This document shows, one piece after another, positions 1-64,000 of a DNA stretch of 64,000 nucleotides. The translations under genes were made by a program, and so were the position numbers. Source of the DNA: Candidatus Flemingiibacterium sp. (GTDB taxonomy: Bacteria; Bacillota; Clostridia; Oscillospirales; CAG-272). Location: assembly GCA_045636145.1 (NCBI GenBank), contig JAZTWV010000030.1:623-64622 (forward strand), given 5' to 3'. The notes below the pieces were generated by a model. It had not been told where the DNA came from. It saw only the letters and a list, made by a program, of their open reading frames with translations, and did not search any database. Positions within the stretch are counted from its first letter, which is position 1. Each line of letters opens with the position of its first letter.

Positions 1-666
1 AACCACTTTATCCTGTCGACCGCCAATTACAAACACAGGACACTGAATTCTATGCAAGTCCTCATAGGTATTGCAAGTAAGACAGGCTTTTGCCAGTATA
101 ACAAACCGTTGTACATTTTTAGGCTTTTGCAGAATCGTTAATAGCGGCATAAATGGTCGATACCTTTTTACGTAGGTATCGGAATACATTTTTTCCGCCA
201 TATCCGCAATAAGTTGCTTCATAGCTCCCCGCTCAGTTATGTCAATCCAGTTTTTTATTACATGCTTTACAGTATCATTATTTTTTGAAAGAGTCACAGC
301 AAGAACCAATTTATTTACTAAGTCTGGTCTTTCGATCGCAAGGTACTGTGCAATCATTCCTCCTTGAGATACACCGAATATATCGGCCTTGGCAATTTCC
401 AGCGTATCCATTGCCGCAGCAACATCTGCCGCCAAATCTCTGACTGACACATCTTTTGTAATATCTGTCCTTCGGTCAAACAGATATACTTTATAATCCT
501 TTGCAAAAATCCGATACATATAAGCAAGTGAAACCGCAGCCCCTTTTATGCTGCGAGTATTAAGCCCTTGTATCATAATCAGGGGTTTCTTACCGTTACC
601 AAAGGTAATATAGTCTATATGCGAATCGCGTATGGTCAACATATTCTCTTGCGCATTATATATCAT
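1..666 (-). CDS. alpha/beta-fold hydrolase; C-terminal part lies beyond window start
   Basis: Own minus-strand translation from ATG 666-664 (MIYNAQENMLTIRDSHIDYITFGNGKKPLIMIQGLN...). GAGAGGTGA RBS just upstream, nucleophile elbow GVSQGG, frame open to base 1. Missing from ORF track because there is no stop in the window. Confidence 0.8.
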   Translation of the reverse strand, partial: MIYNAQENMLTIRDSHIDYITFGNGKKPLIMIQGLNTRSIKGAAVSLAYMYRIFAKDYKVYLFDRRTDITKDVSVRDLAADVAAAMDTLEIAKADIFGVSQGGMIAQYLAIERPDLVNKLVLAVTLSKNNDTVKHVIKNWIDITERGAMKQLIADMAEKMYSDTYVKRYRPFMPLLTILQKPKNVQRFVILAKACLTCNTYEDLHRIQCPVFVIGGRQDKVV

Positions 667-884
667 GATTTTCACCTCTCTTACAGGTCTTATTTATTTT
701 GCATATAGACGAAAAAGTCCACGAAAAGTTCCTGAATACACTTACATTATAGCATACTCGTCCCCATTTGTCTACTTCAGGAACGAAAATTTACGACATT
801 TGTATTTCCCGGTAAATTCTACTGTCGCATTTACTTTGAGAATTTACTAAGTCCTAAAAAACACAATAAAAACGCTGAGGTTTA

Positions 885-913
885 TTGACATATCATAAAA
901 AATATGGTAAAAT
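885..913 (+). promoter_or_regulatory. sigma-A type promoter of degV-like gene
   Basis: TTGACA 885-890, 17-nt spacer, TGgTAAAAT extended -10 at 905-913. Confidence 0.6.
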
Positions 914-1058
914 ATACTCAGCACAATATGTGCTGAGCGAAACCGCTCGAATTTTCAGAATATTTCGTTTAAAAACAGGTATGCAACCTGTTTTAAAAAT
1001 CACGCGGCACACTGTGTGCTGTGCGATTGAAGATACTTGTATTTTGTAGGAGGGACTT

Positions 1059-1931
1059 ATGAGAAAGATAAAAATTGTTGCGGACTCATCCTGTGATCTG
1101 TTTCATTTAAATCATACGGAGTTTGCCTGTGCGCCTATGAAGATCATTACCGCCGAGCAGGAATTTGTTGACGATACCGCTCTCGATGTGGGTGCCATGG
1201 TTGATTTCCTTGACAAATATAAGGGTAAATCCAAATCCTCCTGTCCCAATACCGCCGATTGGTTGGAGGCGTTTGCCGGTGCGGACGATATCTTTTGTGT
1301 CACCATTACAAGTGCTCTTTCCGGAAGCTACAATTCCGCCTGTGCCGCAAAAAAACTCTACGAAGCGGAAAATCCGGAAAAGCGCGTATTCGTCATAGAT
1401 ACCCTTTCCGCCGGTCCCGAAATTACGCTTGTAGTTGAGAAGTTAGCGGAATGTATTGAGCAAGGTATGTCCTACGAGGATACCTGTGACTGTATTACCG
1501 AATACCAAAAAAACACGGGACTTGTGTTTATGCTTAAATCTCTCAAAACCTTTGCAAACAACGGCAGAATATCCCCCATTGTCGCAAAGCTTGTTGGAAT
1601 CGGTGGAATTTGTATTGTTGGAAAGGCAAGCAGTGAAGGGACACTTGAACCCATGCACAAGTGCAGAGGTGAGCGCCGATCACTTGAAAGCCTCGTGGGC
1701 GATCTTGAGGCGGAGGGATTTACTTCCGGCAAGATCAGCATCGGTCACTGTCAGAACGAAGCGGCGGCTGAGCAGCTAAAAGAGCTGATTCTTACAAAAT
1801 TTAACAATGTGCAGATTGAAATACACAAATTCAGAGGACTTTGCAGCTTTTACGCGGAAAAAGGCGGCGTTCTCGTAGGATTTGAAAAGCACACTGGAAT
1901 GTCGCCCACAGAATACAAAGAAAATATTTAA
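1059..1931 (+). CDS. DegV family fatty-acid-binding protein
   Basis: 290 aa, N-terminal IKIVADSSCDL and DegV-like layout; AGGAGGG RBS 8 nt upstream. Confidence 0.85.
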   Translation: MRKIKIVADSSCDLFHLNHTEFACAPMKIITAEQEFVDDTALDVGAMVDFLDKYKGKSKSSCPNTADWLEAFAGADDIFCVTITSALSGSYNSACAAKKLYEAENPEKRVFVIDTLSAGPEITLVVEKLAECIEQGMSYEDTCDCITEYQKNTGLVFMLKSLKTFANNGRISPIVAKLVGIGGICIVGKASSEGTLEPMHKCRGERRSLESLVGDLEAEGFTSGKISIGHCQNEAAAEQLKELILTKFNNVQIEIHKFRGLCSFYAEKGGVLVGFEKHTGMSPTEYKENI

Positions 1932-1949
1932 ATTCATAAGGAAAAAATC

Positions 1950-2168
1950 ATGGAAAATATAGTAAAAGGCGGGACATACAGACATTATAAGGGCAACAAT
2001 TACATCGTGCTTGACGTTGCACGTCATTCGGAAACCTTGGAGCCGATGGTAGTATATAAAGCTCTTTACGGTGACGGTGATATATGGGTGCGTCCCATGT
2101 ATATGTGGAATGAGACGGTGGTGCATAACGGAGAGTCTGTTCCGCGCTTCAAGTACGTTGGAAAATAA
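1950..2168 (+). CDS. DUF1653 family small protein
   Basis: 72 aa; YRHYKGNNY...VVYKALYG...WVRPMYMW pattern typical of DUF1653. Confidence 0.7.
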   Translation: MENIVKGGTYRHYKGNNYIVLDVARHSETLEPMVVYKALYGDGDIWVRPMYMWNETVVHNGESVPRFKYVGK

Positions 2169-2220
2169 ATATAACCTCATCAAAACGGCGGAGTGCTCAT
2201 TTTAAAGGGCGCTCCGTCAT

Positions 2221-2898
2221 TTATATACGGCATTTCTTGCCGAACGATATATGTAAGTCTCCCATGCTGCCGGCTTGCGCGCATTCATCATAATTTTTAA
2301 GCTCAGTCAGGATATTTTCCGGATAATGGGCTTGGAATCTTGTATATTTTCCCGCTTTACCCACAGTCAGAAGTTTTCCCACATGGATATACCCAAGAAA
2401 AGTCGGCGGAAGATGTGTGACTATATCATCAACGTTCCGTACTACTGTAAAGCGGTCAAAACGGTGCAGAAAATCTGCGGTAGGTCTGCCCCATATGACA
2501 CGCGGACAGCCGAAACCAACTCCCATCAGAGTTTTACGGAGTTCCGGACGGTTAAACCACACATATTCATGGCAAAGCAGTGCAATTGCCGCACCGTGTG
2601 AATAACCGACGGTTATTATTTTATTTATGCGGCTGTCCATTATATAGGCTGAAATTGCCTTTTCCACATCGCGCCACGCCGCAAGAAATCCGCGGTGAGC
2701 ATACCAGGTCGCCTGTTCCATTCTGCGGTAGGGTTTTGCAGGGAAATTGAGATTTTTTATCCAATCCGCCTTCCCGTTTGAATGCTCGAAAAAAATATAC
2801 AGCGAATCGCATTTTCGCCGCAGGGCATAGCTTGATTTTCGACCTGTGTTTGTATATTCGGTATTAAGACATTCGTACATAAGCTCATACAGCTTCAT
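2221..2898 (-). CDS. class 3 lipase-like serine hydrolase
   Basis: 225 aa; GYSHGAA (GxSxG) nucleophile motif in Lipase_3-like context; GGAGGA RBS. Confidence 0.7.
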   Translation of the reverse strand: MKLYELMYECLNTEYTNTGRKSSYALRRKCDSLYIFFEHSNGKADWIKNLNFPAKPYRRMEQATWYAHRGFLAAWRDVEKAISAYIMDSRINKIITVGYSHGAAIALLCHEYVWFNRPELRKTLMGVGFGCPRVIWGRPTADFLHRFDRFTVVRNVDDIVTHLPPTFLGYIHVGKLLTVGKAGKYTRFQAHYPENILTELKNYDECAQAGSMGDLHISFGKKCRI

Positions 2899-3063
2899 AT
2901 TTTCCTCCGGTTTTGATGTGATTATTGCGTGCTCTTTACATTTACAAAATTATATGTTATAATATATGTATGAATGCCTTTGTAAGTATTTTGCTTCGCG
3001 GTAAAATATACGCAGGGAATTAAGAATGCAGTACGGTCATAGATAAAAGGATGAATATGAGCT

Positions 3064-4926
3064 ATGATAGAAAATATAAAGTCACCATCAGATATCCGCA
3101 GGCTTTCGGCATCTGAAACCAAGCACCTTGCCGATGATATGCGAAAAACAATAATAAGCACCGTCAGCACAAGCGGCGGACATCTTGCCTCAAACCTTGG
3201 AATGGTGGAGGCAACGATTGCGCTTCACCGGGTGTTTGATTCCCCAAATGACAAAATAATCTTCGACGTTGGACACCAATGCTATGCCCATAAGCTGCTG
3301 ACAGGCAGATATGACCGCTTTTCCACACTCCGCCAGCTTGGCGGAATATCGGGATTCACAAATCCTACGGAAAGTGAGCACGATATTCTGTTTGAGGGGC
3401 ATTCCGGCACATCAATATCTGCTGCGCTGGGTATTGCGGCGGCTAATAAGCTTCATAAAAACGGAAACTATGCCGTGGCAGTTGTGGGAGACGGTTCTCT
3501 TACCAACGGTATGATATACGAGGCTCTCAACAACTGCGCGGATAAAGAGCTTGACCTTATCATACTTATAAACGACAATGAAATGTCCATATCGCAAAAT
3601 GTTGGAGGTTTACATAACTATCTTGCGCGTATACGTACAAGCAACGGATATTTTTCCTTCAAACGAAATTTTGAGCACTGTCTTTCGGCAATACCCGGCA
3701 TAGGTATGGGACTTGCCAAGGGACTGAAGCTTATAAAGGACGGCATAAAGCGTCTTTTTATAAAGGATACCGTATTTGAAGATTTAGGTCTTATTTATCT
3801 CGGCCCTGTGGACGGGCATAACACTGAGCGGCTTTGCAGTGTGCTTGAGGAGGCAAAACAGAAGCATCGGTGCTGTGTTGTTCATATGCTTACGGAAAAG
3901 GGAAGGGGATATGCACCTGCTACCGAAAAGCCGGACAAGTATCATTCTGTTGGAAGCTTCGATGCAGAATGCGGTTTGTCGGAGGATTGTTCAGGCGAAA
4001 GCTTTTCTTCGCATATAGGAGATATACTCTGTGATATTGCAAAGGAGGACGGACGAATCTGCGCTATAACGGCGGCAATGTGCGACGGAACAGGACTTTC
4101 GCGGTTTGCCAAAGAGTTCCCGGAACGCTTCTTTGATGTTGGTATTGCCGAGGAGCACGCCATAACATTTGCCGGCGGTCTTGCTGCCGCCGGAATGATT
4201 CCGGTGACGGCACTGTATTCCACATTTGCTCAGCGAGTATACGATCAGATTTTACATGACATAGCAATACAGGGACTTCCCATGGTGCTTCTGCTTGACC
4301 GGTGCGGAATCGTACCAGGGGATGGAATCACTCATCAGGGAATATTTGATTATTCACTGTTCTCATCTGTGCCCGGTATAAATATATATGCACCGGCAAA
4401 TTACGCGGAGCTTGAAGATTCCATAAGAACTGCCGTCAGCCTCGGTCAGCTTGCGGTGATCAGATATCCCAAGGGACGTGAGTCGGCGGATTCGGAAGAT
4501 TTGCGGTTTGTTGAATCTGAGGACGGCAGCTTCTGCTATACGGAGGGCACCGAGCGTGCCGAGCTTGTTTTTGTCACTTACGGTAGGACTGCTTCGGCTG
4601 TAAAAGATGCGGCACGGAAATTGAGTGCGACCCACAGTGTGGGAATCATACGTCTGCGGCGCATATTTCCCCTTGATGCAGAGGCACTTGTCAAAGTTAC
4701 TGAAGGCAGCAGACTTGTGGTTTCGGTTGAAGAGACTGTCGAGTGCGGCGGTGTGGGCGAAAAGCTGGCGGCGGCATTTGCAAAAAGCGGTGTTTGCAGG
4801 CGTGTTGCACTAAAGGCGTTAAACGGATTCGTTTTGCACGGGGATGTTGACGAGCTTATGCACATTTCGGGGCTTGACGGCGAATCTATTGCTGAGTTTG
4901 CCAAGTCGGAACTTGATAGGTGCTAA
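3064..4926 (+). CDS. dxs: 1-deoxy-D-xylulose-5-phosphate synthase
   Basis: 620 aa; GGHLASNLGMVE, DVGHQCYAHKLLTGR and the GDGSLTNGM thiamine-diphosphate motif. Confidence 0.95.
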   Translation: MIENIKSPSDIRRLSASETKHLADDMRKTIISTVSTSGGHLASNLGMVEATIALHRVFDSPNDKIIFDVGHQCYAHKLLTGRYDRFSTLRQLGGISGFTNPTESEHDILFEGHSGTSISAALGIAAANKLHKNGNYAVAVVGDGSLTNGMIYEALNNCADKELDLIILINDNEMSISQNVGGLHNYLARIRTSNGYFSFKRNFEHCLSAIPGIGMGLAKGLKLIKDGIKRLFIKDTVFEDLGLIYLGPVDGHNTERLCSVLEEAKQKHRCCVVHMLTEKGRGYAPATEKPDKYHSVGSFDAECGLSEDCSGESFSSHIGDILCDIAKEDGRICAITAAMCDGTGLSRFAKEFPERFFDVGIAEEHAITFAGGLAAAGMIPVTALYSTFAQRVYDQILHDIAIQGLPMVLLLDRCGIVPGDGITHQGIFDYSLFSSVPGINIYAPANYAELEDSIRTAVSLGQLAVIRYPKGRESADSEDLRFVESEDGSFCYTEGTERAELVFVTYGRTASAVKDAARKLSATHSVGIIRLRRIFPLDAEALVKVTEGSRLVVSVEETVECGGVGEKLAAAFAKSGVCRRVALKALNGFVLHGDVDELMHISGLDGESIAEFAKSELDRC

Positions 4927-5036
4927 ATGCATCAAAATGTGACATTTATCTTTAGCTTGAATATCTCTTTTGTTGGATATTACAAAAAAAATGGTGAAAT
5001 GTGCACATCCAAAAACCCAATAAACATTGACACTAA

Positions 5037-5065
5037 GGTGCAAATATGGTATAATCAACCTATAA
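5037..5065 (+). promoter_or_regulatory. consensus sigma-A promoter upstream of amidohydrolase gene
   Basis: TTGACA 5037-5042, 17-nt spacer, TGgTATAAT ending 5065. Confidence 0.6.
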
Positions 5066-5133
5066 CAAATGCAGTACCCTACTTGTGGTTTTGATTTGCC
5101 AATTCCGCTGCGGGGGACGAAAGGAGAGCTTGA

Positions 5134-6276
5134 ATGACAGCGATAATCAATGCGGTGTTGGTCATGCGTGACCACTATATTCCGGACGCGGTACTGCTCA
5201 TTGAGAACGGCAAAATCGTGGATTTTGGCGAATCGCGGCTTCTTAGTGTTCCGGACGGATGCGAGATCATTGATGCCAAGGGTCTGCACGTAGGTCCGGG
5301 CTTTGTTGATATACATACTCATGCCGGTGATAATATTTTCTTTATTGAAAATCCTGTGGGGGCGTCGAATGCACATCTTTCCCACGGTACAACCACTCTT
5401 CTTCCGGCACTGTACTTCAGTATGGATACAGCGGGATACCTTAAGGCTATTTCCACTATAAAGGATGCAATGAAGAAGCCGGAATGTGCGAACATTGCAG
5501 GATTCTACATGGAAGGTCCGTATCTTAATCCGACGTTTGGATGTGAGAGGGAAAATAACCCTTGGAAAGGTCCTGTTGATAAGTCAAAGCATATGCCTAT
5601 AATCGAGGCGGCAGGAGAGCTTGCACGTGTGTGGGCGCTTGCTCCGGAGAGAGAAAATATAACCGATTTTGTTATGGACGCAAAGTCCGTTAATCCTTCT
5701 GCTGTATTCACGGTAGCACACAGTGAAGCCGCACCGCAGGATATAGATGCACTTATTCCATATGGACTCAGAATAGGTACACATCATACCAACGCAACGG
5801 GTGATCGCCCGAAATATCCCGAATGCCGCGGCGTGTGTGTTGACGAGGCGGTAAATTATAACCGTGAAATATATGCGGAGCTTATCTGCGACAGCCGCGG
5901 AATCCATGTTGATCCATATATGCTCCGTCTTGTGAGACGCATAAAGGGCGACGACCGCATAATACTTATTTCCGATGCTTATGCCTGCGACGGACCTATT
6001 CCTCCGGGGTACGAGGGGGTCAACGACATCAATTTCGACTTTTCCGGCGAAATTGCAGGCTCTAAGCTTACCCTTGATATTGCCTGCCGCAATATGATGA
6101 AGCACACCGGTGCTTCCATGGTGGACGTGTTCAAGTTTGCATCCTACAATCCTTCGATGGCGGTCGGCTTCTTTGACAGAGGCGAGATTGCCAAGGGTAA
6201 GCGTGCCGATCTTGTATTTGTAGACCACGAAATGGGCGTTCATTCGGTTTATATGGCCGGAAAAAGAGTTAAGTAA
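5134..6276 (+). CDS. NagA-like amidohydrolase (N-acetylglucosamine-6-phosphate deacetylase family)
   Basis: 380 aa; GFVDIHTHAG metal-binding motif, amidohydrolase-fold pattern, adjacent to NagB-like gene. Confidence 0.7.
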   Translation: MTAIINAVLVMRDHYIPDAVLLIENGKIVDFGESRLLSVPDGCEIIDAKGLHVGPGFVDIHTHAGDNIFFIENPVGASNAHLSHGTTTLLPALYFSMDTAGYLKAISTIKDAMKKPECANIAGFYMEGPYLNPTFGCERENNPWKGPVDKSKHMPIIEAAGELARVWALAPERENITDFVMDAKSVNPSAVFTVAHSEAAPQDIDALIPYGLRIGTHHTNATGDRPKYPECRGVCVDEAVNYNREIYAELICDSRGIHVDPYMLRLVRRIKGDDRIILISDAYACDGPIPPGYEGVNDINFDFSGEIAGSKLTLDIACRNMMKHTGASMVDVFKFASYNPSMAVGFFDRGEIAKGKRADLVFVDHEMGVHSVYMAGKRVK

Positions 6277-6337
6277 TATCGTTTCTTTAGAAATGAGAAA
6301 ATTTGATAAATAAAAACGAATAAAGGAGTATAGAAAA

Positions 6338-7312
6338 ATGAGCAAGTTTGTTACCGATCCCGCAACAAAATTTGACTTCCAGCCCCATGAATTTGTACCT
6401 TTTAAGGACAAAAAGGTTTGCGAGTATGTACGCAGCCTCAGCGGCAAGGATCTCGAAAAGAGAGAGCCTTGGTGGCATCCGGAATTTGAAGTAAAGGTTA
6501 TGATGAACCCCCACCCCGTTCTCATTTCCACTCTCTTTACCCGTCTTAAGGCGGCTTCCGAGGCAGGCAAGAGCTTCACTATGATCCTCGGCAATCCTGA
6601 GCCTGATACATATATTCCTCTTGCACAGCTCATCAACTACTTCAAGGTTGACTGCTCCAAGGTTCACCTTGTAGCTGAGGACGAGTGGGCAGATCAGGAC
6701 GGCAACATTGCCCCCATTACCTATGAGGCAGGCTTTGCACATTCCATGATCAAGTACCTCTATATGCAGATCGACGAGAAGCTTCGTATGCCTATGGAGA
6801 ATGTTGATTTCCCCACCAATGCAAACATCAAGGATTATTCCAAGATAATCGACGATATAACCGACGGAACAGGTGCGGATATTGCTTCCACCTCTCCCGG
6901 ATGGGCAGGTCATATGGCATTCGTTGATCCTATTCCCGAATTTATCGGCTCCGGTGATATCGAAGAGTGGCTCAATCAGCCTGCACAGATCGTTAAGCTT
7001 CACCCCATGACCATTATGCAGAACTCCCTTAACGGTACATTCGGTCAGTCCGGTGATATCGCAAACGTTCCTCCGTGCGCTGCTACCATCGGTCCTCTCG
7101 CCGTTATGAGAGCAAAGGAAAGAATTGAGGTTCATGCGCTTGCTACCTGCGGCACATTCTCCTCTTGGCAGAGAATGACCAGCCGTCTCTGCACACACGG
7201 TCCTATCACTCCTTATCTCCCCAGCACCATGCTTCAGACGAAAAAGACTCAGGTCTACATTTCCGAAGAGCTTGCCGCTCCCTTTGAATGTTGGGAAAAG
7301 GTTGGCTACTAA
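6338..7312 (+). CDS. glucosamine-6-phosphate deaminase/isomerase (NagB)-like protein, long form
   Basis: 324 aa; LVAEDEW (cf. FNLDEY) and GWAGHMAFVDP (cf. GxDGHIAFNEP) motifs. Confidence 0.55.
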   Translation: MSKFVTDPATKFDFQPHEFVPFKDKKVCEYVRSLSGKDLEKREPWWHPEFEVKVMMNPHPVLISTLFTRLKAASEAGKSFTMILGNPEPDTYIPLAQLINYFKVDCSKVHLVAEDEWADQDGNIAPITYEAGFAHSMIKYLYMQIDEKLRMPMENVDFPTNANIKDYSKIIDDITDGTGADIASTSPGWAGHMAFVDPIPEFIGSGDIEEWLNQPAQIVKLHPMTIMQNSLNGTFGQSGDIANVPPCAATIGPLAVMRAKERIEVHALATCGTFSSWQRMTSRLCTHGPITPYLPSTMLQTKKTQVYISEELAAPFECWEKVGY

Positions 7313-7341
7313 TTGAATCTTTTACCCTGTAGGTAAAATAT

Positions 7342-7383
7342 AGCCGACGGACAAATTTATACTTGTTCGTCGGCTTTGTTATT
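7342..7383 (+). terminator. rho-independent terminator
   Basis: AGCCGACG...CGTCGGCT stem (7342-7375) followed by a T-rich run. Confidence 0.65.
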
Positions 7384-7419
7384 ATTCCAAGTAAAGGAGG
7401 AATCGAAGCTGTGAATCTG

Positions 7420-8814
7420 ATGGGAATTGACATGGGCACCACATCGGTGAAAACTGCTGTATTTGATGATAAGCTTTGCGAGAAGCTGAAGCTTTGCGCC
7501 GACTACACCCTTGACTCCCACGGCGATATAGTGGAGTTTGAGGCGGAAAAGTATTGGGATATCGTTAAAGGCGAGATAGAAAAGGTAAAAAAAGAGCTTT
7601 CTGTGGATGCACTTGCTGTTGATACACAGTGTGAAACGCTGATACTTACCGATGAGAACGGCGTGCCGGTGCGTCCTGCAATTGTGTGGCTTGATAACCG
7701 TGCCGCGGCAGAAGCCAAGGAGATCGAAGCTCGTTTCGGCAGAAAAAGAGTGTATGAAGTGACCGGACAGCCTGAGGTTACAGCCACATGGCCTGCCTGC
7801 AAGCTGCTTTGGGTAAAACGCCATGAACCCTCTGTATGGAAAAAAACAAAGCGTGTTTTTCTGCTTGAGGACTACATTCTCTACAAGCTGACAGGAAAGT
7901 TTATTACAGAAAAAACTCTACAGTCATCCTCACTGTATTTCGACATCCGAAGCGGCAGATGGTGGGATGAAATGCTTGACTATATCGGCGTTTCGTTGGA
8001 GCTTCTTCCGGAGCTTCTTGACAGCGGTGTGTGCGTTGGCGAATACGAGGGAATAAAGGTCGTTACGGGAGCAATGGATCAGGTGTCCGGCGCAATTGGA
8101 GCAGGTGTTGTTAAAGCCGGTGTTGTCAGCGAGATGACCGGCACCACCATGGTAATATTTATGCCCTCGGACGGCATACCCGAATACGATGAGGATAGTA
8201 TCGTCCCCTGTCACTATAACTATGACGGCAAATACTGCCTGCTTTCCTGGAGTCCCACAGCCGGAATGTCACTTAAATGGCTTAGAAACGCGCTTTTTTC
8301 CGAGACTTCCTTTGCCGAGCTTGACGAAATGGCAAAAACGGTTGCTCCCGGAAGCGCCGGACTTACATTTCTGCCTTATCTGTGCGGCTCTACCATGCCG
8401 AAGTACAATCCCGACGCCAGAGGAAGCTTTACAGGGCTTACCACCGAGCATACGGGAGCGCATTTTGTGCGCAGTGTAATGGAAGCTGTGGCATGCATGC
8501 TCCGCTCTAACCTTGAATATCTGGGGCTTTCCGTCGACGAGATTCGTGCCATGGGCGGAGGGGCGAACAGTCCTCTGTGGTGTCAGATGAAAGCGGATAT
8601 GACCGGTAAACGCCTTGTTACGCTGAAAAATAAAGAAACAGCCTGCCTTGGTGCCGCAATACTTGCCGGTATCGGAATCGGAGCTTTTGAATCCGTGGAA
8701 AAAGCGGCACAGATGATAGAAGTCAGCCGCACATATGAAAGCAAGGGCGTTGACTATGATGAATGCTACAAGCGTTACCTTGAATATGACAGGATTTTAA
8801 ATATTCCGAGATGA
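7420..8814 (+). CDS. FGGY-family carbohydrate kinase (xylulokinase-like)
   Basis: MGIDMGTTSVKTAVFD N-terminus. AAGGAGG at 7393-7399; GTG 7411 is an alternative start. The ORF-track start 7363 lies inside the upstream terminator. Confidence 0.85.
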   Translation: MGIDMGTTSVKTAVFDDKLCEKLKLCADYTLDSHGDIVEFEAEKYWDIVKGEIEKVKKELSVDALAVDTQCETLILTDENGVPVRPAIVWLDNRAAAEAKEIEARFGRKRVYEVTGQPEVTATWPACKLLWVKRHEPSVWKKTKRVFLLEDYILYKLTGKFITEKTLQSSSLYFDIRSGRWWDEMLDYIGVSLELLPELLDSGVCVGEYEGIKVVTGAMDQVSGAIGAGVVKAGVVSEMTGTTMVIFMPSDGIPEYDEDSIVPCHYNYDGKYCLLSWSPTAGMSLKWLRNALFSETSFAELDEMAKTVAPGSAGLTFLPYLCGSTMPKYNPDARGSFTGLTTEHTGAHFVRSVMEAVACMLRSNLEYLGLSVDEIRAMGGGANSPLWCQMKADMTGKRLVTLKNKETACLGAAILAGIGIGAFESVEKAAQMIEVSRTYESKGVDYDECYKRYLEYDRILNIPR

Positions 8815-8888
8815 AGCTGTCCTGCAAATAGGAGCTGTTTTTATAAATAAGCTTTCTGCGGAGCTGCTTGGACTTGCACACCGCAGTC

Positions 8889-8917
8889 TTGACATATTCT
8901 GGCGGGTGGTGTATAAT
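8889..8917 (+). promoter_or_regulatory. consensus sigma-A promoter
   Basis: TTGACA 8889-8894, 17-nt spacer, TATAAT 8912-8917. Confidence 0.55.
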
Positions 8918-8963
8918 GATTTTATAAAATCTTGATTTGATATCGGATGGGAGTGCAGATAAC

Positions 8964-9728
8964 TTGAATATTGACCGCGTAATAGAAATTGTAAAAGAAA
9001 CGGACAGCATATTTTTTGATGATGCGCTCCGCGGCGACGTTAAAGAAAAGGGCGAAGCAGATTACGTTACCCGTGCGGATATCGGAATATCCGAGTATCT
9101 TTCAAAAAGACTTTCCGAGGAATATCCTGCTATCGGATTTATTTCCGAGGAGGAGGACACCGATATTGACGAGAGCAGAGATTATTGGATACTTGATCCC
9201 ATTGACGGTACTACCAATTTTATGCACGGACTCAGCTTCTGCGGTGTATCCCTCGGACTCTATTCCGGCGGACAGTTAACTGCGGGAATCATCTACATTC
9301 CGTATACAGGCGAGCTTTTTTACGCCGAGAGAGGGAAGGGCGCGTATCTTAACGGTGAGCGCATATATTGCAGTAAAAACACTGCGCTTCGCGAATGCGT
9401 AGGATTTTATGAGTTCAACGCCTATTTTAAAAATGAGTGCGATGCCGCTATGGAGTATGCAAGAAAGATATATACCCGATGTCAGGACCTGCGCTGCCTC
9501 GGCTCTACTGCGGTTGAGCTTGCATATGTAGCTTGCGGCAGAGCGGATGTGTTCTTCGGAAGATACTTAAAGCCGTGGGACTACGCGGCGGCGGCAGTGC
9601 TTATTGCCGAAGCCGGCGGACGGCTTGACAGAGTGGACGGAGAATTTTGCATATCACAGCTCAACGTTAATATTGCGGCAGGGAATTCGCTTGTCTTTGA
9701 TGAATTCGCCGCGCTTATGAAAGGATAA
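8964..9728 (+). CDS. inositol monophosphatase family protein (SuhB-like)
   Basis: FISEEED, WILDPIDGTTNF and WDYAAA motifs. Start uncertain: TTG 8964 follows a GGGAG RBS, while the track start 8937 has no RBS. Confidence 0.85.
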   Translation: MNIDRVIEIVKETDSIFFDDALRGDVKEKGEADYVTRADIGISEYLSKRLSEEYPAIGFISEEEDTDIDESRDYWILDPIDGTTNFMHGLSFCGVSLGLYSGGQLTAGIIYIPYTGELFYAERGKGAYLNGERIYCSKNTALRECVGFYEFNAYFKNECDAAMEYARKIYTRCQDLRCLGSTAVELAYVACGRADVFFGRYLKPWDYAAAAVLIAEAGGRLDRVDGEFCISQLNVNIAAGNSLVFDEFAALMKG

Positions 9729-10081
9729 TTAGGATCAAATTCGTAAAGGGAAGAATATAAGAGCCACAGATGAGGGTATTGCCATCGAAAATCCCGTATG
9801 GAATAAAAAATACTATAATTGAGCTGATGGATTATTCCGGCCTTATAAATATATCGGATCGTCATTTTGTATGGCGGTCCGATTACTTTTTTAGATAGAA
9901 ATATGCAAGTTTGGAATAATAAAGCTTCATTTTTCGTGAATTTGGAAGTGAAAAAACGGGTTATGTTCCTTAATTACCCGAAAGTCTGCTAATAATTCGG
10001 GATATAGGGTCATATTACTCACAAAATGCACAATAATACACCAATGCATTATGGCGATATCAACAAAATATCAAAAAACTG

Positions 10082-10110
10082 TTGCAAAAAGCGAATGAAT
10101 ATGATATAAT
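10082..10110 (+). promoter_or_regulatory. promoter of the Opp-type ABC operon
   Basis: TTGCAA 10082-10087, 17-nt spacer, TGaTATAAT ending 10110; leaves a ~165-nt leader. Confidence 0.55.
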
Positions 10111-10279
10111 GTATAGGTAATAAAGTGCCTTTATCATATTATGATTGGTAAATGTTAGACACGGGTGCGGTTGATTGATAAATTAACAAAACCGTGTGTT
10201 TACGGCGCTTTCCCGGTGATTGTACCCCGTCATGATACGGGCTGCAATAAATTAAATTTATTTTTTATGGAGGAAGACC

Positions 10280-12469
10280 ATGAAGAAATTTCTTGCACTG
10301 TTGCTTGCAGCGGGCATGATGTTCTCCGCAGTTGCTTGCGTTGACAATACCGTTTCCGACGACACCGATACCGGCGTTGCTCAGACCGGTGATGACACCA
10401 CCGCAGGCGAGGCAGTTGAATATGTTGATCCGTATGCAGACATTGAAGACTACGATGAACTCTCCGCAGCTATCTACGAGGATGTTCTCGGAGACTTCGC
10501 TACCGCTTACGAGGCAGCAAAGGCTGCTACCAATGTTTCCGAAAGATACGCACTGATGGCTATTGCTGAGGCAAAGCTTATGGAAGACGCTCTTATGCTT
10601 CCGCTTTCCTCTAACGGCGGTCTTTACGCTATCTCCAGAGTTGCTCCCTACACCATCACATCCGTTCTTTGGGGCAACGACAGCTACAGATTCCATGATG
10701 CTATCGTCGCAACTGAGCCTCTCACCACAGGCGACCGCGATGAGATGAAGGCTAAGTGGGCTGAGCTTAAGGGCACCGGCGAATATGAGGCTTGGGCTGA
10801 GCAGTTCCTTGCTGATAAGGGCTACACCCTCAAGGACACATATTCCATCGGATATGCAAGCGATCCTCAGACATGGGACGTTCTTGCTACCTCCAGAGCT
10901 GCTGACTCTGAGGCTATTATCAATACCTATGACGGACTCTATGAGTACGACATGGAAAATGTACTTAAGCCTGCTCTTGCAGAGAGCTACACCGTTTCCG
11001 AGGACGGTCTTACCTATACCTTCACCCTTAAGTCCGGCCTCAAGTGGGTTGACTCTCAGGGACGTGAGGTTGCAGACGTTAAGGCTGACGACTTCGTTGC
11101 TGGTATGCAGCACATGATGGACGCGGCAGGCGGACTTGAGTACCTTGTTCAGGGTATCATCGTTAACGCTACCGAGTACCTTGGCGGCGAGGTTGACTTC
11201 TCTGAGGTTGGTGTTAAGGCTATCGACGACACCACTCTCGTTTACACTCTCGAACAGCCCACCTCTTACTTCATGACCATGCTTGGCTATGGTGTATTCG
11301 CTCCTATGAGCCGCGAATACTACACCTCCCAGGGCGGTCAGTTCGGCGCTGACTTCGATTCTTCCGCAGAGTCCTACACCTACGGTAAGACCCCCGATAA
11401 CATCGCATACTGCGGTCCTTATGTAGTAACCAACGCTACCGCTGAGAACACCATCGTTTTCGCGGCTAACGAATCTTATTGGGATGCTGAAAACATCAAC
11501 GTAAAGACCCTTACATGGCTCTTTAACGACGGTTCCGAGGCAACCAAGGCATACACCGATATGCTTGCAGGCGTAATTGACGGATGCAACCTCAACGCGG
11601 CTTCTCTTGAGATCGCACGCGGCGACGGCAACTTCGATAAGTACGGCTACACCTCTCTTACCGACGCTACCTCTTTCATGGCATTCTACAACGTAAACCG
11701 TTCTCAGATGACCAACGTTAACGACCCTGCTAAGGGCGTTTCCGCTAAGACCGAGGACGACGTTGTTCGTTCCAACGCAGCTCTCCGCAACGTACACTTC
11801 CGCCGTGCGCTCTCCTTTGCGCTTGACAGAGGTGCATACAATGCACAGACTGTAGGCGAGGATCTGAAGTATACCTCCCTCAGAAACTGCTACACTCCCG
11901 GTACTTTCGTATCTCTTGAGGAGGAAGTTACCGTATCCATCAACGGCACCGACAAGACCTACCCTGCCGGCACCTACTACGGTCAGATCATGCAGGATCA
12001 GATCGACGCTGACGGTGTTAAGATGATCGTTTGGGATCCTACCGCTGACGGCGGCATCGGTTCCTCCGACGGATTTGACGGCTGGTACAATGTTGAGAAT
12101 GCTGTAGCTGAGATGGCACTTGCTATCGAAGAGCTTGCGGCAATCGGCATCGAGATCACCGCTGAGAATCCCATCTATATTGACCTTCCTTACTACTCCG
12201 GCTCCGAAGTATACGGCAACCGTGCACAGGCTTACAAGCAGTGCATCGACACCGCTTTTGAGGGCAAGGTAATAATGAACCTCGTAACCTGCGAGACCGC
12301 TCAGGATTGGTACTATGCAGGCTACTACACCGATTTCGGTTCTGAGGCTAACTACGACATTTATGACGTATCCGGTTGGGGTCCTGACTACGGTGATCCC
12401 GCAACCTACCTTGACACATTCCTTGCTGACTACGCAGGATACATGGTTAAGTGCATCGGTATTTATTAA
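10280..12469 (+). CDS. family-5 (peptide/Opp-type) ABC substrate-binding lipoprotein, apparently circularly permuted
   Basis: Signal peptide plus lipobox (FSAVAC). Core LKPALAESYTVSEDGLTYTFTLKSGLKWVD motif, and GWGPDYGDPATYLDTF only 22 aa from the stop. Strong codon bias. Confidence 0.8.
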   Translation: MKKFLALLLAAGMMFSAVACVDNTVSDDTDTGVAQTGDDTTAGEAVEYVDPYADIEDYDELSAAIYEDVLGDFATAYEAAKAATNVSERYALMAIAEAKLMEDALMLPLSSNGGLYAISRVAPYTITSVLWGNDSYRFHDAIVATEPLTTGDRDEMKAKWAELKGTGEYEAWAEQFLADKGYTLKDTYSIGYASDPQTWDVLATSRAADSEAIINTYDGLYEYDMENVLKPALAESYTVSEDGLTYTFTLKSGLKWVDSQGREVADVKADDFVAGMQHMMDAAGGLEYLVQGIIVNATEYLGGEVDFSEVGVKAIDDTTLVYTLEQPTSYFMTMLGYGVFAPMSREYYTSQGGQFGADFDSSAESYTYGKTPDNIAYCGPYVVTNATAENTIVFAANESYWDAENINVKTLTWLFNDGSEATKAYTDMLAGVIDGCNLNAASLEIARGDGNFDKYGYTSLTDATSFMAFYNVNRSQMTNVNDPAKGVSAKTEDDVVRSNAALRNVHFRRALSFALDRGAYNAQTVGEDLKYTSLRNCYTPGTFVSLEEEVTVSINGTDKTYPAGTYYGQIMQDQIDADGVKMIVWDPTADGGIGSSDGFDGWYNVENAVAEMALAIEELAAIGIEITAENPIYIDLPYYSGSEVYGNRAQAYKQCIDTAFEGKVIMNLVTCETAQDWYYAGYYTDFGSEANYDIYDVSGWGPDYGDPATYLDTFLADYAGYMVKCIGIY

Positions 12470-12501
12470 TATCGGGCAAGGTTCCTAAATAAATGATGCG
12501 G

Positions 12502-12535
12502 TGGAGGATGGACCTCGGTTCATCCTCCATTGTGA
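12502..12535 (+). terminator. intra-operon hairpin (partial terminator/attenuator) between binding-protein and permease genes
   Basis: TGGAGGATG...CATCCTCCA 9-bp stem (12502-12529), weak T tract. Confidence 0.45.
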
Positions 12536-12553
12536 TAATAAAAGAGAGTTAAT

Positions 12554-14146
12554 ATGACGAAATATTTATTAAATCGCTTACTGCGCGGTCTGTTGTCGAT
12601 CATGGTGGTTGTGGCTATAGTAATGATACTGATCTATTCCTGCCTTGACAGAAATCAGATTTTTGCAAGCGACAGCAACTATTCACATCTCAAGAGCAAT
12701 GCCAAAGAGATATATAAGCTGCAGCAGTGGGAAAAGTATGGCTATTTGGACTATGTTCCCTATGCCGATTGGTTGAATTCGCTTCTTAAAACGGGTGAGA
12801 TCGACCAGGATACTTACACCTCCGCCGTTAAATTTGGTGACACGGCTGAGGACGATTCTGAGACCGTGGCACAGTATGTCAAGCTTTTTACCGATGAAAT
12901 GGAGGCAGACGGCTATGAGGTCGAGCGTCTTCCGGGACAGAAGCAGGGCAGAAAGTATAAGGAGGGCGGAAATCCCCGTCTTTATGCTTACAAGGATGTG
13001 CCCCTGATAAATCGTCTTTTTAATTACATAACGGGCATTTTCCAGGTGGATAATATTCACTATGTTCCCGAAGAGGCGGACATAGGAGAGCGGGGTCTTA
13101 CTTTTACGCTCTACGATCCCTTATATACTGATCCGCAAACGGGTGAGAAGAAATTTTCGCCTGCCATTATAGGAAACGGCACAAAAAATAAGTATTTACT
13201 GTACTTTGATGATCGTTTCCCGTATATCCATCAGAATTTGCTGACAATAAAGCTCGGCAGCTCCTACAGCATCAGTAAGGACACGGATGTGTTCAGTATA
13301 ATGACCGGAGCACAAGGCTCGCAGATGCGTTCTGAGATTACATACCCCACAGGTTACAAAGAAATAAGTGCGGACAACCTTCATTCCGCTACATATACAT
13401 CCGGCTCGCTTTCGGCGGGCGGCACGTTCCTCAGTGCACGTTTTACGGACGATTATACCACCGTCGGCACCTACAAGGCAGGACTTTCCAAGGTAGGCTA
13501 TTCCTTTGTAATAGGCGTTATCTCGGTTCTCCTTGCATACGTTCTGGCAATTCCGCTTGGAACGCTGATGGCACTGAAAAAAGACAAGCTTATTGATAAG
13601 CTCGGCACGATATATATTATATTTATCATTGCAGTGCCATCCCTTGCATACATCTTCCTCTTTAAAGCGATAGGAAGATCAATAGGGCTTCCCGGCACCT
13701 TTGATATGGAGAATCCCACATGGCTCATGTATGTACTGCCGATCATTTCTCTGGCACTCCCATCTATAGCTAACCTTATGAAGTGGCTGCGCCGCTACAT
13801 GATCGACCAGATGAACTCCGATTATGTTAAGTTTGCAAGATCGGGCGGTCTTTCCGAGGGCGAAATATTCAGAAAGCATATTTTAAAGAACGCGATCATT
13901 CCGATAGTTCACGGTATTCCCGCAGGCGTGCTTTCGGCACTTATCGGCGCTATTATCACGGAGCGCGTATATTCCGTGCCGGGTGCAGGACGTTTGCTTA
14001 CCAACGCCATAAATGCTTACGATAACGGTGTTATCGTTGGTATGACGCTGTTCTACGCACTGCTTTCCGTTGTATCCATAATTCTCGGCGATATACTCAT
14101 TTCGCTGGTTGACCCGAGAATTTCGTTTGTATCAAGGAAGAGGTGA
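12554..14146 (+). CDS. ABC permease (OppB/DppB-like) with enlarged extracytoplasmic loop
   Basis: 530 aa. N-terminal TM, ~270-aa hydrophilic region, then five hydrophobic spans with the BPD-transporter pattern (KFARSGGLSE...). Confidence 0.8.
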   Translation: MTKYLLNRLLRGLLSIMVVVAIVMILIYSCLDRNQIFASDSNYSHLKSNAKEIYKLQQWEKYGYLDYVPYADWLNSLLKTGEIDQDTYTSAVKFGDTAEDDSETVAQYVKLFTDEMEADGYEVERLPGQKQGRKYKEGGNPRLYAYKDVPLINRLFNYITGIFQVDNIHYVPEEADIGERGLTFTLYDPLYTDPQTGEKKFSPAIIGNGTKNKYLLYFDDRFPYIHQNLLTIKLGSSYSISKDTDVFSIMTGAQGSQMRSEITYPTGYKEISADNLHSATYTSGSLSAGGTFLSARFTDDYTTVGTYKAGLSKVGYSFVIGVISVLLAYVLAIPLGTLMALKKDKLIDKLGTIYIIFIIAVPSLAYIFLFKAIGRSIGLPGTFDMENPTWLMYVLPIISLALPSIANLMKWLRRYMIDQMNSDYVKFARSGGLSEGEIFRKHILKNAIIPIVHGIPAGVLSALIGAIITERVYSVPGAGRLLTNAINAYDNGVIVGMTLFYALLSVVSIILGDILISLVDPRISFVSRKR

Positions 14147-14150
14147 TAGC

Positions 14151-15143
14151 ATGGAAGAAAACAAGCTTATAAATTTGGATGAATTTAATATGTCCGATGA
14201 GGAGCTGTTCTCCCGTGTGGATCACAACAGTCTTGATTCGGAAAAGATCACCGCGCCAAGATATTCCTATTGGCAGTCGGTGTTCCGAGTGTTTTTCAGA
14301 AACAAGCTGAATATTGTCATTCTTGCCGTTCTTGCTGTTATAATAGCGTTTACATACGTATATCCGGCAGTTATCGGATACGATGCGGATGTTGATCCAT
14401 ATCAGAATCTGCTTGACCCCACGGCAAAGCATCTGTCACCGTCGGCGGCACTTGAAAAATTCGGCAATCACATAAGCTGGATACTCGGTACGGGTAAATC
14501 CGGCGAATCTACCTTTGATGCAATATGGTACGGTTCAAGCATATCCATATCTCTTGCACTTATCTGCGCTGCTATCAATATGACGGTGGGCGTTGTTGTC
14601 GGAGCGATATGGGGCTTTTCAAAGAAGGTTGACGCCGTTATGATGGAGGTCTACAACATTATCGCAAATGTTCCGTACATTCTGCTTATTTCCGTTGTAG
14701 TGCTTATCATGTCGGCTAACTTCTGGTCAATGGTATTTGCACTGACCGTTACCGGCTGGCTTGCCATTGCGTACTTTATAAGAACGCAGGTTATCATTAT
14801 CCGCGACAGAGAATATAATTTAGCATCACGCTGCCTTGGCACGCCTATCTTCCGTATAGCTACCAAGAATATCCTTCCCTTTATGACGTCGGTTATCGTT
14901 ACGCTTATCGCAACTGAGATTCCGTCGTATATTTCCTATGAAGTCTTCCTCTCATATATCGGAATGGGTCTTAAGGATATGTCTCTCGGTAAGCTTATCG
15001 AAGTGGCACAGGATGCTATGTTCACCCCGGGATGGCAGCTTGAATTCTGGAGTCCTGTTGCTGTGGCATCTATCATTACCGTCGTGCTTTATGTAGTCGG
15101 TCAGAATCTCGGTGATGCTTCAGACCCGAGAACTCATATGTAA
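14151..15143 (+). CDS. ABC permease (OppC/DppC-like)
   Basis: ATG 14151 follows GGAAGAGGTGA and the upstream stop at 14144-14146; multi-TM; ASRCLGT (cf. AAR.LG) EAA-loop motif. Confidence 0.8.
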   Translation: MEENKLINLDEFNMSDEELFSRVDHNSLDSEKITAPRYSYWQSVFRVFFRNKLNIVILAVLAVIIAFTYVYPAVIGYDADVDPYQNLLDPTAKHLSPSAALEKFGNHISWILGTGKSGESTFDAIWYGSSISISLALICAAINMTVGVVVGAIWGFSKKVDAVMMEVYNIIANVPYILLISVVVLIMSANFWSMVFALTVTGWLAIAYFIRTQVIIIRDREYNLASRCLGTPIFRIATKNILPFMTSVIVTLIATEIPSYISYEVFLSYIGMGLKDMSLGKLIEVAQDAMFTPGWQLEFWSPVAVASIITVVLYVVGQNLGDASDPRTHM

Positions 15144-15156
15144 GTGAGGCGGAGTT

Positions 15157-16905
15157 ATGGAAAAAAATAACGTACTTCTTTCAATAAAGGACCTTACGGT
15201 GAAATTCAGTGTTCGCGGAAGAACTCTTACCGCGATTCGCAATGTTTCACTTGACCTTTATGAAAACGAATCTATAGCAATTGTCGGCGAATCCGGTTCC
15301 GGTAAGTCGGTGCTTACCAAGACTTTTGCCGGTATGCTTGACCGAAACGGTTATATCAGCGAGGGAAGCATAATTTTCAGCGACGCGGAGCTTGCCGACA
15401 CCAATGTGGCTGTGGGTAATTTCGAGCGAAAGCTTATTGCCTCTGCCGAGAAGAAGCTTAACGAATATTCAAAGCTGGAGCTTGGTGCCGGTATCTTCCG
15501 TCAGATGCTGGAGCTTGAGGCGGAAAACAAGCACCGCTATGAGCTTAGCGAAGATGATGAGAAGCGTATGAGCGATGCTATAGCTGAACTCAACTTCAAG
15601 CGCACCGAGACCTACAACTACAGGCTTACTGTTGATCCCCGCACTCAAAAAGCGGAATACAAAGAGCTTGGCGCGAAGATAGCACAGCTTGATGAAGAGA
15701 TCAAGGCTCTTGCGAAGGAGCGCGAAAAGAATATTGCCGCGAGCAAAGCTGCGGCTAAGGCTGATACCAAGTATCTTGCGGAATATAACGAAAAAATGGC
15801 GGCTCTTAAGGCCGAATACGCCAAAGCGATCACCGGAGAGGTGAGCGAGACAACAAAAGAGAGAAATGCACTCATTGCGAAGGAAATTTACCTTTCTGTT
15901 GGAAGATTTCCGCTCAAAAAGAGACTTTCGCTCATTAACGCCCTTACAAAGGCACTGAGAAAAGCCATGGGGCTTGGTGTGGACCTCGACGACGATAATA
16001 CCAAGAACAAAATATTTGACGATATTGCGTTCAGAGTAAAATATCTTGACGAGACCGAAACAAATCTCCACGGAAAGTGCATACTCAATCTTGCAAAGGT
16101 GAAATATTCAAAGGACTGGACAAAAATCCGCGGCGGCAAGATCGCAACGGTGTTCCAGGACCCTATGACGTCGCTCAATCCTATTGTAACCATCGGAAAG
16201 CAGATTACCTCGGTTATCTTGAAGCACCAGGAGTGCTCTGAGATAGAGGCAAGAAAGCGCGCCATCATACTCATGAAAAAGGTTGGTATTCCAAACGCCG
16301 AAAAGCGTTTTGACGACTATCCTTTCCAATATTCCGGCGGTATGCGTCAGAGAATCGTTATCGCTATTGCCCTCAGCTGTCAGCCAAAGATACTTATCTG
16401 CGACGAGCCGACCACGGCACTTGATGTTACTATTCAGGCGCAGATACTTAAGCTTATCAAGGACCTTCAGAGAGAGTTCGGCTATACCATCGTATTTATA
16501 ACTCACGACCTTGGCGTTGTGGCGAATATCGCCGACCGTGTTGCGGTTCTTTACGCCGGACAGATCGTGGAGCTTGGTACGGTAGAAGAGGTATTTTACG
16601 ATTCACAGCACCCCTACACATGGGCACTGCTGTCGTCGCTTCCTCAGCTTGCGCAGAGAAATACCAAGCTGTATTCTATCTCCGGTACACCCCCGTCACT
16701 TTACAATAAGATCGTGGGTGACGCGTTTGCACCGAGAAACCCATACTGCCTTAAGATAGATACTCTCAAAGAGCCGCCTATGTTTAAGGTTACCGAAACT
16801 CACTTCGCTAAAACATGGCTGCTTGATCCCCGTTCTCCCAAGGTGGAGCGTCCGGAGATCATCCAGGATATCCATGAAAAGATGATGAGTACATACAATA
16901 TGTAA
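15157..16905 (+). CDS. ABC ATP-binding protein (OppD-like) with ~235-aa coiled-coil insertion
   Basis: Walker A GESGSGKS, Q-loop VFQDPMTSLNP, signature YSGGMRQR, Walker B ILICDEPTTALD, oligopeptide C-terminal HPYT motif. Confidence 0.85.
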   Translation: MEKNNVLLSIKDLTVKFSVRGRTLTAIRNVSLDLYENESIAIVGESGSGKSVLTKTFAGMLDRNGYISEGSIIFSDAELADTNVAVGNFERKLIASAEKKLNEYSKLELGAGIFRQMLELEAENKHRYELSEDDEKRMSDAIAELNFKRTETYNYRLTVDPRTQKAEYKELGAKIAQLDEEIKALAKEREKNIAASKAAAKADTKYLAEYNEKMAALKAEYAKAITGEVSETTKERNALIAKEIYLSVGRFPLKKRLSLINALTKALRKAMGLGVDLDDDNTKNKIFDDIAFRVKYLDETETNLHGKCILNLAKVKYSKDWTKIRGGKIATVFQDPMTSLNPIVTIGKQITSVILKHQECSEIEARKRAIILMKKVGIPNAEKRFDDYPFQYSGGMRQRIVIAIALSCQPKILICDEPTTALDVTIQAQILKLIKDLQREFGYTIVFITHDLGVVANIADRVAVLYAGQIVELGTVEEVFYDSQHPYTWALLSSLPQLAQRNTKLYSISGTPPSLYNKIVGDAFAPRNPYCLKIDTLKEPPMFKVTETHFAKTWLLDPRSPKVERPEIIQDIHEKMMSTYNM

Positions 16906-16917
16906 GGAGGAGAGACT

Positions 16918-18222
16918 GTGTCAATGGAAACTGAACAGAAGACACGCTCCGGCAAGCTGCCGGCAGTGGGTCCGAAGGATGAAAACGGCAGAGAGATACT
17001 GCTCTCTCTCAAAAATGTTGATATAACCTTCGGTAAGGGCGACAAGGCAGTAAAGGCTGTAAAGAATGCCACCTTTGATATCTACAAGGGTGAGACATTC
17101 TCGCTGGTTGGTGAATCCGGCTCAGGTAAAACAACTATCGGACGTGCGGTTATCCGCGTAAACCCCTGCGCCGCAGGCGAGATACAGTATAAAGGTGTAC
17201 GTATTTCGGGCAAGATATCCCATGCCCTTGACCGCGAGGTTATCAGAAATATACAGATGGTGTTCCAGGACCCCGCGGCATCTCTTAACGAGCGTGCTAC
17301 TGTAGATTACATCGTGTCTGAGGGTCTCTATAATTTCCACCTTTTCAAGAACGAGAAGGAACGCGTTAAAAAGGTAGAGGATATTATCGAGGCGGTAGGT
17401 CTGCTCCCTGAGCATCTTACGCGTTATCCCCATGAATTCTCCGGCGGTCAGCGTCAGAGAATCGGTATAGCACGTGCAATGGTAATGGAGCCGGAGCTGG
17501 TTATTGCGGATGAGCCAATATCGGCGCTTGACGTGTCCATTCGCGCTCAGGTGCTTAACCTGATGAAGAAATTCCAGCGTGAGCGCAACATCACATATAT
17601 GTTTATTGCTCACGACCTCTCGGTTGTCAGATTTATCTCTGACCGTATCGGCGTTATCTATAAGGGCGATATCGTTGAGGTTGCCGAGGCGGAGGAGCTG
17701 TTTAATTATCCGCTCCACCCCTATACGCGCTCGCTTATTTCCGCCATTCCGATTCCCGATCCCAAGCTTGAAAAAAGCAAGGTGCTGTTCACATACGACC
17801 CGTCGGTGCACGATTACAGCGAGGATAAACCCGAGCTGTGCGATGTTGGTCACGGTCATTTTGTGTACGGAAACAAAAAAGAGATCGAGGAATACAAGGC
17901 CATCCGCGAGGCAGGCGTGCCGATGAAATCGGTAACATTCAGAAGCGAGACCGAGGCGGCGGAAGCACCTGCACCGGAAGTGGAGGAAATATCCATAAAC
18001 GAAGAAATACTTGATACCCCCCTGCACGATACGGGAAGCAAATGGTATTCGGTTGCTTCCTTCTTCCTGCCACCGGTGGGACTTATTGCAGGCGGTATAT
18101 TCAAGCACTTTAAGCATATAAGAAACTTTAAGGCGTGCCTTAAGGGTGCACTTGCAGGCTTTGGCGTTGCGGCGGCAATCGTCGTGCTGTTCCTCATACT
18201 TCTTATTTTTGCTGTAATTTGA
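16918..18222 (+). CDS. ABC ATP-binding protein (OppF-like) with C-terminal two-helix membrane extension
   Basis: [46 protein letters not shown]; last ~60 aa strongly hydrophobic. ATG 16924 is an alternative start. Confidence 0.85.
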
Positions 18223-18227
18223 TTCCC

Positions 18228-18262
18228 TTGGGGTTGTCACATTTTATGGGACAACCCCAAAG
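18228..18262 (+). terminator. hairpin terminator after the second ATPase gene
   Basis: TTGGGGTTGTC (18228-18238) pairs with GACAACCCCAA (18250-18260); weak T tract. Confidence 0.5.
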
Positions 18263-18285
18263 TATATTTATCTTGCGGAGTGTAT

Positions 18286-19551
18286 ATGAAAAACACAGAT
18301 GATAAACGTCCCCGCGGTGTGGGCGATGTAAAAAACATCGAGGTCTCCGAATCTCATATCAAACCCCGTGCCATATTTGCGGCAGTTTTTTTGGTCATAG
18401 GAATAGCGGCTATAGGTATATTCGTTCATTCTATGCTCACCACAGAGCCGGGATGGCAGACGGTTGAATTGAACCTATCCGAGCCGAGTGCGGCGGATGA
18501 ATTTACATTAACCTATCTGTTCGGCACAGGAGAGATGTCGCCTGCCGCGGAAAATAAGCTTATTGAGTCTGTTTATGCCGATGCCTGCCAAAAGGCATAC
18601 AAGCTGTTTGATTCTGAGCTTCTGTTTGACGGCGTAAGCAATGTTGCATATATAAACGCTCATATAAACGAGGAAATATCCGTAGACCCCGTTCTTTATG
18701 ATGCTTTTTCAAAGATAGAAGCTTATGGTAGCCGATATCTGTATCTTGCGCCTGTATACGGTGAGTACGATGCGGCGTTTTTCGGTATCGAAATGCCGTC
18801 CGCTGCGGCAGAGCTTGATCCGTATGTAAACTTGGAGTTTGCACAGGAGCTTAGTACCCTTGCGGAATATGCCGCATCGCCCGAACATATATCATTAAAT
18901 CTCCTCGGAGACAGCAAAATAATGCTGTCTGTGTCGGAGGAATACCTTGAATTTGCAAAAGAATACGGTATTACTTCATATATTGATTTTTACCGTACAA
19001 AAAATGCGTTTATTATTGATTATCTGGCACAGGTTTTGCAGGAAAACGGCTTCGGATGCGCCACTATTACAAGCTATGACGGGTATACCCGAAATTTAGA
19101 TGTCAGGGGCGACGAGTACGTTTTTAACATCTTCGACCGTGTTGGCGGCGAGGTTTACAGAGCGGCAGAGCTTTATTATACCGCGCCGAGGGCAGTGGTG
19201 AGCTTTCGCGACTATCCTGCAAGCGAGCGCGAGAGCTACAACTACTATATGTACGGTGACAGAATTATATCTCCGTTTATTGATACAGCTGACGGACTTT
19301 ACAGGTGCGCTGTAAGCAGTTTGACCGCATATTCGGGACATATGGGGTGTGCCGATGTGCTTCTTCGCGTTCTGCCGGTATATATTTCAGATGCAGTGGA
19401 CGCGGAGGCGCTGGAATCACTTGCAGATGATAAGATTTACAGCGTTTGGTGCGAGGATTCTGTAATATACTCCACGGATGAAAAAGCGCGGATAGAGGGA
19501 ATATACAGTGATGAGGAGAGGGGATATACCCTTGCTCACGCGGATTCGTAA
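18286..19551 (+). CDS. membrane-anchored extracytoplasmic protein with distant, degenerate ApbE-like pattern
   Basis: GGAG RBS then ATG 18286; one N-terminal TM. Block order (FGT.., ..NVAYIN..ISVDP, IDFYRTKNAFIIDYLAQVLQENG, YNYYMYGDRIISPFIDTADG, ..CADVLL) recalls ApbE, but key residues differ. Confidence 0.35.
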   Translation: MKNTDDKRPRGVGDVKNIEVSESHIKPRAIFAAVFLVIGIAAIGIFVHSMLTTEPGWQTVELNLSEPSAADEFTLTYLFGTGEMSPAAENKLIESVYADACQKAYKLFDSELLFDGVSNVAYINAHINEEISVDPVLYDAFSKIEAYGSRYLYLAPVYGEYDAAFFGIEMPSAAAELDPYVNLEFAQELSTLAEYAASPEHISLNLLGDSKIMLSVSEEYLEFAKEYGITSYIDFYRTKNAFIIDYLAQVLQENGFGCATITSYDGYTRNLDVRGDEYVFNIFDRVGGEVYRAAELYYTAPRAVVSFRDYPASERESYNYYMYGDRIISPFIDTADGLYRCAVSSLTAYSGHMGCADVLLRVLPVYISDAVDAEALESLADDKIYSVWCEDSVIYSTDEKARIEGIYSDEERGYTLAHADS

Positions 19552-19606
19552 ACGAAAGGAAACCATACGCCTATTAAGCGTGATGTCCTTAAAGGAGAAT
19601 AGGAAA

Positions 19607-19637
19607 AAGGCAGGCAGTTTTAATTGCCTGTCTTTTT
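19607..19637 (+). terminator. rho-independent terminator
   Basis: CAGGCA...TGCCTG stem followed by TTTTT at 19632-19636. Confidence 0.6.
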
Positions 19638-19716
19638 GCTATATGGGTTTTGGCTATGACCAATTTGCATTTGATCAGTCGAATGCCATGCTCGCACTTT
19701 GTTTTTTGGATTATAA

Positions 19717-20454
19717 TTAATCTAATCTGATAACCCAACTCTTATCAAAAGCTAAAGTTTTTAACACACTCGCTTTATCCAACTTTTCGGGCACTTTTAT
19801 CTTCAAATGATAGCGTTCCTCGGGGATTTCTTCTATGATAGTGAATTGACTTCCGTGAGGCTGCCAAGTAAACTTGTGAATATGATCCTCTTTAGTATAT
19901 CCTTCAAGATTACCTCTGCCGTTCCATTCAAACACAAACTGCTCGGCATCGTAACGAACAGTTTCCGTTTCAAATACCAAATATTCGTCATAGTTCGGAC
20001 CTTTGACCAAAACAACAGTTCTTGCAAACTTGAAATATTGACGAATGCCTGATACGCGCTCATTCCATATATCAAGAACCATTTTGCCGATTTCATTCGG
20101 TTCAGCTTCCGTTATTCTATCAACACCGAAACTATATGTAGGAGAGTTTCTACCGCTTATTAGTCTAACTGTCTTTTGCTCCCCCATGTTGCTACTTGAC
20201 TTTACGGTTTTTGCACTCCAACAGCAGTTATCTAACACAACATCGTCCAAACCAATATTGGAAGGATGCCACTCTGCGCCTATGCAATTTGCAAATACTT
20301 GTTCCCATTCGTTGCCCTCTAAAGACATCGTGGATTTTGTTGCCAACATATAAACTATATCTTCTGCAAAGCGTTCAATGAATGCAGAAGGAAACTGATT
20401 TATGGGATATGGGGGCACAGCTTTAGTTACGGTTCTTAATCTCGGTTCAGCCAT
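19717..20454 (-). CDS. candidate type II restriction endonuclease (PD-(D/E)xK-like, family unassigned)
   Basis: 245 aa, divergent from the m5C methyltransferase gene. IGLDDVVLDNCCWSAKTVK resembles a D...SxK nuclease core (Cfr10I/NgoMIV style). AGGAGGAAG RBS; AT-rich. Confidence 0.5.
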   Translation of the reverse strand: MAEPRLRTVTKAVPPYPINQFPSAFIERFAEDIVYMLATKSTMSLEGNEWEQVFANCIGAEWHPSNIGLDDVVLDNCCWSAKTVKSSSNMGEQKTVRLISGRNSPTYSFGVDRITEAEPNEIGKMVLDIWNERVSGIRQYFKFARTVVLVKGPNYDEYLVFETETVRYDAEQFVFEWNGRGNLEGYTKEDHIHKFTWQPHGSQFTIIEEIPEERYHLKIKVPEKLDKASVLKTLAFDKSWVIRLD

Positions 20455-20554
20455 ATCTTCCTCCTAAGATATAAATAGTTATTTCATATTATATCATATT
20501 TTTTTGTCATTGTATATAGCTAAAAATAAATTTTAGCGAATCTTCGAAATTCTC

Positions 20555-20584
20555 TTGACAATTCCCTCCGCTTTGTGTTATACT
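20555..20584 (+). promoter_or_regulatory. promoter of methyltransferase gene
   Basis: TTGACA 20555-20560, 18-nt spacer, TGtTATACT ending 20584. Confidence 0.55.
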
Positions 20585-20588
20585 AAAC

Positions 20589-20604
20589 GAGAAGCAAACT
20601 TCTC
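20589..20604. promoter_or_regulatory. candidate operator palindrome GAGAAG-N4-CTTCTC
   Basis: Perfect 6+6 inverted repeat immediately downstream of the -10 element, upstream of the RBS of the HTH-methyltransferase. Confidence 0.35.
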
Positions 20605-20626
20605 ATAGTTGGTGAAGGAGTGTACT

Positions 20627-21811
20627 ATGATTTCTACTGTTGAAATACAAAGAAAGCGTGTTGGATTGACACAAACCGAGCTATCTAACAAAGTCGGTAT
20701 TAGCCGTAGGGCACTTTTGTCTATCGAAAAATCCACCTCTATTCCCTCGGTGGATATAGCATTAAAATTAGCGTCCATACTTAATACAACTGTTGAAGAT
20801 CTGTTCCGTGTTTCTGACACAATGGCTACACCCGAGGTTGTAATTTCTACGCCCATTATTCCGATACAATCTCCCAATAATAAATGGAATACATTTAAGT
20901 TTATTGATTTGTTCGCAGGCATTGGAGGTATTCGACTTGGTTTTGAGAGTGTAGGAGGACAATGCGTATTTTCCTCTGAGTTTGATGAAGATGCGTGTAA
21001 GACCTATGAAGCAAACTTTGGCGAACACCCTTCGGGAGATATAACCAAAATCAATGCGGAGGATATTCCCGACTTTGATATCCTTCTTGGCGGATTTCCT
21101 TGTCAAGCCTTCTCCATTATAGGGAAAAAAGAGGGATTTGCCAACGAAACTTGCGGCACTCTGTTCTTTGATGTTGAGCGCATACTAAAGGTGAAACGCC
21201 CTTCGGCATTTATGCTTGAGAATGTTAGAAACTTAGTAGCGCACGATAACGGAAACACATTTAAGGTTATCCGTGAACATTTGGAAGCTCTCGGATATAC
21301 CGTTTACGCAAAGGTTCTCAATGCTCTTGACTACGGTGTACCGCAGAAGAGAGAAAGAATTATAATTGTTGGCTTCTTGAAGGATATTCCGTTTGAATTT
21401 CCAAAGCCTGTTTGCGAAAGCGCAAGACTTTCGCTTTCCGATATTCTTGAAGAGAATGTCGATGCAAGATACTATGTAAAAGAACCCATCAAGTTATCAA
21501 GGCTTGAACGGTTGCGTGACAAAGACTATCCAAAGCCGTATATTTCTCACGAGAATATGGCAGGCTCGGTTACACCGCATCCGTATTCTTCCGCTCTTCG
21601 TGCAGGTGCTTCTGCAAACTATATTCTTGTTAATGATGAACGTCGTCCGACAGAGAGAGAAATGCTTCGTATCCAAGGATTTCCCGATACATTCAAAATC
21701 GTATTACCCTATGGTAAGATAAAGAAACAATGTGGCAACTCCGTAGCTGTACCTGTGATTAAAGCAGTAGCTGCTGAAATGCTCAAATCCTTACGAACAT
21801 ACGATTGTTAA
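20627..21811 (+). CDS. DNA (cytosine-5)-methyltransferase with fused N-terminal XRE-type HTH domain
   Basis: HTH LTQTELSNKVGISRRALLSIEKS. Motif I FAGIGG, IV GFPCQAFS, VI ENV, VIII QKRERIIIVG, X GNSVAVPV. GAAGGAG RBS before ATG 20627. Confidence 0.92.
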   Translation: MISTVEIQRKRVGLTQTELSNKVGISRRALLSIEKSTSIPSVDIALKLASILNTTVEDLFRVSDTMATPEVVISTPIIPIQSPNNKWNTFKFIDLFAGIGGIRLGFESVGGQCVFSSEFDEDACKTYEANFGEHPSGDITKINAEDIPDFDILLGGFPCQAFSIIGKKEGFANETCGTLFFDVERILKVKRPSAFMLENVRNLVAHDNGNTFKVIREHLEALGYTVYAKVLNALDYGVPQKRERIIIVGFLKDIPFEFPKPVCESARLSLSDILEENVDARYYVKEPIKLSRLERLRDKDYPKPYISHENMAGSVTPHPYSSALRAGASANYILVNDERRPTEREMLRIQGFPDTFKIVLPYGKIKKQCGNSVAVPVIKAVAAEMLKSLRTYDC

Positions 21812-21837
21812 GGGGCTTTTTTTACAGCCCCTTTTTA
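21812..21837. terminator. terminator between convergent genes
   Basis: GGGGCT...AGCCCC stem followed by TTTTT. Confidence 0.6.
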
Positions 21838-21867
21838 TTGTACGAACTTTTTTAGGTAATCGGACAC

Positions 21868-22548
21868 TTACTTTTTTCCTTGCGACGCCTTGGCACAGAG
21901 TGCGGCGAAAAGAATATCCGATTCGCGGGTGATCATATGCTCCGGATGCCACTGAACTCCAATACAGAAACGCTTTCCGACCCCCTCTGCCGCTTCGGCA
22001 ATGCCGTCCTCCGAGACTGCCGTTATACGAAGTCCGTTGGCAGGAGTGCGGATGGCTTGATGGTGAAAACTGTTGACTTCAAGTGTATCTACGGACAAAA
22101 GTTCATTTAAGTAACTGTTTTCTGCGATGTGTATGGTGTGGGACGGCTGCTCGCGCGAGAGCTTCTGCGTGTGATTTGGTATATGGAAATGCAAACTGCC
22201 GCCAAGAGCGGCGTTCAGCACCTGAATGCCTCTGCATATGCCGAGAATGGGCATATCTCTTGAAAATGCAAGGCGTGTCAGCTCTAATTCGTATTCATCA
22301 CGCTCCGGAGATGCTTCAAAGAGAAATGCGGGGTCGTATTCTTCGATTCCGCAGAGCCGCGGCGCAATGTCACCGCCTCCGCTTAGCAGAATGCCGTCGC
22401 AAATGCCAAGCGCAGAGCGTGGTCTGCCGATTGGAGGGAGCATTATGGGAATACCGCCTGCGCGAAGTATGGCGGTACAGTATTTGCGGCGAAGAAAGTA
22501 GTCGCCGTCCGAATTGTTGCCTGTTGTAATGCCGATCATAGGATTCAT
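21868..22548 (-). CDS. class-I glutamine amidotransferase / peptidase C26 (gamma-glutamyl-GABA hydrolase-like)
   Basis: GICRGIQVLN nucleophile motif, SFHHQAI, WHPE. Confidence 0.85.
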   Translation of the reverse strand: MNPMIGITTGNNSDGDYFLRRKYCTAILRAGGIPIMLPPIGRPRSALGICDGILLSGGGDIAPRLCGIEEYDPAFLFEASPERDEYELELTRLAFSRDMPILGICRGIQVLNAALGGSLHFHIPNHTQKLSREQPSHTIHIAENSYLNELLSVDTLEVNSFHHQAIRTPANGLRITAVSEDGIAEAAEGVGKRFCIGVQWHPEHMITRESDILFAALCAKASQGKK

Positions 22549-22807
22549 ATCTTATTCCACCTTTTACTTTTGGTATATTACTTACATTTACAGTATAATC
22601 CCATGAAGCACGCAGTGACACCCACTTTTATCTGTTATGCAGAATTTGTAAAAATTTTTAAAACCTGTTTACTTGTGAGAAAATTTATGTTATAATAAAA
22701 GCGTTGAATGCCTCCGCCAAGCGGAGGCGGAATAAGGAAATTGTATTTAAACGATATTCACCCATGCGTGATACCATCACGCTAAAAGAAAGGCTCGGTT
22801 TAGAATT

Positions 22808-23290
22808 ATGAGATGCCCTGTCTGCGGATGTGCTCAGGATAAAGTCCTTGATACAAGACCAATAGATGATGAGCGCAGTATACGCCGCCGCAGAGAATGC
22901 CTTAACTGTCAGCACAGATTTACCTCGTATGAGACGGTTGAAAAAGCATCGCTGATAGTATGCAAGCGCGATAATACCAGAGAAGCGTTCAGCCGCGATA
23001 AGATAATGAACGGAATAAAAAAAGCCTGCCAGAAGCGTCCTGTATCGCTCAGGCAGATGAGTGCTATCGTTGAGGGAATAGAGTCCGATTTCCAAAACAG
23101 TATGCGTGCGGAGGTATCCACTACCGAAATCGGTGAGCGCATAATGAACGGTCTTCGTGAGCTTGACGAGGTGGCATATATACGCTTTGCCTCGGTTTAC
23201 CGGGATTTTGACGACCTCGATTCATTCCTTGAGGAGCTTGATAATCTTAAAAAGCTCAAAGAAGAACGCGAAAAGAGCAAAAAACAGTAA
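22808..23290 (+). CDS. nrdR: transcriptional repressor NrdR
   Basis: MRCPVCG...CLNCQHRFTSYE zinc ribbon plus ATP-cone. Confidence 0.95.
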   Translation: MRCPVCGCAQDKVLDTRPIDDERSIRRRRECLNCQHRFTSYETVEKASLIVCKRDNTREAFSRDKIMNGIKKACQKRPVSLRQMSAIVEGIESDFQNSMRAEVSTTEIGERIMNGLRELDEVAYIRFASVYRDFDDLDSFLEELDNLKKLKEEREKSKKQ

Positions 23291-23306
23291 GAAAACGCTT
23301 CATCGG

Positions 23307-23921
23307 TCAGATGACCGATGAAGCGTTTTCTTCATATTCTTTTAAAATCTCATGTGCCCTCATGCCAAGCTCGCCAATGGTTTTCGGACATACCGTCCAT
23401 TCACAGGGATTCAAAATGTCATTTCGCTCGCCAATGCACAGCTCAAAGAGTACCGTGTCAATCCATTTGCCGAATTTGTAGCCTACCCGGTGCTCTCGTC
23501 CAGCCTCTGTAAAGCCCATTTTTGTATGCAGACGGAAGCTTGCGGGGTTGGGGTCGGTTACTATGCCGTAGAGATTTTTGTATCCCATTTCACGAAGCAT
23601 AGAAATAAGTGCCCCGTAAAGACTTTTGCCAAGACCGCGGTGCGCGGCGGTCTGCTTCATATATATGGACAGCTCAGCCGCAAAACGGTAGGCATGACGC
23701 GTCTTATAGCGGTGTGCGTAGGCGTAACCCACTATCTCGTTTTCAAGTATGCATACGATATACGGAAATTCAGCCGAAAACTCGCATATACGTCGGCGAA
23801 ATTCCGCTACTGTCGGCACATCATATTCAAAGCTTACAGTGGTATTCTCAACATACGGAGCGTAAATGCCAAGTAAAGCTTCGGCATCATCCGGTGAGGC
23901 AAAACGGAATTTAACATCCAT
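23307..23921 (-). CDS. GNAT N-acetyltransferase (phosphinothricin acetyltransferase-like)
   Basis: 204 aa; FRFASPDDAEALLGIYAPYVENTTVSFE and HRGLGKSLY acetyl-CoA motif. Confidence 0.8.
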   Translation of the reverse strand: MDVKFRFASPDDAEALLGIYAPYVENTTVSFEYDVPTVAEFRRRICEFSAEFPYIVCILENEIVGYAYAHRYKTRHAYRFAAELSIYMKQTAAHRGLGKSLYGALISMLREMGYKNLYGIVTDPNPASFRLHTKMGFTEAGREHRVGYKFGKWIDTVLFELCIGERNDILNPCEWTVCPKTIGELGMRAHEILKEYEENASSVI

Positions 23922-23923
23922 TT

Positions 23924-24595
23924 TTATTTTTCGCAGTACATTTCAAGATATGCTTCCATGCGCTCACGGATCTCATCGTTAAGCGGTACGCTTCCGTCGA
24001 TCTCGCGTCCGTGCATATGGTCGATGATCTCGCGCACGGTAACAATGGGATGAACCTTGATACCGAACTCCGCGCCGATTTCCTTGATGGCAGTGGTGCC
24101 GGACTGACCGCGCTCCATTCTGTCAACGGAAATTATCATATGCTCAACCTTTACATCGGCGGCAGCCTTAAGCTGAGGCAGAGTCTCGCGCACAGCAGTG
24201 CCTGCTGTAATAACGTCCTCGATAATAACTACACGGTCTCCGTCGGAAAGCTTTGCGCCAACCATATTTCCGCCCTCGCCGTGATCCTTTGCCTCTTTGC
24301 GGTTGAAGCAGTAGGGCTTGTCGATACCGTATTCGGTGAAGAGGGAGCAGGCGGTTACAGTAGCAAGCGGTATACCCTTATATGCCGGACCGAACAGCAC
24401 GTCAAAATCCTCGCCTACGTTGTTTTTCAGGCATTCTGCGTAGTATTTGCCAAGCTTCGCCATCTGCGCACCTGTTTTATAGTTGCCGGTGTTTACAAAG
24501 TAGGGGGATTTTCTTCCGCTTTTTGTTGTGAAATCTCCGAAGCGAAGCACGCCGCTTCTTACCATAAATTCAATGAAGTCTGTTTTGTAGCTCAT
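23924..24595 (-). CDS. pyrE: orotate phosphoribosyltransferase
   Basis: GVLRFGDFTTKSGRKSPYFVN and VVIIEDVITAGT PRPP motif. Confidence 0.92.
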   Translation of the reverse strand: MSYKTDFIEFMVRSGVLRFGDFTTKSGRKSPYFVNTGNYKTGAQMAKLGKYYAECLKNNVGEDFDVLFGPAYKGIPLATVTACSLFTEYGIDKPYCFNRKEAKDHGEGGNMVGAKLSDGDRVVIIEDVITAGTAVRETLPQLKAAADVKVEHMIISVDRMERGQSGTTAIKEIGAEFGIKVHPIVTVREIIDHMHGREIDGSVPLNDEIRERMEAYLEMYCEK

Positions 24596-24760
24596 TTTTA
24601 TATCTCCTTTATCTCATATGAAAAGTTGTCGTATATAAGTATATCATTTTTTTTGAGGATTGTAAAGGGATATTTTCAAGTTTGTGTGGACAAACAGCTT
24701 ATTTTGTGATAAAATTTATACAGTTGGGAACAATTTGCACCACTGAAAGGAATTTGGCAT

Positions 24761-25246
24761 ATGTCAGAATTTAAAACCAACGTTTATCGCATATTTGACA
24801 AGGAGAAGCTTCCGTATACTCCGCACACCTACCCTCACGGAGACGAAGCCGTGGATGGAATGAGTATTGCGGAATCACTTGGTATATCTCCGAAAAAGGT
24901 GTTCAAGACTCTTGTAACGCAAGGCTCGGACAAAAATTACTACGTGTTTGACGTACCGGTCAACCGGGAGCTTGATCTTAAAAAAGCGGCTGCGGCTGTA
25001 GGGGTCAAATCTGTTGCAATGATAAAGGTGGCGGACATAAACAAAATTACCGGCTATGTGCGCGGCGGATGCTCGCCTATAGGTATGAAGAAAAAATACC
25101 GCACTGTATTTGATGCCACAGCTAAGGACTGCGACACAATGTTTGTCAGTGCAGGACGTATTGGCTGGCAGATAGAGGCAAAGCCCGAGGATCTTGCAAA
25201 GCTTTCCGGTGCTATATTCGCAGATATTCTTTTGGCGTTGGTGTGA
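24761..25246 (+). CDS. ybaK: Cys-tRNA(Pro) deacylase YbaK/EbsC family
   Basis: 161 aa; KTLV...GGCSPIG pattern of the YbaK editing domain. Confidence 0.8.
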   Translation: MSEFKTNVYRIFDKEKLPYTPHTYPHGDEAVDGMSIAESLGISPKKVFKTLVTQGSDKNYYVFDVPVNRELDLKKAAAAVGVKSVAMIKVADINKITGYVRGGCSPIGMKKKYRTVFDATAKDCDTMFVSAGRIGWQIEAKPEDLAKLSGAIFADILLALV

Positions 25247-25329
25247 GCCTGCGGTATACTGCATACAGCATAATATTTCTGAAACCAACCGAAAAAATCG
25301 CCGCAGAACAAAAAAATTCGCATAACCTC

Positions 25330-25358
25330 TTGCTTTTTTTGAAAAACTGTGTTATACT
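25330..25358 (+). promoter_or_regulatory. promoter of pheST leader
   Basis: TTGCTT 25330-25335, 17-nt spacer, TGtTATACT ending 25358. Confidence 0.55.
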
Positions 25359-25364
25359 ATCATA

Positions 25365-25655
25365 AATGCAGTGATTGGGTTTGCCACCACTAAATGAATG
25401 TCCAGAGATGACCGCCTTGCATTACGCATGGCTGTGAGCGGTCTCATTCAAGCGGCTAAGGCGTTTCCCCCATGAGCAGTAACGGTGAAGGTTTGCGCAA
25501 ATTGAACTTGTAGCCGTTAACGATTGACTCACGTTAAAGAGTCGCCGAGTGTATTGCTTGGTTACAGGCAATAAAATAAGGTGGTACCGCGGAAAACGCA
25601 TAGATTATATGCCGCTCCGTCCTTAAGTTTAAGGGCGAAGCGGCTTTTTTGCCGC
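25365..25655 (+). promoter_or_regulatory. T-box leader (Phe-specific) with terminator
   Basis: AGAGA box at ~25404. Candidate specifier TTC at 25447-25449 followed by A. T-box AAGGTGGTACCGCGG at 25578-25592. Terminator stem 25611-25644 plus T6. Confidence 0.85.
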
Positions 25656-25701
25656 TCCACCCACGAAATATTCATATTTTCATTCAGAAAGGATCGTTAA
25701 A

Positions 25702-26715
25702 ATGAAAGAAAAACTCGAACAGATCCGTGCGGCGGCTGTGGCTGAGCTTTCCGCTCCCGAAGCTGACCTTGAAGCGCTGAGAATCCGCTTCCTCGGAAAA
25801 AAAGGCGAGCTGACCGCGGTGCTTCGCGGTATGGGTCAGCTTACGGCAGAAGAACGCCCCGTGATCGGTGCGCTTGCAAATGAGGTGCGCGAGTACATTG
25901 AAAATGCAATTGCAGAGAAGGCTGAGGCACAGAAGAGTGCCGCTCTTGCAAAGAAGCTTCTTGATGAGCGTCTTGACGTGACCATGCCCGGCAAAGTTCC
26001 GGAGGTAGGCAAGCGTCATCCTCTGGCTCAGGTTCAGAAGGATATGGAGGACATATTCATCGGTATGGGATTCAGTATAGTTGAGGGTCCTGAGGTTGAG
26101 TACGACTACTACAACTTCCAGGCACTTAATATTCCGGAAAATCACCCTGCAAGAGATACACAGGATACCTTCTATATTACCGATAATATCCTGCTTCGTT
26201 CCCAGACTTCCCCTGTACAGGTAAGAACCATGGAGAAGCAGAGACCCCCTATCCGCATAATCTCTCCCGGCAGAGTTTACCGCTCGGACGCGGTGGACGC
26301 ATCTCACTCTCCGCTGTTCCACCAGCTTGAGGGACTTGTGGTTGACAAGGGAATCACCATGGGCGACCTTAAGGGAACACTTGAAACCTTTGCAAAGACC
26401 ATGTTCGGTGAGCAGACACAAATTCGCTTCAGACCTCACCACTTCCCGTTTACCGAGCCTTCCGCTGAGGTGGATGTTTCCTGCTTCGTATGCGGCGGCA
26501 AGGGCTGCAAGCTCTGCAAGGGCGAGGGATGGATCGAGATTCTCGGCGCAGGTATGGTACATCCTAACGTGCTTCGCGGATGCAACATTGATCCCGACGA
26601 ATACAGCGGTTTTGCATTCGGTATGGGCGTTGAGCGTATCACAATGATAAAATACGGAATCGACGATATGCGCTATCTTTATGAAAATGATGTGCGCTTC
26701 CTCGATCAGTTCTAA
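25702..26715 (+). CDS. pheS: phenylalanine--tRNA ligase alpha subunit
   Basis: 337 aa; class II motifs ([26 protein letters not shown]). Confidence 0.95.
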
Positions 26716-26753
26716 ACCGTGATGTCATCCGGTTATATGCGTAGGTAAAATAT

Positions 26754-27515
26754 ATGAAAATTCACATTTTCGGTACTTGCTCGGGCACAGAACCAATGCC
26801 GGGACGGCATCATACGTCATGGGCGATAGAAGCCGGGGACGGAAGCCTGTATATTTTCGATGCAGGAGAGGGATGTGCCTATACGGCTCATAATATGGGG
26901 CTTGATCTTACTAAAATCAAGGCTGTATTCATATCTCATATGCATATAGATCACCTTTGGGGACTTCCGAATCTTCTTTGGACTCCTGTGAAGGTGAAGT
27001 GGTACAAAAAACTTCAGAATGAGCTTTTCGCAAAGCTTTTTGTGCCAGATATCGAAAAATGGGCGGCTATGCATGAGGTTATTGCTTCCGGAGAGAGGAT
27101 AATGCCTGTGGAGGCTTCCGAGATATCCGACGGTGTGATCTACGACGACGGATATTTAAAGGTTGAGGCACTTCACAACCTACATCTTGGGGACAAACAG
27201 CCTTGGCGCTCCTATTCCTTTTATATAACCTGCGAGGGAAAGACTATTATCTTCACAGGCGATATCAGAGAGCCTGACGAAATAGGCGAGCTCTTTGCGC
27301 GCGGCTGTGATATGTTACTCTTAGAAACAGGGCATCATAGGCCGGACAGAATGCCGAAGTATCTCGGTGAGCACGGACACCGTGTGGGATATCTTATGTA
27401 TATACATCACGGACGGGATATTCTTTACGATCCCGTCGGTTCCGACAAGCTGATACGGGATGCATGGAACGGAAATTACCGTATTGCCGAGGATGGCGAT
27501 ACTATTGTACTTTAA
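26754..27515 (+). CDS. MBL-fold metallo-hydrolase
   Basis: HMHIDH (HxHxDH) motif, 253 aa. Confidence 0.8.
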   Translation: MKIHIFGTCSGTEPMPGRHHTSWAIEAGDGSLYIFDAGEGCAYTAHNMGLDLTKIKAVFISHMHIDHLWGLPNLLWTPVKVKWYKKLQNELFAKLFVPDIEKWAAMHEVIASGERIMPVEASEISDGVIYDDGYLKVEALHNLHLGDKQPWRSYSFYITCEGKTIIFTGDIREPDEIGELFARGCDMLLLETGHHRPDRMPKYLGEHGHRVGYLMYIHHGRDILYDPVGSDKLIRDAWNGNYRIAEDGDTIVL

Positions 27516-27535
27516 CGAAAGAAGGATATAATAAT

Positions 27536-29932
27536 ATGAATTTATCACTTGATTGGGCAAAGGATTACGTCAGCCTTGACGGTATCACACCCAAGGAATA
27601 CTGTGACCGCCTTACCGCAACCGGTTCAAAGGTAGAGGGTTATGAGTGCCTTGGTGGGGATATAGAAAACGTGGTTGCCGGCAAGGTTATTTCCCTTGAG
27701 CGTCACCCGGATTCCGACCACCTCTGGGTATGTCAGATTGATGTGGGCGAGGAAGCACCCGTACAGATAGTAACCGGTGCGCAGAATGTGTTCGCAGGTG
27801 CTATGGTGCCTGTGGCAAAAGCCCCCTCAAAGCTTCCCGGCGGCGTTAATATTAAGGCAGGCAAGCTTCGCGGCATTCCCTCAAACGGTATGCTTTGCTC
27901 TGTTGCCGAGCTGAATCTTACAACTCACGATATGCCCGGTGCTATTGAGGACGGCATTTTCATCATGGACGGCATCGACTGCAAGCCCGGCGACGATATA
28001 CATGATGTGCTCAAGCTCTCTGACACTGTGGTTGAGTTTGAGATCACATCCAACCGTCCGGACTGCCTGTCCGTTCTCGGTCTTGCACGGGAAACAGCGG
28101 TATCATTCGGACGGGAATTCAAGCCGCAGACCCCCTCTGTTACATTCACAAAGGACGGCGACAAGGTTGAAAACTATCTTTCTGTTGACGTGCAGAACGC
28201 TGAGCTGTGCAAAAGATATACCGCGCGCGTTGTAAAGAATGTAAAGATCGCACCCTCACCGCTGTGGCTTCGCATGAGACTTCGCGCATCCGGTGTGCGC
28301 CCCATCAACAATATTGTTGATATCACAAACTATGTAATGCTTGAATACGGTCAGCCTATGCACGCATTTGACTATTCCTGCCTTGACGGCTCAAAGATAA
28401 TAGTCAGAAATGCCGCAGACGGTGAGATTTTCAAGAGTCTTGACGACATTGACCACACCCTTAATAACACCAATCTTGTTATCGCCGATGAAAAGAAGGC
28501 TGTAGCTCTTGCAGGTGTTATGGGCGGTGCTAATTCCGAAATCAAGGACACCACCACAACTGTAGTGTTTGAGTCTGCAAACTTCCTCGGAAGCTCTGTT
28601 AGAATCACCGCTAAAAGTCAGGGTATGCGTACCGAATCGTCGGGACGCTTTGAAAAGGGACTTGACCCCGAAAATACCATGCCTGCTCTTGACCGTGCCT
28701 GCGAGCTTGTAGCTCTCCTCGGTGCAGGTGAGGTGGTTGACGGCACTATCGACGTTTACAAGGGCAAGGAAGAGCCATTCAAGATGAAGCTTGAAGCCGG
28801 TCGCATCAACGCGTTCCTCGGTCTTGATGTAAGCGAGGACTACATGAAGGATGTGCTTCGCAAGCTGGAATTCGGTATCGACGGTGATGCGCTTACCGTT
28901 CCTTCCTTCCGCGCGGATGTTCGCTGCATGAATGACGTTGCCGAGGAGATTCTCCGCATTTACGGCTACGATACTATCAAATCCACAAAGTTTGTAACTC
29001 CTATCACCTCCGGAAGCCGTACGCCTATGCAGAAATTCGAGCTTCTTGTGGCTGACACCCTCTGCGCTATGGGACTTTACGAATGCGAGACCTTCTCCTT
29101 TATCAGTCCCAAATACTACGATAAGATAGGCATGGCTGAGAATGATCCTCGCCGCAAGTCCATAGTTATCTCAAATCCCCTTGGCGAGGATACCAGCGTA
29201 ATGCGTACCACCGCCATTCCGTCAATGCTTGAGGTGCTCTCACGCAACAACAACTACCATGACGGCAAAACCGCGCTCTATGAGATGGCTAAGATATACA
29301 TTCCCGATGAAGACCCGAAGAATCTGCCTGAGGAGCGCCGCCGCGTAACCGTAGGTTTCTTTGGTGACGGTGATTTCTACACCTTAAAGGGAATATGCGA
29401 AAGACTTCTTGACAAAGCAGGAATCGCAGATGCCGAGTATAAGGCAAACCGCGACAATTCCGCCTTCCATCCCGGAAGATGCGCCGATATCGTATGTGCA
29501 GACGGCACTGTTCTCGGTACTATCGGCGAAATTCACCCGGCGGTATCTCAGGGCTATGAGATAGACAAGCCTGTTTATGTTGCAGACCTTGATTTTGAGA
29601 ATCTGTTTGCAAAGGCTGATCTTGCAAAGCAGTTTAAGGCACTGCCCAAATTCCCTGCAACCACCCGTGACTTCGCATTTGTATGCGATGATGAGCTGGA
29701 AGTCGGTGCTATTGAGGCTGTAATGAGAAAAGCCGGCGGAAAGACTGTTGAAGATGTTAAGCTCTTTGACGTTTACCGCGGCAAACAGCTCGGAGAGGGT
29801 AAAAAGAGCGTTGCATTCAAGGTTATTCTCCGCGCTCCGGATCGCACCCTTACCGATGAGGAAGCTGACAAGACCTCAAAGAAGATTCTTACGCTTCTTG
29901 AACGTGAGCTTGGTATTACTCTGAGAGCGTAA
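27536..29932 (+). CDS. pheT: phenylalanine--tRNA ligase beta subunit
   Basis: MNLSLDWAKDYV N-terminus, tRNA-binding, B3/4, B5 and FDX-ACB layout. The track start 27464 overlaps the upstream gene; ATG 27536 follows GAAGGA. Confidence 0.93.
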   Translation: MNLSLDWAKDYVSLDGITPKEYCDRLTATGSKVEGYECLGGDIENVVAGKVISLERHPDSDHLWVCQIDVGEEAPVQIVTGAQNVFAGAMVPVAKAPSKLPGGVNIKAGKLRGIPSNGMLCSVAELNLTTHDMPGAIEDGIFIMDGIDCKPGDDIHDVLKLSDTVVEFEITSNRPDCLSVLGLARETAVSFGREFKPQTPSVTFTKDGDKVENYLSVDVQNAELCKRYTARVVKNVKIAPSPLWLRMRLRASGVRPINNIVDITNYVMLEYGQPMHAFDYSCLDGSKIIVRNAADGEIFKSLDDIDHTLNNTNLVIADEKKAVALAGVMGGANSEIKDTTTTVVFESANFLGSSVRITAKSQGMRTESSGRFEKGLDPENTMPALDRACELVALLGAGEVVDGTIDVYKGKEEPFKMKLEAGRINAFLGLDVSEDYMKDVLRKLEFGIDGDALTVPSFRADVRCMNDVAEEILRIYGYDTIKSTKFVTPITSGSRTPMQKFELLVADTLCAMGLYECETFSFISPKYYDKIGMAENDPRRKSIVISNPLGEDTSVMRTTAIPSMLEVLSRNNNYHDGKTALYEMAKIYIPDEDPKNLPEERRRVTVGFFGDGDFYTLKGICERLLDKAGIADAEYKANRDNSAFHPGRCADIVCADGTVLGTIGEIHPAVSQGYEIDKPVYVADLDFENLFAKADLAKQFKALPKFPATTRDFAFVCDDELEVGAIEAVMRKAGGKTVEDVKLFDVYRGKQLGEGKKSVAFKVILRAPDRTLTDEEADKTSKKILTLLERELGITLRA

Positions 29933-29952
29933 TGCTGTAAAAGAGGAATATC

Positions 29953-30816
29953 ATGAAAATATCCACTGAAATCGCATCTGCCGCAAAGCTCATCGGCGAA
30001 GAGCGAGCTGTGGAATACTATGCCAAGGCAGGCTTTGATGCATGGGACTTTTCCATGTTCAAAATGGCTCAGTACGACTATAAGAATAAGTGTATAGTCG
30101 AAAACGGTCATCCGCTTGGCGGACGTGACTACCTGGCGTTTGCAAGACGTCTTAAAAAGATCGGTCTTGACAACGGAATCGTATGCAATCAGTCGCACGC
30201 TCCGTTTCCCACATCCTGCCCCGAAATACGCTCGTATTTGAAGCGCGCTATTGAATGTACAGCCGAGGCAGGAGGGCAGATATGTGTAATTCATCCCGAT
30301 AACTACGCTTCGCCGGAGGTAAATGCGGAGATGTATCTTGAGCTTCTCCCGTTTGCCAAGGAGCACGGTGTGAAGATCGCCGCAGAGAATATGTGGTGCT
30401 GGGACAATGAGAAGGATCAGGCATCCTTTGCGGCGTGTATGACTCCGGAGAGCTTCAATGCCCATCTTGATGCAGTAGGCGATGATTTCTTTGTAGCCTG
30501 CCTTGACATCGGTCATGCGGAGATGCGCGGTGCAAATACATCAGCGGTTGAGCTTATAAAGGCACTTGGTCCGCGGCTTGGCGCACTTCACATCCACGAC
30601 AATGATAAGTGGCACGACAGTCATAAAGTTCCGTTTTCCATGCAGATTGATTTTGACCCTATAGTAAGAGCACTTAAGGAGATTGGCTATAGCGGCTATT
30701 TCACCCTTGAGGCTGACAGGCATTTTGCAGACTGCACAGAGGATAATGTGGCGGACGGTATAAAGGTGCTTTATAATGCGGCAAGGAAGCTTGCTGATAT
30801 GTTTGAGAGTTTATAA
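29953..30816 (+). CDS. sugar phosphate isomerase/epimerase (xylose isomerase-like TIM barrel)
   Basis: 287 aa; AP-endonuclease-2/TIM pattern (IAAENM, LDIGHA, LHIHDN). Confidence 0.75.
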   Translation: MKISTEIASAAKLIGEERAVEYYAKAGFDAWDFSMFKMAQYDYKNKCIVENGHPLGGRDYLAFARRLKKIGLDNGIVCNQSHAPFPTSCPEIRSYLKRAIECTAEAGGQICVIHPDNYASPEVNAEMYLELLPFAKEHGVKIAAENMWCWDNEKDQASFAACMTPESFNAHLDAVGDDFFVACLDIGHAEMRGANTSAVELIKALGPRLGALHIHDNDKWHDSHKVPFSMQIDFDPIVRALKEIGYSGYFTLEADRHFADCTEDNVADGIKVLYNAARKLADMFESL

Positions 30817-30871
30817 AAATATCGCCTCCGATGTACGCATCGGAGGCGGATTTTTTGTGTTGTGATTGATT

Positions 30872-31093
30872 TTACTCGTATCTGTCAATTCTATTAGTTT
30901 CTCCAAGGAGATAATCAATACTTGTATTGTAAAATCTCGCAAGCTTAATGAGAATTGCGGTCGGAATATCGTTTTCTCCTGTTTCATATTTTGAGTATCC
31001 TGTTTGCGACATACCAAGCATTTTTGCAACGGCAGTCTGATTTAAATCCTTATCTTCTCTTAAATCGCGTATACGCGGATACACTACAATCAC
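30872..31093 (-). CDS. XRE-family HTH transcriptional regulator
   Basis: RIRDLREDKDLNQTAVAKMLGMSQTGYSKYETGENDIP. Start is GTG 31093, or more likely GTG 31084 after GGGGTG. Confidence 0.85.
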   Translation of the reverse strand: MIVVYPRIRDLREDKDLNQTAVAKMLGMSQTGYSKYETGENDIPTAILIKLARFYNTSIDYLLGETNRIDRYE

Positions 31094-31127
31094 CCCTTAC
31101 AATGAATTTATATATAAATTATAGTAT

Positions 31128-31172
31128 AACCTGAATTAGGGTATTGACAAATAACCTAAATTAGGTTATAAT
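31128..31172 (+). promoter_or_regulatory. consensus promoter overlapped by two palindromic operator sites
   Basis: TTGACA 31144-31149, 17-nt spacer, TATAAT 31167-31172. Perfect palindrome AACCTAA-A-TTAGGTT at 31153-31167 fills the spacer; related AACCTGAATTAGGG at 31128-31141 abuts the -35. Confidence 0.6.
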
Positions 31173-31231
31173 AATGTTGTGGCGCATGTGCGCGACGGTA
31201 TTATTTATACAAAAGATGAAGGAGATTAACG

Positions 31232-31774
31232 ATGGAAAACAACATTATTATGTCAATGAAAACAAAGGTTCAGGATTACCTAAAAAACACTCTTATTGCT
31301 GCAGTAGTGGGAATCCCATTAACCTGCATGGGAATATGGATATTTTACCTTTGTTTAACTAATCAGGTTTATAAACCAGATGTACCAGCAGCTTCGATTT
31401 TGGGATTAATAATATTATACATAGGTATAGATGCCGGACAAATTGCAATAGGTAACTTTTCAAAGTATACAAAATCCAAGTTTACCTATCTAGAGGTAAC
31501 TCAAGAAGTAATAAAAGGTCAGATTAATACAAAAAACTTTGAAATAAAGGTAGAAGATGTAGTTTCTGCGTCTATTCAGGTATGCTCAGTTGCTTGTGAT
31601 TTCGATGGTGTCCCTAAAAATATGAATCCCGGGGTGTTTATGAAGCTTTACGCACAGACTAATAAGTATCTTTGTTTATTCACAAGCACTGGAAAAACAT
31701 ATTATATTGATTGTCTTACGTCCCCCGAAACAGCGAAGAGCACCATTGATTCTATAATTGCAAAAAACAAATAA
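31232..31774 (+). CDS. two-TM membrane protein with C-terminal bacterial-PH-like (YdbS/YdbT-type) region
   Basis: GAAGGAG RBS; two hydrophobic helices, then a beta-rich segment (LEVTQEVIKGQINTKNFEIKVEDVVSASIQ). Confidence 0.45.
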   Translation: MENNIIMSMKTKVQDYLKNTLIAAVVGIPLTCMGIWIFYLCLTNQVYKPDVPAASILGLIILYIGIDAGQIAIGNFSKYTKSKFTYLEVTQEVIKGQINTKNFEIKVEDVVSASIQVCSVACDFDGVPKNMNPGVFMKLYAQTNKYLCLFTSTGKTYYIDCLTSPETAKSTIDSIIAKNK

Positions 31775-31790
31775 GCGGAGAAAGAGTTTT

Positions 31791-32129
31791 ATGAAAAAGA
31801 AAAATATTGCCGTGGTTTTGTCTGCGCTTTTAATATTCATGGCATCATGTTCAAATGCAAATATCGACTCACAAATTGTCGGAACGTGGGAAAGTGAACG
31901 TTTAAATAACAGTACATATATATTCAGGGCAAACGGAACTTTCGAGCGAACAACGGCTTTCAACGAGTATTATGAGGGAACATATACTGCTGTTGATGGC
32001 GTACTTATGCTTGATTACGGCGAGGGATATAAAAAGCAGGAGTTAAGCTATGTGTTCAACAATGACAAATCAAGCCGTGACTATGGAGACATGAAAATAG
32101 GATATGATTATTTTGAAAAAGTAAAATGA
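31791..32129 (+). CDS. small lipoprotein, lipocalin-like
   Basis: MKKKNIAVVLSALLIFMASC lipobox; GTWES...YIFRANGTF pattern; GGAGAAAGAG RBS. Confidence 0.55.
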   Translation: MKKKNIAVVLSALLIFMASCSNANIDSQIVGTWESERLNNSTYIFRANGTFERTTAFNEYYEGTYTAVDGVLMLDYGEGYKKQELSYVFNNDKSSRDYGDMKIGYDYFEKVK

Positions 32130-32205
32130 TCTGTCATAACTAAAACATATATCCTTTTCTATATGCAGTTGTACAACGTAAATTCCAATTTTCGATAAAT
32201 TCAAC

Positions 32206-32241
32206 AAAAACAAGGTATCACACCGCGATACCTTGTTTTTA
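32206..32241 (+). terminator. rho-independent terminator
   Basis: CAAGGTATC...GATACCTTG 9-bp stem plus TTTTT. Confidence 0.8.
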
Positions 32242-32338
32242 TATACCCTATAATATGCCTCCGGCTTGCGAATTTCCGCCATTTTGCAGGAATTCCTGCT
32301 TTTTTATGCGGTTTTGATGTTTTTTTGCTCGTTTCTTG

Positions 32339-32367
32339 TTGACATACACGCAAAAAAATCGTATAAT
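32339..32367 (+). promoter_or_regulatory. consensus sigma-A promoter
   Basis: TTGACA 32339-32344, 17-nt spacer, TATAAT 32362-32367. Confidence 0.6.
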
Positions 32368-32428
32368 AGATATGTATATATTAAAATCAGGGGTACTGTG
32401 CGCATTTGTGCCTCGGAAAGGGGGAAAC

Positions 32429-33295
32429 ATGAGATTTGCGGTCATATCGGATATTCATTCCAACTTCATGGCACTGGAAAATGCTTTGTGTATCGTTGAA
32501 GAACAGCGGCGCGGCGACGGTATTGACGGCATAATTTTTCTCGGCGATTACCTTACCGATTTTCCCTATCCGCAGAATACGCTGAGGCTCCTTGACGAGT
32601 GCAGAGCGGAATTCCCCTGTTATTTCGTGCGCGGAAACCGTGAGGATTACCTTATCCGCCACAGATATGCCCCGGAGGACGGATGGAGCTACACGTCAAG
32701 CAGCGGCTCTCTTTTGTATACATACGAAAATCTTACAAAGGATGACCTTGACCGCTTTGAAGCGATGCCAATATGCCTCGATGTCACCCCCGAGGGAGCA
32801 GCAGGTATAACCGCCTGTCACGGCTCGCCGAAAAATAGCAAGGAATGGATAATGAACCGCCCTCAGCTTATTGACAAATATACGGCGGATATTGGCGGTG
32901 ATGTGCTTCTGTGCGGTCATACCCACCGCGGCGGCGTGGCTGAGGCTAACGGAAAGCGTGTCATCTTCTGCCCGAGCGTAGGGCTTCCTCAGGACAGGAA
33001 TCACGGCTCACGCATACTTATACTTGAATCAAAGCGCGGCTCATGGAGATACCGCTCGGTTTCGGTAGACTACGATAAGCATAAAATGCTGACGGAATTT
33101 CATCGGAGCGGACTGTATGAGCGAGCCGGAGTGTGGGCGAAGTGCATTATACGCTCCATGTTTGATGAGCACGATCACGCGGCAAGATGCGTGGCACTTG
33201 CGTGGAAAATAGCGGCGGCGGACGGATTTTCCGGCGGACAGGTGCTTCCCGAAAAGTATTGGGAGGCGGCGGCATCCGAGCTGTCACTGATATAA
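32429..33295 (+). CDS. metallophosphoesterase (calcineurin-like)
   Basis: MRFAVISDIHSN, GDYLTD, GNRED, GHTH motifs; ATG 32429 follows GGGGGAA. Confidence 0.85.
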   Translation: MRFAVISDIHSNFMALENALCIVEEQRRGDGIDGIIFLGDYLTDFPYPQNTLRLLDECRAEFPCYFVRGNREDYLIRHRYAPEDGWSYTSSSGSLLYTYENLTKDDLDRFEAMPICLDVTPEGAAGITACHGSPKNSKEWIMNRPQLIDKYTADIGGDVLLCGHTHRGGVAEANGKRVIFCPSVGLPQDRNHGSRILILESKRGSWRYRSVSVDYDKHKMLTEFHRSGLYERAGVWAKCIIRSMFDEHDHAARCVALAWKIAAADGFSGGQVLPEKYWEAAASELSLI

Positions 33296-33322
33296 AGAAT
33301 ATAATTATAAGGGAGAATAAAA

Positions 33323-34564
33323 ATGAGCAGTATTAAGGATATTTCACTTGCAAAAAGCGGACACGATAAGATCAATTGGGTAAAGAGCTATATGCCGGTA
33401 CTGAATCTTATCAACGAGGATTTCACAAAAAACAAGCCATTTGCTGGCAAAAAGATATCAATGTCCATACACCTTGAAGCAAAGACCGCATATCTTGCCA
33501 TAACTCTTGCGGCAGGCGGTGCTGAGGTTTATGTGACCGGATGCAATCCTCTTTCAACTCAGGACGACGTTGCGGCGGCACTGGTGGATCTCGGCTTTGA
33601 GGTAAACGCATGGCGCGGAGTAACCGATGCTGAGTATGAGGAGCATCTTAAGAAAACACTTTCGCTTTGCCCCGATGTTATGATCGACGACGGCGGAGAC
33701 CTTACTCATCTTCTCCACGGTGAGTGCCGCGAGTACGGCAAAAACCTTATCGGCGGATGCGAGGAGACAACAACAGGTATTCACCGTCTGTTCGCACGTC
33801 AGGCGGCAGGTTTACTTGATTACACCATGATAGACGTAAACCATGCCGACTGCAAGCATCTGTTTGACAACCGCTACGGCACAGGTCAGTCCACCCTTGA
33901 CGGTATTATGAATTCCACTAACCTTATAATTGCAGGCAAGACAGTAGTCGTTTCCGGCTACGGCTGGTGCGGTAAGGGCGTTGCAATGCGCGCTAAGGGC
34001 ATGGGCGCGAATGTTATCGTTACAGAGATCGATCCCGTTAAGGGAATCGAGGCTGTAATGGACGGCTTCCGCGTTATGACTATGGATGAAGCGTGTGCTC
34101 TCGGCGATCTGTTTATCACCGTTACGGGATGCAAGGACGTAATCCGCGCAGAGCACTTTGAAAAGATGAAGGACGGCGTTCTGCTTGCAAACAGCGGACA
34201 TTTTGATGTTGAAATAGACAAGATGGCACTTGGCAGAATGGCAAAGAAGCAGTGGGAGCGCAAGCCCAATATCATGGGCTACGAAATGCCCGACGGACGT
34301 GTTCTCAATCTTCTTGCAGAGGGCAGACTTGTAAATCTTGCCGCAGGCAACGGACATCCTGCGGAGATCATGGACATGAGCTTTGCGATTCAGGCAAAGA
34401 GCCTTGAATATCTTGTAAAGCACGCAGGAGAGCTTGACAAGAAGGTTTATCAGGTTCCGCGCGAGATCGACAACGAGGTGGCAACGCTTAAGCTTCGTGC
34501 GCTCGGTGCAAGCCTTGAGGTGCTCAGCGAGGAGCAGAAGGAATATCTTGCAAAAGTAGACTAA
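33323..34564 (+). CDS. ahcY: adenosylhomocysteinase
   Basis: 413 aa; CNPLSTQD, EETTTG, GYGWCGKG NAD-binding motif. Confidence 0.93.
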   Translation: MSSIKDISLAKSGHDKINWVKSYMPVLNLINEDFTKNKPFAGKKISMSIHLEAKTAYLAITLAAGGAEVYVTGCNPLSTQDDVAAALVDLGFEVNAWRGVTDAEYEEHLKKTLSLCPDVMIDDGGDLTHLLHGECREYGKNLIGGCEETTTGIHRLFARQAAGLLDYTMIDVNHADCKHLFDNRYGTGQSTLDGIMNSTNLIIAGKTVVVSGYGWCGKGVAMRAKGMGANVIVTEIDPVKGIEAVMDGFRVMTMDEACALGDLFITVTGCKDVIRAEHFEKMKDGVLLANSGHFDVEIDKMALGRMAKKQWERKPNIMGYEMPDGRVLNLLAEGRLVNLAAGNGHPAEIMDMSFAIQAKSLEYLVKHAGELDKKVYQVPREIDNEVATLKLRALGASLEVLSEEQKEYLAKVD

Positions 34565-34746
34565 AAAATACGGGACTGAACGGCAAGATTGCTGTTCGGT
34601 CCCGATACTTTTCTGAAAATCCGGATTTTATGCGATATGCAGGCAAAATTTTATTAGTAAACTGTAAAAGTTTCGGAATAATGCTTGCCAAGCGATAAAA
34701 TTTGATTTATAATAAAGGGTAGAATATTTTTCTCGGAGGTGCTTCT

Positions 34747-35874
34747 TTGAGCCTCAAAGATTTTTTTGATTATATAAAAAATAAGCGCTTTTTGAATACT
34801 GCCGCTGACGATATATCCGAGGACGTTGCCGAAGATGATTCGGAAGCTGTGGATGAAGTGGATGCTGAAACCGGCGAGGAGGCTGTGTTATATACGGAAG
34901 CCGAGCCGATTGTGGATGACGGGGATTTGTTTGCCGCATCCCTTGACTCACTTACCGCTGACGACATAGCACCCTGTGATGAAAGCCGTAAATCCTCTCG
35001 CTTTAGTAAACGCGACCTTGTACGCTACGCTGTGATGTTTGTCTGTGCCTGCGTTTTTTTAGGCAGTGCCGGATCGCTGGTTTCACGCCTTATTGATTAC
35101 AGGCGCGGAGATGCGGTTTACGGAGATATTGCGGATAATATATTTAGCGGCGACCTTGGTCCGGAGCACGCTGTGTCACCTGCCCTCAAGCTTTCTCAGT
35201 CGCCGGCTATGCTTGACTATTATTCCTCGCTGACACTTGACGAATCTGATGTGCCGGGGGACGATACCGTACAGCATAATGCGAAATTTGAGCAGATAAA
35301 GGCTAATCTTAACTATCTTAAATCGGTTAATCCCGACATATACGGTTACATCCATATTGACGGTACAAACATAAGCTTCCCAATCGTTCAGGGTGAGGAT
35401 AACGAGTATTATCTCAACCGTGCGTGGAACGGAGATTTCCTTGTTGTAGGCTCAATATATGCCGACTTCCGCGCTGACGAAAATATCGAAAACAACCGTA
35501 ACACCGTATTTTATGGGCATAATATGCTTGACGGCAATATGTTCAACAATGTTATGCTGTTCCGGGATGAGGAAGTGTTTAATTCCAAGCTTATTGAAAT
35601 ATATACCTTTGACGGAATATACACATATGAGCCTTTTGCCATATTCCAGACGGTGTATACATATCAGTATTTTCGCATGGAGTTTCTGTCAGACGAAGAT
35701 TTTGTGGGATTCTGCGAGGAGATGCAGTCAAACTCCGAGCACAGTAAGGACATGGCCTTTACCGGCGAGGATAAGATCATAACGCTTTCTACCTGCACTC
35801 CGTCCGACGATGCATCATCCTATTATGTGGGACGAATAGCACTTCACGCAAAGCTTGTTAAAACAGAGACCTAA
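34747..35874 (+). CDS. class B sortase with acidic N-terminal extension
   Basis: TTG start after GGAGGTG; TM anchor; FYGHNM (His) and ITLSTC (Cys) motifs. Confidence 0.8.
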   Translation: MSLKDFFDYIKNKRFLNTAADDISEDVAEDDSEAVDEVDAETGEEAVLYTEAEPIVDDGDLFAASLDSLTADDIAPCDESRKSSRFSKRDLVRYAVMFVCACVFLGSAGSLVSRLIDYRRGDAVYGDIADNIFSGDLGPEHAVSPALKLSQSPAMLDYYSSLTLDESDVPGDDTVQHNAKFEQIKANLNYLKSVNPDIYGYIHIDGTNISFPIVQGEDNEYYLNRAWNGDFLVVGSIYADFRADENIENNRNTVFYGHNMLDGNMFNNVMLFRDEEVFNSKLIEIYTFDGIYTYEPFAIFQTVYTYQYFRMEFLSDEDFVGFCEEMQSNSEHSKDMAFTGEDKIITLSTCTPSDDASSYYVGRIALHAKLVKTET

Positions 35875-35895
35875 GAAATATAACCGCAGAAAGGA

Positions 35896-36699
35896 ATGGG
35901 CATAATTATGAATATACTTCGCTGTCCGTTCTGCGGCTCACCCCTTGCAAGGGAAGAAAACAGTCTTTACTGCGAGGCGCACCGACACTGCTTTGATATT
36001 GCAAAGAGCGGATATGTCACGCTCACACGAGCACCCGGTACTGCCGGAGATGACCGTGATATGGTGCGTGCGCGCACAGCGTTTCTTGACAAGGGCTACT
36101 ACCGTCCGTTTGCCGAAGCGGTCGCCCATGCGATTGGTGACGCAAAGGTCGTTATAGATGCCGGATGCGGTGAGGGATATTATTCCGAAGCCGTGGCAGA
36201 GCGCGGAGCGTTGGTATATGGCTTTGATTTATCAAAGTATGCTTGTGATAAGGCGGCAAAACGTGCCAAGACGGCAGGGCACAGCTCGTTTTTCGGCGTG
36301 TCCAGCATTTTTGAGCTTCCCGTCGCCGACAAGTCTGCCGATTGTGTCATAAGTTTGTTTGCCCCGATTGCCGAGGCGGAATTTGCAAGGGTACTGAAGG
36401 ACGACGGGCTTCTTATAGTAGGTGCCGCCGGAACAAGGCATCTGTATGAGCTGAAGCGTGCCATATATCAAAACGCCTACGAGAACGAGGGGCGGCGTGA
36501 TCTTCCGGCAGGCTTTGAGGAGACCTGCCGCAGAAAGGTAAGCTATACCTTTGACTGCCGCGGTGAAGACTTGAAGCCGCTGTTTATGATGACTCCTTAT
36601 GCGTTCAAAACATCAAGGGAGGATGCGGCAAAGCTTGACGAGCTGACACATCTTGAAATAACGGCGGATTTTGATATATTTGTTTACAAAAAGAGATAG
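35896..36699 (+). CDS. RlmA/RrmA-like 23S rRNA (guanine-N1) methyltransferase
   Basis: LRCPFCGSPL...LYC...HCFD zinc finger, DAGCGEGYY SAM motif; ATG 35908 is an alternative start. Confidence 0.75.
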   Translation: MGIIMNILRCPFCGSPLAREENSLYCEAHRHCFDIAKSGYVTLTRAPGTAGDDRDMVRARTAFLDKGYYRPFAEAVAHAIGDAKVVIDAGCGEGYYSEAVAERGALVYGFDLSKYACDKAAKRAKTAGHSSFFGVSSIFELPVADKSADCVISLFAPIAEAEFARVLKDDGLLIVGAAGTRHLYELKRAIYQNAYENEGRRDLPAGFEETCRRKVSYTFDCRGEDLKPLFMMTPYAFKTSREDAAKLDELTHLEITADFDIFVYKKR

Positions 36700-36713
36700 A
36701 AACGGATTTTACA

Positions 36714-37421
36714 ATGAAAATTTCACTCTGCATACCAATGTATAATGAAAGCAGTATAATAGACCGCACACTTAAAACGGTTTCCGAGTATATGGCGGCT
36801 AATTTCGATGATTACGAAGTGATTTTCTCCGATGACGGAAGCACTGACGGATGCCGCCGTGCGGTGGAGTCCTTCGCCGACAGCCGCATACGTGCCGTGG
36901 GGTATGAGGTGAATCGCGGCAAGGGCGCGGCAATACGAAACGGCGTTTTGAATGCCGAGGGAGATATTATCGTGTTCACCGACTGCGATCTTGCATACGG
37001 TCTTGATGTTGTGAAGGGTGTCACGGAGATGTTTCAAAAACGCCCCGATGCCGATGTTATCATAGGTTCACGGAATCTGACAAAAGACGGCTACGGCGGG
37101 TACACCCTTCTTCGCAAGCTTGCATCCAAGGCATATATAAAGTGTCTCTCCGTGGCGGCAGGCTTTAAGCTTTCGGATTCCCAGTGCGGCTTTAAGGCGT
37201 TCAGAAAAGAGATGGCACACAAAGTGTTCTCCGAATGTGTTGTTGACGGTTTTGCCTTCGATTTTGAGGTGCTTATTAAGGCACGCAATATGGGTGCTGT
37301 AATATGCGAAATGCCGGTTCGCGTGGTAAATCACCGTGACAGCAAGGTAAAGGTGTTCAAGGACAGCCGCAAGATGCTGCGGGATGTCAGGATGATAAAA
37401 AGGAACAACAGGGCAAAATAA
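36714..37421 (+). CDS. family 2 glycosyltransferase
   Basis: SLCIPMYNE, DDGSTD, TDCD (DxD). Confidence 0.85.
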   Translation: MKISLCIPMYNESSIIDRTLKTVSEYMAANFDDYEVIFSDDGSTDGCRRAVESFADSRIRAVGYEVNRGKGAAIRNGVLNAEGDIIVFTDCDLAYGLDVVKGVTEMFQKRPDADVIIGSRNLTKDGYGGYTLLRKLASKAYIKCLSVAAGFKLSDSQCGFKAFRKEMAHKVFSECVVDGFAFDFEVLIKARNMGAVICEMPVRVVNHRDSKVKVFKDSRKMLRDVRMIKRNNRAK

Positions 37422-37566
37422 GGCGTTTTTGCATTACTTTGCATACACGTGGGAATATGTCATAACGACTTTACAATAATTTCATAAAAAAGTCTTTGAA
37501 TTTTTTTACATGTATGCTATAATGAAAATATAAAATACTATTCTGTGAAAAGGAAGGTACGATATA

Positions 37567-37887
37567 ATGAGAAAGCATAACAAAAAGTCCGGTATCACCC
37601 CGTTTAAGCTCGCACTTATCATCACAGGCTCTATTATTGCTGCCGCAGGTATTATATGCCTTGTTGTCAAGCTTATGAAAAAGGCACAGGAAAAGAAGCT
37701 CCTTGCTTCCTGCGACTGCGGATGCGACTGCTGTGATGATGCTTGGGAATTTGATGAAGATATGCTGGGCGATCTCCGTTTTGACGATGAAGAGTGCTGC
37801 GACTGCGGCTGTTCGTCAGATGATGAAATCTCCGCCGCTGTTGATGAGGCTATAGAGGCTATCGAATCAGTTGCCGAGGAAGAATAA
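37567..37887 (+). CDS. small single-TM protein with Cys/Asp/Glu-rich tail
   Basis: AGGAAGG RBS. TM helix LALIITGSIIAAAGIICLVV, then CDCGCDCCDD...ECCDCGCS in a strongly acidic tail. Confidence 0.6.
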   Translation: MRKHNKKSGITPFKLALIITGSIIAAAGIICLVVKLMKKAQEKKLLASCDCGCDCCDDAWEFDEDMLGDLRFDDEECCDCGCSSDDEISAAVDEAIEAIESVAEEE

Positions 37888-37906
37888 ACAACGATTATGA
37901 AAAATA

Positions 37907-37952
37907 AATTTCGGCTGTGCCATTATGTAGTGGCACAGCCGAAATTGTTTTT
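37907..37952. terminator. bidirectional terminator
   Basis: 16-bp stem AATTTCGGCTGTGCCA/TGGCACAGCCGAAATT, flanked by an A run and a T run. Confidence 0.85.
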
Positions 37953-37971
37953 ACAGTTGAAAAAATTACAC

Positions 37972-39081
37972 TTATTTGTTTGCGTTCTGCTTTAAGTATG
38001 CATTTATAAATCCGTCGATCTCGCCGTCCATTACGGCGGAAATGTTGCCGTCCTCATAGCCGGTGCGGTTATCCTTTGCGAGAGTGTAGGGCATAAATAC
38101 ATAGGAGCGAATCTGACTGCCCCACTCGATGTTGTTCTTAACGCCCTTTATGTCCTCAATGCGCGCAAGATTCTCACGCTCTTTTATTTCCATCAGCTTG
38201 GATTTGAGCATCTTAAGAGCGGTTTCCTTATTCTGAAGCTGACTGCGCTCGGTCTGACATCCAACCACTATACCGGTAGGAAGGTGAGTTATACGGATAG
38301 CGGAGTCTGTCTTGTTGATGTGCTGACCGCCGGCACCGGAAGAACGGTGAGCGGTGATTTCAATGTCCTCGTCGCGAATCTCGATTTTGCCGTCATCCTC
38401 AAATTCCGGCATAACGTCAACGGATGCGAACGATGTCTGGCGGCGTCCGGACGCATCAAAGGGGGAGATACGCACAAGACGGTGAACGCCGGCTTCACTC
38501 TTTAAATATCCGTAAGCATTTGTACCCTCAACCATTATAGTTGCACTCTTTATGCCTGCTTCTTCGCCGTCAAGCCAATCAAGAAGCTTTACATTGTAGC
38601 CGTGACGCTCACCCCAACGGGTGTACATACGGTAGAGCATAAGTGCCCAGTCCTGCGCCTCTGTTCCGCCTGCGCCCGGATGGAACGATACAATTGCGTT
38701 GTTGCGGTCATATTCGCCGGAGAGCAGAACCTCGATCCTCTGACGTTCTTCTTCTTTGATGACCTCTGCCATTTCGGACTCCACCTCAGGGACTACGGAT
38801 TCATCATTTTCCTCAATTCCCATTTCTGCGAGAACGATAGCATCCTCAAGACGGTTTTTAAGAGCCTCAAATGCGGAAATTTTATCCTTTTTCTGCTTGA
38901 TCTGCTGAAGCATCTTGCTGGAGCCTTCCGCATCGTTCCAGAAGTCAGCCTCCATGGTTTTTGCCTCGTCCTCGGCAACCTCACTTTTCAGCTGATCAAT
39001 GCGCAGTGCCGATGCCAGCTCATCTATGTCGGCACGCATATTCTGAAGCTTATATTTTGCTTCCTCAAGTTGAATAATCAA
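37972..39081 (-). CDS. prfB: peptide chain release factor 2, no programmed frameshift
   Basis: SPF and GGQ motifs. TTG start at 39081-39079, 6 nt after GGAGGA, gives 369 aa. The ORF-track 5' extension to 39231 has no RBS. Confidence 0.9.
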   Translation of the reverse strand: MIIQLEEAKYKLQNMRADIDELASALRIDQLKSEVAEDEAKTMEADFWNDAEGSSKMLQQIKQKKDKISAFEALKNRLEDAIVLAEMGIEENDESVVPEVESEMAEVIKEEERQRIEVLLSGEYDRNNAIVSFHPGAGGTEAQDWALMLYRMYTRWGERHGYNVKLLDWLDGEEAGIKSATIMVEGTNAYGYLKSEAGVHRLVRISPFDASGRRQTSFASVDVMPEFEDDGKIEIRDEDIEITAHRSSGAGGQHINKTDSAIRITHLPTGIVVGCQTERSQLQNKETALKMLKSKLMEIKERENLARIEDIKGVKNNIEWGSQIRSYVFMPYTLAKDNRTGYEDGNISAVMDGEIDGFINAYLKQNANK

Positions 39082-39335
39082 TGTAGTTCCTCCGTTCATC
39101 CGCCGTGGCGGACGGTTTATTGTTTTTATTATACCATGAAGCAAAAATGCTTGCTTGCAAGGGCATTTTTGCAAAGCCGTCAATAGCGCAGCCGCGCTAT
39201 GGCGCGGAGCGGCGAAGCCGCGGAAGCCCAAGGAATGGGATTCCCTGCGTATATTATACCATATTGCAGGGGACTATTTCAATAATATTTTGAATTTTAC
39301 AGTTTATCTATATTTTTTAGTGTGCAAAGCACAAA

Positions 39336-40550
39336 TCACTCTGCCATCCTGTAAAACTTTTTGATTTCCTCGGAATTTCCGAATTTTCGTGCGGCGAGTG
39401 TCTCGGAAAGGGTGTCGCAGAGCGATTCGTCCGTTAACAGTTTCTTTATTCCGTCGTAAATTCCGTCAGATGATATGTCGCAGATCACTCCGAGTGCTCC
39501 GCCTTCAAGCTGTTCGGGTGCGGAAAGATAATGGGAGGCAAGGATAGGCTTGTACATGATTTTGGCTTCCTCTACCGATATAGGCTTGCCCTCATGACGT
39601 GACGGCTGAGCGTATATGTCGCAGTCGCGCAGATAAGAGTAAGGATTCTGCGTAGTACCGAGGAATATCATCATGTCCGCCACGCCCTCTTTAAGGAGAA
39701 GGTCGGCTATATACTGCTTATAATCCTCCTCCCCGTCTCCAAGTACATACCAGCGCACATCAAATCCGTCGTTGCGAAGCCGTCTGAGTACGGGTACTAC
39801 CATGTCGAGCCCCTTTTGCTCGCTGATTCTGCCGATAGTCAGAATGCGCTTGCCTGTGAAATGAGTGTCGGGATAGGTGTCGCCTATAAGTGCCAGATCC
39901 CATATTTGCTTTGGATTTGTGATGTTTTCCATCATTACGGTGCGTTCTGCAATTTCCGGCAGCTTGTTCTTCAGCGAATCATCAACCAGCTTCGATACCG
40001 TCACCACATTGTCGCACTTTTTGAAGTAGCCAAGGTAAATAGAATCATCACGCGGCGGATTGGAGTAGTCAAAATGAAGCCATGCTATCTTCATTTTGGC
40101 GTTTACCTTGTCGCACATATAGAACATTGTGCGGTCTCCCCAATATGCCACTGCTATGTCGTACGGCTCCTTTACGGCAGGCATTTTCTGCATGAAGTGA
40201 ATCCACATCCATGTCGCCGCGGAGCTGCGCTTTTCGCCTCTTGAAAACAACGTTTTGATGAAATAGGGGAAGATTTCAAAAAGCGTCAGCGGTTTTTCCT
40301 TAACGAAGCAGTCAAAGAGTGTCTTTATGGCATTTTTGCCGGAAAGAAGGAACATATCACCGTATTTTTCCATAACTTCAATCTTTACCTGCTTTGGTAC
40401 TTGGTCAAGCAATAATCCCTCGCGCTTTGCAAGCAGCAGAGTCACATCGAATCTGTCAAAATCAAGGCAGGATAAGAATGAGAGAAATGATTTCTCTGTA
40501 CCGGCACAGTTCATGGTTATGCCGCATACCAGCATTTTAGTCTTCTTCAA
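39336..40550 (-). CDS. family 4 (GT-B) glycosyltransferase
   Basis: 404 aa; C-terminal EGKPISVEEA (E-x7-E) motif; overlaps the end of the upstream ABC-F gene by 14 nt. Confidence 0.8.
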   Translation of the reverse strand: MKKTKMLVCGITMNCAGTEKSFLSFLSCLDFDRFDVTLLLAKREGLLLDQVPKQVKIEVMEKYGDMFLLSGKNAIKTLFDCFVKEKPLTLFEIFPYFIKTLFSRGEKRSSAATWMWIHFMQKMPAVKEPYDIAVAYWGDRTMFYMCDKVNAKMKIAWLHFDYSNPPRDDSIYLGYFKKCDNVVTVSKLVDDSLKNKLPEIAERTVMMENITNPKQIWDLALIGDTYPDTHFTGKRILTIGRISEQKGLDMVVPVLRRLRNDGFDVRWYVLGDGEEDYKQYIADLLLKEGVADMMIFLGTTQNPYSYLRDCDIYAQPSRHEGKPISVEEAKIMYKPILASHYLSAPEQLEGGALGVICDISSDGIYDGIKKLLTDESLCDTLSETLAARKFGNSEEIKKFYRMAE

Positions 40551-42432
40551 AGCCTTCAGCCTCCTCGTATAACTCCATCAGCCGCTCTTCTGCCTCGGTT
40601 TGTCTTGTGTAAAGCTCGTTCACCTTGACGTAGTCGGCTTGTATTGCATCATCGGCAAGCTGTCTTGCCAGCTCTTCAAGCTCAGCTTCGAGTTTTGCCG
40701 TTTCTTCTTTGTTTTTCTTCATGCGCGTGCGAAGCCGCCGCTGTTCCGATGCCTGTTCCTTAGCTTTAAGGTACTGCTCTTTGGCGTCGGTGATTACCGC
40801 CTGCGGTGCAGGTGAATCGGATACGGTAATCCTTGCTTTGTGAGCCTTATATTCCTCATAGCTTCCCATAAAATCAAGCGCAGGTCGGCTTCCGAGGTCA
40901 AGCACGCGGGTGGCGAGCTTGGAGATGAAATAACGGTCGTGCGATACGGCTATAATAGTGCCGTCAAACTCCGAGAGGGCGTTTTCGAGAGCCTCGCGGG
41001 AATTTATATCCAGATGGTTTGTAGGCTCGTCCAGAATAAGCAGGTTCATCTTTGAAAGTATAAGCTTGCAAAGTGTAAGGCGTGCTTTTTCGCCACCACT
41101 GAGGACGGACACCTTTTTTTCGATATCATCTCCCTTGAAAAGGAAGAGAGCCAATGCCGAGCGTATTTCCGTTTGGGTCAGACCTTCGTAGCAGTTCCAC
41201 AGCTCATCAAGCACCGTGTTTTCGGGATCAAGATTCTGGTTTTCCTGGTCGTAGTAGCCAACGGTCACGTTGTAGCCGTACTCAAAGCTTCCGGCGTCCT
41301 GTGACAGCTTATCTGCTATTATTTTTATAAGGGTGGATTTGCCGCATCCGTTTGGACCGGCTATAAAAAGATGATCTCGCTTCTTTACAAGGAAAGATAC
41401 GTCCGAGAACAGAGGCTTGTTTGGAAATGCTTTGGCAAGATTCTTTACGGTGAGCACATCATTTCCGCTTTCGCCTGATTTGGTAAAGGAGAGTCGTATC
41501 TTCTCCGGCAGATCCTCCGGACGCTCTATCTTTACCATACGGTCAAGTGCCTTTTGACGGCTCTCGGCGGCAATGATGTTGCGCTCGCGGTTCCACCGTC
41601 TCTGCTGTTCGATATACGCTTCTATGCGAGCGATTTCCTTTTGCTGATTTTTATACTGCCGCTCACGGATCTCGCGGTTTTCGGCTTTTAGGACCATATA
41701 CCGCGAATAGTTTCCGTTATAAAGCTCCGCATGGGTGTTTTCGATTTCAAGGGTCTTATTTGTGACCTTGTCGAGAAAGAATCGGTCGTGGGATATAACA
41801 AGAAGCGTTCCCTTGTAGCCGGACAGGAAGTCCTCAAGCCACGCCAGGGTTTCGATGTCGAGATGGTTTGTCGGCTCGTCCAGCATGAGTATATCCGGGG
41901 AGGTTATAAGCTGTCTTGCCAGAGCCAGACGGGTTTTCTGTCCTCCGGAAAGCCCCGATATCTTAAGGTCATGGAATCGCTCGTCGAAACCGAGATTTTT
42001 GAGAATACCTTTGCATCTTGAACGGAATTCGTATCCGCCTGCCCGTTTAAAACGGTCAGTAAGCGAGGTGTATGAGGATATCAGTGCAGAATCCGATGGG
42101 GTTTCCTCTAATTTTCTCTGAAGCTCCTCAAGCCGTTTCTCATCGGCGATAAGTGCAGAGAAAGAGGCAAGCATCTCATCAAGAACAGTGCTGTCGCCCT
42201 CAAGACCTGTGTTCTGCTCAAGCATACCTACGGTCTTGTCCTTGGAAATGAATACCGAGCCGTCGCTTGGGGTGTATTCCCCGTGTATTATTTTAAAAAG
42301 CGTGGATTTGCCTGCTCCGTTTACGCCTACGATGCCAAGCTTGTCCCCCTCGTTGAGACTGAAGGAGACCTTGTCAAGTATGACGTCTGTTCCGAATTCA
42401 AGGCAAACGCTGCTAAGACTGATAGCGGTCAT
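40537..42432 (-). CDS. ABC-F family ATPase (translation-associated)
   Basis: Two NBDs (GVNGAGKST, GPNGCGKST; LSGGQKTR, LSGGEKAR), no TM, C-terminal coiled coil. Confidence 0.9.
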   Translation of the reverse strand: MTAISLSSVCLEFGTDVILDKVSFSLNEGDKLGIVGVNGAGKSTLFKIIHGEYTPSDGSVFISKDKTVGMLEQNTGLEGDSTVLDEMLASFSALIADEKRLEELQRKLEETPSDSALISSYTSLTDRFKRAGGYEFRSRCKGILKNLGFDERFHDLKISGLSGGQKTRLALARQLITSPDILMLDEPTNHLDIETLAWLEDFLSGYKGTLLVISHDRFFLDKVTNKTLEIENTHAELYNGNYSRYMVLKAENREIRERQYKNQQKEIARIEAYIEQQRRWNRERNIIAAESRQKALDRMVKIERPEDLPEKIRLSFTKSGESGNDVLTVKNLAKAFPNKPLFSDVSFLVKKRDHLFIAGPNGCGKSTLIKIIADKLSQDAGSFEYGYNVTVGYYDQENQNLDPENTVLDELWNCYEGLTQTEIRSALALFLFKGDDIEKKVSVLSGGEKARLTLCKLILSKMNLLILDEPTNHLDINSREALENALSEFDGTIIAVSHDRYFISKLATRVLDLGSRPALDFMGSYEEYKAHKARITVSDSPAPQAVITDAKEQYLKAKEQASEQRRLRTRMKKNKEETAKLEAELEELARQLADDAIQADYVKVNELYTRQTEAEERLMELYEEAEGFEED

Positions 42433-42469
42433 TATGCATTCTCCGAATAAACATTATTACACATCCTAT

Positions 42470-42498
42470 AGTATACCACAAAATTCAGCAGTTGTCAA
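42470..42498 (-). promoter_or_regulatory. promoter of ABC-F gene
   Basis: Minus strand TTGACA (42498-42493), 17-nt spacer, TGgTATACT; short leader with no attenuator. Confidence 0.55.
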
Positions 42499-42539
42499 AT
42501 ATTATATATGAACTTGACCGGTTGAGGTGAGGGCGGCAT

Positions 42540-42578
42540 AAACAAAAACATACCGCACCGAGACCGTCGGGCGGTATG
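42540..42578 (-). terminator. lexA terminator
   Basis: CATACCGC...GCGGTATG stem followed on the minus strand by TTTTTGTTT. Confidence 0.75.
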
Positions 42579-42589
42579 CCTTATATTAT

Positions 42590-43204
42590 TTACCTGTAAA
42601 ATCTCATTGATGCCACTACCTTGCCGAGAACTATAAGCTCGTTTACGTAGATAGGCTTCATCGAAGAGTTTTCCGGCTGGAGACGGAAGCGGTTTTCTTC
42701 ACGGTAAAAGGTCTTTACCGTGGCTTCATCATCCACCAGCGCAACGATAATGTCCTCGTCCTTGGCGGTATTGCATTTTTCAACCACAATAAGGTCTCCG
42801 TCCATTATACCCACTTCGATCATGCTTTCTCCCTGCACCTTCAGTGCAAAAAGGCCGTTGGAGGTCATTCTGGAGGACGGACGGGGGAAGTCAATGTATC
42901 CGTCGTAGTTTTCGACTGCAAGGATTGGCATACCTGCCGCTACTTTGCCGAGGATAGGCACGCGGACTGTTGAACTGTTCTGCGTACCGCCGTTGTCCAC
43001 ACGGAGTGTACGGCTCTTTCCGGGGTCTTTCTGTATCATGCCCTTTTCTTCAAGCTTTGCAAGGTATGTATGAACCGTGGATGTGCTTTTCATATCAAGT
43101 GCGTTGCATATGTCACGCACGCTGGGGGAGTAGCCCTCGTTACGAATGGCGTTGAGAATAAAATCGTATATTTCACGCTCGCGTTTGGTAAGCTTGTCTG
43201 CCAT
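42590..43204 (-). CDS. lexA: LexA repressor
   Basis: Winged-helix N-terminus, VAAGMP cleavage site, GESM Ser and Lys dyad. Confidence 0.95.
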   Translation of the reverse strand: MADKLTKREREIYDFILNAIRNEGYSPSVRDICNALDMKSTSTVHTYLAKLEEKGMIQKDPGKSRTLRVDNGGTQNSSTVRVPILGKVAAGMPILAVENYDGYIDFPRPSSRMTSNGLFALKVQGESMIEVGIMDGDLIVVEKCNTAKDEDIIVALVDDEATVKTFYREENRFRLQPENSSMKPIYVNELIVLGKVVASMRFYR

Positions 43205-43268
43205 AACTATACCTCCGATACTTATCTCTGTAATACAGAATAATTATACCATACATTTTTCAAAAAAG

Positions 43269-43282
43269 CAAACGGTTGTTCG
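43269..43282 (-). promoter_or_regulatory. SOS (Cheo-type) box
   Basis: Minus strand CGAACAACCGTTTG, close to Gram-positive CGAAC-N4-GTTCG, ~65 nt upstream of lexA. Confidence 0.65.
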
Positions 43283-43412
43283 GATTTTATATTTTAATTT
43301 TTTGTTTATAAATAATTAACAAAGCAAAAACACAACGGTAATACACAAGTGCAAGCGTTGTGCTATACTTATTTGGTGTAATATATCCGAATTGTAGAGA
43401 GGTAAAATCACA

Positions 43413-43892
43413 ATGAAACCTACAATACGCCGTGCCTGCCCGAGCGATACTGAGCGGCTGCTTGAGCTTCTCATGCAGGTTGAGGAGGTGCACAGACAGG
43501 GACGCCCCGACCTTTTTCGCGTGAATGGAACTAAATTCACTCCAACCGAGCTTATCGAAATAATTGCAGATGACAGCCGCCCTGTTTTTGTGGCGGAGCA
43601 TGAGGGCAGGGTTGTCGGGTACGTATTCTGCATTGTGTCTGAGATAAAGGACAGCACCATGCTGTTCGATATGAAAACCGTTCACCTTGAGGATGTGTGC
43701 GTAGACGAGAACTGCCGCGGTATGGGAATCGGCAGTCTGCTTATGGAATACGTTACCGAATGGGCAAAGGCAAACGGATGCAACCGCATGGACCTTGACG
43801 TGTGGGAGTTCAACGAGGGCGCAAGGCGGTTTTACGAGCGGTACGGATTCGCAACCCAAAAACGCCGCATGGATATGTGGCTTGATGAATAA
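43413..43892 (+). CDS. GNAT family N-acetyltransferase
   Basis: 159 aa; CRGMGIGSLL acetyl-CoA motif. Confidence 0.85.
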   Translation: MKPTIRRACPSDTERLLELLMQVEEVHRQGRPDLFRVNGTKFTPTELIEIIADDSRPVFVAEHEGRVVGYVFCIVSEIKDSTMLFDMKTVHLEDVCVDENCRGMGIGSLLMEYVTEWAKANGCNRMDLDVWEFNEGARRFYERYGFATQKRRMDMWLDE

Positions 43893-43924
43893 ATATATAA
43901 TCCTTGCCGAAAATTAAACAGTTA

Positions 43925-44201
43925 CCGCGTAGGGGAGGGGCTTGCCCCTCCCGACGTTTTTGTTTGCGGGTATCATAAGAAACGGGAGGGGAAACCCCTC
44001 CCCTGCGGCGCGTGGTTGACGGTTTTACCGTAGGGGAGGCGTCTCGCCTCCCGTTTTTTTGTGTAATTACCTTGTTCCGGGCGATTCGTGAATCGCCCCC
44101 TACCGACGTGTTTACGGTATCACCGTAGGGCGGTGGCTTGCTGCCGCCGCTTTTGTTTTGGCGTAACATAAGAAACGGGAGGGGAAACCCCTCCCCTACG
44201 G
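43925..44201. repeat. cluster of six REP-like GTAG-hairpin elements in alternating orientation
   Basis: Units at 43925-43953(+), 43983-44008(-), 44028-44053(+), 44077-44105(-), 44123-44150(+), 44176-44201(-). Each is (C)CGTAG followed by a G-rich 6-9-bp stem-loop. A 53-bp direct repeat (43974-44026 and 44167-44219) has 3 mismatches. Confidence 0.85.
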
Positions 44202-44224
44202 CGTATGGTTGACGGTTTTGCACT

Positions 44225-44560
44225 TTATGGCTTAACCCTTATTGAATGCTTTATCTCTGTATCAATAATGTCGTATATCCGCGCACGGTCTTTTTCGGAC
44301 AGCTTGTCAAGCTTCTCATGGAGGAGGGAATCCTTCACCGTATAACTTGCTTTGACAACGTCGCAGAGAAGCATATCGGACGATACCTCAAGGGCATTGG
44401 CGATGTTGATGAGGGTTTCGAGTGAGCATGATTTCTCACCGCGTTCTATATCACCGATATAATTTACGCTTAGGTCTACTTTTTCAGCGAGAGTTTCGAT
44501 GGTTAGTTTTTGCGCTCTCCTGAATTTGCGGATGTTTTTGCCTATAGATTCAAGATTCAT
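44225..44560 (-). CDS. XRE-family HTH transcriptional regulator
   Basis: IRKFRRAQKLTIETLAEKVDLSVNYIGDIERGEK; ATG 44560 is 6 nt after AGGTG. Confidence 0.85.
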   Translation of the reverse strand: MNLESIGKNIRKFRRAQKLTIETLAEKVDLSVNYIGDIERGEKSCSLETLINIANALEVSSDMLLCDVVKASYTVKDSLLHEKLDKLSEKDRARIYDIIDTEIKHSIRVKP

Positions 44561-44717
44561 AGCAATCACCTACACTTACAGCGTTATTTCACGCTAATAG
44601 TATAGATTATTTGCGCCGAGATAAACACCAACAAATTATAGTAGCATGACGCTCTGTGTGTTGAAAAGTTCATATTTGTGTGCTATAATGTAAGCAATTA
44701 CAGAAAGGAGCAGGCAA

Positions 44718-45155
44718 ATGAACAGACATACAACAGCTACATTTATAGGACACAGTGATTGCTTCGGACTTGATGAGGAGCGTGTGAGGGCGGAAATAAT
44801 CAAACTCATTAACGGCGGCATTACAGATTTCCTAAACGGCTATATGGGCGGATTTGATAAGCTCTGCGCCAGACTTGTGTACGAATTGAAGATTGTATAT
44901 CCTCATATACACAATTATGCTGTGATTCCGTATCTTACTCACAAAATCGACCGAAGTGAATACTTCGATGAAATAATATATCCCGACGGATTTGAAAAAT
45001 ATCACTTCAAGGCGGCAATTCCAAAGAGAAACAAATATCTTGTTGACAATTCGGGTACGGCGGTCTGCTATGTGACCCACGGCTGGGGCGGTGCGGCAAA
45101 AACGCTGGAAATGGCATATAAAGCCGGTGTCCGGATAATAAATCTCGGAGAGTGA
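44718..45155 (+). CDS. SLOG-fold DUF1273/YpsA-like protein
   Basis: 145 aa; TFIGH...GITDFLNGYMGGFDKLCARLVYELKIVYPHI...VIPY resembles the YpsA family pattern. Confidence 0.5.
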   Translation: MNRHTTATFIGHSDCFGLDEERVRAEIIKLINGGITDFLNGYMGGFDKLCARLVYELKIVYPHIHNYAVIPYLTHKIDRSEYFDEIIYPDGFEKYHFKAAIPKRNKYLVDNSGTAVCYVTHGWGGAAKTLEMAYKAGVRIINLGE

Positions 45156-45175
45156 AACTTTTTTTCTAAAACCTA

Positions 45176-45204
45176 TTGACATTTGGAATAATGTGTGGTA
45201 TAAT
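45176..45204 (+). promoter_or_regulatory. promoter of infC-rpmI-rplT operon
   Basis: TTGACA 45176-45181, 17-nt spacer, TGgTATAAT ending 45204. Confidence 0.65.
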
Positions 45205-45340
45205 ACCAAGGTACAACAAAGAAGAACTCTCCGTTCTCACCGCCTCAGATTGATGACAGCGGTTAATAATCGACATAATGACACGAAAAGTGTCTGTAGC
45301 GTCGTGCGGAGGATTCTTCGCACGATTTTTATTTATGTTT
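45205..45340 (+). promoter_or_regulatory. infC leader with attenuator terminator (L20-leader-like)
   Basis: ~140-nt leader ending in TCGTGCG...CGCACGA stem (45302-45325) plus TTTTTATTTAT, just before the infC RBS. The position matches the Firmicutes L20-responsive leader. Confidence 0.45.
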
Positions 45341-45354
45341 TGGAGGTGTCAGCT

Positions 45355-45879
45355 ATTAGCACAAAAGAACTGCAAATCAATGAAGAAATCAGGGCAAAGG
45401 AAGTCCGTATCGTTGGCGAGGACGGTGAACAGGTCGGCGTAATGCAGACCGCAAAGGCACTTGAGCTTGCTTACGAAAAGGATCTCGACCTCGTTCTCAT
45501 TGCTCCCAATGCCGAGCCGCCGGTATGCCGCATCATGGATTACGGCAAGTACCGTTTTGAGCGCGACAAGAAGGAGAAAGAAGCAAGGAAGAAGCAGACA
45601 GTTGTCGAGGTTAAGGAGATTCAGCTCTCCTGCCGTATCGACACACACGATTTCGAAACCAAGGTAAAGCACGCACACCGTTTCCTCGGTGACGGCAACA
45701 AGGTAAGAGTCGTTGTGAAGTTCAGAGGACGTGAGATGAGTCATCTCGATATCGGACGTGAACTGCTTGAGAAGTTCGAAGAAGCTTGTAAGGAGCTGGG
45801 AAGCGTTGATAAGCGTCCCGCACTTGAAGGCCGCTTCATGAGCATGATTGTAAATCCCGTAAAGCAGCCCGGCAAGTAA
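45355..45879 (+). CDS. infC: translation initiation factor IF-3, ATT start codon
   Basis: GGAGGTG at 45342-45348, then ATT 45355. STKELQINEEIRAKEVRIVGEDGEQ matches the IF-3 N-terminus. The upstream part of the track ORF is leader. Confidence 0.9.
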   Translation: MSTKELQINEEIRAKEVRIVGEDGEQVGVMQTAKALELAYEKDLDLVLIAPNAEPPVCRIMDYGKYRFERDKKEKEARKKQTVVEVKEIQLSCRIDTHDFETKVKHAHRFLGDGNKVRVVVKFRGREMSHLDIGRELLEKFEEACKELGSVDKRPALEGRFMSMIVNPVKQPGK

Positions 45880-45974
45880 TTATTGTTTTGCCGTGATTTT
45901 TGCGGCTCAGACACTGATATCACGCGCACGTCCGGCGCATAAACGGACGGAATAAACAAAAGGAGTAAACGAAA

Positions 45975-46169
45975 ATGGCAAAAATAAAGACTCACAACGC
46001 AACAGCCAAGAGATTTTCTCTCACCAAGAGCGGAAAGGTTAAGCTCAACCACACCAATCGCCGCCACAAGCTCGGTCTTAAGACCGCTAAGAGAAAGAGA
46101 CAGCTCAGAAAGAACGGCTATCTCAGCACCTCTATGGCACCCACCATTGCATCTCTCATTCACAAATAA
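45975..46169 (+). CDS. rpmI: 50S ribosomal protein L35
   Basis: MAKIKTHNATAKRF..., 64 aa, basic. Confidence 0.95.
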   Translation: MAKIKTHNATAKRFSLTKSGKVKLNHTNRRHKLGLKTAKRKRQLRKNGYLSTSMAPTIASLIHK

Positions 46170-46201
46170 TCATATAACAAGTAACCGGAGGATAATATAA
46201 A

Positions 46202-46561
46202 ATGGCAAGAGTTAAAGGCGCGATGATGACTCGCAAGAGAAGAAATAAAATGCTTAAGCTCGCTAAGGGCTATTGGGGCGCTAAGTCCAAGCATTTCAAG
46301 ATGGCTAAAGAGCAGGTAATGAAGAGCGGCAACTACGCTTTCGCCGGCAGAAAGATGAAGAAGAGAGACTTCCGTTCTCTCTGGATCACCAGAATTTCCG
46401 CTCAGGCAAAGGTTTGCGGCATGAATTACTCAACCCTTATGCACGGTCTCAAGCTTGCAGGTATTGATCTTAACCGCAAGATGCTGGCTGAGCTGGCTGT
46501 TTCCGACAAGGACGCGTTCGCTGCAGTAGCAGAGCAGGCTAAGGCAGCTCTCGCAAAGTAA
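46202..46561 (+). CDS. rplT: 50S ribosomal protein L20
   Basis: [29 protein letters not shown]. Confidence 0.95.
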
Positions 46562-46626
46562 TTATAAAAGAACAACAACCGGCTCACCCCGGTTGTTTCT
46601 TTTTAAGGTGATAAAGGAGACTAAGG

Positions 46627-47442
46627 ATGGCTTCTTTTTCAAAAGATATGATAACAAGTCGCCAGAATGGGCTTGTTACCAGAATATCCAAGCTTTCTGA
46701 CAAGAAATACCGTGATGCGGAGGGACTTTTCCGTATAGACGGGGTCAAGCTCTTTTCCGAAGCACAAAAAAGCGGCATAGAGTTTGAATATATCTTCATT
46801 GCCGACACAAAGCGTGAAAAAATCACATCAAAGCTTGCAGATGAGCTTCGATCTGCATCAGGTACGGTGATAACCGTGTCCGATGAGGTGTTTTCCAAGC
46901 TTACCGATGAGTCGGCACCCCAGGGAATCACGGCGGCGGCAAAGAAATTTGCTGTTTCGGAGCTTGTAATTCCAAGTGACGGGGATTTTCGGTCGATTTA
47001 CCTTTCCTCGGTCCGCGATCCGGGAAATCTCGGCACAATGATACGAACGGCATATGCATTCGGTATTGACCGTGTATATATCAGCCGTGACTGCGCCGAT
47101 ATTTATTCCCCGAAGACGCTGAGGGCGGCAATGGGGTCGGTATTCCGCCAGCCCATATCGGTAGTGGGCGATGAGCTGACATTTGCCGACGATATGGAAA
47201 AAAGCGACTGCGCAGTATATGCGGCGGCACTCAGACGTGATGCAAAAAAGCTTGGGGCGTTTACGATCCCGAAGCGTGTATGCTTCGCTATTGGAAACGA
47301 GGGACACGGTCTCGCCGATGAGTTTATCGACTCCTGCTCCGGTACGGTGTTTATTCCCATAACGGAAGGGTGCGAATCCCTTAATGCGGCGTCTGCGGCT
47401 AATGTTATCATGTGGGAAATGTGCCGTGGCGCAGTGAAATAA
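46627..47442 (+). CDS. TrmH/SpoU-family RNA 2'-O-methyltransferase
   Basis: 271 aa; DPGNLGTMIRTA, GNEGHGL, ESLNAASA motifs. Confidence 0.85.
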   Translation: MASFSKDMITSRQNGLVTRISKLSDKKYRDAEGLFRIDGVKLFSEAQKSGIEFEYIFIADTKREKITSKLADELRSASGTVITVSDEVFSKLTDESAPQGITAAAKKFAVSELVIPSDGDFRSIYLSSVRDPGNLGTMIRTAYAFGIDRVYISRDCADIYSPKTLRAAMGSVFRQPISVVGDELTFADDMEKSDCAVYAAALRRDAKKLGAFTIPKRVCFAIGNEGHGLADEFIDSCSGTVFIPITEGCESLNAASAANVIMWEMCRGAVK

Positions 47443-47510
47443 CAGAAAACAATGGGCGTGTCAATACAAGGGCACTGCCGTATAAATATTATCAACAGGA
47501 GGAAATGAAA

Positions 47511-49472
47511 ATGTGCAACTCTCCGGAATGTAATAAGAAATTTTATATAACCACACCTATCTATTATCCAAGCGATAAGCTTCATATAGGTCATACCTAC
47601 TGTACCGTTGCGACCGATGCAATGGCACGCTATAAGAGAATGACCGGACATGACGTTATTTTCCTCACCGGTACTGACGAGCACGGTCAGAAGATCGAGG
47701 ACAAGGCAAAGGCTGCCGGCGTGACCCCACAGCAGTTCGTGGATAACATCGTAGAGGGTGAGCGCGGCGTTAAGGACCTTTGGAAGCTGATGAATGTTTC
47801 CAACGACCGCTTTATTCGCACCACCGACGATTACCACGTTGAGGCTATTCAGAAGATATTTAAGAAGATGTACGAAAACGGTGACATCTACAAGGGAAGC
47901 TACAAGGGCAAATACTGCAAGCCCTGCGAGTCTTTCTGGACGGAGAGTCAGCTCGTTGACGGCAAATGCCCTGACTGCGGACGCGAGGTTGAGGATGCGG
48001 AGGAGGAAGCATATTTCTTCCGTCTTTCAAAATATGCGGACCGTGTACAGGACCTTCTTGAAAATACCGATTTCCTTGAACCGCGCTCTCGCGTTAACGA
48101 GATGGTAAACAACTTTATAAAGCCGGGTCTTGAGGATCTCTGCGTATCCCGTACATCCTTTACATGGGGTGTTCCGGTTGATTTTGACCCCGGTCATGTG
48201 GTATATGTATGGGTAGACGCGCTGTTTAACTATACTACCGCGCTCGGCTTTATGAATGACAAATACGACGATTACAAGGACTATTGGCCGGCGGACGTTC
48301 ACTTCGTGGGCAAGGAGATAGTTCGTTTCCATTCAATCATCTGGCCTGCTATGCTCATGAGCATGGATATGCCTCTGCCAAGGAAGGTGTTCGGTCACGG
48401 ATGGCTTCTGCTTGACGGCGGCAAGATGTCAAAGTCCAAGGGCAACGTGGTAGATCCCTATGTGCTTGCGGAAAAATTCGGTGTTGATGCACTGCGTTTC
48501 TTCCTCATGCGCACCTTCCCCTTTGGCTCGGACGGAAACTTCTCAAACGAGGCTCTTATCGGCACTATCAACGTAGATTTGGCAAACGACCTCGGAAACC
48601 TGCTTTCAAGAACCGTTTCCATGGTTGAAAAATATTTCGGCGGCACTTTGCCACCTGTACAGTCAGAGGATGCAGAGAAGGACAGCGAGATGGTGTCCCT
48701 TATCGCAAATCTTCGCGCGGCTTACGAGGAGCAGATGGAGAAATATGCGTTCCAGAATGCGCTTGCGGAAATATTCGCTGTAATCAGCCGCGCCAACAAA
48801 TATATTGACGAGAACACCCCTTGGGCACTTGCAAAGGATATGGAAGCAAACGGCGCACGTCTTGCCAAGGTTATGTACAATCTTCTTGAGGTGCTTCGCG
48901 TTTCTGCAGTTCTGCTTACACCCTTCATGCCGTCCACCGTATCGGAGATTCTCCGTCAGATCGGTGCCTGCGAATGCTGCTCCACATGGGAAGCGGCAGG
49001 CAAGTACGGCGCACTGAAGGCTGATGCGACTGTAGTTCGCGGAGACAATCTGTTCCCCCGAATCGATGAAGCAAAGATGCTTGCAGAGCTTGAAGCTGAG
49101 CGCGAGGCTGCAATGAAAGCAAATGCTCCCATAGAAAAGCCTGAGGGCTGTGCTATTATCGGTTTTGAGGATTTTATGAAGGTAGAGCTTCGTACGGCGC
49201 AGGTTATCGCCTGCGAGCCTGTGAAGAAAGCGAAGAAGCTTCTCTGCCTGCAGCTTGATCTCGGATATGAAAAGCGTCAGGTTGTATCAGGTATTGCGCA
49301 GTTCTACAAGCCTGAGGAGCTTATCGGAAAGAAGCTTATCATGGTGGCAAATCTTGCTCCGGCAAAGCTTTGCGGCGTTGAGTCCAACGGCATGATACTC
49401 GCTTCCGGTGAAGAAACCGTGCGCGTGGTATTCCTTGATCCCGAAACACCCCTTGGTGAGAGAGTAAGATAA
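47511..49472 (+). CDS. metG: methionine--tRNA ligase with C-terminal tRNA-binding domain
   Basis: HIGH (LHIGHTY) and KMSKS motifs, CxxC zinc knuckles, EMAPII-like C-terminus. ATG 47511 is 8 nt after AGGAGGA; 47505 is an alternative. Confidence 0.93.
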   Translation: MCNSPECNKKFYITTPIYYPSDKLHIGHTYCTVATDAMARYKRMTGHDVIFLTGTDEHGQKIEDKAKAAGVTPQQFVDNIVEGERGVKDLWKLMNVSNDRFIRTTDDYHVEAIQKIFKKMYENGDIYKGSYKGKYCKPCESFWTESQLVDGKCPDCGREVEDAEEEAYFFRLSKYADRVQDLLENTDFLEPRSRVNEMVNNFIKPGLEDLCVSRTSFTWGVPVDFDPGHVVYVWVDALFNYTTALGFMNDKYDDYKDYWPADVHFVGKEIVRFHSIIWPAMLMSMDMPLPRKVFGHGWLLLDGGKMSKSKGNVVDPYVLAEKFGVDALRFFLMRTFPFGSDGNFSNEALIGTINVDLANDLGNLLSRTVSMVEKYFGGTLPPVQSEDAEKDSEMVSLIANLRAAYEEQMEKYAFQNALAEIFAVISRANKYIDENTPWALAKDMEANGARLAKVMYNLLEVLRVSAVLLTPFMPSTVSEILRQIGACECCSTWEAAGKYGALKADATVVRGDNLFPRIDEAKMLAELEAEREAAMKANAPIEKPEGCAIIGFEDFMKVELRTAQVIACEPVKKAKKLLCLQLDLGYEKRQVVSGIAQFYKPEELIGKKLIMVANLAPAKLCGVESNGMILASGEETVRVVFLDPETPLGERVR

Positions 49473-50288
49473 ATGGAATTTGATTTCAAGGCGACCCGTG
49501 CGCTTCCTATATTTGATACGCACGCGCATTATAACGACAGCCGCTTTGACGATGAAATTGACGGCGGCAAGGACAGTGTCCTTGCCGCTCTGCTTTCAGG
49601 CAATGTAAAGCACATCGTTAATGCCGGTACGAATATTAACTCCTGCCGTGAGTGCATCGCCATGGCAGAGAAGTATCCGGAGCTGTACGCCACGGCAGGC
49701 ATACATCCCGAAGATATAAACCCCGAGGATGATATTGAGACGGTAATGGAGGAGCTTCGCGGACTTCTTGCCCACCCGAAGGTGCGTGCTCTCGGCGAGA
49801 TCGGGCTTGACTATTATTGGGACGACAAGCCCCGCGAGCTTCAGAAGCTGTGGCTTCGCCGTCAGCTTGAGCTGGCGCGCGAGACGAAAATGCCGGTTGT
49901 GATACATGACCGCGATGCACACGGCGATATCATGGATATTCTGCGTGAATATCCCGATGTTACGGGTGAGTTTCACAGCTTTTCCGCAAGTGCGGAAATA
50001 GCAAGACAACTGACAAACCGCGGATGGTATATTTCCTTTTCGGGAGTTATAACCTTCAAAAACGCGGCAAGGCTTGCGGAAATAGTGCCCACAGTGCCCC
50101 TTGACCGAGTAATGATAGAGACGGATGCGCCATATCTTGCTCCTGTACCGTATCGCGGCAAGATGAATCATTCGGGGCTGATGGAGTTTACCGCTGTTCG
50201 CGCCGCCGAGCTGTACGGAATCACTCCTGAGGAATTCTGCCGTCATGCATACGAAAACTCATGCAGATTTTTCGGTATTGAGGAATAA
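49473..50288 (+). CDS. TatD-family metal-dependent hydrolase
   Basis: FDTHAHYND, GEIGLDYYW, IHDRDAH, ETDAPYL. Confidence 0.9.
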   Translation: MEFDFKATRALPIFDTHAHYNDSRFDDEIDGGKDSVLAALLSGNVKHIVNAGTNINSCRECIAMAEKYPELYATAGIHPEDINPEDDIETVMEELRGLLAHPKVRALGEIGLDYYWDDKPRELQKLWLRRQLELARETKMPVVIHDRDAHGDIMDILREYPDVTGEFHSFSASAEIARQLTNRGWYISFSGVITFKNAARLAEIVPTVPLDRVMIETDAPYLAPVPYRGKMNHSGLMEFTAVRAAELYGITPEEFCRHAYENSCRFFGIEE

Positions 50289-50363
50289 ACTTGAAATTTA
50301 CGGCATTAAAAAACGTGACTTCGTCAAAGTTTACTTGACAAAGCCACGTTTTTGGTTTTTTAC

Positions 50364-50591
50364 TTAGATGATGTAGGGCTTGATCTCTTCAAGAAGCGCA
50401 TCTGCATTTTCGCTGTGAGCGGTGAGCTTGATGGGCTTCATAAGGTCAAGGGAGAAAATACCCATGATGGACTTTGCATCTACAACATAACGTCCGGACA
50501 TGAGGTCGATGTCCATGTCATACTTGGACACGATATTTACAAAATTGCGTACATCCTCGATAGAGGAGAGCTTGATATCTAATGTTTTCAT
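50364..50591 (-). CDS. HPr-like small protein lacking the catalytic histidine
   Basis: 75 aa. DAKSIMGIFSL matches the HPr Ser46 region (KSIMG); the His15 position reads SIEDVRN. AAGGAG RBS. Confidence 0.6.
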   Translation of the reverse strand: MKTLDIKLSSIEDVRNFVNIVSKYDMDIDLMSGRYVVDAKSIMGIFSLDLMKPIKLTAHSENADALLEEIKPYII

Positions 50592-50744
50592 TTGAATTTC
50601 ACTCCTTATTTAGTATTCACATATATATGATAGCTTAAATCCTTACGTTTGTCAATATATAATCTGTAAAATTATAGGTAGAGTTTTACTATTCTACAGG
50701 AGATACACTTGGAAGATATGCACAAAATACCAGTGCGTTTTTTG

Positions 50745-52181
50745 TTAAATAAGCTCGATTTCTGTTGGGGCAATAGTTGACTTCGGGGTTACTGCAAGCT
50801 TATCGTCTGTAACTGTGAGTATAAGACCGTGCGGTGAGGTAACAAACATAAGCGAGATTTTTATATTGCCGTCCTCAACTGCATAGGATGCCGCGATCTC
50901 GGCAGGCATTCCAAGCTCGCCATCGTCAAGCTGTCCGGGCGCGGGGCGGATAGGGCAGTGCCTAAGCTTGTTGTATTCCCACTCGCCGTATGCGCACATG
51001 AGCTGCGCTGCGAAGCGGTCTGTACCGTGAATTGTCAGTGCCATACCGTCTTTTGTCGGCAGAATATCAAGTGCTCTTATATCCCATGAGTTAGGCGCGC
51101 ATTTTATATGGCGCTCGGTCACATCCGGCATACCGCAGGGCGGTGTCATGTATGGGCGGACCGAAATGTCGCAGGGGGTCTTTATTGGAAACGGTTTGTC
51201 GGAGATTCCCTTGTAAATAGTGTCCCAGAAAATATTCATAGTATCCTGCATTGTGCCGCCGATAATGCCGTCAATGTTAGAAATGAGCACAACGGCACAG
51301 TTTTTGTCGGGGGACATAATGGCGTACTGTCCGTGTGCGCCGTCAAAGCGGTAGCAGTTGTTCTGACAGCGCCAGATCTGATATCCGTAGCCAGCTCGCC
51401 AATCCGGCTCTTTTCTCATGCTGTTGTCGGACACGGCGGAAGTGGCTTCGTCAGCCCATTTTTCGGAAAAGATGCGATTGCCTTCCCATACGCCACCCTT
51501 GAGGTACAAGACGCCAAGCTTCAGTATATCCTCGGCGGAAACGTGTATTCCCCATCCGCCAAGATCAATTCCGTCCGGGGATTCGTCCCATATGATATCT
51601 TTTATACCAAGCGGATTGAATAGCCTTGGAGTAAGATAATCTGTCATTCTCATTCCGGTGAGCTTTGTGATTATGGCGGACAGCATATATGTAGCAGTGG
51701 TATTGTAGCAGAAATGAGTTCCCGGCTCATTTTCTACAGGGAGCGCCAGGAATCGCCTTGCCCATTCCGGCTCCGCGGTGGCGATACGCGCGAAGGTGTC
51801 GTTCTGATGTCCGGTGTTCATGGACAAGAGGTGCTTTACCTTCATTTTGGCGAGATTTTCGCTTACTACATCCGGGAGAAGCTCGGGAAAGAATGAAATG
51901 ACCGTATCTTCCACTGAAAGCAGTCCCTCATAAACCGCAATGCCGATGGCGGTAGCGGTCCAGCTTTTACTTACCGAATAAACATGACGTTTATCGGTGA
52001 TTCTGTAGGGGGACGCGATGGAGGAAGCCGCCAGCTTTCCGTCTTTCCATATCATATAGCCCTGATGGGGAGCTTTCAGTTCTTGGGTGCGGCGTTGAAA
52101 CTCCGCAATAGCGGTACTGTCAATTCCAAGCGTTTCCGGAACGGCGGTTTCAAATGTAAACGGTGTAAATCTTGTAAGCAT
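50745..52181 (-). CDS. serine hydrolase, beta-lactamase (class C/PBP4*-like) family
   Basis: YSVSKSWT (SxxK) and YNT motifs; 478 aa with an extra C-terminal domain. Confidence 0.85.
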   Translation of the reverse strand: MLTRFTPFTFETAVPETLGIDSTAIAEFQRRTQELKAPHQGYMIWKDGKLAASSIASPYRITDKRHVYSVSKSWTATAIGIAVYEGLLSVEDTVISFFPELLPDVVSENLAKMKVKHLLSMNTGHQNDTFARIATAEPEWARRFLALPVENEPGTHFCYNTTATYMLSAIITKLTGMRMTDYLTPRLFNPLGIKDIIWDESPDGIDLGGWGIHVSAEDILKLGVLYLKGGVWEGNRIFSEKWADEATSAVSDNSMRKEPDWRAGYGYQIWRCQNNCYRFDGAHGQYAIMSPDKNCAVVLISNIDGIIGGTMQDTMNIFWDTIYKGISDKPFPIKTPCDISVRPYMTPPCGMPDVTERHIKCAPNSWDIRALDILPTKDGMALTIHGTDRFAAQLMCAYGEWEYNKLRHCPIRPAPGQLDDGELGMPAEIAASYAVEDGNIKISLMFVTSPHGLILTVTDDKLAVTPKSTIAPTEIELI

Positions 52182-52194
52182 ATTGATCTCCTTG

Positions 52195-53457
52195 TTATAA
52201 AGTTATTTTTCTCACTTCCAGATAGAAGCGCTTGTCGTCAGCTTCGCCCATAGAGAAGGTTTTACGGGGCAGCGCGCCGTCACGCACAACAGTGGGGAAC
52301 AGCTCGGATTTTTCCATGCCCTTAAATATGAATCCGATGGCATTTTCTGCCGAAGCAAGCTTCTTGGTGGACTCTATACCGTGGATGTAGTCGATGACGG
52401 CACCCTCACAGGTCTTTATGTAGTCGTCAAGGAAGGTTTGCAGCGTTCCAACGGGAAGCAGAGAGGTGGGATTGTCGGCGGTGAGCATATCACATCCCCT
52501 TGCGGTGATAACCTCAAAGGTTTGGGGCGCAATATCGCTTGCAGGCAGTGATTTTAAGTATGCTGTAAGGTCACTCGTAAGCTTTTCGGGGTCAACTCCG
52601 AATATTACGCGGTAAATAGGCTCAAATTCAAGCGCTTCGTCGTGGATATTCACGATTTCGCACAGAGCATATCTTGCAGGATGGGAAGCACGCTCTTTTT
52701 CGGAGAGAGTAGGCTTTATCTGCTCCCAAAATGCCTTTGCGGATGCCAACGAATGATTTCCGTCGCCCATAGCAAATAAAAGCGGCTTGTCACAGTCCTG
52801 CTCTGCGGATGCGGTATCATAAAGTGTGTCAAGAGCCGCGGAAATGCGGTCAATCTCAGATTTCGGGAGGAATTTGCCGAGAGCGTGACCGCCGTTTGCC
52901 ATAAGCGTGAAGTCGTAGGCGGTATCATATTCGGATGTGTTTCCTATAAGCGGCTCGATTACAGTGCGCTTCGGGTCATCAATAAGTATCATGATATGAG
53001 GAAGCTCAACAGGCGCGCCTTCACGTATTTTTACACGGGGCGGAATACGGTCGAGCACAGTGCCCTCGGTGGCGCGGACAAGAGATTTTGCGCCCTTGGT
53101 GTAATCGTAGCACTCAAGGTCAATAGCGCCTACAAGACCGCGGCGGATGTTTCCGTTATTCTGTGTGCGCTCAAGGTATATCATTGTGTTGCTGTGTTCG
53201 CAGAACACATTCTTTTCGTACTTTCGCATTGTCTCATTGATGAGCGGAATGCGTTTTTCGGCATCTTTAAGAAAGATTTCGGGGAGCGTTATGCGGAGCG
53301 TTGACGGCGCATCGCCGACGATGCTCTCGACATTGTTCCAATATTCAGGCTCGGATGTGTACTGGTCGCAGGCTATGCACGAATAACGTCCCATGGCTTC
53401 CGCATTGTGCGCGAAGCTTGGGAGAAGTATATTTGCAGGGTGAAAGCAATGTTTCAT
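52195..53457 (-). CDS. DUF1015-family protein
   Basis: ATG 53457 after AAGGAG. VRATEGTVLDRIPPRVKIREG...PHIMILIDD and GDGNHSLASAK patterns recall DUF1015. Confidence 0.55.
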   Translation of the reverse strand: MKHCFHPANILLPSFAHNAEAMGRYSCIACDQYTSEPEYWNNVESIVGDAPSTLRITLPEIFLKDAEKRIPLINETMRKYEKNVFCEHSNTMIYLERTQNNGNIRRGLVGAIDLECYDYTKGAKSLVRATEGTVLDRIPPRVKIREGAPVELPHIMILIDDPKRTVIEPLIGNTSEYDTAYDFTLMANGGHALGKFLPKSEIDRISAALDTLYDTASAEQDCDKPLLFAMGDGNHSLASAKAFWEQIKPTLSEKERASHPARYALCEIVNIHDEALEFEPIYRVIFGVDPEKLTSDLTAYLKSLPASDIAPQTFEVITARGCDMLTADNPTSLLPVGTLQTFLDDYIKTCEGAVIDYIHGIESTKKLASAENAIGFIFKGMEKSELFPTVVRDGALPRKTFSMGEADDKRFYLEVRKITL

Positions 53458-53643
53458 GGTGTACTCCTTGAAAGGAAAAATATTATAATAATATAATATC
53501 ATATTTTTGCATAGGAATCAAGATTTTTGAAAAAATATATTTCTTTCGAGATAATTTCTTCGCGTCATCATACAACCGTCACATTTGGGGTATATACTGT
53601 ATATGTACGATGGATAACCACCGAAGAAAAGGAGGATATTATA

Positions 53644-55089
53644 ATGGATAATGAACGTAATTTCAATGAAAACATAAATAATGCTGATGATGTGCAGGAG
53701 AATGCCACCCTTACAGAGCAGAATCCTGACACTGTGAACGCAAGCGAGGTTGAATCGGAGAGCATCGGGCAGACGGGAAACATTTCCGAGGTTCCCGAGA
53801 CCGCAGAGGAGTCTGTATATACTGCGGAGTCAACATATAATGCGCCGCGTGAGACTTTTTATGCAGGAGAAGCACCGAAAGAGGAAAAGAAACCTGCCGC
53901 ACGTTTTGGATTTCGTTCTGCGGCAATACTCGTGGCGGTCTGCGTGATTCTTTCCGGCGGAGCTGCGTTTGCCGGCACTTATGCGGCACAGCGGCTTGGC
54001 GGTGCATCGGACGGGGCGATGGGCGACGGCGGAAAAATATCTTCCGGTACTCCGTCGGTACTTCTTCAGGCATACACAAACCCCAATGAAGCTTCCGGCA
54101 CATATGAGCAGGTGGCGGAGGTGGTGTCTCCCACGGTTGTTGAGATTACAACCGAATCCATAGTCACCGACTCGGTGTTCTGGGGCGGCAACTATGTTAC
54201 CTCAGGCGCAGGAAGCGGAGTTATAATCAGTGCAGACGGTCTTATTGTTACAAACAACCACGTTGTAAGCGGTGCTAATGCTATAACTGTCACTCTGACA
54301 AGCGGTGAGGAATATACAGCCGAGGTTGTGGGCACGGATTCTGATTCCGATATCGCGGTTATAAAGGTTAATGCGGAAAATCTTCCTTTTGCGCTTCTCG
54401 GCGACAGCGATAAGCTTGTTGTAGGTCAGGAAGTCATGGCTGTGGGCAATCCTCTCGGTGAGCTTGGCGGAACAGTCACCAATGGTATTGTCAGCGCACT
54501 TTCCCGTGACGTTAACATCGACGGTACGGAAATGACGCTTATTCAGACCAATGCGGCGGTGAATCCCGGTAACTCCGGCGGCGGACTTTTCAATATGTAC
54601 GGCGAGCTTATAGGCATTGTAAATGCAAAATCCACCAGCACATCGTCAGGAACATCCGTTGAGGGCATCGGCTTTGCGATTCCTGTAAATACGGCGGCAA
54701 AAGTCACCGAGGAGCTTATAAACTACGGATATGTGCGCGGCAAGGTGATGCTTGGAATAACATATGTTGACGTTGACAGCTCATACAAGGCTATGTACTA
54801 CCGCGTGAGCGCACTTGGCGTATACATTGCCACCTCGGAATACACCGATGAGCTTAAAGCAGGCGACCGTATCGTGGCTATCGACGGCGAGGAGGTAACA
54901 TACGGCGCGGATGTTAAGTCGGCGCTTCGCGGACACGAGGTAGGCGACGAAATAACCGTTACGGTAGTGCGTGACGGGAAATATGTGGATGTTTCGGTAA
55001 CGCTCCGGGAATATGTGCCTACCGAAGCGCAGGCAACAGAGGAGGATTCCTCAAGATTCGAGGATAACTTCGGCGGTGGCGGATATTGA
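53644..55089 (+). CDS. HtrA/DegP-family serine protease with PDZ domain
   Basis: ATG 53644 after GGAGGA; TM anchor; TNNHVV (His), DSDIAVIKV (Asp), GNSGGGLF (Ser); C-terminal PDZ. Confidence 0.9.
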   Translation: MDNERNFNENINNADDVQENATLTEQNPDTVNASEVESESIGQTGNISEVPETAEESVYTAESTYNAPRETFYAGEAPKEEKKPAARFGFRSAAILVAVCVILSGGAAFAGTYAAQRLGGASDGAMGDGGKISSGTPSVLLQAYTNPNEASGTYEQVAEVVSPTVVEITTESIVTDSVFWGGNYVTSGAGSGVIISADGLIVTNNHVVSGANAITVTLTSGEEYTAEVVGTDSDSDIAVIKVNAENLPFALLGDSDKLVVGQEVMAVGNPLGELGGTVTNGIVSALSRDVNIDGTEMTLIQTNAAVNPGNSGGGLFNMYGELIGIVNAKSTSTSSGTSVEGIGFAIPVNTAAKVTEELINYGYVRGKVMLGITYVDVDSSYKAMYYRVSALGVYIATSEYTDELKAGDRIVAIDGEEVTYGADVKSALRGHEVGDEITVTVVRDGKYVDVSVTLREYVPTEAQATEEDSSRFEDNFGGGGY

Positions 55090-55104
55090 TAGAATAGGGA
55101 ATAC

Positions 55105-55140
55105 AAAAGGAGAACGGACAGGTGCCGTTCTCCTTTTTGT
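55105..55140 (+). terminator. rho-independent terminator
   Basis: AAAGGAGAACGG...CCGTTCTCCTTT 12-bp stem plus T run. Confidence 0.85.
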
Positions 55141-55272
55141 GTTGTCAAAGCATTTCGGAAAATAATAGAAGTGGCAAAACACCATTATAATTATATCGTA
55201 ACTGTCATAATGTGCTAATTCTTCCGTCATATTCTTGTCCTATGCTTCATATACATCCCACGAGGTGATTAT

Positions 55273-56427
55273 ATGAAAATCAAACGGTTTCTTTCCATAG
55301 TAATAATGGCGATAATCTCACTTGCAGTATCTGCTGCAGTCGCCGTGCCGCTTTCGGCGGCAGATTACAACGCGCGCTCCTACATATTGATGGAAGCTTC
55401 TACAGGCACGGTGCTGCTTGAAGAGAATGCCGATGAAGCACTTCCGCCTGCTTCGGTTACAAAGATAATGACGCTCCTTATTATAATGGAAGCAATTGAT
55501 GACGGACGGCTATCCTGGGATGAGGCGGTGCAGACCTCGGAATATGCCGCGTCCATGGGCGGCTCGCAGGTGTTTCTTGAGCCGGGCGAGGAAATGCCTG
55601 TTTCGGAAATGGTAAAATGCGTGGTTATAGCAAGCGCAAACGACGCGGCGGTGGCTCTTGCGGAAAAGGTTGCAGGCAGTGAAGAAGCATTTGTCAGGAT
55701 GATGAATGAACGCGCGGCGGAGCTTGGCATGACAAGCTCTGTGTTCAAAAACACCAACGGTCTTGACGATGACGTGGAGGGGCACGTAACAAGTGCCAGA
55801 GATATTGCCATTATGTCACGGGAGCTTATCACAAAGCACCCCAAAATTCTCGAATATTCCTCCATATGGATGGACAGTATTCGCGGCGGAGCTTTCGGTC
55901 TTACCAATACCAACCGCTTGGTGCGGTTTTACCGAGGCGCAAACGGGCTTAAGACAGGCTCTACCTCAAAAGCGAAGTTTTGTATCTCCGCAACGGCAGA
56001 GCGCGACGGTATGCAGCTTATCGCTGTGGTCATGGCATCCCCCACAAGAGACGAGCGCAACGAAACCGCAAAAAAACTGCTGGACTTCGGCTTCGCAGGC
56101 TGGGAAGTGGCAAATCTCACGCCCGAAGTAACGGCTTCACCGCTGAGGGTAGTCGGCGGAGTGTCAGACAGCGTACCTCTTGCTTGCAACGGGAGCAGTA
56201 TACTGTTAAAGAAGGGTCAGGCGGCGAAGCTTACACAGGAAATATATCTTCCGGAATATGTAAGCGCGCCAATAAGTGCAGGTGACGAGGTGGGACGGAT
56301 AGATTACTGTGCTGACGGCGAGGTTATAGCCACAGCACCCATAATTGCGGCAGAGGATGTGCCTAAGATAGGCTACGGCGGCATATTTATGCGGATTCTT
56401 CGAAAAATGCTGGTCGTGGAGGCGTAA
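55273..56427 (+). CDS. D-alanyl-D-alanine carboxypeptidase (PBP5/DacB-like)
   Basis: Signal peptide; SVTKIM (SxxK), SANDAA (SxN), KTGST (KTG). Confidence 0.9.
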   Translation: MKIKRFLSIVIMAIISLAVSAAVAVPLSAADYNARSYILMEASTGTVLLEENADEALPPASVTKIMTLLIIMEAIDDGRLSWDEAVQTSEYAASMGGSQVFLEPGEEMPVSEMVKCVVIASANDAAVALAEKVAGSEEAFVRMMNERAAELGMTSSVFKNTNGLDDDVEGHVTSARDIAIMSRELITKHPKILEYSSIWMDSIRGGAFGLTNTNRLVRFYRGANGLKTGSTSKAKFCISATAERDGMQLIAVVMASPTRDERNETAKKLLDFGFAGWEVANLTPEVTASPLRVVGGVSDSVPLACNGSSILLKKGQAAKLTQEIYLPEYVSAPISAGDEVGRIDYCADGEVIATAPIIAAEDVPKIGYGGIFMRILRKMLVVEA

Positions 56428-56447
56428 GTGAGAGGTTGTTGCCGTAT

Positions 56448-56528
56448 TCCGTAGGGCGGGGCCTTGTGTCCCGCCGTTCTAACCGAAAAATATGTTGAAC
56501 GGTGGGAACAAGCCCACCATTCTACAGG
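56448..56528. repeat. REP-like doublet (convergent GTAG hairpins)
   Basis: 56448-56477(+): CCGTAG-GGCGGG...CCCGCC. 56498-56528(-): GGTGGG-AACAAG-CCCACC...CTACAGG. Confidence 0.7.
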
Positions 56529-56701
56529 AAAATCTTTGCGGATGCAGTGCAGAAAACGTGTTGTCAAGATATTTTTTGAAAAAATACAACAAAATCGAAA
56601 AATCCGCTTGATATCTGACAAAAACTGTTTTTCATCGCGCGATATTCAAAATATTAAACCCCATTTAAAATTACAAATACCTTACAAGATATTAAAACCA
56701 C

Positions 56702-56730
56702 TTGCAAAAAAAAAGGACTTGTAGTATCAT
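56702..56730 (+). promoter_or_regulatory. candidate promoter of S-layer gene with A9 tract
   Basis: TTGCAA 56702-56707, 17-nt spacer, TATCAT 56725-56730; A run 56706-56714. Confidence 0.35.
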
Positions 56731-56868
56731 ATGTACAGGGAAAATCTTCATTAACAGCGAACTTATCTCAAAACCGGGCGTTCATGTGAGACCGAGCGCC
56801 GCATAGTTTGAAGATACGCTGCTGTGAGGATCTAACCGACAATATTTTATTAAAGGAGAACATTCACA

Positions 56869-59800
56869 ATGAGAAATCTCAAGAAGTTTCTTGCATTAGT
56901 GCTCGCTATGATTATGGTAGTAAGCGCTACTGCTATGGTTTCCGCTGATTTCACTGACGTTGCTGCTGACAGCAAGTATGCTGCTGCTATCAACGACCTC
57001 GCAGTGAAGGGTATCGTTAAGGGTACCTCGGATACCACTTTTGGTCCTGAACAGGACGTTACCAGATGGCAGATGGCTCTGTTTGTAGCAAGAGCTATCA
57101 CCGGTGAAGTTGAGTCCGACGACGTTTGGGCTAACGGCATCGTTCCTTTTACCGATGTTACCTCTTATAAGGGCGCTATCCAGTGCGCATACCTCAACGG
57201 TATTATCAACGGTACTTCCGCAACCACTTTCGCTCCCAACGACGGCATCACCTACGTTGCAGCTCTCAAGATGGCAGTTTGCGCTCTTGGCTACGGCGAG
57301 GATCTTACCTGGCCTTGGGGCTACTACAACAAGGCAGCTGAACTCGGTCTCACCGCTAACATGGATCTCGATGATCTTAACGTTGAGCTCAACAGAGCTG
57401 AGACCGCTCAGATCATCTACAACATGATCTACGCTGCTCCCGCTGACGGCGGCAAGACTTTTGCAGCTGAGAACTTCTCTATCGCTGCTCCCGAGAACAC
57501 CACTCTCTTCGCTATCACCGCTACTCCTAAGCAGTACGGTTATACCGAGGTTGACGAGAACGAGGAAGTTATTGCAGCTTACAACTCCGCTTCTGATGTT
57601 GACGGCGAGTTTGTAGGTCTCCAGCAGCTCATCAACGGCGTTCCTGCAGGCAAGATGCTCTACGTTGCAGTAGAGACCATCGGTCTTACCGCAGAAAACG
57701 TTGAGGACTACTTCAACTATGCAATTGAGCTCGTAAACTTTGACGAGGCTACCGGCGCATTCACCGGCTATGTAATGGGCGATGCTCCTAAGACCATCAC
57801 TCATGCAGATGTTAAGTTCGCTTCCAGCAACGACAAGCTCGTTATTGACGGCGCTACTTATACCGGCGTTGACAGCTTCACCGGTGCTTCCCTCATCAAT
57901 GAGCTCGTTATCTACAACGGCACAGGCGTAGCTGAGAACGCTAAGATGCTTCTCACCAACAAGGATGGCGACATCATTGACGAAACCGGCGAGGTTATCG
58001 CTGTATTCGCATATGAGTCCTCCACCGGTGCTAAGTACTACTACGATGGCTCCAGCAAGAAGGTTATCACCGCTGCTAAGGCTCTCGAAGATTACGGCGT
58101 GTTCGTAGACGATGCTGAGAGCACCGACTACATCAAGTACGAGACCCTCACTTCCGCTAACAACGAGATCGAAGATACTCTTTACCTCAACGCTTTTGAG
58201 ATGAAGATGTTCGACGATGACCGCGACGGCAAGTATGAGCGTGCTTACTATGCTCCTATCTACATGAGCGTATACTACACCTTCAAGGCTGAGATCGACG
58301 ACAAGGAAGTTGACGCTGACGGTCTTGTATACACCGTATACGGTGAGACTGTAGCAGCTGACAAGGTTGCTTACACCAATGAAGCTGCTAAGAAGGAAGG
58401 CGCTGTTTCTGTATTCACTTACAACGAGCAGCTCGACAAGATCAACGTAATCGACGTTCTCGAAATGAAGACCGGTTATGTTGAGGAGATTGACTCCACT
58501 AAGTACAATGCTACTCACGGCTACGGCGCAGTAAAGGTTACTGTTGACGGCGTAGCTTACGAAATCGGTTACGACTACGCTAAGGTAAGCGGTCAGACCA
58601 CTCAGGGCTCCGCTATGGGCGCAACCCTCATTCCTTACGATGATTCCAACTCCAACAAGTACGGTGTTGACAAGGTAGCTACCAGACCCTTCATCCAGTA
58701 CATTGTTGACAGAGCTACTTGGATCGACGATCTCCAGATCGACACCTACATCGGCTTCTACGCTTACAACGGCGTTATCATCTACGCTTCCGAGCTTGAG
58801 ATTTCCAACCTCTACGAGTTCGTAGTTGTTGAAGATTTCGCAGATTACGACCTCGCAAAGATCTACCTTGATCTTTGGGTAGGCGGCGAGCTTGAGGAAG
58901 AGGCTCTCGTTACCGAGCTTGACGGCAAGGAGCTTGAGGATCTTTCCACTTACAAGTTCTCCATGCTTCTCTCTGAGAAGGAATACTTCTACACCGGTAA
59001 CATCTATGCAGCTCATAAGGTTGAAGACGCTTACGTTCTCGATGAGATCATAACTGTTGACAACTTTGTTGACTACGAGCTTATCGACGCTAAGATCGCT
59101 GATGAGGACTATGTAGCAGCTCTCGCAGCTTACGATGCAGCTATGGCAGAAGATCCTACACAGACCGCTGTTGAGGCTCCCGCTGGCGGTGAGATCGTAT
59201 TTGATGACGGTTCCACCAGAGGTGCTGACAGAGCAACCAGAATCCGCACCTCCAAGACCACTGTATTCTACTTCATCGAGAATGCAGAGTGCGACTGCAA
59301 GACTCCTTGCGATCCTGCAGATCCCGCTGAAAAGTGCGATTCTATCAACGACGCTATGAGAACTGTTTCCGTATTCGTTGGTCAGCCTGACGATGCAACC
59401 ATCAAGTTCAACGATGATACCGCTATCTGGGTTGACGCTCTCGGTCACGGTACCGCTGAGACCAACGGCAGAGCTTCCGTAGTATTCGTAATCAATCCTG
59501 AAGAGCACTCCGGCTTCTTCGGTCTTACTGATGCTACTTACGTACTGACCAATCTCTCTACTAAGGCTACCAAGCTTGCTTCCGCTGAGAAGCTCGGTCT
59601 TCCTAAGGAGTACGATGGTACTTACTACATGTACTCCAATGCAGCTATCAGCCTTGACGATGCTTCCAGAATGAACATCTACTCTAAGGTAGAGCTTAAG
59701 GGCAACTACGTTTACAAGGTTGACGCAAACGGTGTTGTATATCTTAAGGACTCCGCTAACTTCGGCGCAGGTGCTGAGCTTACCGATACTGAGAATCATC

Positions 59801-60525
59801 AGCTTTGGACCTCCGCAGGTGTTGTAAGCTCCATGAACACCAGACGTAACTACGTTAAGTACGGTATCACCGATATGAACGGTGAGGCAAACACCACCGC
59901 TGATGCGCAGTGGGCAGAGCCTAACGGCACCGTAAGATACCATGACTTCGTTTGGTATGACAAGGCTAACACCAAGCAGATTGCTGAGGCACAGGCTGAG
60001 TTTGCTGAGCTCCTCGCTGAGGTTGCTAACAAGGCTATCGCAGGCGAAATCACCACCGGTGCTGAGTACGCTGATGCTCTTGGCTACGATGCTGATGAAA
60101 GCCTCAAGGCTGCTACTGATGTTATGGCATTCCTTGCAGACCTCGTTGCAGCAGGTAATGAAGTTGATGCAGACGACATCGAGTTCGAGGATATTCCTGA
60201 TACCATTTATGAGGTTGAGCTTATCACTCCTCTCGTACACGCTGACTTTGTTGACGACTATGTAGAGGTTGAGATCCTTTCCGGCGATAATGCAGGTACT
60301 TACCTCATCGACGAAGACGATCACATCACCGATATCATCGTTGTTAAGCAGAACGGTCTCGGCGTAGTTACCGGCGAGGACGCTATCGAGCTTCTTAACT
60401 CCGCTCCTCAGGTAATGTGGATCGGCGAAAAGGATGCTACCGGCGTTATGGGCGAGCTCTTCTCCGAGTATCTCGTTGACGGCTCCATCCTCTTCGTAGT
60501 TGGCTATGCTAACAACGTTAAATAA
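56869..60525 (+). CDS. S-layer / cell-surface protein with N-terminal SLH domains
   Basis: Signal peptide. SLH repeats (FTDVAADSKYAAAINDLAVKGIVKGTS..., FTDVTSYKGAIQCAYLNGIINGTS..., third degenerate). 1218 aa, extreme codon bias, AAGGAG RBS. Confidence 0.88.
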   Translation: MRNLKKFLALVLAMIMVVSATAMVSADFTDVAADSKYAAAINDLAVKGIVKGTSDTTFGPEQDVTRWQMALFVARAITGEVESDDVWANGIVPFTDVTSYKGAIQCAYLNGIINGTSATTFAPNDGITYVAALKMAVCALGYGEDLTWPWGYYNKAAELGLTANMDLDDLNVELNRAETAQIIYNMIYAAPADGGKTFAAENFSIAAPENTTLFAITATPKQYGYTEVDENEEVIAAYNSASDVDGEFVGLQQLINGVPAGKMLYVAVETIGLTAENVEDYFNYAIELVNFDEATGAFTGYVMGDAPKTITHADVKFASSNDKLVIDGATYTGVDSFTGASLINELVIYNGTGVAENAKMLLTNKDGDIIDETGEVIAVFAYESSTGAKYYYDGSSKKVITAAKALEDYGVFVDDAESTDYIKYETLTSANNEIEDTLYLNAFEMKMFDDDRDGKYERAYYAPIYMSVYYTFKAEIDDKEVDADGLVYTVYGETVAADKVAYTNEAAKKEGAVSVFTYNEQLDKINVIDVLEMKTGYVEEIDSTKYNATHGYGAVKVTVDGVAYEIGYDYAKVSGQTTQGSAMGATLIPYDDSNSNKYGVDKVATRPFIQYIVDRATWIDDLQIDTYIGFYAYNGVIIYASELEISNLYEFVVVEDFADYDLAKIYLDLWVGGELEEEALVTELDGKELEDLSTYKFSMLLSEKEYFYTGNIYAAHKVEDAYVLDEIITVDNFVDYELIDAKIADEDYVAALAAYDAAMAEDPTQTAVEAPAGGEIVFDDGSTRGADRATRIRTSKTTVFYFIENAECDCKTPCDPADPAEKCDSINDAMRTVSVFVGQPDDATIKFNDDTAIWVDALGHGTAETNGRASVVFVINPEEHSGFFGLTDATYVLTNLSTKATKLASAEKLGLPKEYDGTYYMYSNAAISLDDASRMNIYSKVELKGNYVYKVDANGVVYLKDSANFGAGAELTDTENHQLWTSAGVVSSMNTRRNYVKYGITDMNGEANTTADAQWAEPNGTVRYHDFVWYDKANTKQIAEAQAEFAELLAEVANKAIAGEITTGAEYADALGYDADESLKAATDVMAFLADLVAAGNEVDADDIEFEDIPDTIYEVELITPLVHADFVDDYVEVEILSGDNAGTYLIDEDDHITDIIVVKQNGLGVVTGEDAIELLNSAPQVMWIGEKDATGVMGELFSEYLVDGSILFVVGYANNVK

Positions 60526-60561
60526 TTCGATCGGTTAGATTGATTTATAAGTCATAATATG

Positions 60562-60592
60562 AAAACCGCTCCCTTCGGGGAGCGGTTTTTGT
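60562..60592 (+). terminator. rho-independent terminator
   Basis: AAACCGCTCCC-TTCG-GGGAGCGGTTT plus T run. Confidence 0.9.
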
Positions 60593-60618
60593 GTGTTTGT
60601 GGTGGTGGGTTGGAAAAT

Positions 60619-60648
60619 GGCGGGCGATTCGTGAATCGCCCCTACGGG
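60619..60648 (-). repeat. REP-like GTAG hairpin
   Basis: GGGCGATTC-GTG-AATCGCCC followed by CTAC (60642-60645); same stem as the copy at 44077-44105. Confidence 0.75.
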
Positions 60649-60762
60649 AAGTTGCAATTTTGATAAATTGTTGTAAATATTGATGGCTCTATGTCAATAG
60701 TTGGGGGAAAGAAAACTAAAAAACCGCCTGCACACCGAAAAAAACGGTGGGGAGGCGGGTTT

Positions 60763-61295
60763 TTATACAGAGATATGATTTGTGGGGGAATATAATCTGT
60801 CGTGCTGCCAGCGCATAGGGTTTTCTTTGATATATGCTGAAATTTCGTTGTAGTCGTCTTGATTTCGTATGATGTGGTCGTAGAATGAGCGTTGAAAAAT
60901 CTTTTCACCAATTGTTTTGTTGGTTTGATTTATCTCTTTTGTTATTTGATATTTAAGCCATCCGATTATCGCATCTACCGTAGGGGAGGGGTCTCCCCTC
61001 CCGTCCTTCCTAATAACGGATAACAGCATATGTACATGATTTGGCATAATAACGTGATAATCAACGGTTACTTTTTCAAATTTTTCAGGTATACTTTCAG
61101 TCCACTTATTGGTGATTTCTCCGTAACGGGATAATTGCGGAAGGGGAGACCCTCCCCTACGATTGATGATAGAATATTCTTCCTATCTCTTGTACATATG
61201 GTTATAAAATACGCGCCGGTGGTGCCGTAATCAAAATTTTTTAGCCTGATTGATTTCCTTTGGGGCAAATTATGTTCCGTATTCATTATTATCAA
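60763..61295 (-). pseudogene. RAYT/IS200-like HUH (Y1) transposase gene split by a 1-nt frameshift
   Basis: Two adjacent ORFs (61295-61068 and 61047-60763). N-terminal RKSIRLKNFDYGTTGAYFITICT, HUH motif MPNHVHML, Tyr motif QRSFYDHIIRN. Adding one G to the GGG run at 61150-61152 fuses them into a ~177-aa product. Confidence 0.75.
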
Positions 61296-61304
61296 TACAT
61301 CAGC

Positions 61305-62279
61305 TTACGATAACTTCTGCAACCGTATATCCTTGCCGGTGAAACGGTACACCATGAAATCGCCGAACAGACGGCTTGTTATACGGTCGCTGTAACGCTC
61401 GCGTATCTCGCTTTGGGTGAGATTCGTGCTGATTATCATTGACTTTCGCTGATTTATGCGAGTGTTGATAATATTGTAAAGGCAGGAGACGGTGAATTGG
61501 TTCGCCACTTCTGTTCCGAGATCGTCTATTATAAGTAAATCGCAATCGAAATACTTGTCTGTACGCACCTCTGAGGTGTCGCTGTAGCCGCGCACGAAGC
61601 GCTCATATTCGAAATCTGCAAGAATGTTCTGAGATGTGTCGTAAACTACGTCAAATCCGCGCTCTATTACTGATTTTGCCACAGAAGTTGAGAGATGGGT
61701 CTTGCCAAGACCTGTAGTGCCGCAGAAAAACATATTTTTGCCGTTATTTTCTGTGAAGTCGTTTGCATACTCCTTGCAGGCGGCAAGTGTAAACTCCATA
61801 TTCGCGCGCTCATCCCTTGAGCGGTTGTAATAATCAAGGCTGAAGGTGTCAAAGCTCTGAGTGCGCATAAGATTGCCGATGCCGGAGCTTTCATAGCCCG
61901 CAAGCACAAGATCACGGCGCATACATTCGCACAGCTTAGTGCCCACAAAGCCGGTGTCACTGCATTTCTCGCATTCATATTTAACCGCGGTATAATCCGC
62001 CGGATAGCCGATGGACTCCAGATACTGCGCACGGATAGCTAAAAGCTCGCGATTATTTTCACGGAGCTTGGCAATACGCTCCTCAAGTCCTTCCTTGCCT
62101 TTAAGTGATTCACGCATGATGGAAAGACCCGTTTCGGAAAGAACACGGTCTATCTTAAGCAGTTCGGGATATTTTTGATGAAGCTCATTTGCCCGGCGCT
62201 CTGCGGCTTCCTTGGCGCGCAGATTTTTGTCGGCATATTCCTGCCGTATTCTCACATAGTTTTCTTTGTTGTATCCCAT
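61305..62279 (-). CDS. DnaI/DnaC-like helicase loader ATPase
   Basis: CEKCSDTGF...CECM zinc module, Walker A GTTGLGKTHL, Walker B LLIIDDLG. Confidence 0.85.
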   Translation of the reverse strand: MGYNKENYVRIRQEYADKNLRAKEAAERRANELHQKYPELLKIDRVLSETGLSIMRESLKGKEGLEERIAKLRENNRELLAIRAQYLESIGYPADYTAVKYECEKCSDTGFVGTKLCECMRRDLVLAGYESSGIGNLMRTQSFDTFSLDYYNRSRDERANMEFTLAACKEYANDFTENNGKNMFFCGTTGLGKTHLSTSVAKSVIERGFDVVYDTSQNILADFEYERFVRGYSDTSEVRTDKYFDCDLLIIDDLGTEVANQFTVSCLYNIINTRINQRKSMIISTNLTQSEIRERYSDRITSRLFGDFMVYRFTGKDIRLQKLS

Positions 62280-62298
62280 GCTTTACCTCGCTTTGCGA

Positions 62299-63294
62299 TC
62301 AGGTGGCGGATTCGCTTTTTTTAAGATGTTTTTTGGTGTTTGCCACCGCCGCTTCGAAATATTCATCGGTTTCGAAGCCTGAGCCGGTCTTTTCGGCAGC
62401 TGCCTTGTTTCGCTGATACTGTTCAAGTGATGCTTCCACCAGTGTTAGTGTGGTAAGACCGCTGTTATGCCAATTTTCAAGAATGCGGTTCATGTATGCG
62501 ATCTTGTAGCCGCCGATACTGTCCACTGTAGCCTCGTAAGCTCTCTTAATAACGTCCATAGACAATTTCCACTCGTCTGACCACCTATCCACAAACTGTT
62601 TTTCTCTTGCGGTCAGTGAACGCGATGTGCCGATTATAGACTTGAAACGCGAGTAGATCTCATCATGGTGAGCACGCTGCTCTATGTACTCGCTGAGCTG
62701 TGCTGTGGTGCTGATGTCCTCGTCGTGCATGGTCAGAGCCACTTTTTCGATGTATCTTGGAGATGTTTTACCGTTTGCCTTACAGTAGGAGTACAGAGTT
62801 TCGATATACCCGGGATCGCTTAGTTTAAGATAGTCGTACAGGCATACGATAGAGGCGGTCTCCGCCGGGGTGAATATCTTGCCCACGATCTGCTGACAGG
62901 AGTCGATGATCCCTTTAAGTGCGCTGTGCTTTTCCATGGCATCAGCGGTCTGACTTTCCGTATAGGTGGGCAGGGAGAAGGATTGAAGCGTTTTCGCGGC
63001 GGGTGAGGATGAATTTTCAGCCGCAGGCAGGACGGTGCTGTCCCCGGCATCCATAACGCCTGCCCTGCGCCAAAAGTCAAGGGCGCGTCCAAGCGCGGTC
63101 TTTGTGCAGTCAAGCTGTTTGCATATTTTTTCGCAGGCACTGTCGTAATCGGAACGCAGAGAGTCGTCGGCTGCCGCAATAAGCAGTACCTTAAGCTCAA
63201 ATTCCCGTGCGGATTGGAGAGACAGCATAACATTCTCGCGTGGAAGCGCAAAAACACTGTCTCCGTATTTGATTTTCAGTTTTTTTGCGCTCAT
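62299..63294 (-). CDS. DnaD-domain replication initiation protein (DnaB/DnaD-like)
   Basis: ATG 63294 after GGAGGG; DnaD-like repeats (...SPRYIEKV..., ...YMNRILENW...); immediately upstream of the loader gene. Confidence 0.7.
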   Translation of the reverse strand: MSAKKLKIKYGDSVFALPRENVMLSLQSAREFELKVLLIAAADDSLRSDYDSACEKICKQLDCTKTALGRALDFWRRAGVMDAGDSTVLPAAENSSSPAAKTLQSFSLPTYTESQTADAMEKHSALKGIIDSCQQIVGKIFTPAETASIVCLYDYLKLSDPGYIETLYSYCKANGKTSPRYIEKVALTMHDEDISTTAQLSEYIEQRAHHDEIYSRFKSIIGTSRSLTAREKQFVDRWSDEWKLSMDVIKRAYEATVDSIGGYKIAYMNRILENWHNSGLTTLTLVEASLEQYQRNKAAAEKTGSGFETDEYFEAAVANTKKHLKKSESAT

Positions 63295-63310
63295 ATTTCC
63301 CTCCGAGGAT

Positions 63311-63985
63311 TTATTTGGTAAGCTCATAGCAGAGCGTCATAAGAGAGTCGCCCATATGTACATTTTGTGTCATTACACCCTTGTGTGTGAGGTCAATTTC
63401 AGTGCTTGCGAAGTTCCAAAGCCCCTTTATGCCCATATCTGCAAGCTGTTCGGCGGTTTCGCGAACAACGGTTTTGGGAAGGGTAAGCACCGCGATGTTT
63501 ACAGTGTTGTTTTTGCAGTATTCTTCAAGCTCATCCATGGATTTTACAGTATAACCGGAAAATTCCTTGCCAATCACATCGGGAGAGTTGTCAAAGAGGG
63601 CTGTGAGTCTGATTCCGCGGCGCTCAAATATAGGACTTGCGGCAAGCGCTCTGCCGAGATTCCCCGAACCGATGATAACTGCGTTGAAATTGTGGGAAAC
63701 GCCAAGAATCTCGCCGATTTTACCGTAGAGATATTTGACGTTGTAGCCGTACCCCTGTTGTCCGAAGCCGCCGAAGCAGTTCAGGTCCTGCCGTATCTGG
63801 GAGGCTGTGACGTGCATAAGCTTTGACAGCTCACCGGATGAGATACGGAGTATATCATTTTGCAAAAGCTCACGAAGATAGCGGTAATATCGCGGAAGCC
63901 GCTTGATAACGGCAGGCGAGACATAGTTCTTATTCTCGTCGGACGAAGCTTCATCACGGAGTTTGTCACGATTTTCCGAATTCAT
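63311..63985 (-). CDS. rex: redox-sensing transcriptional repressor Rex
   Basis: VIKRLPRYYRYLREL, Rossmann IIGSGNLGRAL. Confidence 0.93.
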   Translation of the reverse strand: MNSENRDKLRDEASSDENKNYVSPAVIKRLPRYYRYLRELLQNDILRISSGELSKLMHVTASQIRQDLNCFGGFGQQGYGYNVKYLYGKIGEILGVSHNFNAVIIGSGNLGRALAASPIFERRGIRLTALFDNSPDVIGKEFSGYTVKSMDELEEYCKNNTVNIAVLTLPKTVVRETAEQLADMGIKGLWNFASTEIDLTHKGVMTQNVHMGDSLMTLCYELTK

Positions 63986-64000
63986 AAATGTATTCCTTTC

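Follow-up and report, generated by a model that had tools for sequence, protein, structure and literature searches.

The 64-kb window (the whole stretch of DNA that was analysed) contains a tnpA-REP (RAYT) gene that carries its own pair of REP hairpins in frame, where they are maintained at the level of the DNA, and the copy of the gene found here was recently broken or was misassembled, an overall explanation to which we give a probability of about 0.8. The 24-nt intragenic units are REPs kept as DNA hairpins and not as conserved peptides, they are identical, GTAG tag included, to a repeat dispersed outside genes, and, as the aligned homologues show, they change in step with the protein. In the window itself the gene is an unremarkable, broken member of its family. 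The coordinates of all features are collected in Table 1.

Table 1. Features of the RAYT locus and of the GTAG hairpins in the window
Feature	Position	Strand	Sequence or basis
RAYT/TnpA-REP-type HUH-Y1 gene, frameshifted	60763..61286	minus	ORF and frame reading; PF01797
5' intragenic REP (site 1), degenerate	61138..61160	minus	GTAGGGGAGGG-TCT-CCCCTTCCG
Frameshift point, G run 4 to 3	61150..61152	minus	single gap here against L083 in the alignment
HUH motif, codons CAT GTA CAT (H-V-H)	61030..61038	minus	between both intragenic REPs; aligned with 4ER8
3' intragenic REP (site 2)	60980..61003	plus	GTAGGGGAGGGG-TCT-CCCCTCCCG; GTAG on the template strand
Y motif YIKENP with putative catalytic tyrosine	60817..60834	minus	Y---NP signature, PMC6006769, Table 1
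Extragenic REP, 118 nt 3' of the stop codon	60621..60645	minus	GTAGGGGCGATTC-AC-GAATCGCCCG
BIME-like array, six GTAG hairpins, between convergent ORFs	43929..44199	+ - + - + -	43929(+), 43984-44008(-), 44030(+), 44103(-), 44125(+), 44199(-)
Two inverted GTAG hairpins upstream of the SLH-protein gene	56451..56528	+ -	GGCGGGGC at 56451 (+), GGTGGG at 56525 (-)

On the minus strand, the frame starts with an ATG at 61286-61284 (alternatively with a TTG at 61295), ends with a stop at 60765-60763, and is split into two ORFs, 61295/61286..61068 (75 or 72 aa) and 61047..60763 (94 aa, beginning with MPNHVHML), with frame 3 running on as ...GSPLPQLSRYGEITNKW...MPNHVHML in the frame analysis. It had been predicted that restoring a single G would fuse the two ORFs into one protein of ~177 aa, and this is what happens: the insertion yields 177 aa from the TTG and 174 aa from the ATG at 61286, which is the start used by the homologues, and the repaired stretch VGEGSPLPQLSRYGEI equals theirs residue for residue. 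The HUH/Y1, RAYT-like nature of the gene was likewise borne out by the proposed Pfam search, in which the repaired 177-aa protein scored 29.6 bits against PF01797 (Y1_Tnp), above the gathering threshold of 23. The 94-aa C-terminal ORF alone reached 26.3 bits against the same threshold, and the search of PF01797 with the 75-aa N-terminal ORF gave no match. The best NCBIfam model was NF047646 (REP_Tyr_transpos; 64.1 bits, E 1.3e-17, below its curated cutoff of 80 bits), with the IS200 model far behind at 20.3 bits. Of both ORF halves and the repaired protein, an exact look-up showed a recorded entry for the 94-aa half only, and a sigma-70/terminator scan returned no promoter for the gene and also missed its imperfect terminator-like repeat.

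The only sequence match in the PDB was 4ER8, the E. coli TnpA-REP. This structure was also the top Foldseek hit (E 1.4e-6), ahead of ISDra2, IS608 and IS200 TnpA in that order, of an AF2 model (pLDDT 80) made from a homologue 64% identical to the window protein (P0054), so that the fold evidence is the homologue's and not the window protein's own. The HVH and Y motifs were kept across all aligned homologues, and Y---NP is given as the signature of class 2 TnpA-REP proteins, with Y---Q instead in class 1 IS200, in the parts drawn on here of Quentin, Siguier, Chandler and Fichant (2018, BMC Genomics 19:475; PMC6006769). We identify the locus with high confidence as a chromosomal tnpA-REP (RAYT) gene of the HUH/Y1 type.

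The two intragenic hairpins lie in inverted orientation with their GTAG tags outward and bracket the HUH motif, site 2 being placed 3' of it. Their letters and positions had been given correctly for the plus strand (60978-61003 with flank, CCGTAGGGGAGGGG-TCT-CCCCTCCCG) and were off by one for the minus strand, where the quoted letters run from 61161 and not from 61162 (61161..61138, CGTAGGGGAGGG-TCT-CCCCTTCCG). Both are, as proposed, REP units translated in frame, site 2 as GRGDPSPT on the coding strand and site 1, in intact relatives, as VGEGSPLP. The upstream copy was also described accurately as short of one G (CCC at 61150-61152 on the plus strand) and altered by one C>T change; the latter produces a G·T pair and is synonymous in the repaired frame (CTT vs CTC, Leu). 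Site 2 has a fold energy of -17.2 kcal/mol (DNA scanned with RNA parameters), and for the intact pair the predicted fold of minimum free energy is a 25-27-bp long-range stem around the HUH segment (-82.5 kcal/mol as RNA). On the protein, site 1 forms the tip of the beta-hairpin after strand beta1 and site 2 the loop that joins the HUH strand to a long helix, with pLDDT < 50 at site 2 in the AF2 model; in E. coli TnpA-REP the equivalent helix (alphaC of 4ER8) enters the REP minor groove (PMC3479197).

The survey of relatives covered 80 homologous genes (GTDB loci) from Clostridia MAGs, down to 41% protein identity, and it upheld the expectation that hairpin-encoded loops sit at the same two positions and co-vary. 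GTAG hairpins occurred at both sites in 77/80 loci, with orientation and positions unchanged, 37 different stems, a mean DNA fold energy of -7.1 kcal/mol (-0.8 for other 24-mers taken from these genes), and an identity between the two copies of 94% within one gene vs 57% between genes. Across the 27 close homologues VGEGSPLP and GRGDPSPT were invariant, and the wider family also keeps a pair, with both copies after the HUH motif. There are family members without hairpins (P0126, P0141, P0225 at site 1), which shows that the fold can do without them, one or both hairpins were lost in three or four of the 80 loci (L025, L060, L064), and the sites of others had in-frame expansions or nested insertions (L004, L008, L049, L077, P0131, P0245, P0256). 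The sequence of the helix varies with the hairpin subfamily (WLKYQITKE, IGYIKMN, FVSTFKRF).

Several observations place the constraint on the DNA. The commonest codon was used in 0.97 of the hairpin codon columns vs 0.60 elsewhere (p = 1.4e-8), and glycine was encoded by GGG in 37/47 cases inside the hairpins vs 7/72 outside. The frame in which site 2 is read differs between subfamilies (..SPT vs ..SPLR/Q), and in 15 cases a stem pair is changed on both sides from one copy to the other within a gene, so that pairing is preserved. Mismatches of the A·A, A·G and G·T kinds are conserved in several stem types. On the GTAG strand G·T mismatches were found (11 and 16 in the two copies) and A·C never, an asymmetry that lacks phylogenetic independence, given near-identical copies and related subfamilies; in copy 2 the GTAG strand is the template and not the mRNA strand, yet the pattern holds (16 G·T, 0 A·C). 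The frozen synonymous sites and the compensation could alternatively be caused by repeated overwriting of the units by REPs (gene conversion or re-insertion), with no selected role inside the gene.

The predicted over-representation of the hairpin motif, tested in the window, was evident: GTAGGGG occurs 11 times vs 3.4 expected (0/100 shuffles get to 11), and GTAG followed by a hairpin 24 times vs 6.6 in Markov simulations (maximum 16). The hairpins share REP/BIME features, namely GTAG 5' of an imperfect palindrome and clusters in alternating orientation. The intergenic elements had been called the same unit as the intragenic ones, which is right for their common architecture (GTAG + GGG...CCC + G) and wrong for most stems, as the gene's GGGAGGGG stem is found among them only at 43929, 43984-44008 and 44199, and nearly at 44030. 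The other stems are GGGCGATTC at 44103 and 60645, GCGGTGGC at 44125, GGCGGGGC at 56451, and GGTGGG at 56525. It follows that the element 3' of the gene is not the third copy it was taken for: its stem is non-cognate to the hairpins of the gene and agrees with those found inside genes of another RAYT subfamily (VGAIHESP/RAIRESPL). It is kept in the syntenic orthologue L083 (see below), and in run X1 (the Logan contigs of one related gut metagenome) its word depth is ~1500 vs 6-12 for the adjoining sequence. Intergenic REPs as debris of decayed RAYT genes were ruled out by a tblastn search of the 64-kb window for other RAYT genes or remnants, which found only short matches driven by REP-encoded peptides. 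Conserved elements next to homologous genes were also looked for with Rfam, in the window and in five loci, and nothing passed the gathering thresholds.

About 9 extragenic units are present in the 64 kb, mostly in one array; REPs classically exceed 100 copies per genome. The exact 24-mer had 135 matches in 120 metagenome stretches, 17 in RAYT genes and 76 clearly outside them with unrelated flanks. In the flanks of homologous loci cognate 13-mers were ~8x denser than non-cognate ones (15 matches in 1.08 Mb), which corresponds to a density of 0.014 per kb and would amount to a few tens in each genome, consistent with the modest REP numbers reported for Group 4 (PMC5581495), and a cognate REP was present within ~10 kb at only 12/77 homologous loci. 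The cognate counts are too sparse for mapping REP families onto RAYT paralogues.

REP/REPIN biology has yet to explain how REPs and their domesticated transposases stay matched and are jointly maintained. We tentatively propose, at somewhat less than even odds and from sequence comparison, that the intragenic pair would be the cognate ssDNA binding and cleavage substrate of the enzyme, held within its gene. The flanking REPs of a REPtron would then have been taken up into surface loops that tolerate them, the structure that matters would form on the GTAG-bearing DNA strand, and enzyme and substrate would be inherited and diverge as one unit. It is unlikely, although it would explain the long-term matching of enzyme and repeat, that the inverted pair goes further and is an obligatory, selected cis element, i.e., a protected reference copy of the substrate that seeds and homogenises the extragenic REPs and forms, with the adjacent DNA-binding helix, a cassette for specificity that diversifies and now and then is exchanged as one block. 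Such exchange is hinted at by L062 and L065/L040, as their N- and C-terminal ends are 93-100% identical and the middle, from hairpin to helix, only 20-40%; they were the only case standing out in an otherwise noisy mosaic test (segment-wise and third-position identity).

The most serious competitor to a substrate role, possible though in our estimate doubtful, is that the REPs are neutral passengers in two permissive surface loops of the gene nearest to the enzyme, kept uniform only by concerted evolution with the REP population of the genome and with no role there, much as Quentin et al. (2018) saw it. In the parts of that paper drawn on here the insertions are placed away from DNA-binding and catalytic sites, many unrelated genes take in-frame REPs (PMC3733652), and the hairpin-less relatives, the loci with lost hairpins, the low confidence of the model at site 2, and the expansions and nested insertions, which look like uncontrolled REP activity, would all fit. 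Independent insertions could hardly produce the fixed positions and orientation seen with 37 stems in 77/80 genes, however; in addition, the copies of one gene are far more alike than those of different genes, and the pair found in the wider family, there after the HUH motif, points to retention as a pair.

Two further alternatives to a substrate held in the gene move the function from the DNA to its products. That the hairpins act in the mRNA, autoregulating the transposase by translational attenuation or transcript stability, is improbable: both units fold strongly as RNA, the intact pair has its long-range stem, and IS200, which uses mRNA hairpins for control, offers a precedent, but the wobble mismatches of copy 2 are on the template strand and its 16 G·T become C·A in mRNA, the units are identical to extragenic REPs down to the GTAG tag, and the compensated differences between copies would be mismatches in the long-range stem. 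Very improbable, too, is a function of the REP-encoded peptides themselves, for example in aiding the adjacent helix in the recognition of the cognate hairpin, with DNA and peptide co-varying as the same sequence; we know of no stereochemical rule that links a peptide to the DNA encoding it, and the change of frame at site 2 between subfamilies, the frozen synonymous sites and the existence of hairpin-less and expanded versions all speak against it. What favours a peptide role is that site 2 lies directly N-terminal to the helix equivalent to 4ER8 alphaC (PMC3479197; model) and that the sequence of this helix differs by hairpin subfamily.

The frameshift was assessed against an intact syntenic orthologue (L083; protein P0391, 174 aa, ~97% nt identity, 7 amino-acid differences). 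The alignment has a single gap, and, with the repair matching the homologues, it confirmed that the frame is broken by the loss of 1 nt from one of the hairpin arms. In L083 the site 1 hairpin is perfect (GTAGGGGAGGGGTCTCCCCTCCCG) and the gene order is the same as in the window (DnaD-like, DnaC-like, RAYT, SLH gene), so the frameshift is strain- or assembly-specific. This synteny came from an exact-sequence cluster look-up; tblastn searches of the 80 GTDB loci with the DnaD-like, DnaC-like and SLH neighbours gave zero matches. The site 1 hairpin is also intact in a related strain in run X1, where contigs show 4 C and no A. With the sister genome intact at the same chromosomal place, the window copy reads either as a one-off pseudogenising mutation that inactivated it recently or as a fault of the assembly, not as a regulatory device.

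That the gene is intact in the organism and the frameshift a homopolymer or palindrome error of metagenome assembly is somewhat unlikely, but has several points in its favour: the source is a MAG-type contig, the assemblies of run X1 break exactly at the site 1 hairpin, the orthologue is intact, and the rest of the gene is under purifying selection (9 synonymous to 7 replacement substitutions between window and L083). On the other side stand the second change (C>T) in the same hairpin, a ribosome-binding region unlike that of relatives (TTGATAATAATG vs GGTGATAAAATG in L031), the rarity with which short-read assemblies miscount a 4-nt run, and the presence of pseudogenes among other homologues (a stop codon in L026, a frameshift in L048). 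That the indel, which the original prediction had switch the gene off, is part of a phase-variable switch, with slippage in the hairpin-arm G run turning the transposase on and off, is extremely improbable, as the run of only 4 G is far below the length of known contingency tracts and only 1 frameshifted example is seen in 81 genes (2 other pseudogenes being broken elsewhere), even though the indel does lie within the G run of the hairpin and both the 3 G and the 4 G state are present in related genomes.

The gene appears, on sequence grounds, to represent a clostridial branch allied to subclass 2.4 of Quentin (Group 4 of Bertels), an assignment that is approximate because its W motif is FQ and not WQ, and its Y motif YIKENP and not YIxNNP. 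A profile built from the window's relatives found the canonical 2.4-like P0225 with E = 2e-40, a proxy for the authors' own HMM/MCL assignment. The original prediction knew of no description of REPs translated within a RAYT; this does not hold, since PMC6006769 describes REPs inserted in frame into subclass 2.4 tnpA-REP genes, insertions that its authors judged peripheral and probably without effect. As far as the parts of that paper drawn on here go, the window gene resembles subclass 2.4 in being an HUH/Y1 class 2 protein with an HuH motif (NHVH) of the NH[IFV]H pattern, in its long GTAG REPs, which have a stem base of three G-C pairs and lie in the gene without breaking the frame, in an insertion in the beta3/alphaC loop and an extra element before the HUH strand, and probably in low copy number per genome. 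By the same source it differs in that one REP precedes HUH, so that the pair brackets the motif in a layout fixed in 77/80 genes, in that most homologous loci are without flanking REPs (cognate ones as counted above), and in taxon, here Clostridia and in subclass 2.4 mainly Cyanobacteria and Bacteroidetes. The W motif is (I/V)FQRSF in the window and its close homologues and WQ in some more distant clostridial members; the Y motif, YI(K/Y)ENP, with YIYENP in the consensus, has E where the 2.4 signature has N. What goes beyond those parts of the paper is that the pair is fixed on either side of the HUH motif and that constraint and co-variation are seen at the nucleotide level.

With E. coli TnpA-REP (Nunvar 2010, PMC2817692; Ton-Hoang 2012, PMC3333891; Messing 2012, PMC3479197), its closest solved structure by sequence and fold, the gene shares GTAG 5' of an imperfect hairpin with stem mismatches kept, and apparently also the condition of a single-copy chromosomal gene in a conserved place (here suggested by the L083 synteny). 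Unlike it, the E. coli gene is flanked by REP/BIME with none inside, belongs to subclass 2.2 (DHLH, WE, YIHYNP), and has a C-terminal autoinhibitory tail, which the window protein is without. REPINs (Bertels and Rainey 2011, PMC3116915), which form a single long hairpin and are mobile as a unit, also consist of two inverted REPs, and the intact pair here is likewise predicted to form a long stem, but its spacer is ~134 nt of coding sequence with the HUH motif and not a short non-coding linker; because the copies of one gene differ by compensated pairs, it is probably the local hairpins, and not a REPIN-like doublet stem, that are kept.

The clostridial branch offers a clean natural data set for internal REPs as functional substrates vs passengers. 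For annotation, it accounts for the very common VG..P and G..PT(PL) peptides and for the frequent frameshifts, expansions and contig breaks in such genes. The in-frame GTAG palindromes with short Gly/Pro/Ala-rich peptides resemble the intragenic REPs and RPEs (Di Nocera 2013, PMC3733652; Rickettsia palindromic elements), for example VGAGCPRPGRGDRAP in the unrelated gene Gura_3370. Those are sporadic, lineage-specific insertions, whereas here the gene that hosts them presumably encodes the mobilising enzyme, and the positions are conserved family-wide. For Geobacter uraniireducens the list in PMC3733652 names only Gura_3370; the RAYT of this species (L081) also carries an internal REP pair.

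The gene is a RAYT-type HUH/Y1 transposase gene, and reading of both strands confirmed that it is split and contains two hairpins, as the original prediction had it; the downstream hairpin had been placed exactly, while the upstream one starts at 61161 and not at 61162. In the upstream copy the G run (61150-61152) is one shorter than in the downstream copy, and one C>T change is present that becomes synonymous once the frame is repaired. As also predicted, the insertion of a single G at this hairpin fuses the two ORFs into one. On the coding strand, the downstream hairpin is translated as GRGDPSPT.

Features of the gene, of the window and of homologous loci (window positions unless a locus is named)
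Feature	Position	Strand	Basis or remark
Split HUH/Y1 gene	ATG 61286 (or TTG 61295) to stop 60763	minus	both strands read
N-terminal ORF, 72/75 aa	5' part of gene	minus	ORF reading
C-terminal ORF, 94 aa, starts MPNHVHML	3' part of gene	minus	ORF reading
Upstream internal hairpin cGTAGGGGAGGG-TCT-CCCCTTCCg	61161..61138	coding strand	direct reading
Downstream internal hairpin ccGTAGGGGAGGGG-TCT-CCCCTCCCg	60978-61003	+	direct reading
BIME-like array, six GTAG hairpins in strictly alternating orientation	43929-44199		flanked by convergent ORFs
Two further GTAG hairpins	56451 and 56525		
GTAG hairpin adjoining gene	60621-60645		stem GGGCGATTC, unlike the gene's stem GGGAGGGG
Hairpin upstream of RAYT homologues	L002 4218-4246, L036 9928-9956, L052 9906-9934		
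Hairpin upstream of RAYT homologues	L057 9942-9969, L067 9935-9961, L041 10619-10647		
Hairpin upstream of RAYT homologues	L033, L044, L079, L029, L014		with mismatches

The predicted HUH/Y1 identity was borne out by profile searches, in which the repaired protein scored 29.6 bits against Pfam PF01797 (threshold 23) and the C-terminal ORF by itself also exceeded the threshold. The best NCBIfam model was 'REP-associated tyrosine transposase' (64 bits, E 1.3e-17, below the curated cutoff of 80), with the IS200 model far behind. The protein carries the motifs HVH and YIKENP (Y---NP), and a profile of its homologues had a single match among PDB sequences, E. coli TnpA-REP (4ER8). This structure was also the top Foldseek match when an AlphaFold model (pLDDT 80) of a homologue with 64% identity was searched, followed by the ISDra2, IS608 and IS200 transposases. 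In the same model, the upstream hairpin (site 1) corresponds to the apex of the beta-hairpin that follows strand beta1, and the downstream one (site 2) to a low-confidence loop joining the HUH strand and a long helix, whose equivalent in 4ER8 enters the minor groove of the REP (PMC3479197).

Among close homologues (59-69% identity), VGEGSPLP and GRGDPSPT were invariant in 27/27. A wider scan with one genome per GTDB species yielded 80 loci, all in Clostridia MAGs (41-73% identity), in which the two peptide positions co-vary as mutual reverse-complement translations, the pairs at site 1 / site 2 being VGEGSPLP / GRGDPSPT, VGEGLAPP / GGASPSPT, VGRGLAPA / AGASPRPT, VGAIHESP / RAIRESPL, VGTGVPDGP / PSGTPVPT, VGGDVLDAP / ASRTSPPT and VGATIGRP / GRPMVAPT. 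GTAG was present at both sites in 77/80 loci, and co-varying hairpin-encoded loops at both positions were found as anticipated. The stems fall into 37 different types, and the 24-nt copies have a mean identity of 94% within one gene vs 57% between genes and a mean DNA folding energy of -7.1 kcal/mol vs -0.8 for 24-mers from elsewhere in these genes. The two units inside the gene are thus inverted DNA hairpins of the REP family that co-diversify with the protein; relatives without hairpins also exist (e.g., P0126 and P0141).

In-frame tandem expansions or nested insertions lie exactly at the REP sites in L004, L008, L049, L077, P0131, P0245 and P0256, and with P0244, P0183 and P0190 the two sites are hot spots of in-frame rearrangement, including palindromic insertions nested within the hairpin loops at both sites (L004), tandem multiplication of half-hairpins (L008 and P0131, the latter reading GRGDPGRGDPGRGDP...) and duplication of whole units (L049). 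Locus L062 looks mosaic when compared with L065 and L040. Identity is 97-100% over the first 35 aa at the N-terminus and 93% in the C-terminal tail (third-position identity 0.5-0.8), but only 20-40% in the middle, which runs from site 1 to past the DNA-binding helix and has a different hairpin type. Judging by these alignments, specificity-cassette exchange may have occurred, although a global test was noisy.

The exact 24-mer of the gene had at least 135 matches in at least 120 metagenome stretches; among the matches listed, 17 were inside RAYT-like genes, 76 were clearly not in a gene of this kind and had unrelated flanks, and 42 were too near a stretch end for assignment. In the sequence flanking the 80 loci, 13-mers of each locus's own stem type (cognate) were ~8x denser than non-cognate ones, yet still rare (0.014 per kb, present at only 12/77 loci). 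We propose that the internal REPs would be the cognate ssDNA substrates of the enzyme, held within its gene, so that enzyme and substrate would be inherited together and hence stay matched; by analogy, the arrangement would correspond to a REPtron whose flanking REPs were relocated into permissive loops. The main rival explanation is that the internal REPs are passengers which the gene tolerates and which the REP population keeps uniform, a view that the present data weaken but leave plausible. Quentin, Siguier, Chandler and Fichant 2018 (PMC6006769) consider the insertion region peripheral and its impact probably little.

Codon usage, frame, compensation and mismatches argue for a constraint on the hairpins at the nucleotide and not the peptide level. 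In 12 genes of the window's subfamily, the commonest codon accounted for 97% of hairpin columns vs 60% of other conserved columns (p = 1.4e-8), and Gly was encoded by GGG in 37/47 cases within hairpins vs 7/72 outside. The frame of site 2 differs by subfamily (..SPT vs ..SPLR/Q), and stem differences between the two copies of one gene include 15 pairs of compensated double changes, each hairpin remaining paired; a function of the encoded peptides is the less likely reading. Stem mismatches on the GTAG strand were G·T in 11 (copy 1) and 16 (copy 2) cases and never A·C, counts that are not phylogenetically independent. In copy 2 the GTAG strand is not the mRNA strand, and because the mismatches are of the G·T kind even there, structure on the GTAG-bearing DNA strand is favoured over mRNA structure, which is less likely.

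Within the window, GTAGGGG occurs 11 times vs 3.4 expected (0/100 shuffles reach 11) and GTAG followed by a hairpin 24 times vs 6.6 in simulations, in agreement with the predicted over-representation. The intergenic REP-like elements are real, but they had been equated with the gene's unit, whose GGGAGGGG stem is common to only three or four of them. Other stems match internal hairpins of other RAYT subfamilies, i.e., VGAIHESP (GGGCGATTC), VGEGLAPP (GGGAGGGGCTTG) and VGRGLAPA-like (GGCGGGGC), and for this reason the genome probably holds further RAYT paralogues beyond the window, within which no second RAYT gene or remnant was found. The BIME-like array contains two copies (43974-44027 and 44167-44220) of a ~54-nt segment, cataagaaacgggaggggaaacccctcccct[g/a]cggcg..ggttgacggtttt, and has therefore expanded through duplication of a larger ~190-nt unit. 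The GGGCGATTC-type REP (60616-60648) reached an assembler word depth of ~1500 in the gut-metagenome run X1, vs 6-12 in the surrounding genome, and is thus extremely abundant across that community. A stop-free 1142-aa ORF (56896..60324, minus), antisense to the gene of a 1218-aa SLH-domain (S-layer-type) protein (56869..60525, plus), is probably a by-product of the codon composition of the latter.

The gene copy was broken by a recent 1-nt loss. By exact-sequence look-up, the 94-aa half was on one NCBI contig (65.7 kb), and its 90% cluster includes an intact 174-aa protein (P0391). The contig of the latter (L083) shares the gene order of the window (DnaD-like, DnaC/IstB-like, RAYT and opposite-strand SLH-protein genes; 96% column identity across gene plus flanks) and at the upstream site has a perfect GTAGGGGAGGGGTCTCCCCTCCCG, free of the window's deletion and C>T. 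Over the rest of the gene there are 9 synonymous and 7 replacement substitutions, a ratio indicating purifying selection until recently. The hairpin is also intact in run X1 contigs of a related strain, which break exactly at it; the break is therefore specific to the window's strain or assembly. A homopolymer indel acting as a gene switch, as originally envisaged, is unsupported since the run is just four G (judged from assembled sequence) and both L083 and the run X1 contigs are intact, leaving phase variation less likely. Two more pseudogene homologues (L026 and L048) are broken at other positions.

REP units translated within a RAYT had been taken as undescribed, a claim that does not hold, as REPs inside tnpA-REP genes were published by Quentin et al. 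in 2018; the available parts of Nunvar 2010, Ton-Hoang 2012, Messing 2012, Di Nocera 2013, Bertels 2017, Corneloup 2021 and the RAREFAN and 'Darwinian replicators' preprints contain no mention of REPs inside RAYT genes. Compared with subclass 2.4 in Table 1 of PMC6006769, the protein agrees in HuH motif, REP type and intragenic REP and differs in two features (FQ for WQ, YIKENP for YIxNNP), and was therefore treated as a 2.4-allied clostridial branch, not a proven member. What appears to go beyond the available part of that paper is the fixed two-site layout, in which one REP precedes the HUH motif, the joint variation of the pair across many stem types, and the synonymous-site, compensatory and strand-specific evidence. 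The first observation is confirmed and its interpretation supported in part. Systems of this kind have been published before, and the locus is a new, broken member from a branch whose layout is distinctive and strongly constrained.

The window gene, which starts 18 nt past a DnaC-like gene, lacks two elements seen around its homologues. A conserved hairpin, ATTTCGGCAGAGG-loop-CCTCTGCCGATTT, lies directly upstream of many of them across hairpin subfamilies, once per locus; the TGTGTTATAAT and GGGTGATGAAAATG that come after it resemble a promoter or operator and a ribosome-binding site. A conserved ~80-nt element, GGGTATGGGCTTTGCC...TGTAATACAAAGGCGAAACTGGCGATAAA, stands right after the RAYT stop in several subfamilies (L002, L046, L058, L044, L079, L036); it had no match in an Rfam scan, and candidate readings are an IS-like end and a structured RNA.

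Relatives of P0225, a canonical family member, in Chloroflexota, Nitrospirota, Patescibacteria, Omnitrophota, KSB1 and Geotalea carry hairpin pairs with both copies in the post-HUH loop (e.g., VGAGSPRP...GRGNRAPT). The complete Geotalea uraniireducens Rf4 genome (L081, CP000698) has a RAYT gene (10001-10615) with internal units at 10313(+) and 10400(-), and cognate REPs at 9909, 10627, 10688 and 18180. This gene is located directly upstream of a type I-E cas3/cse operon (10797 onwards), and the REP at 18180 sits between cas5 and a PemK/RHH toxin-antitoxin pair. In Di Nocera et al. (PMC3733652, Additional file 4), Gura_3370 is the sole G. uraniireducens host listed for an intragenic GTAG-11 REP; the RAYT gene of the Rf4 genome also has an internal REP pair.
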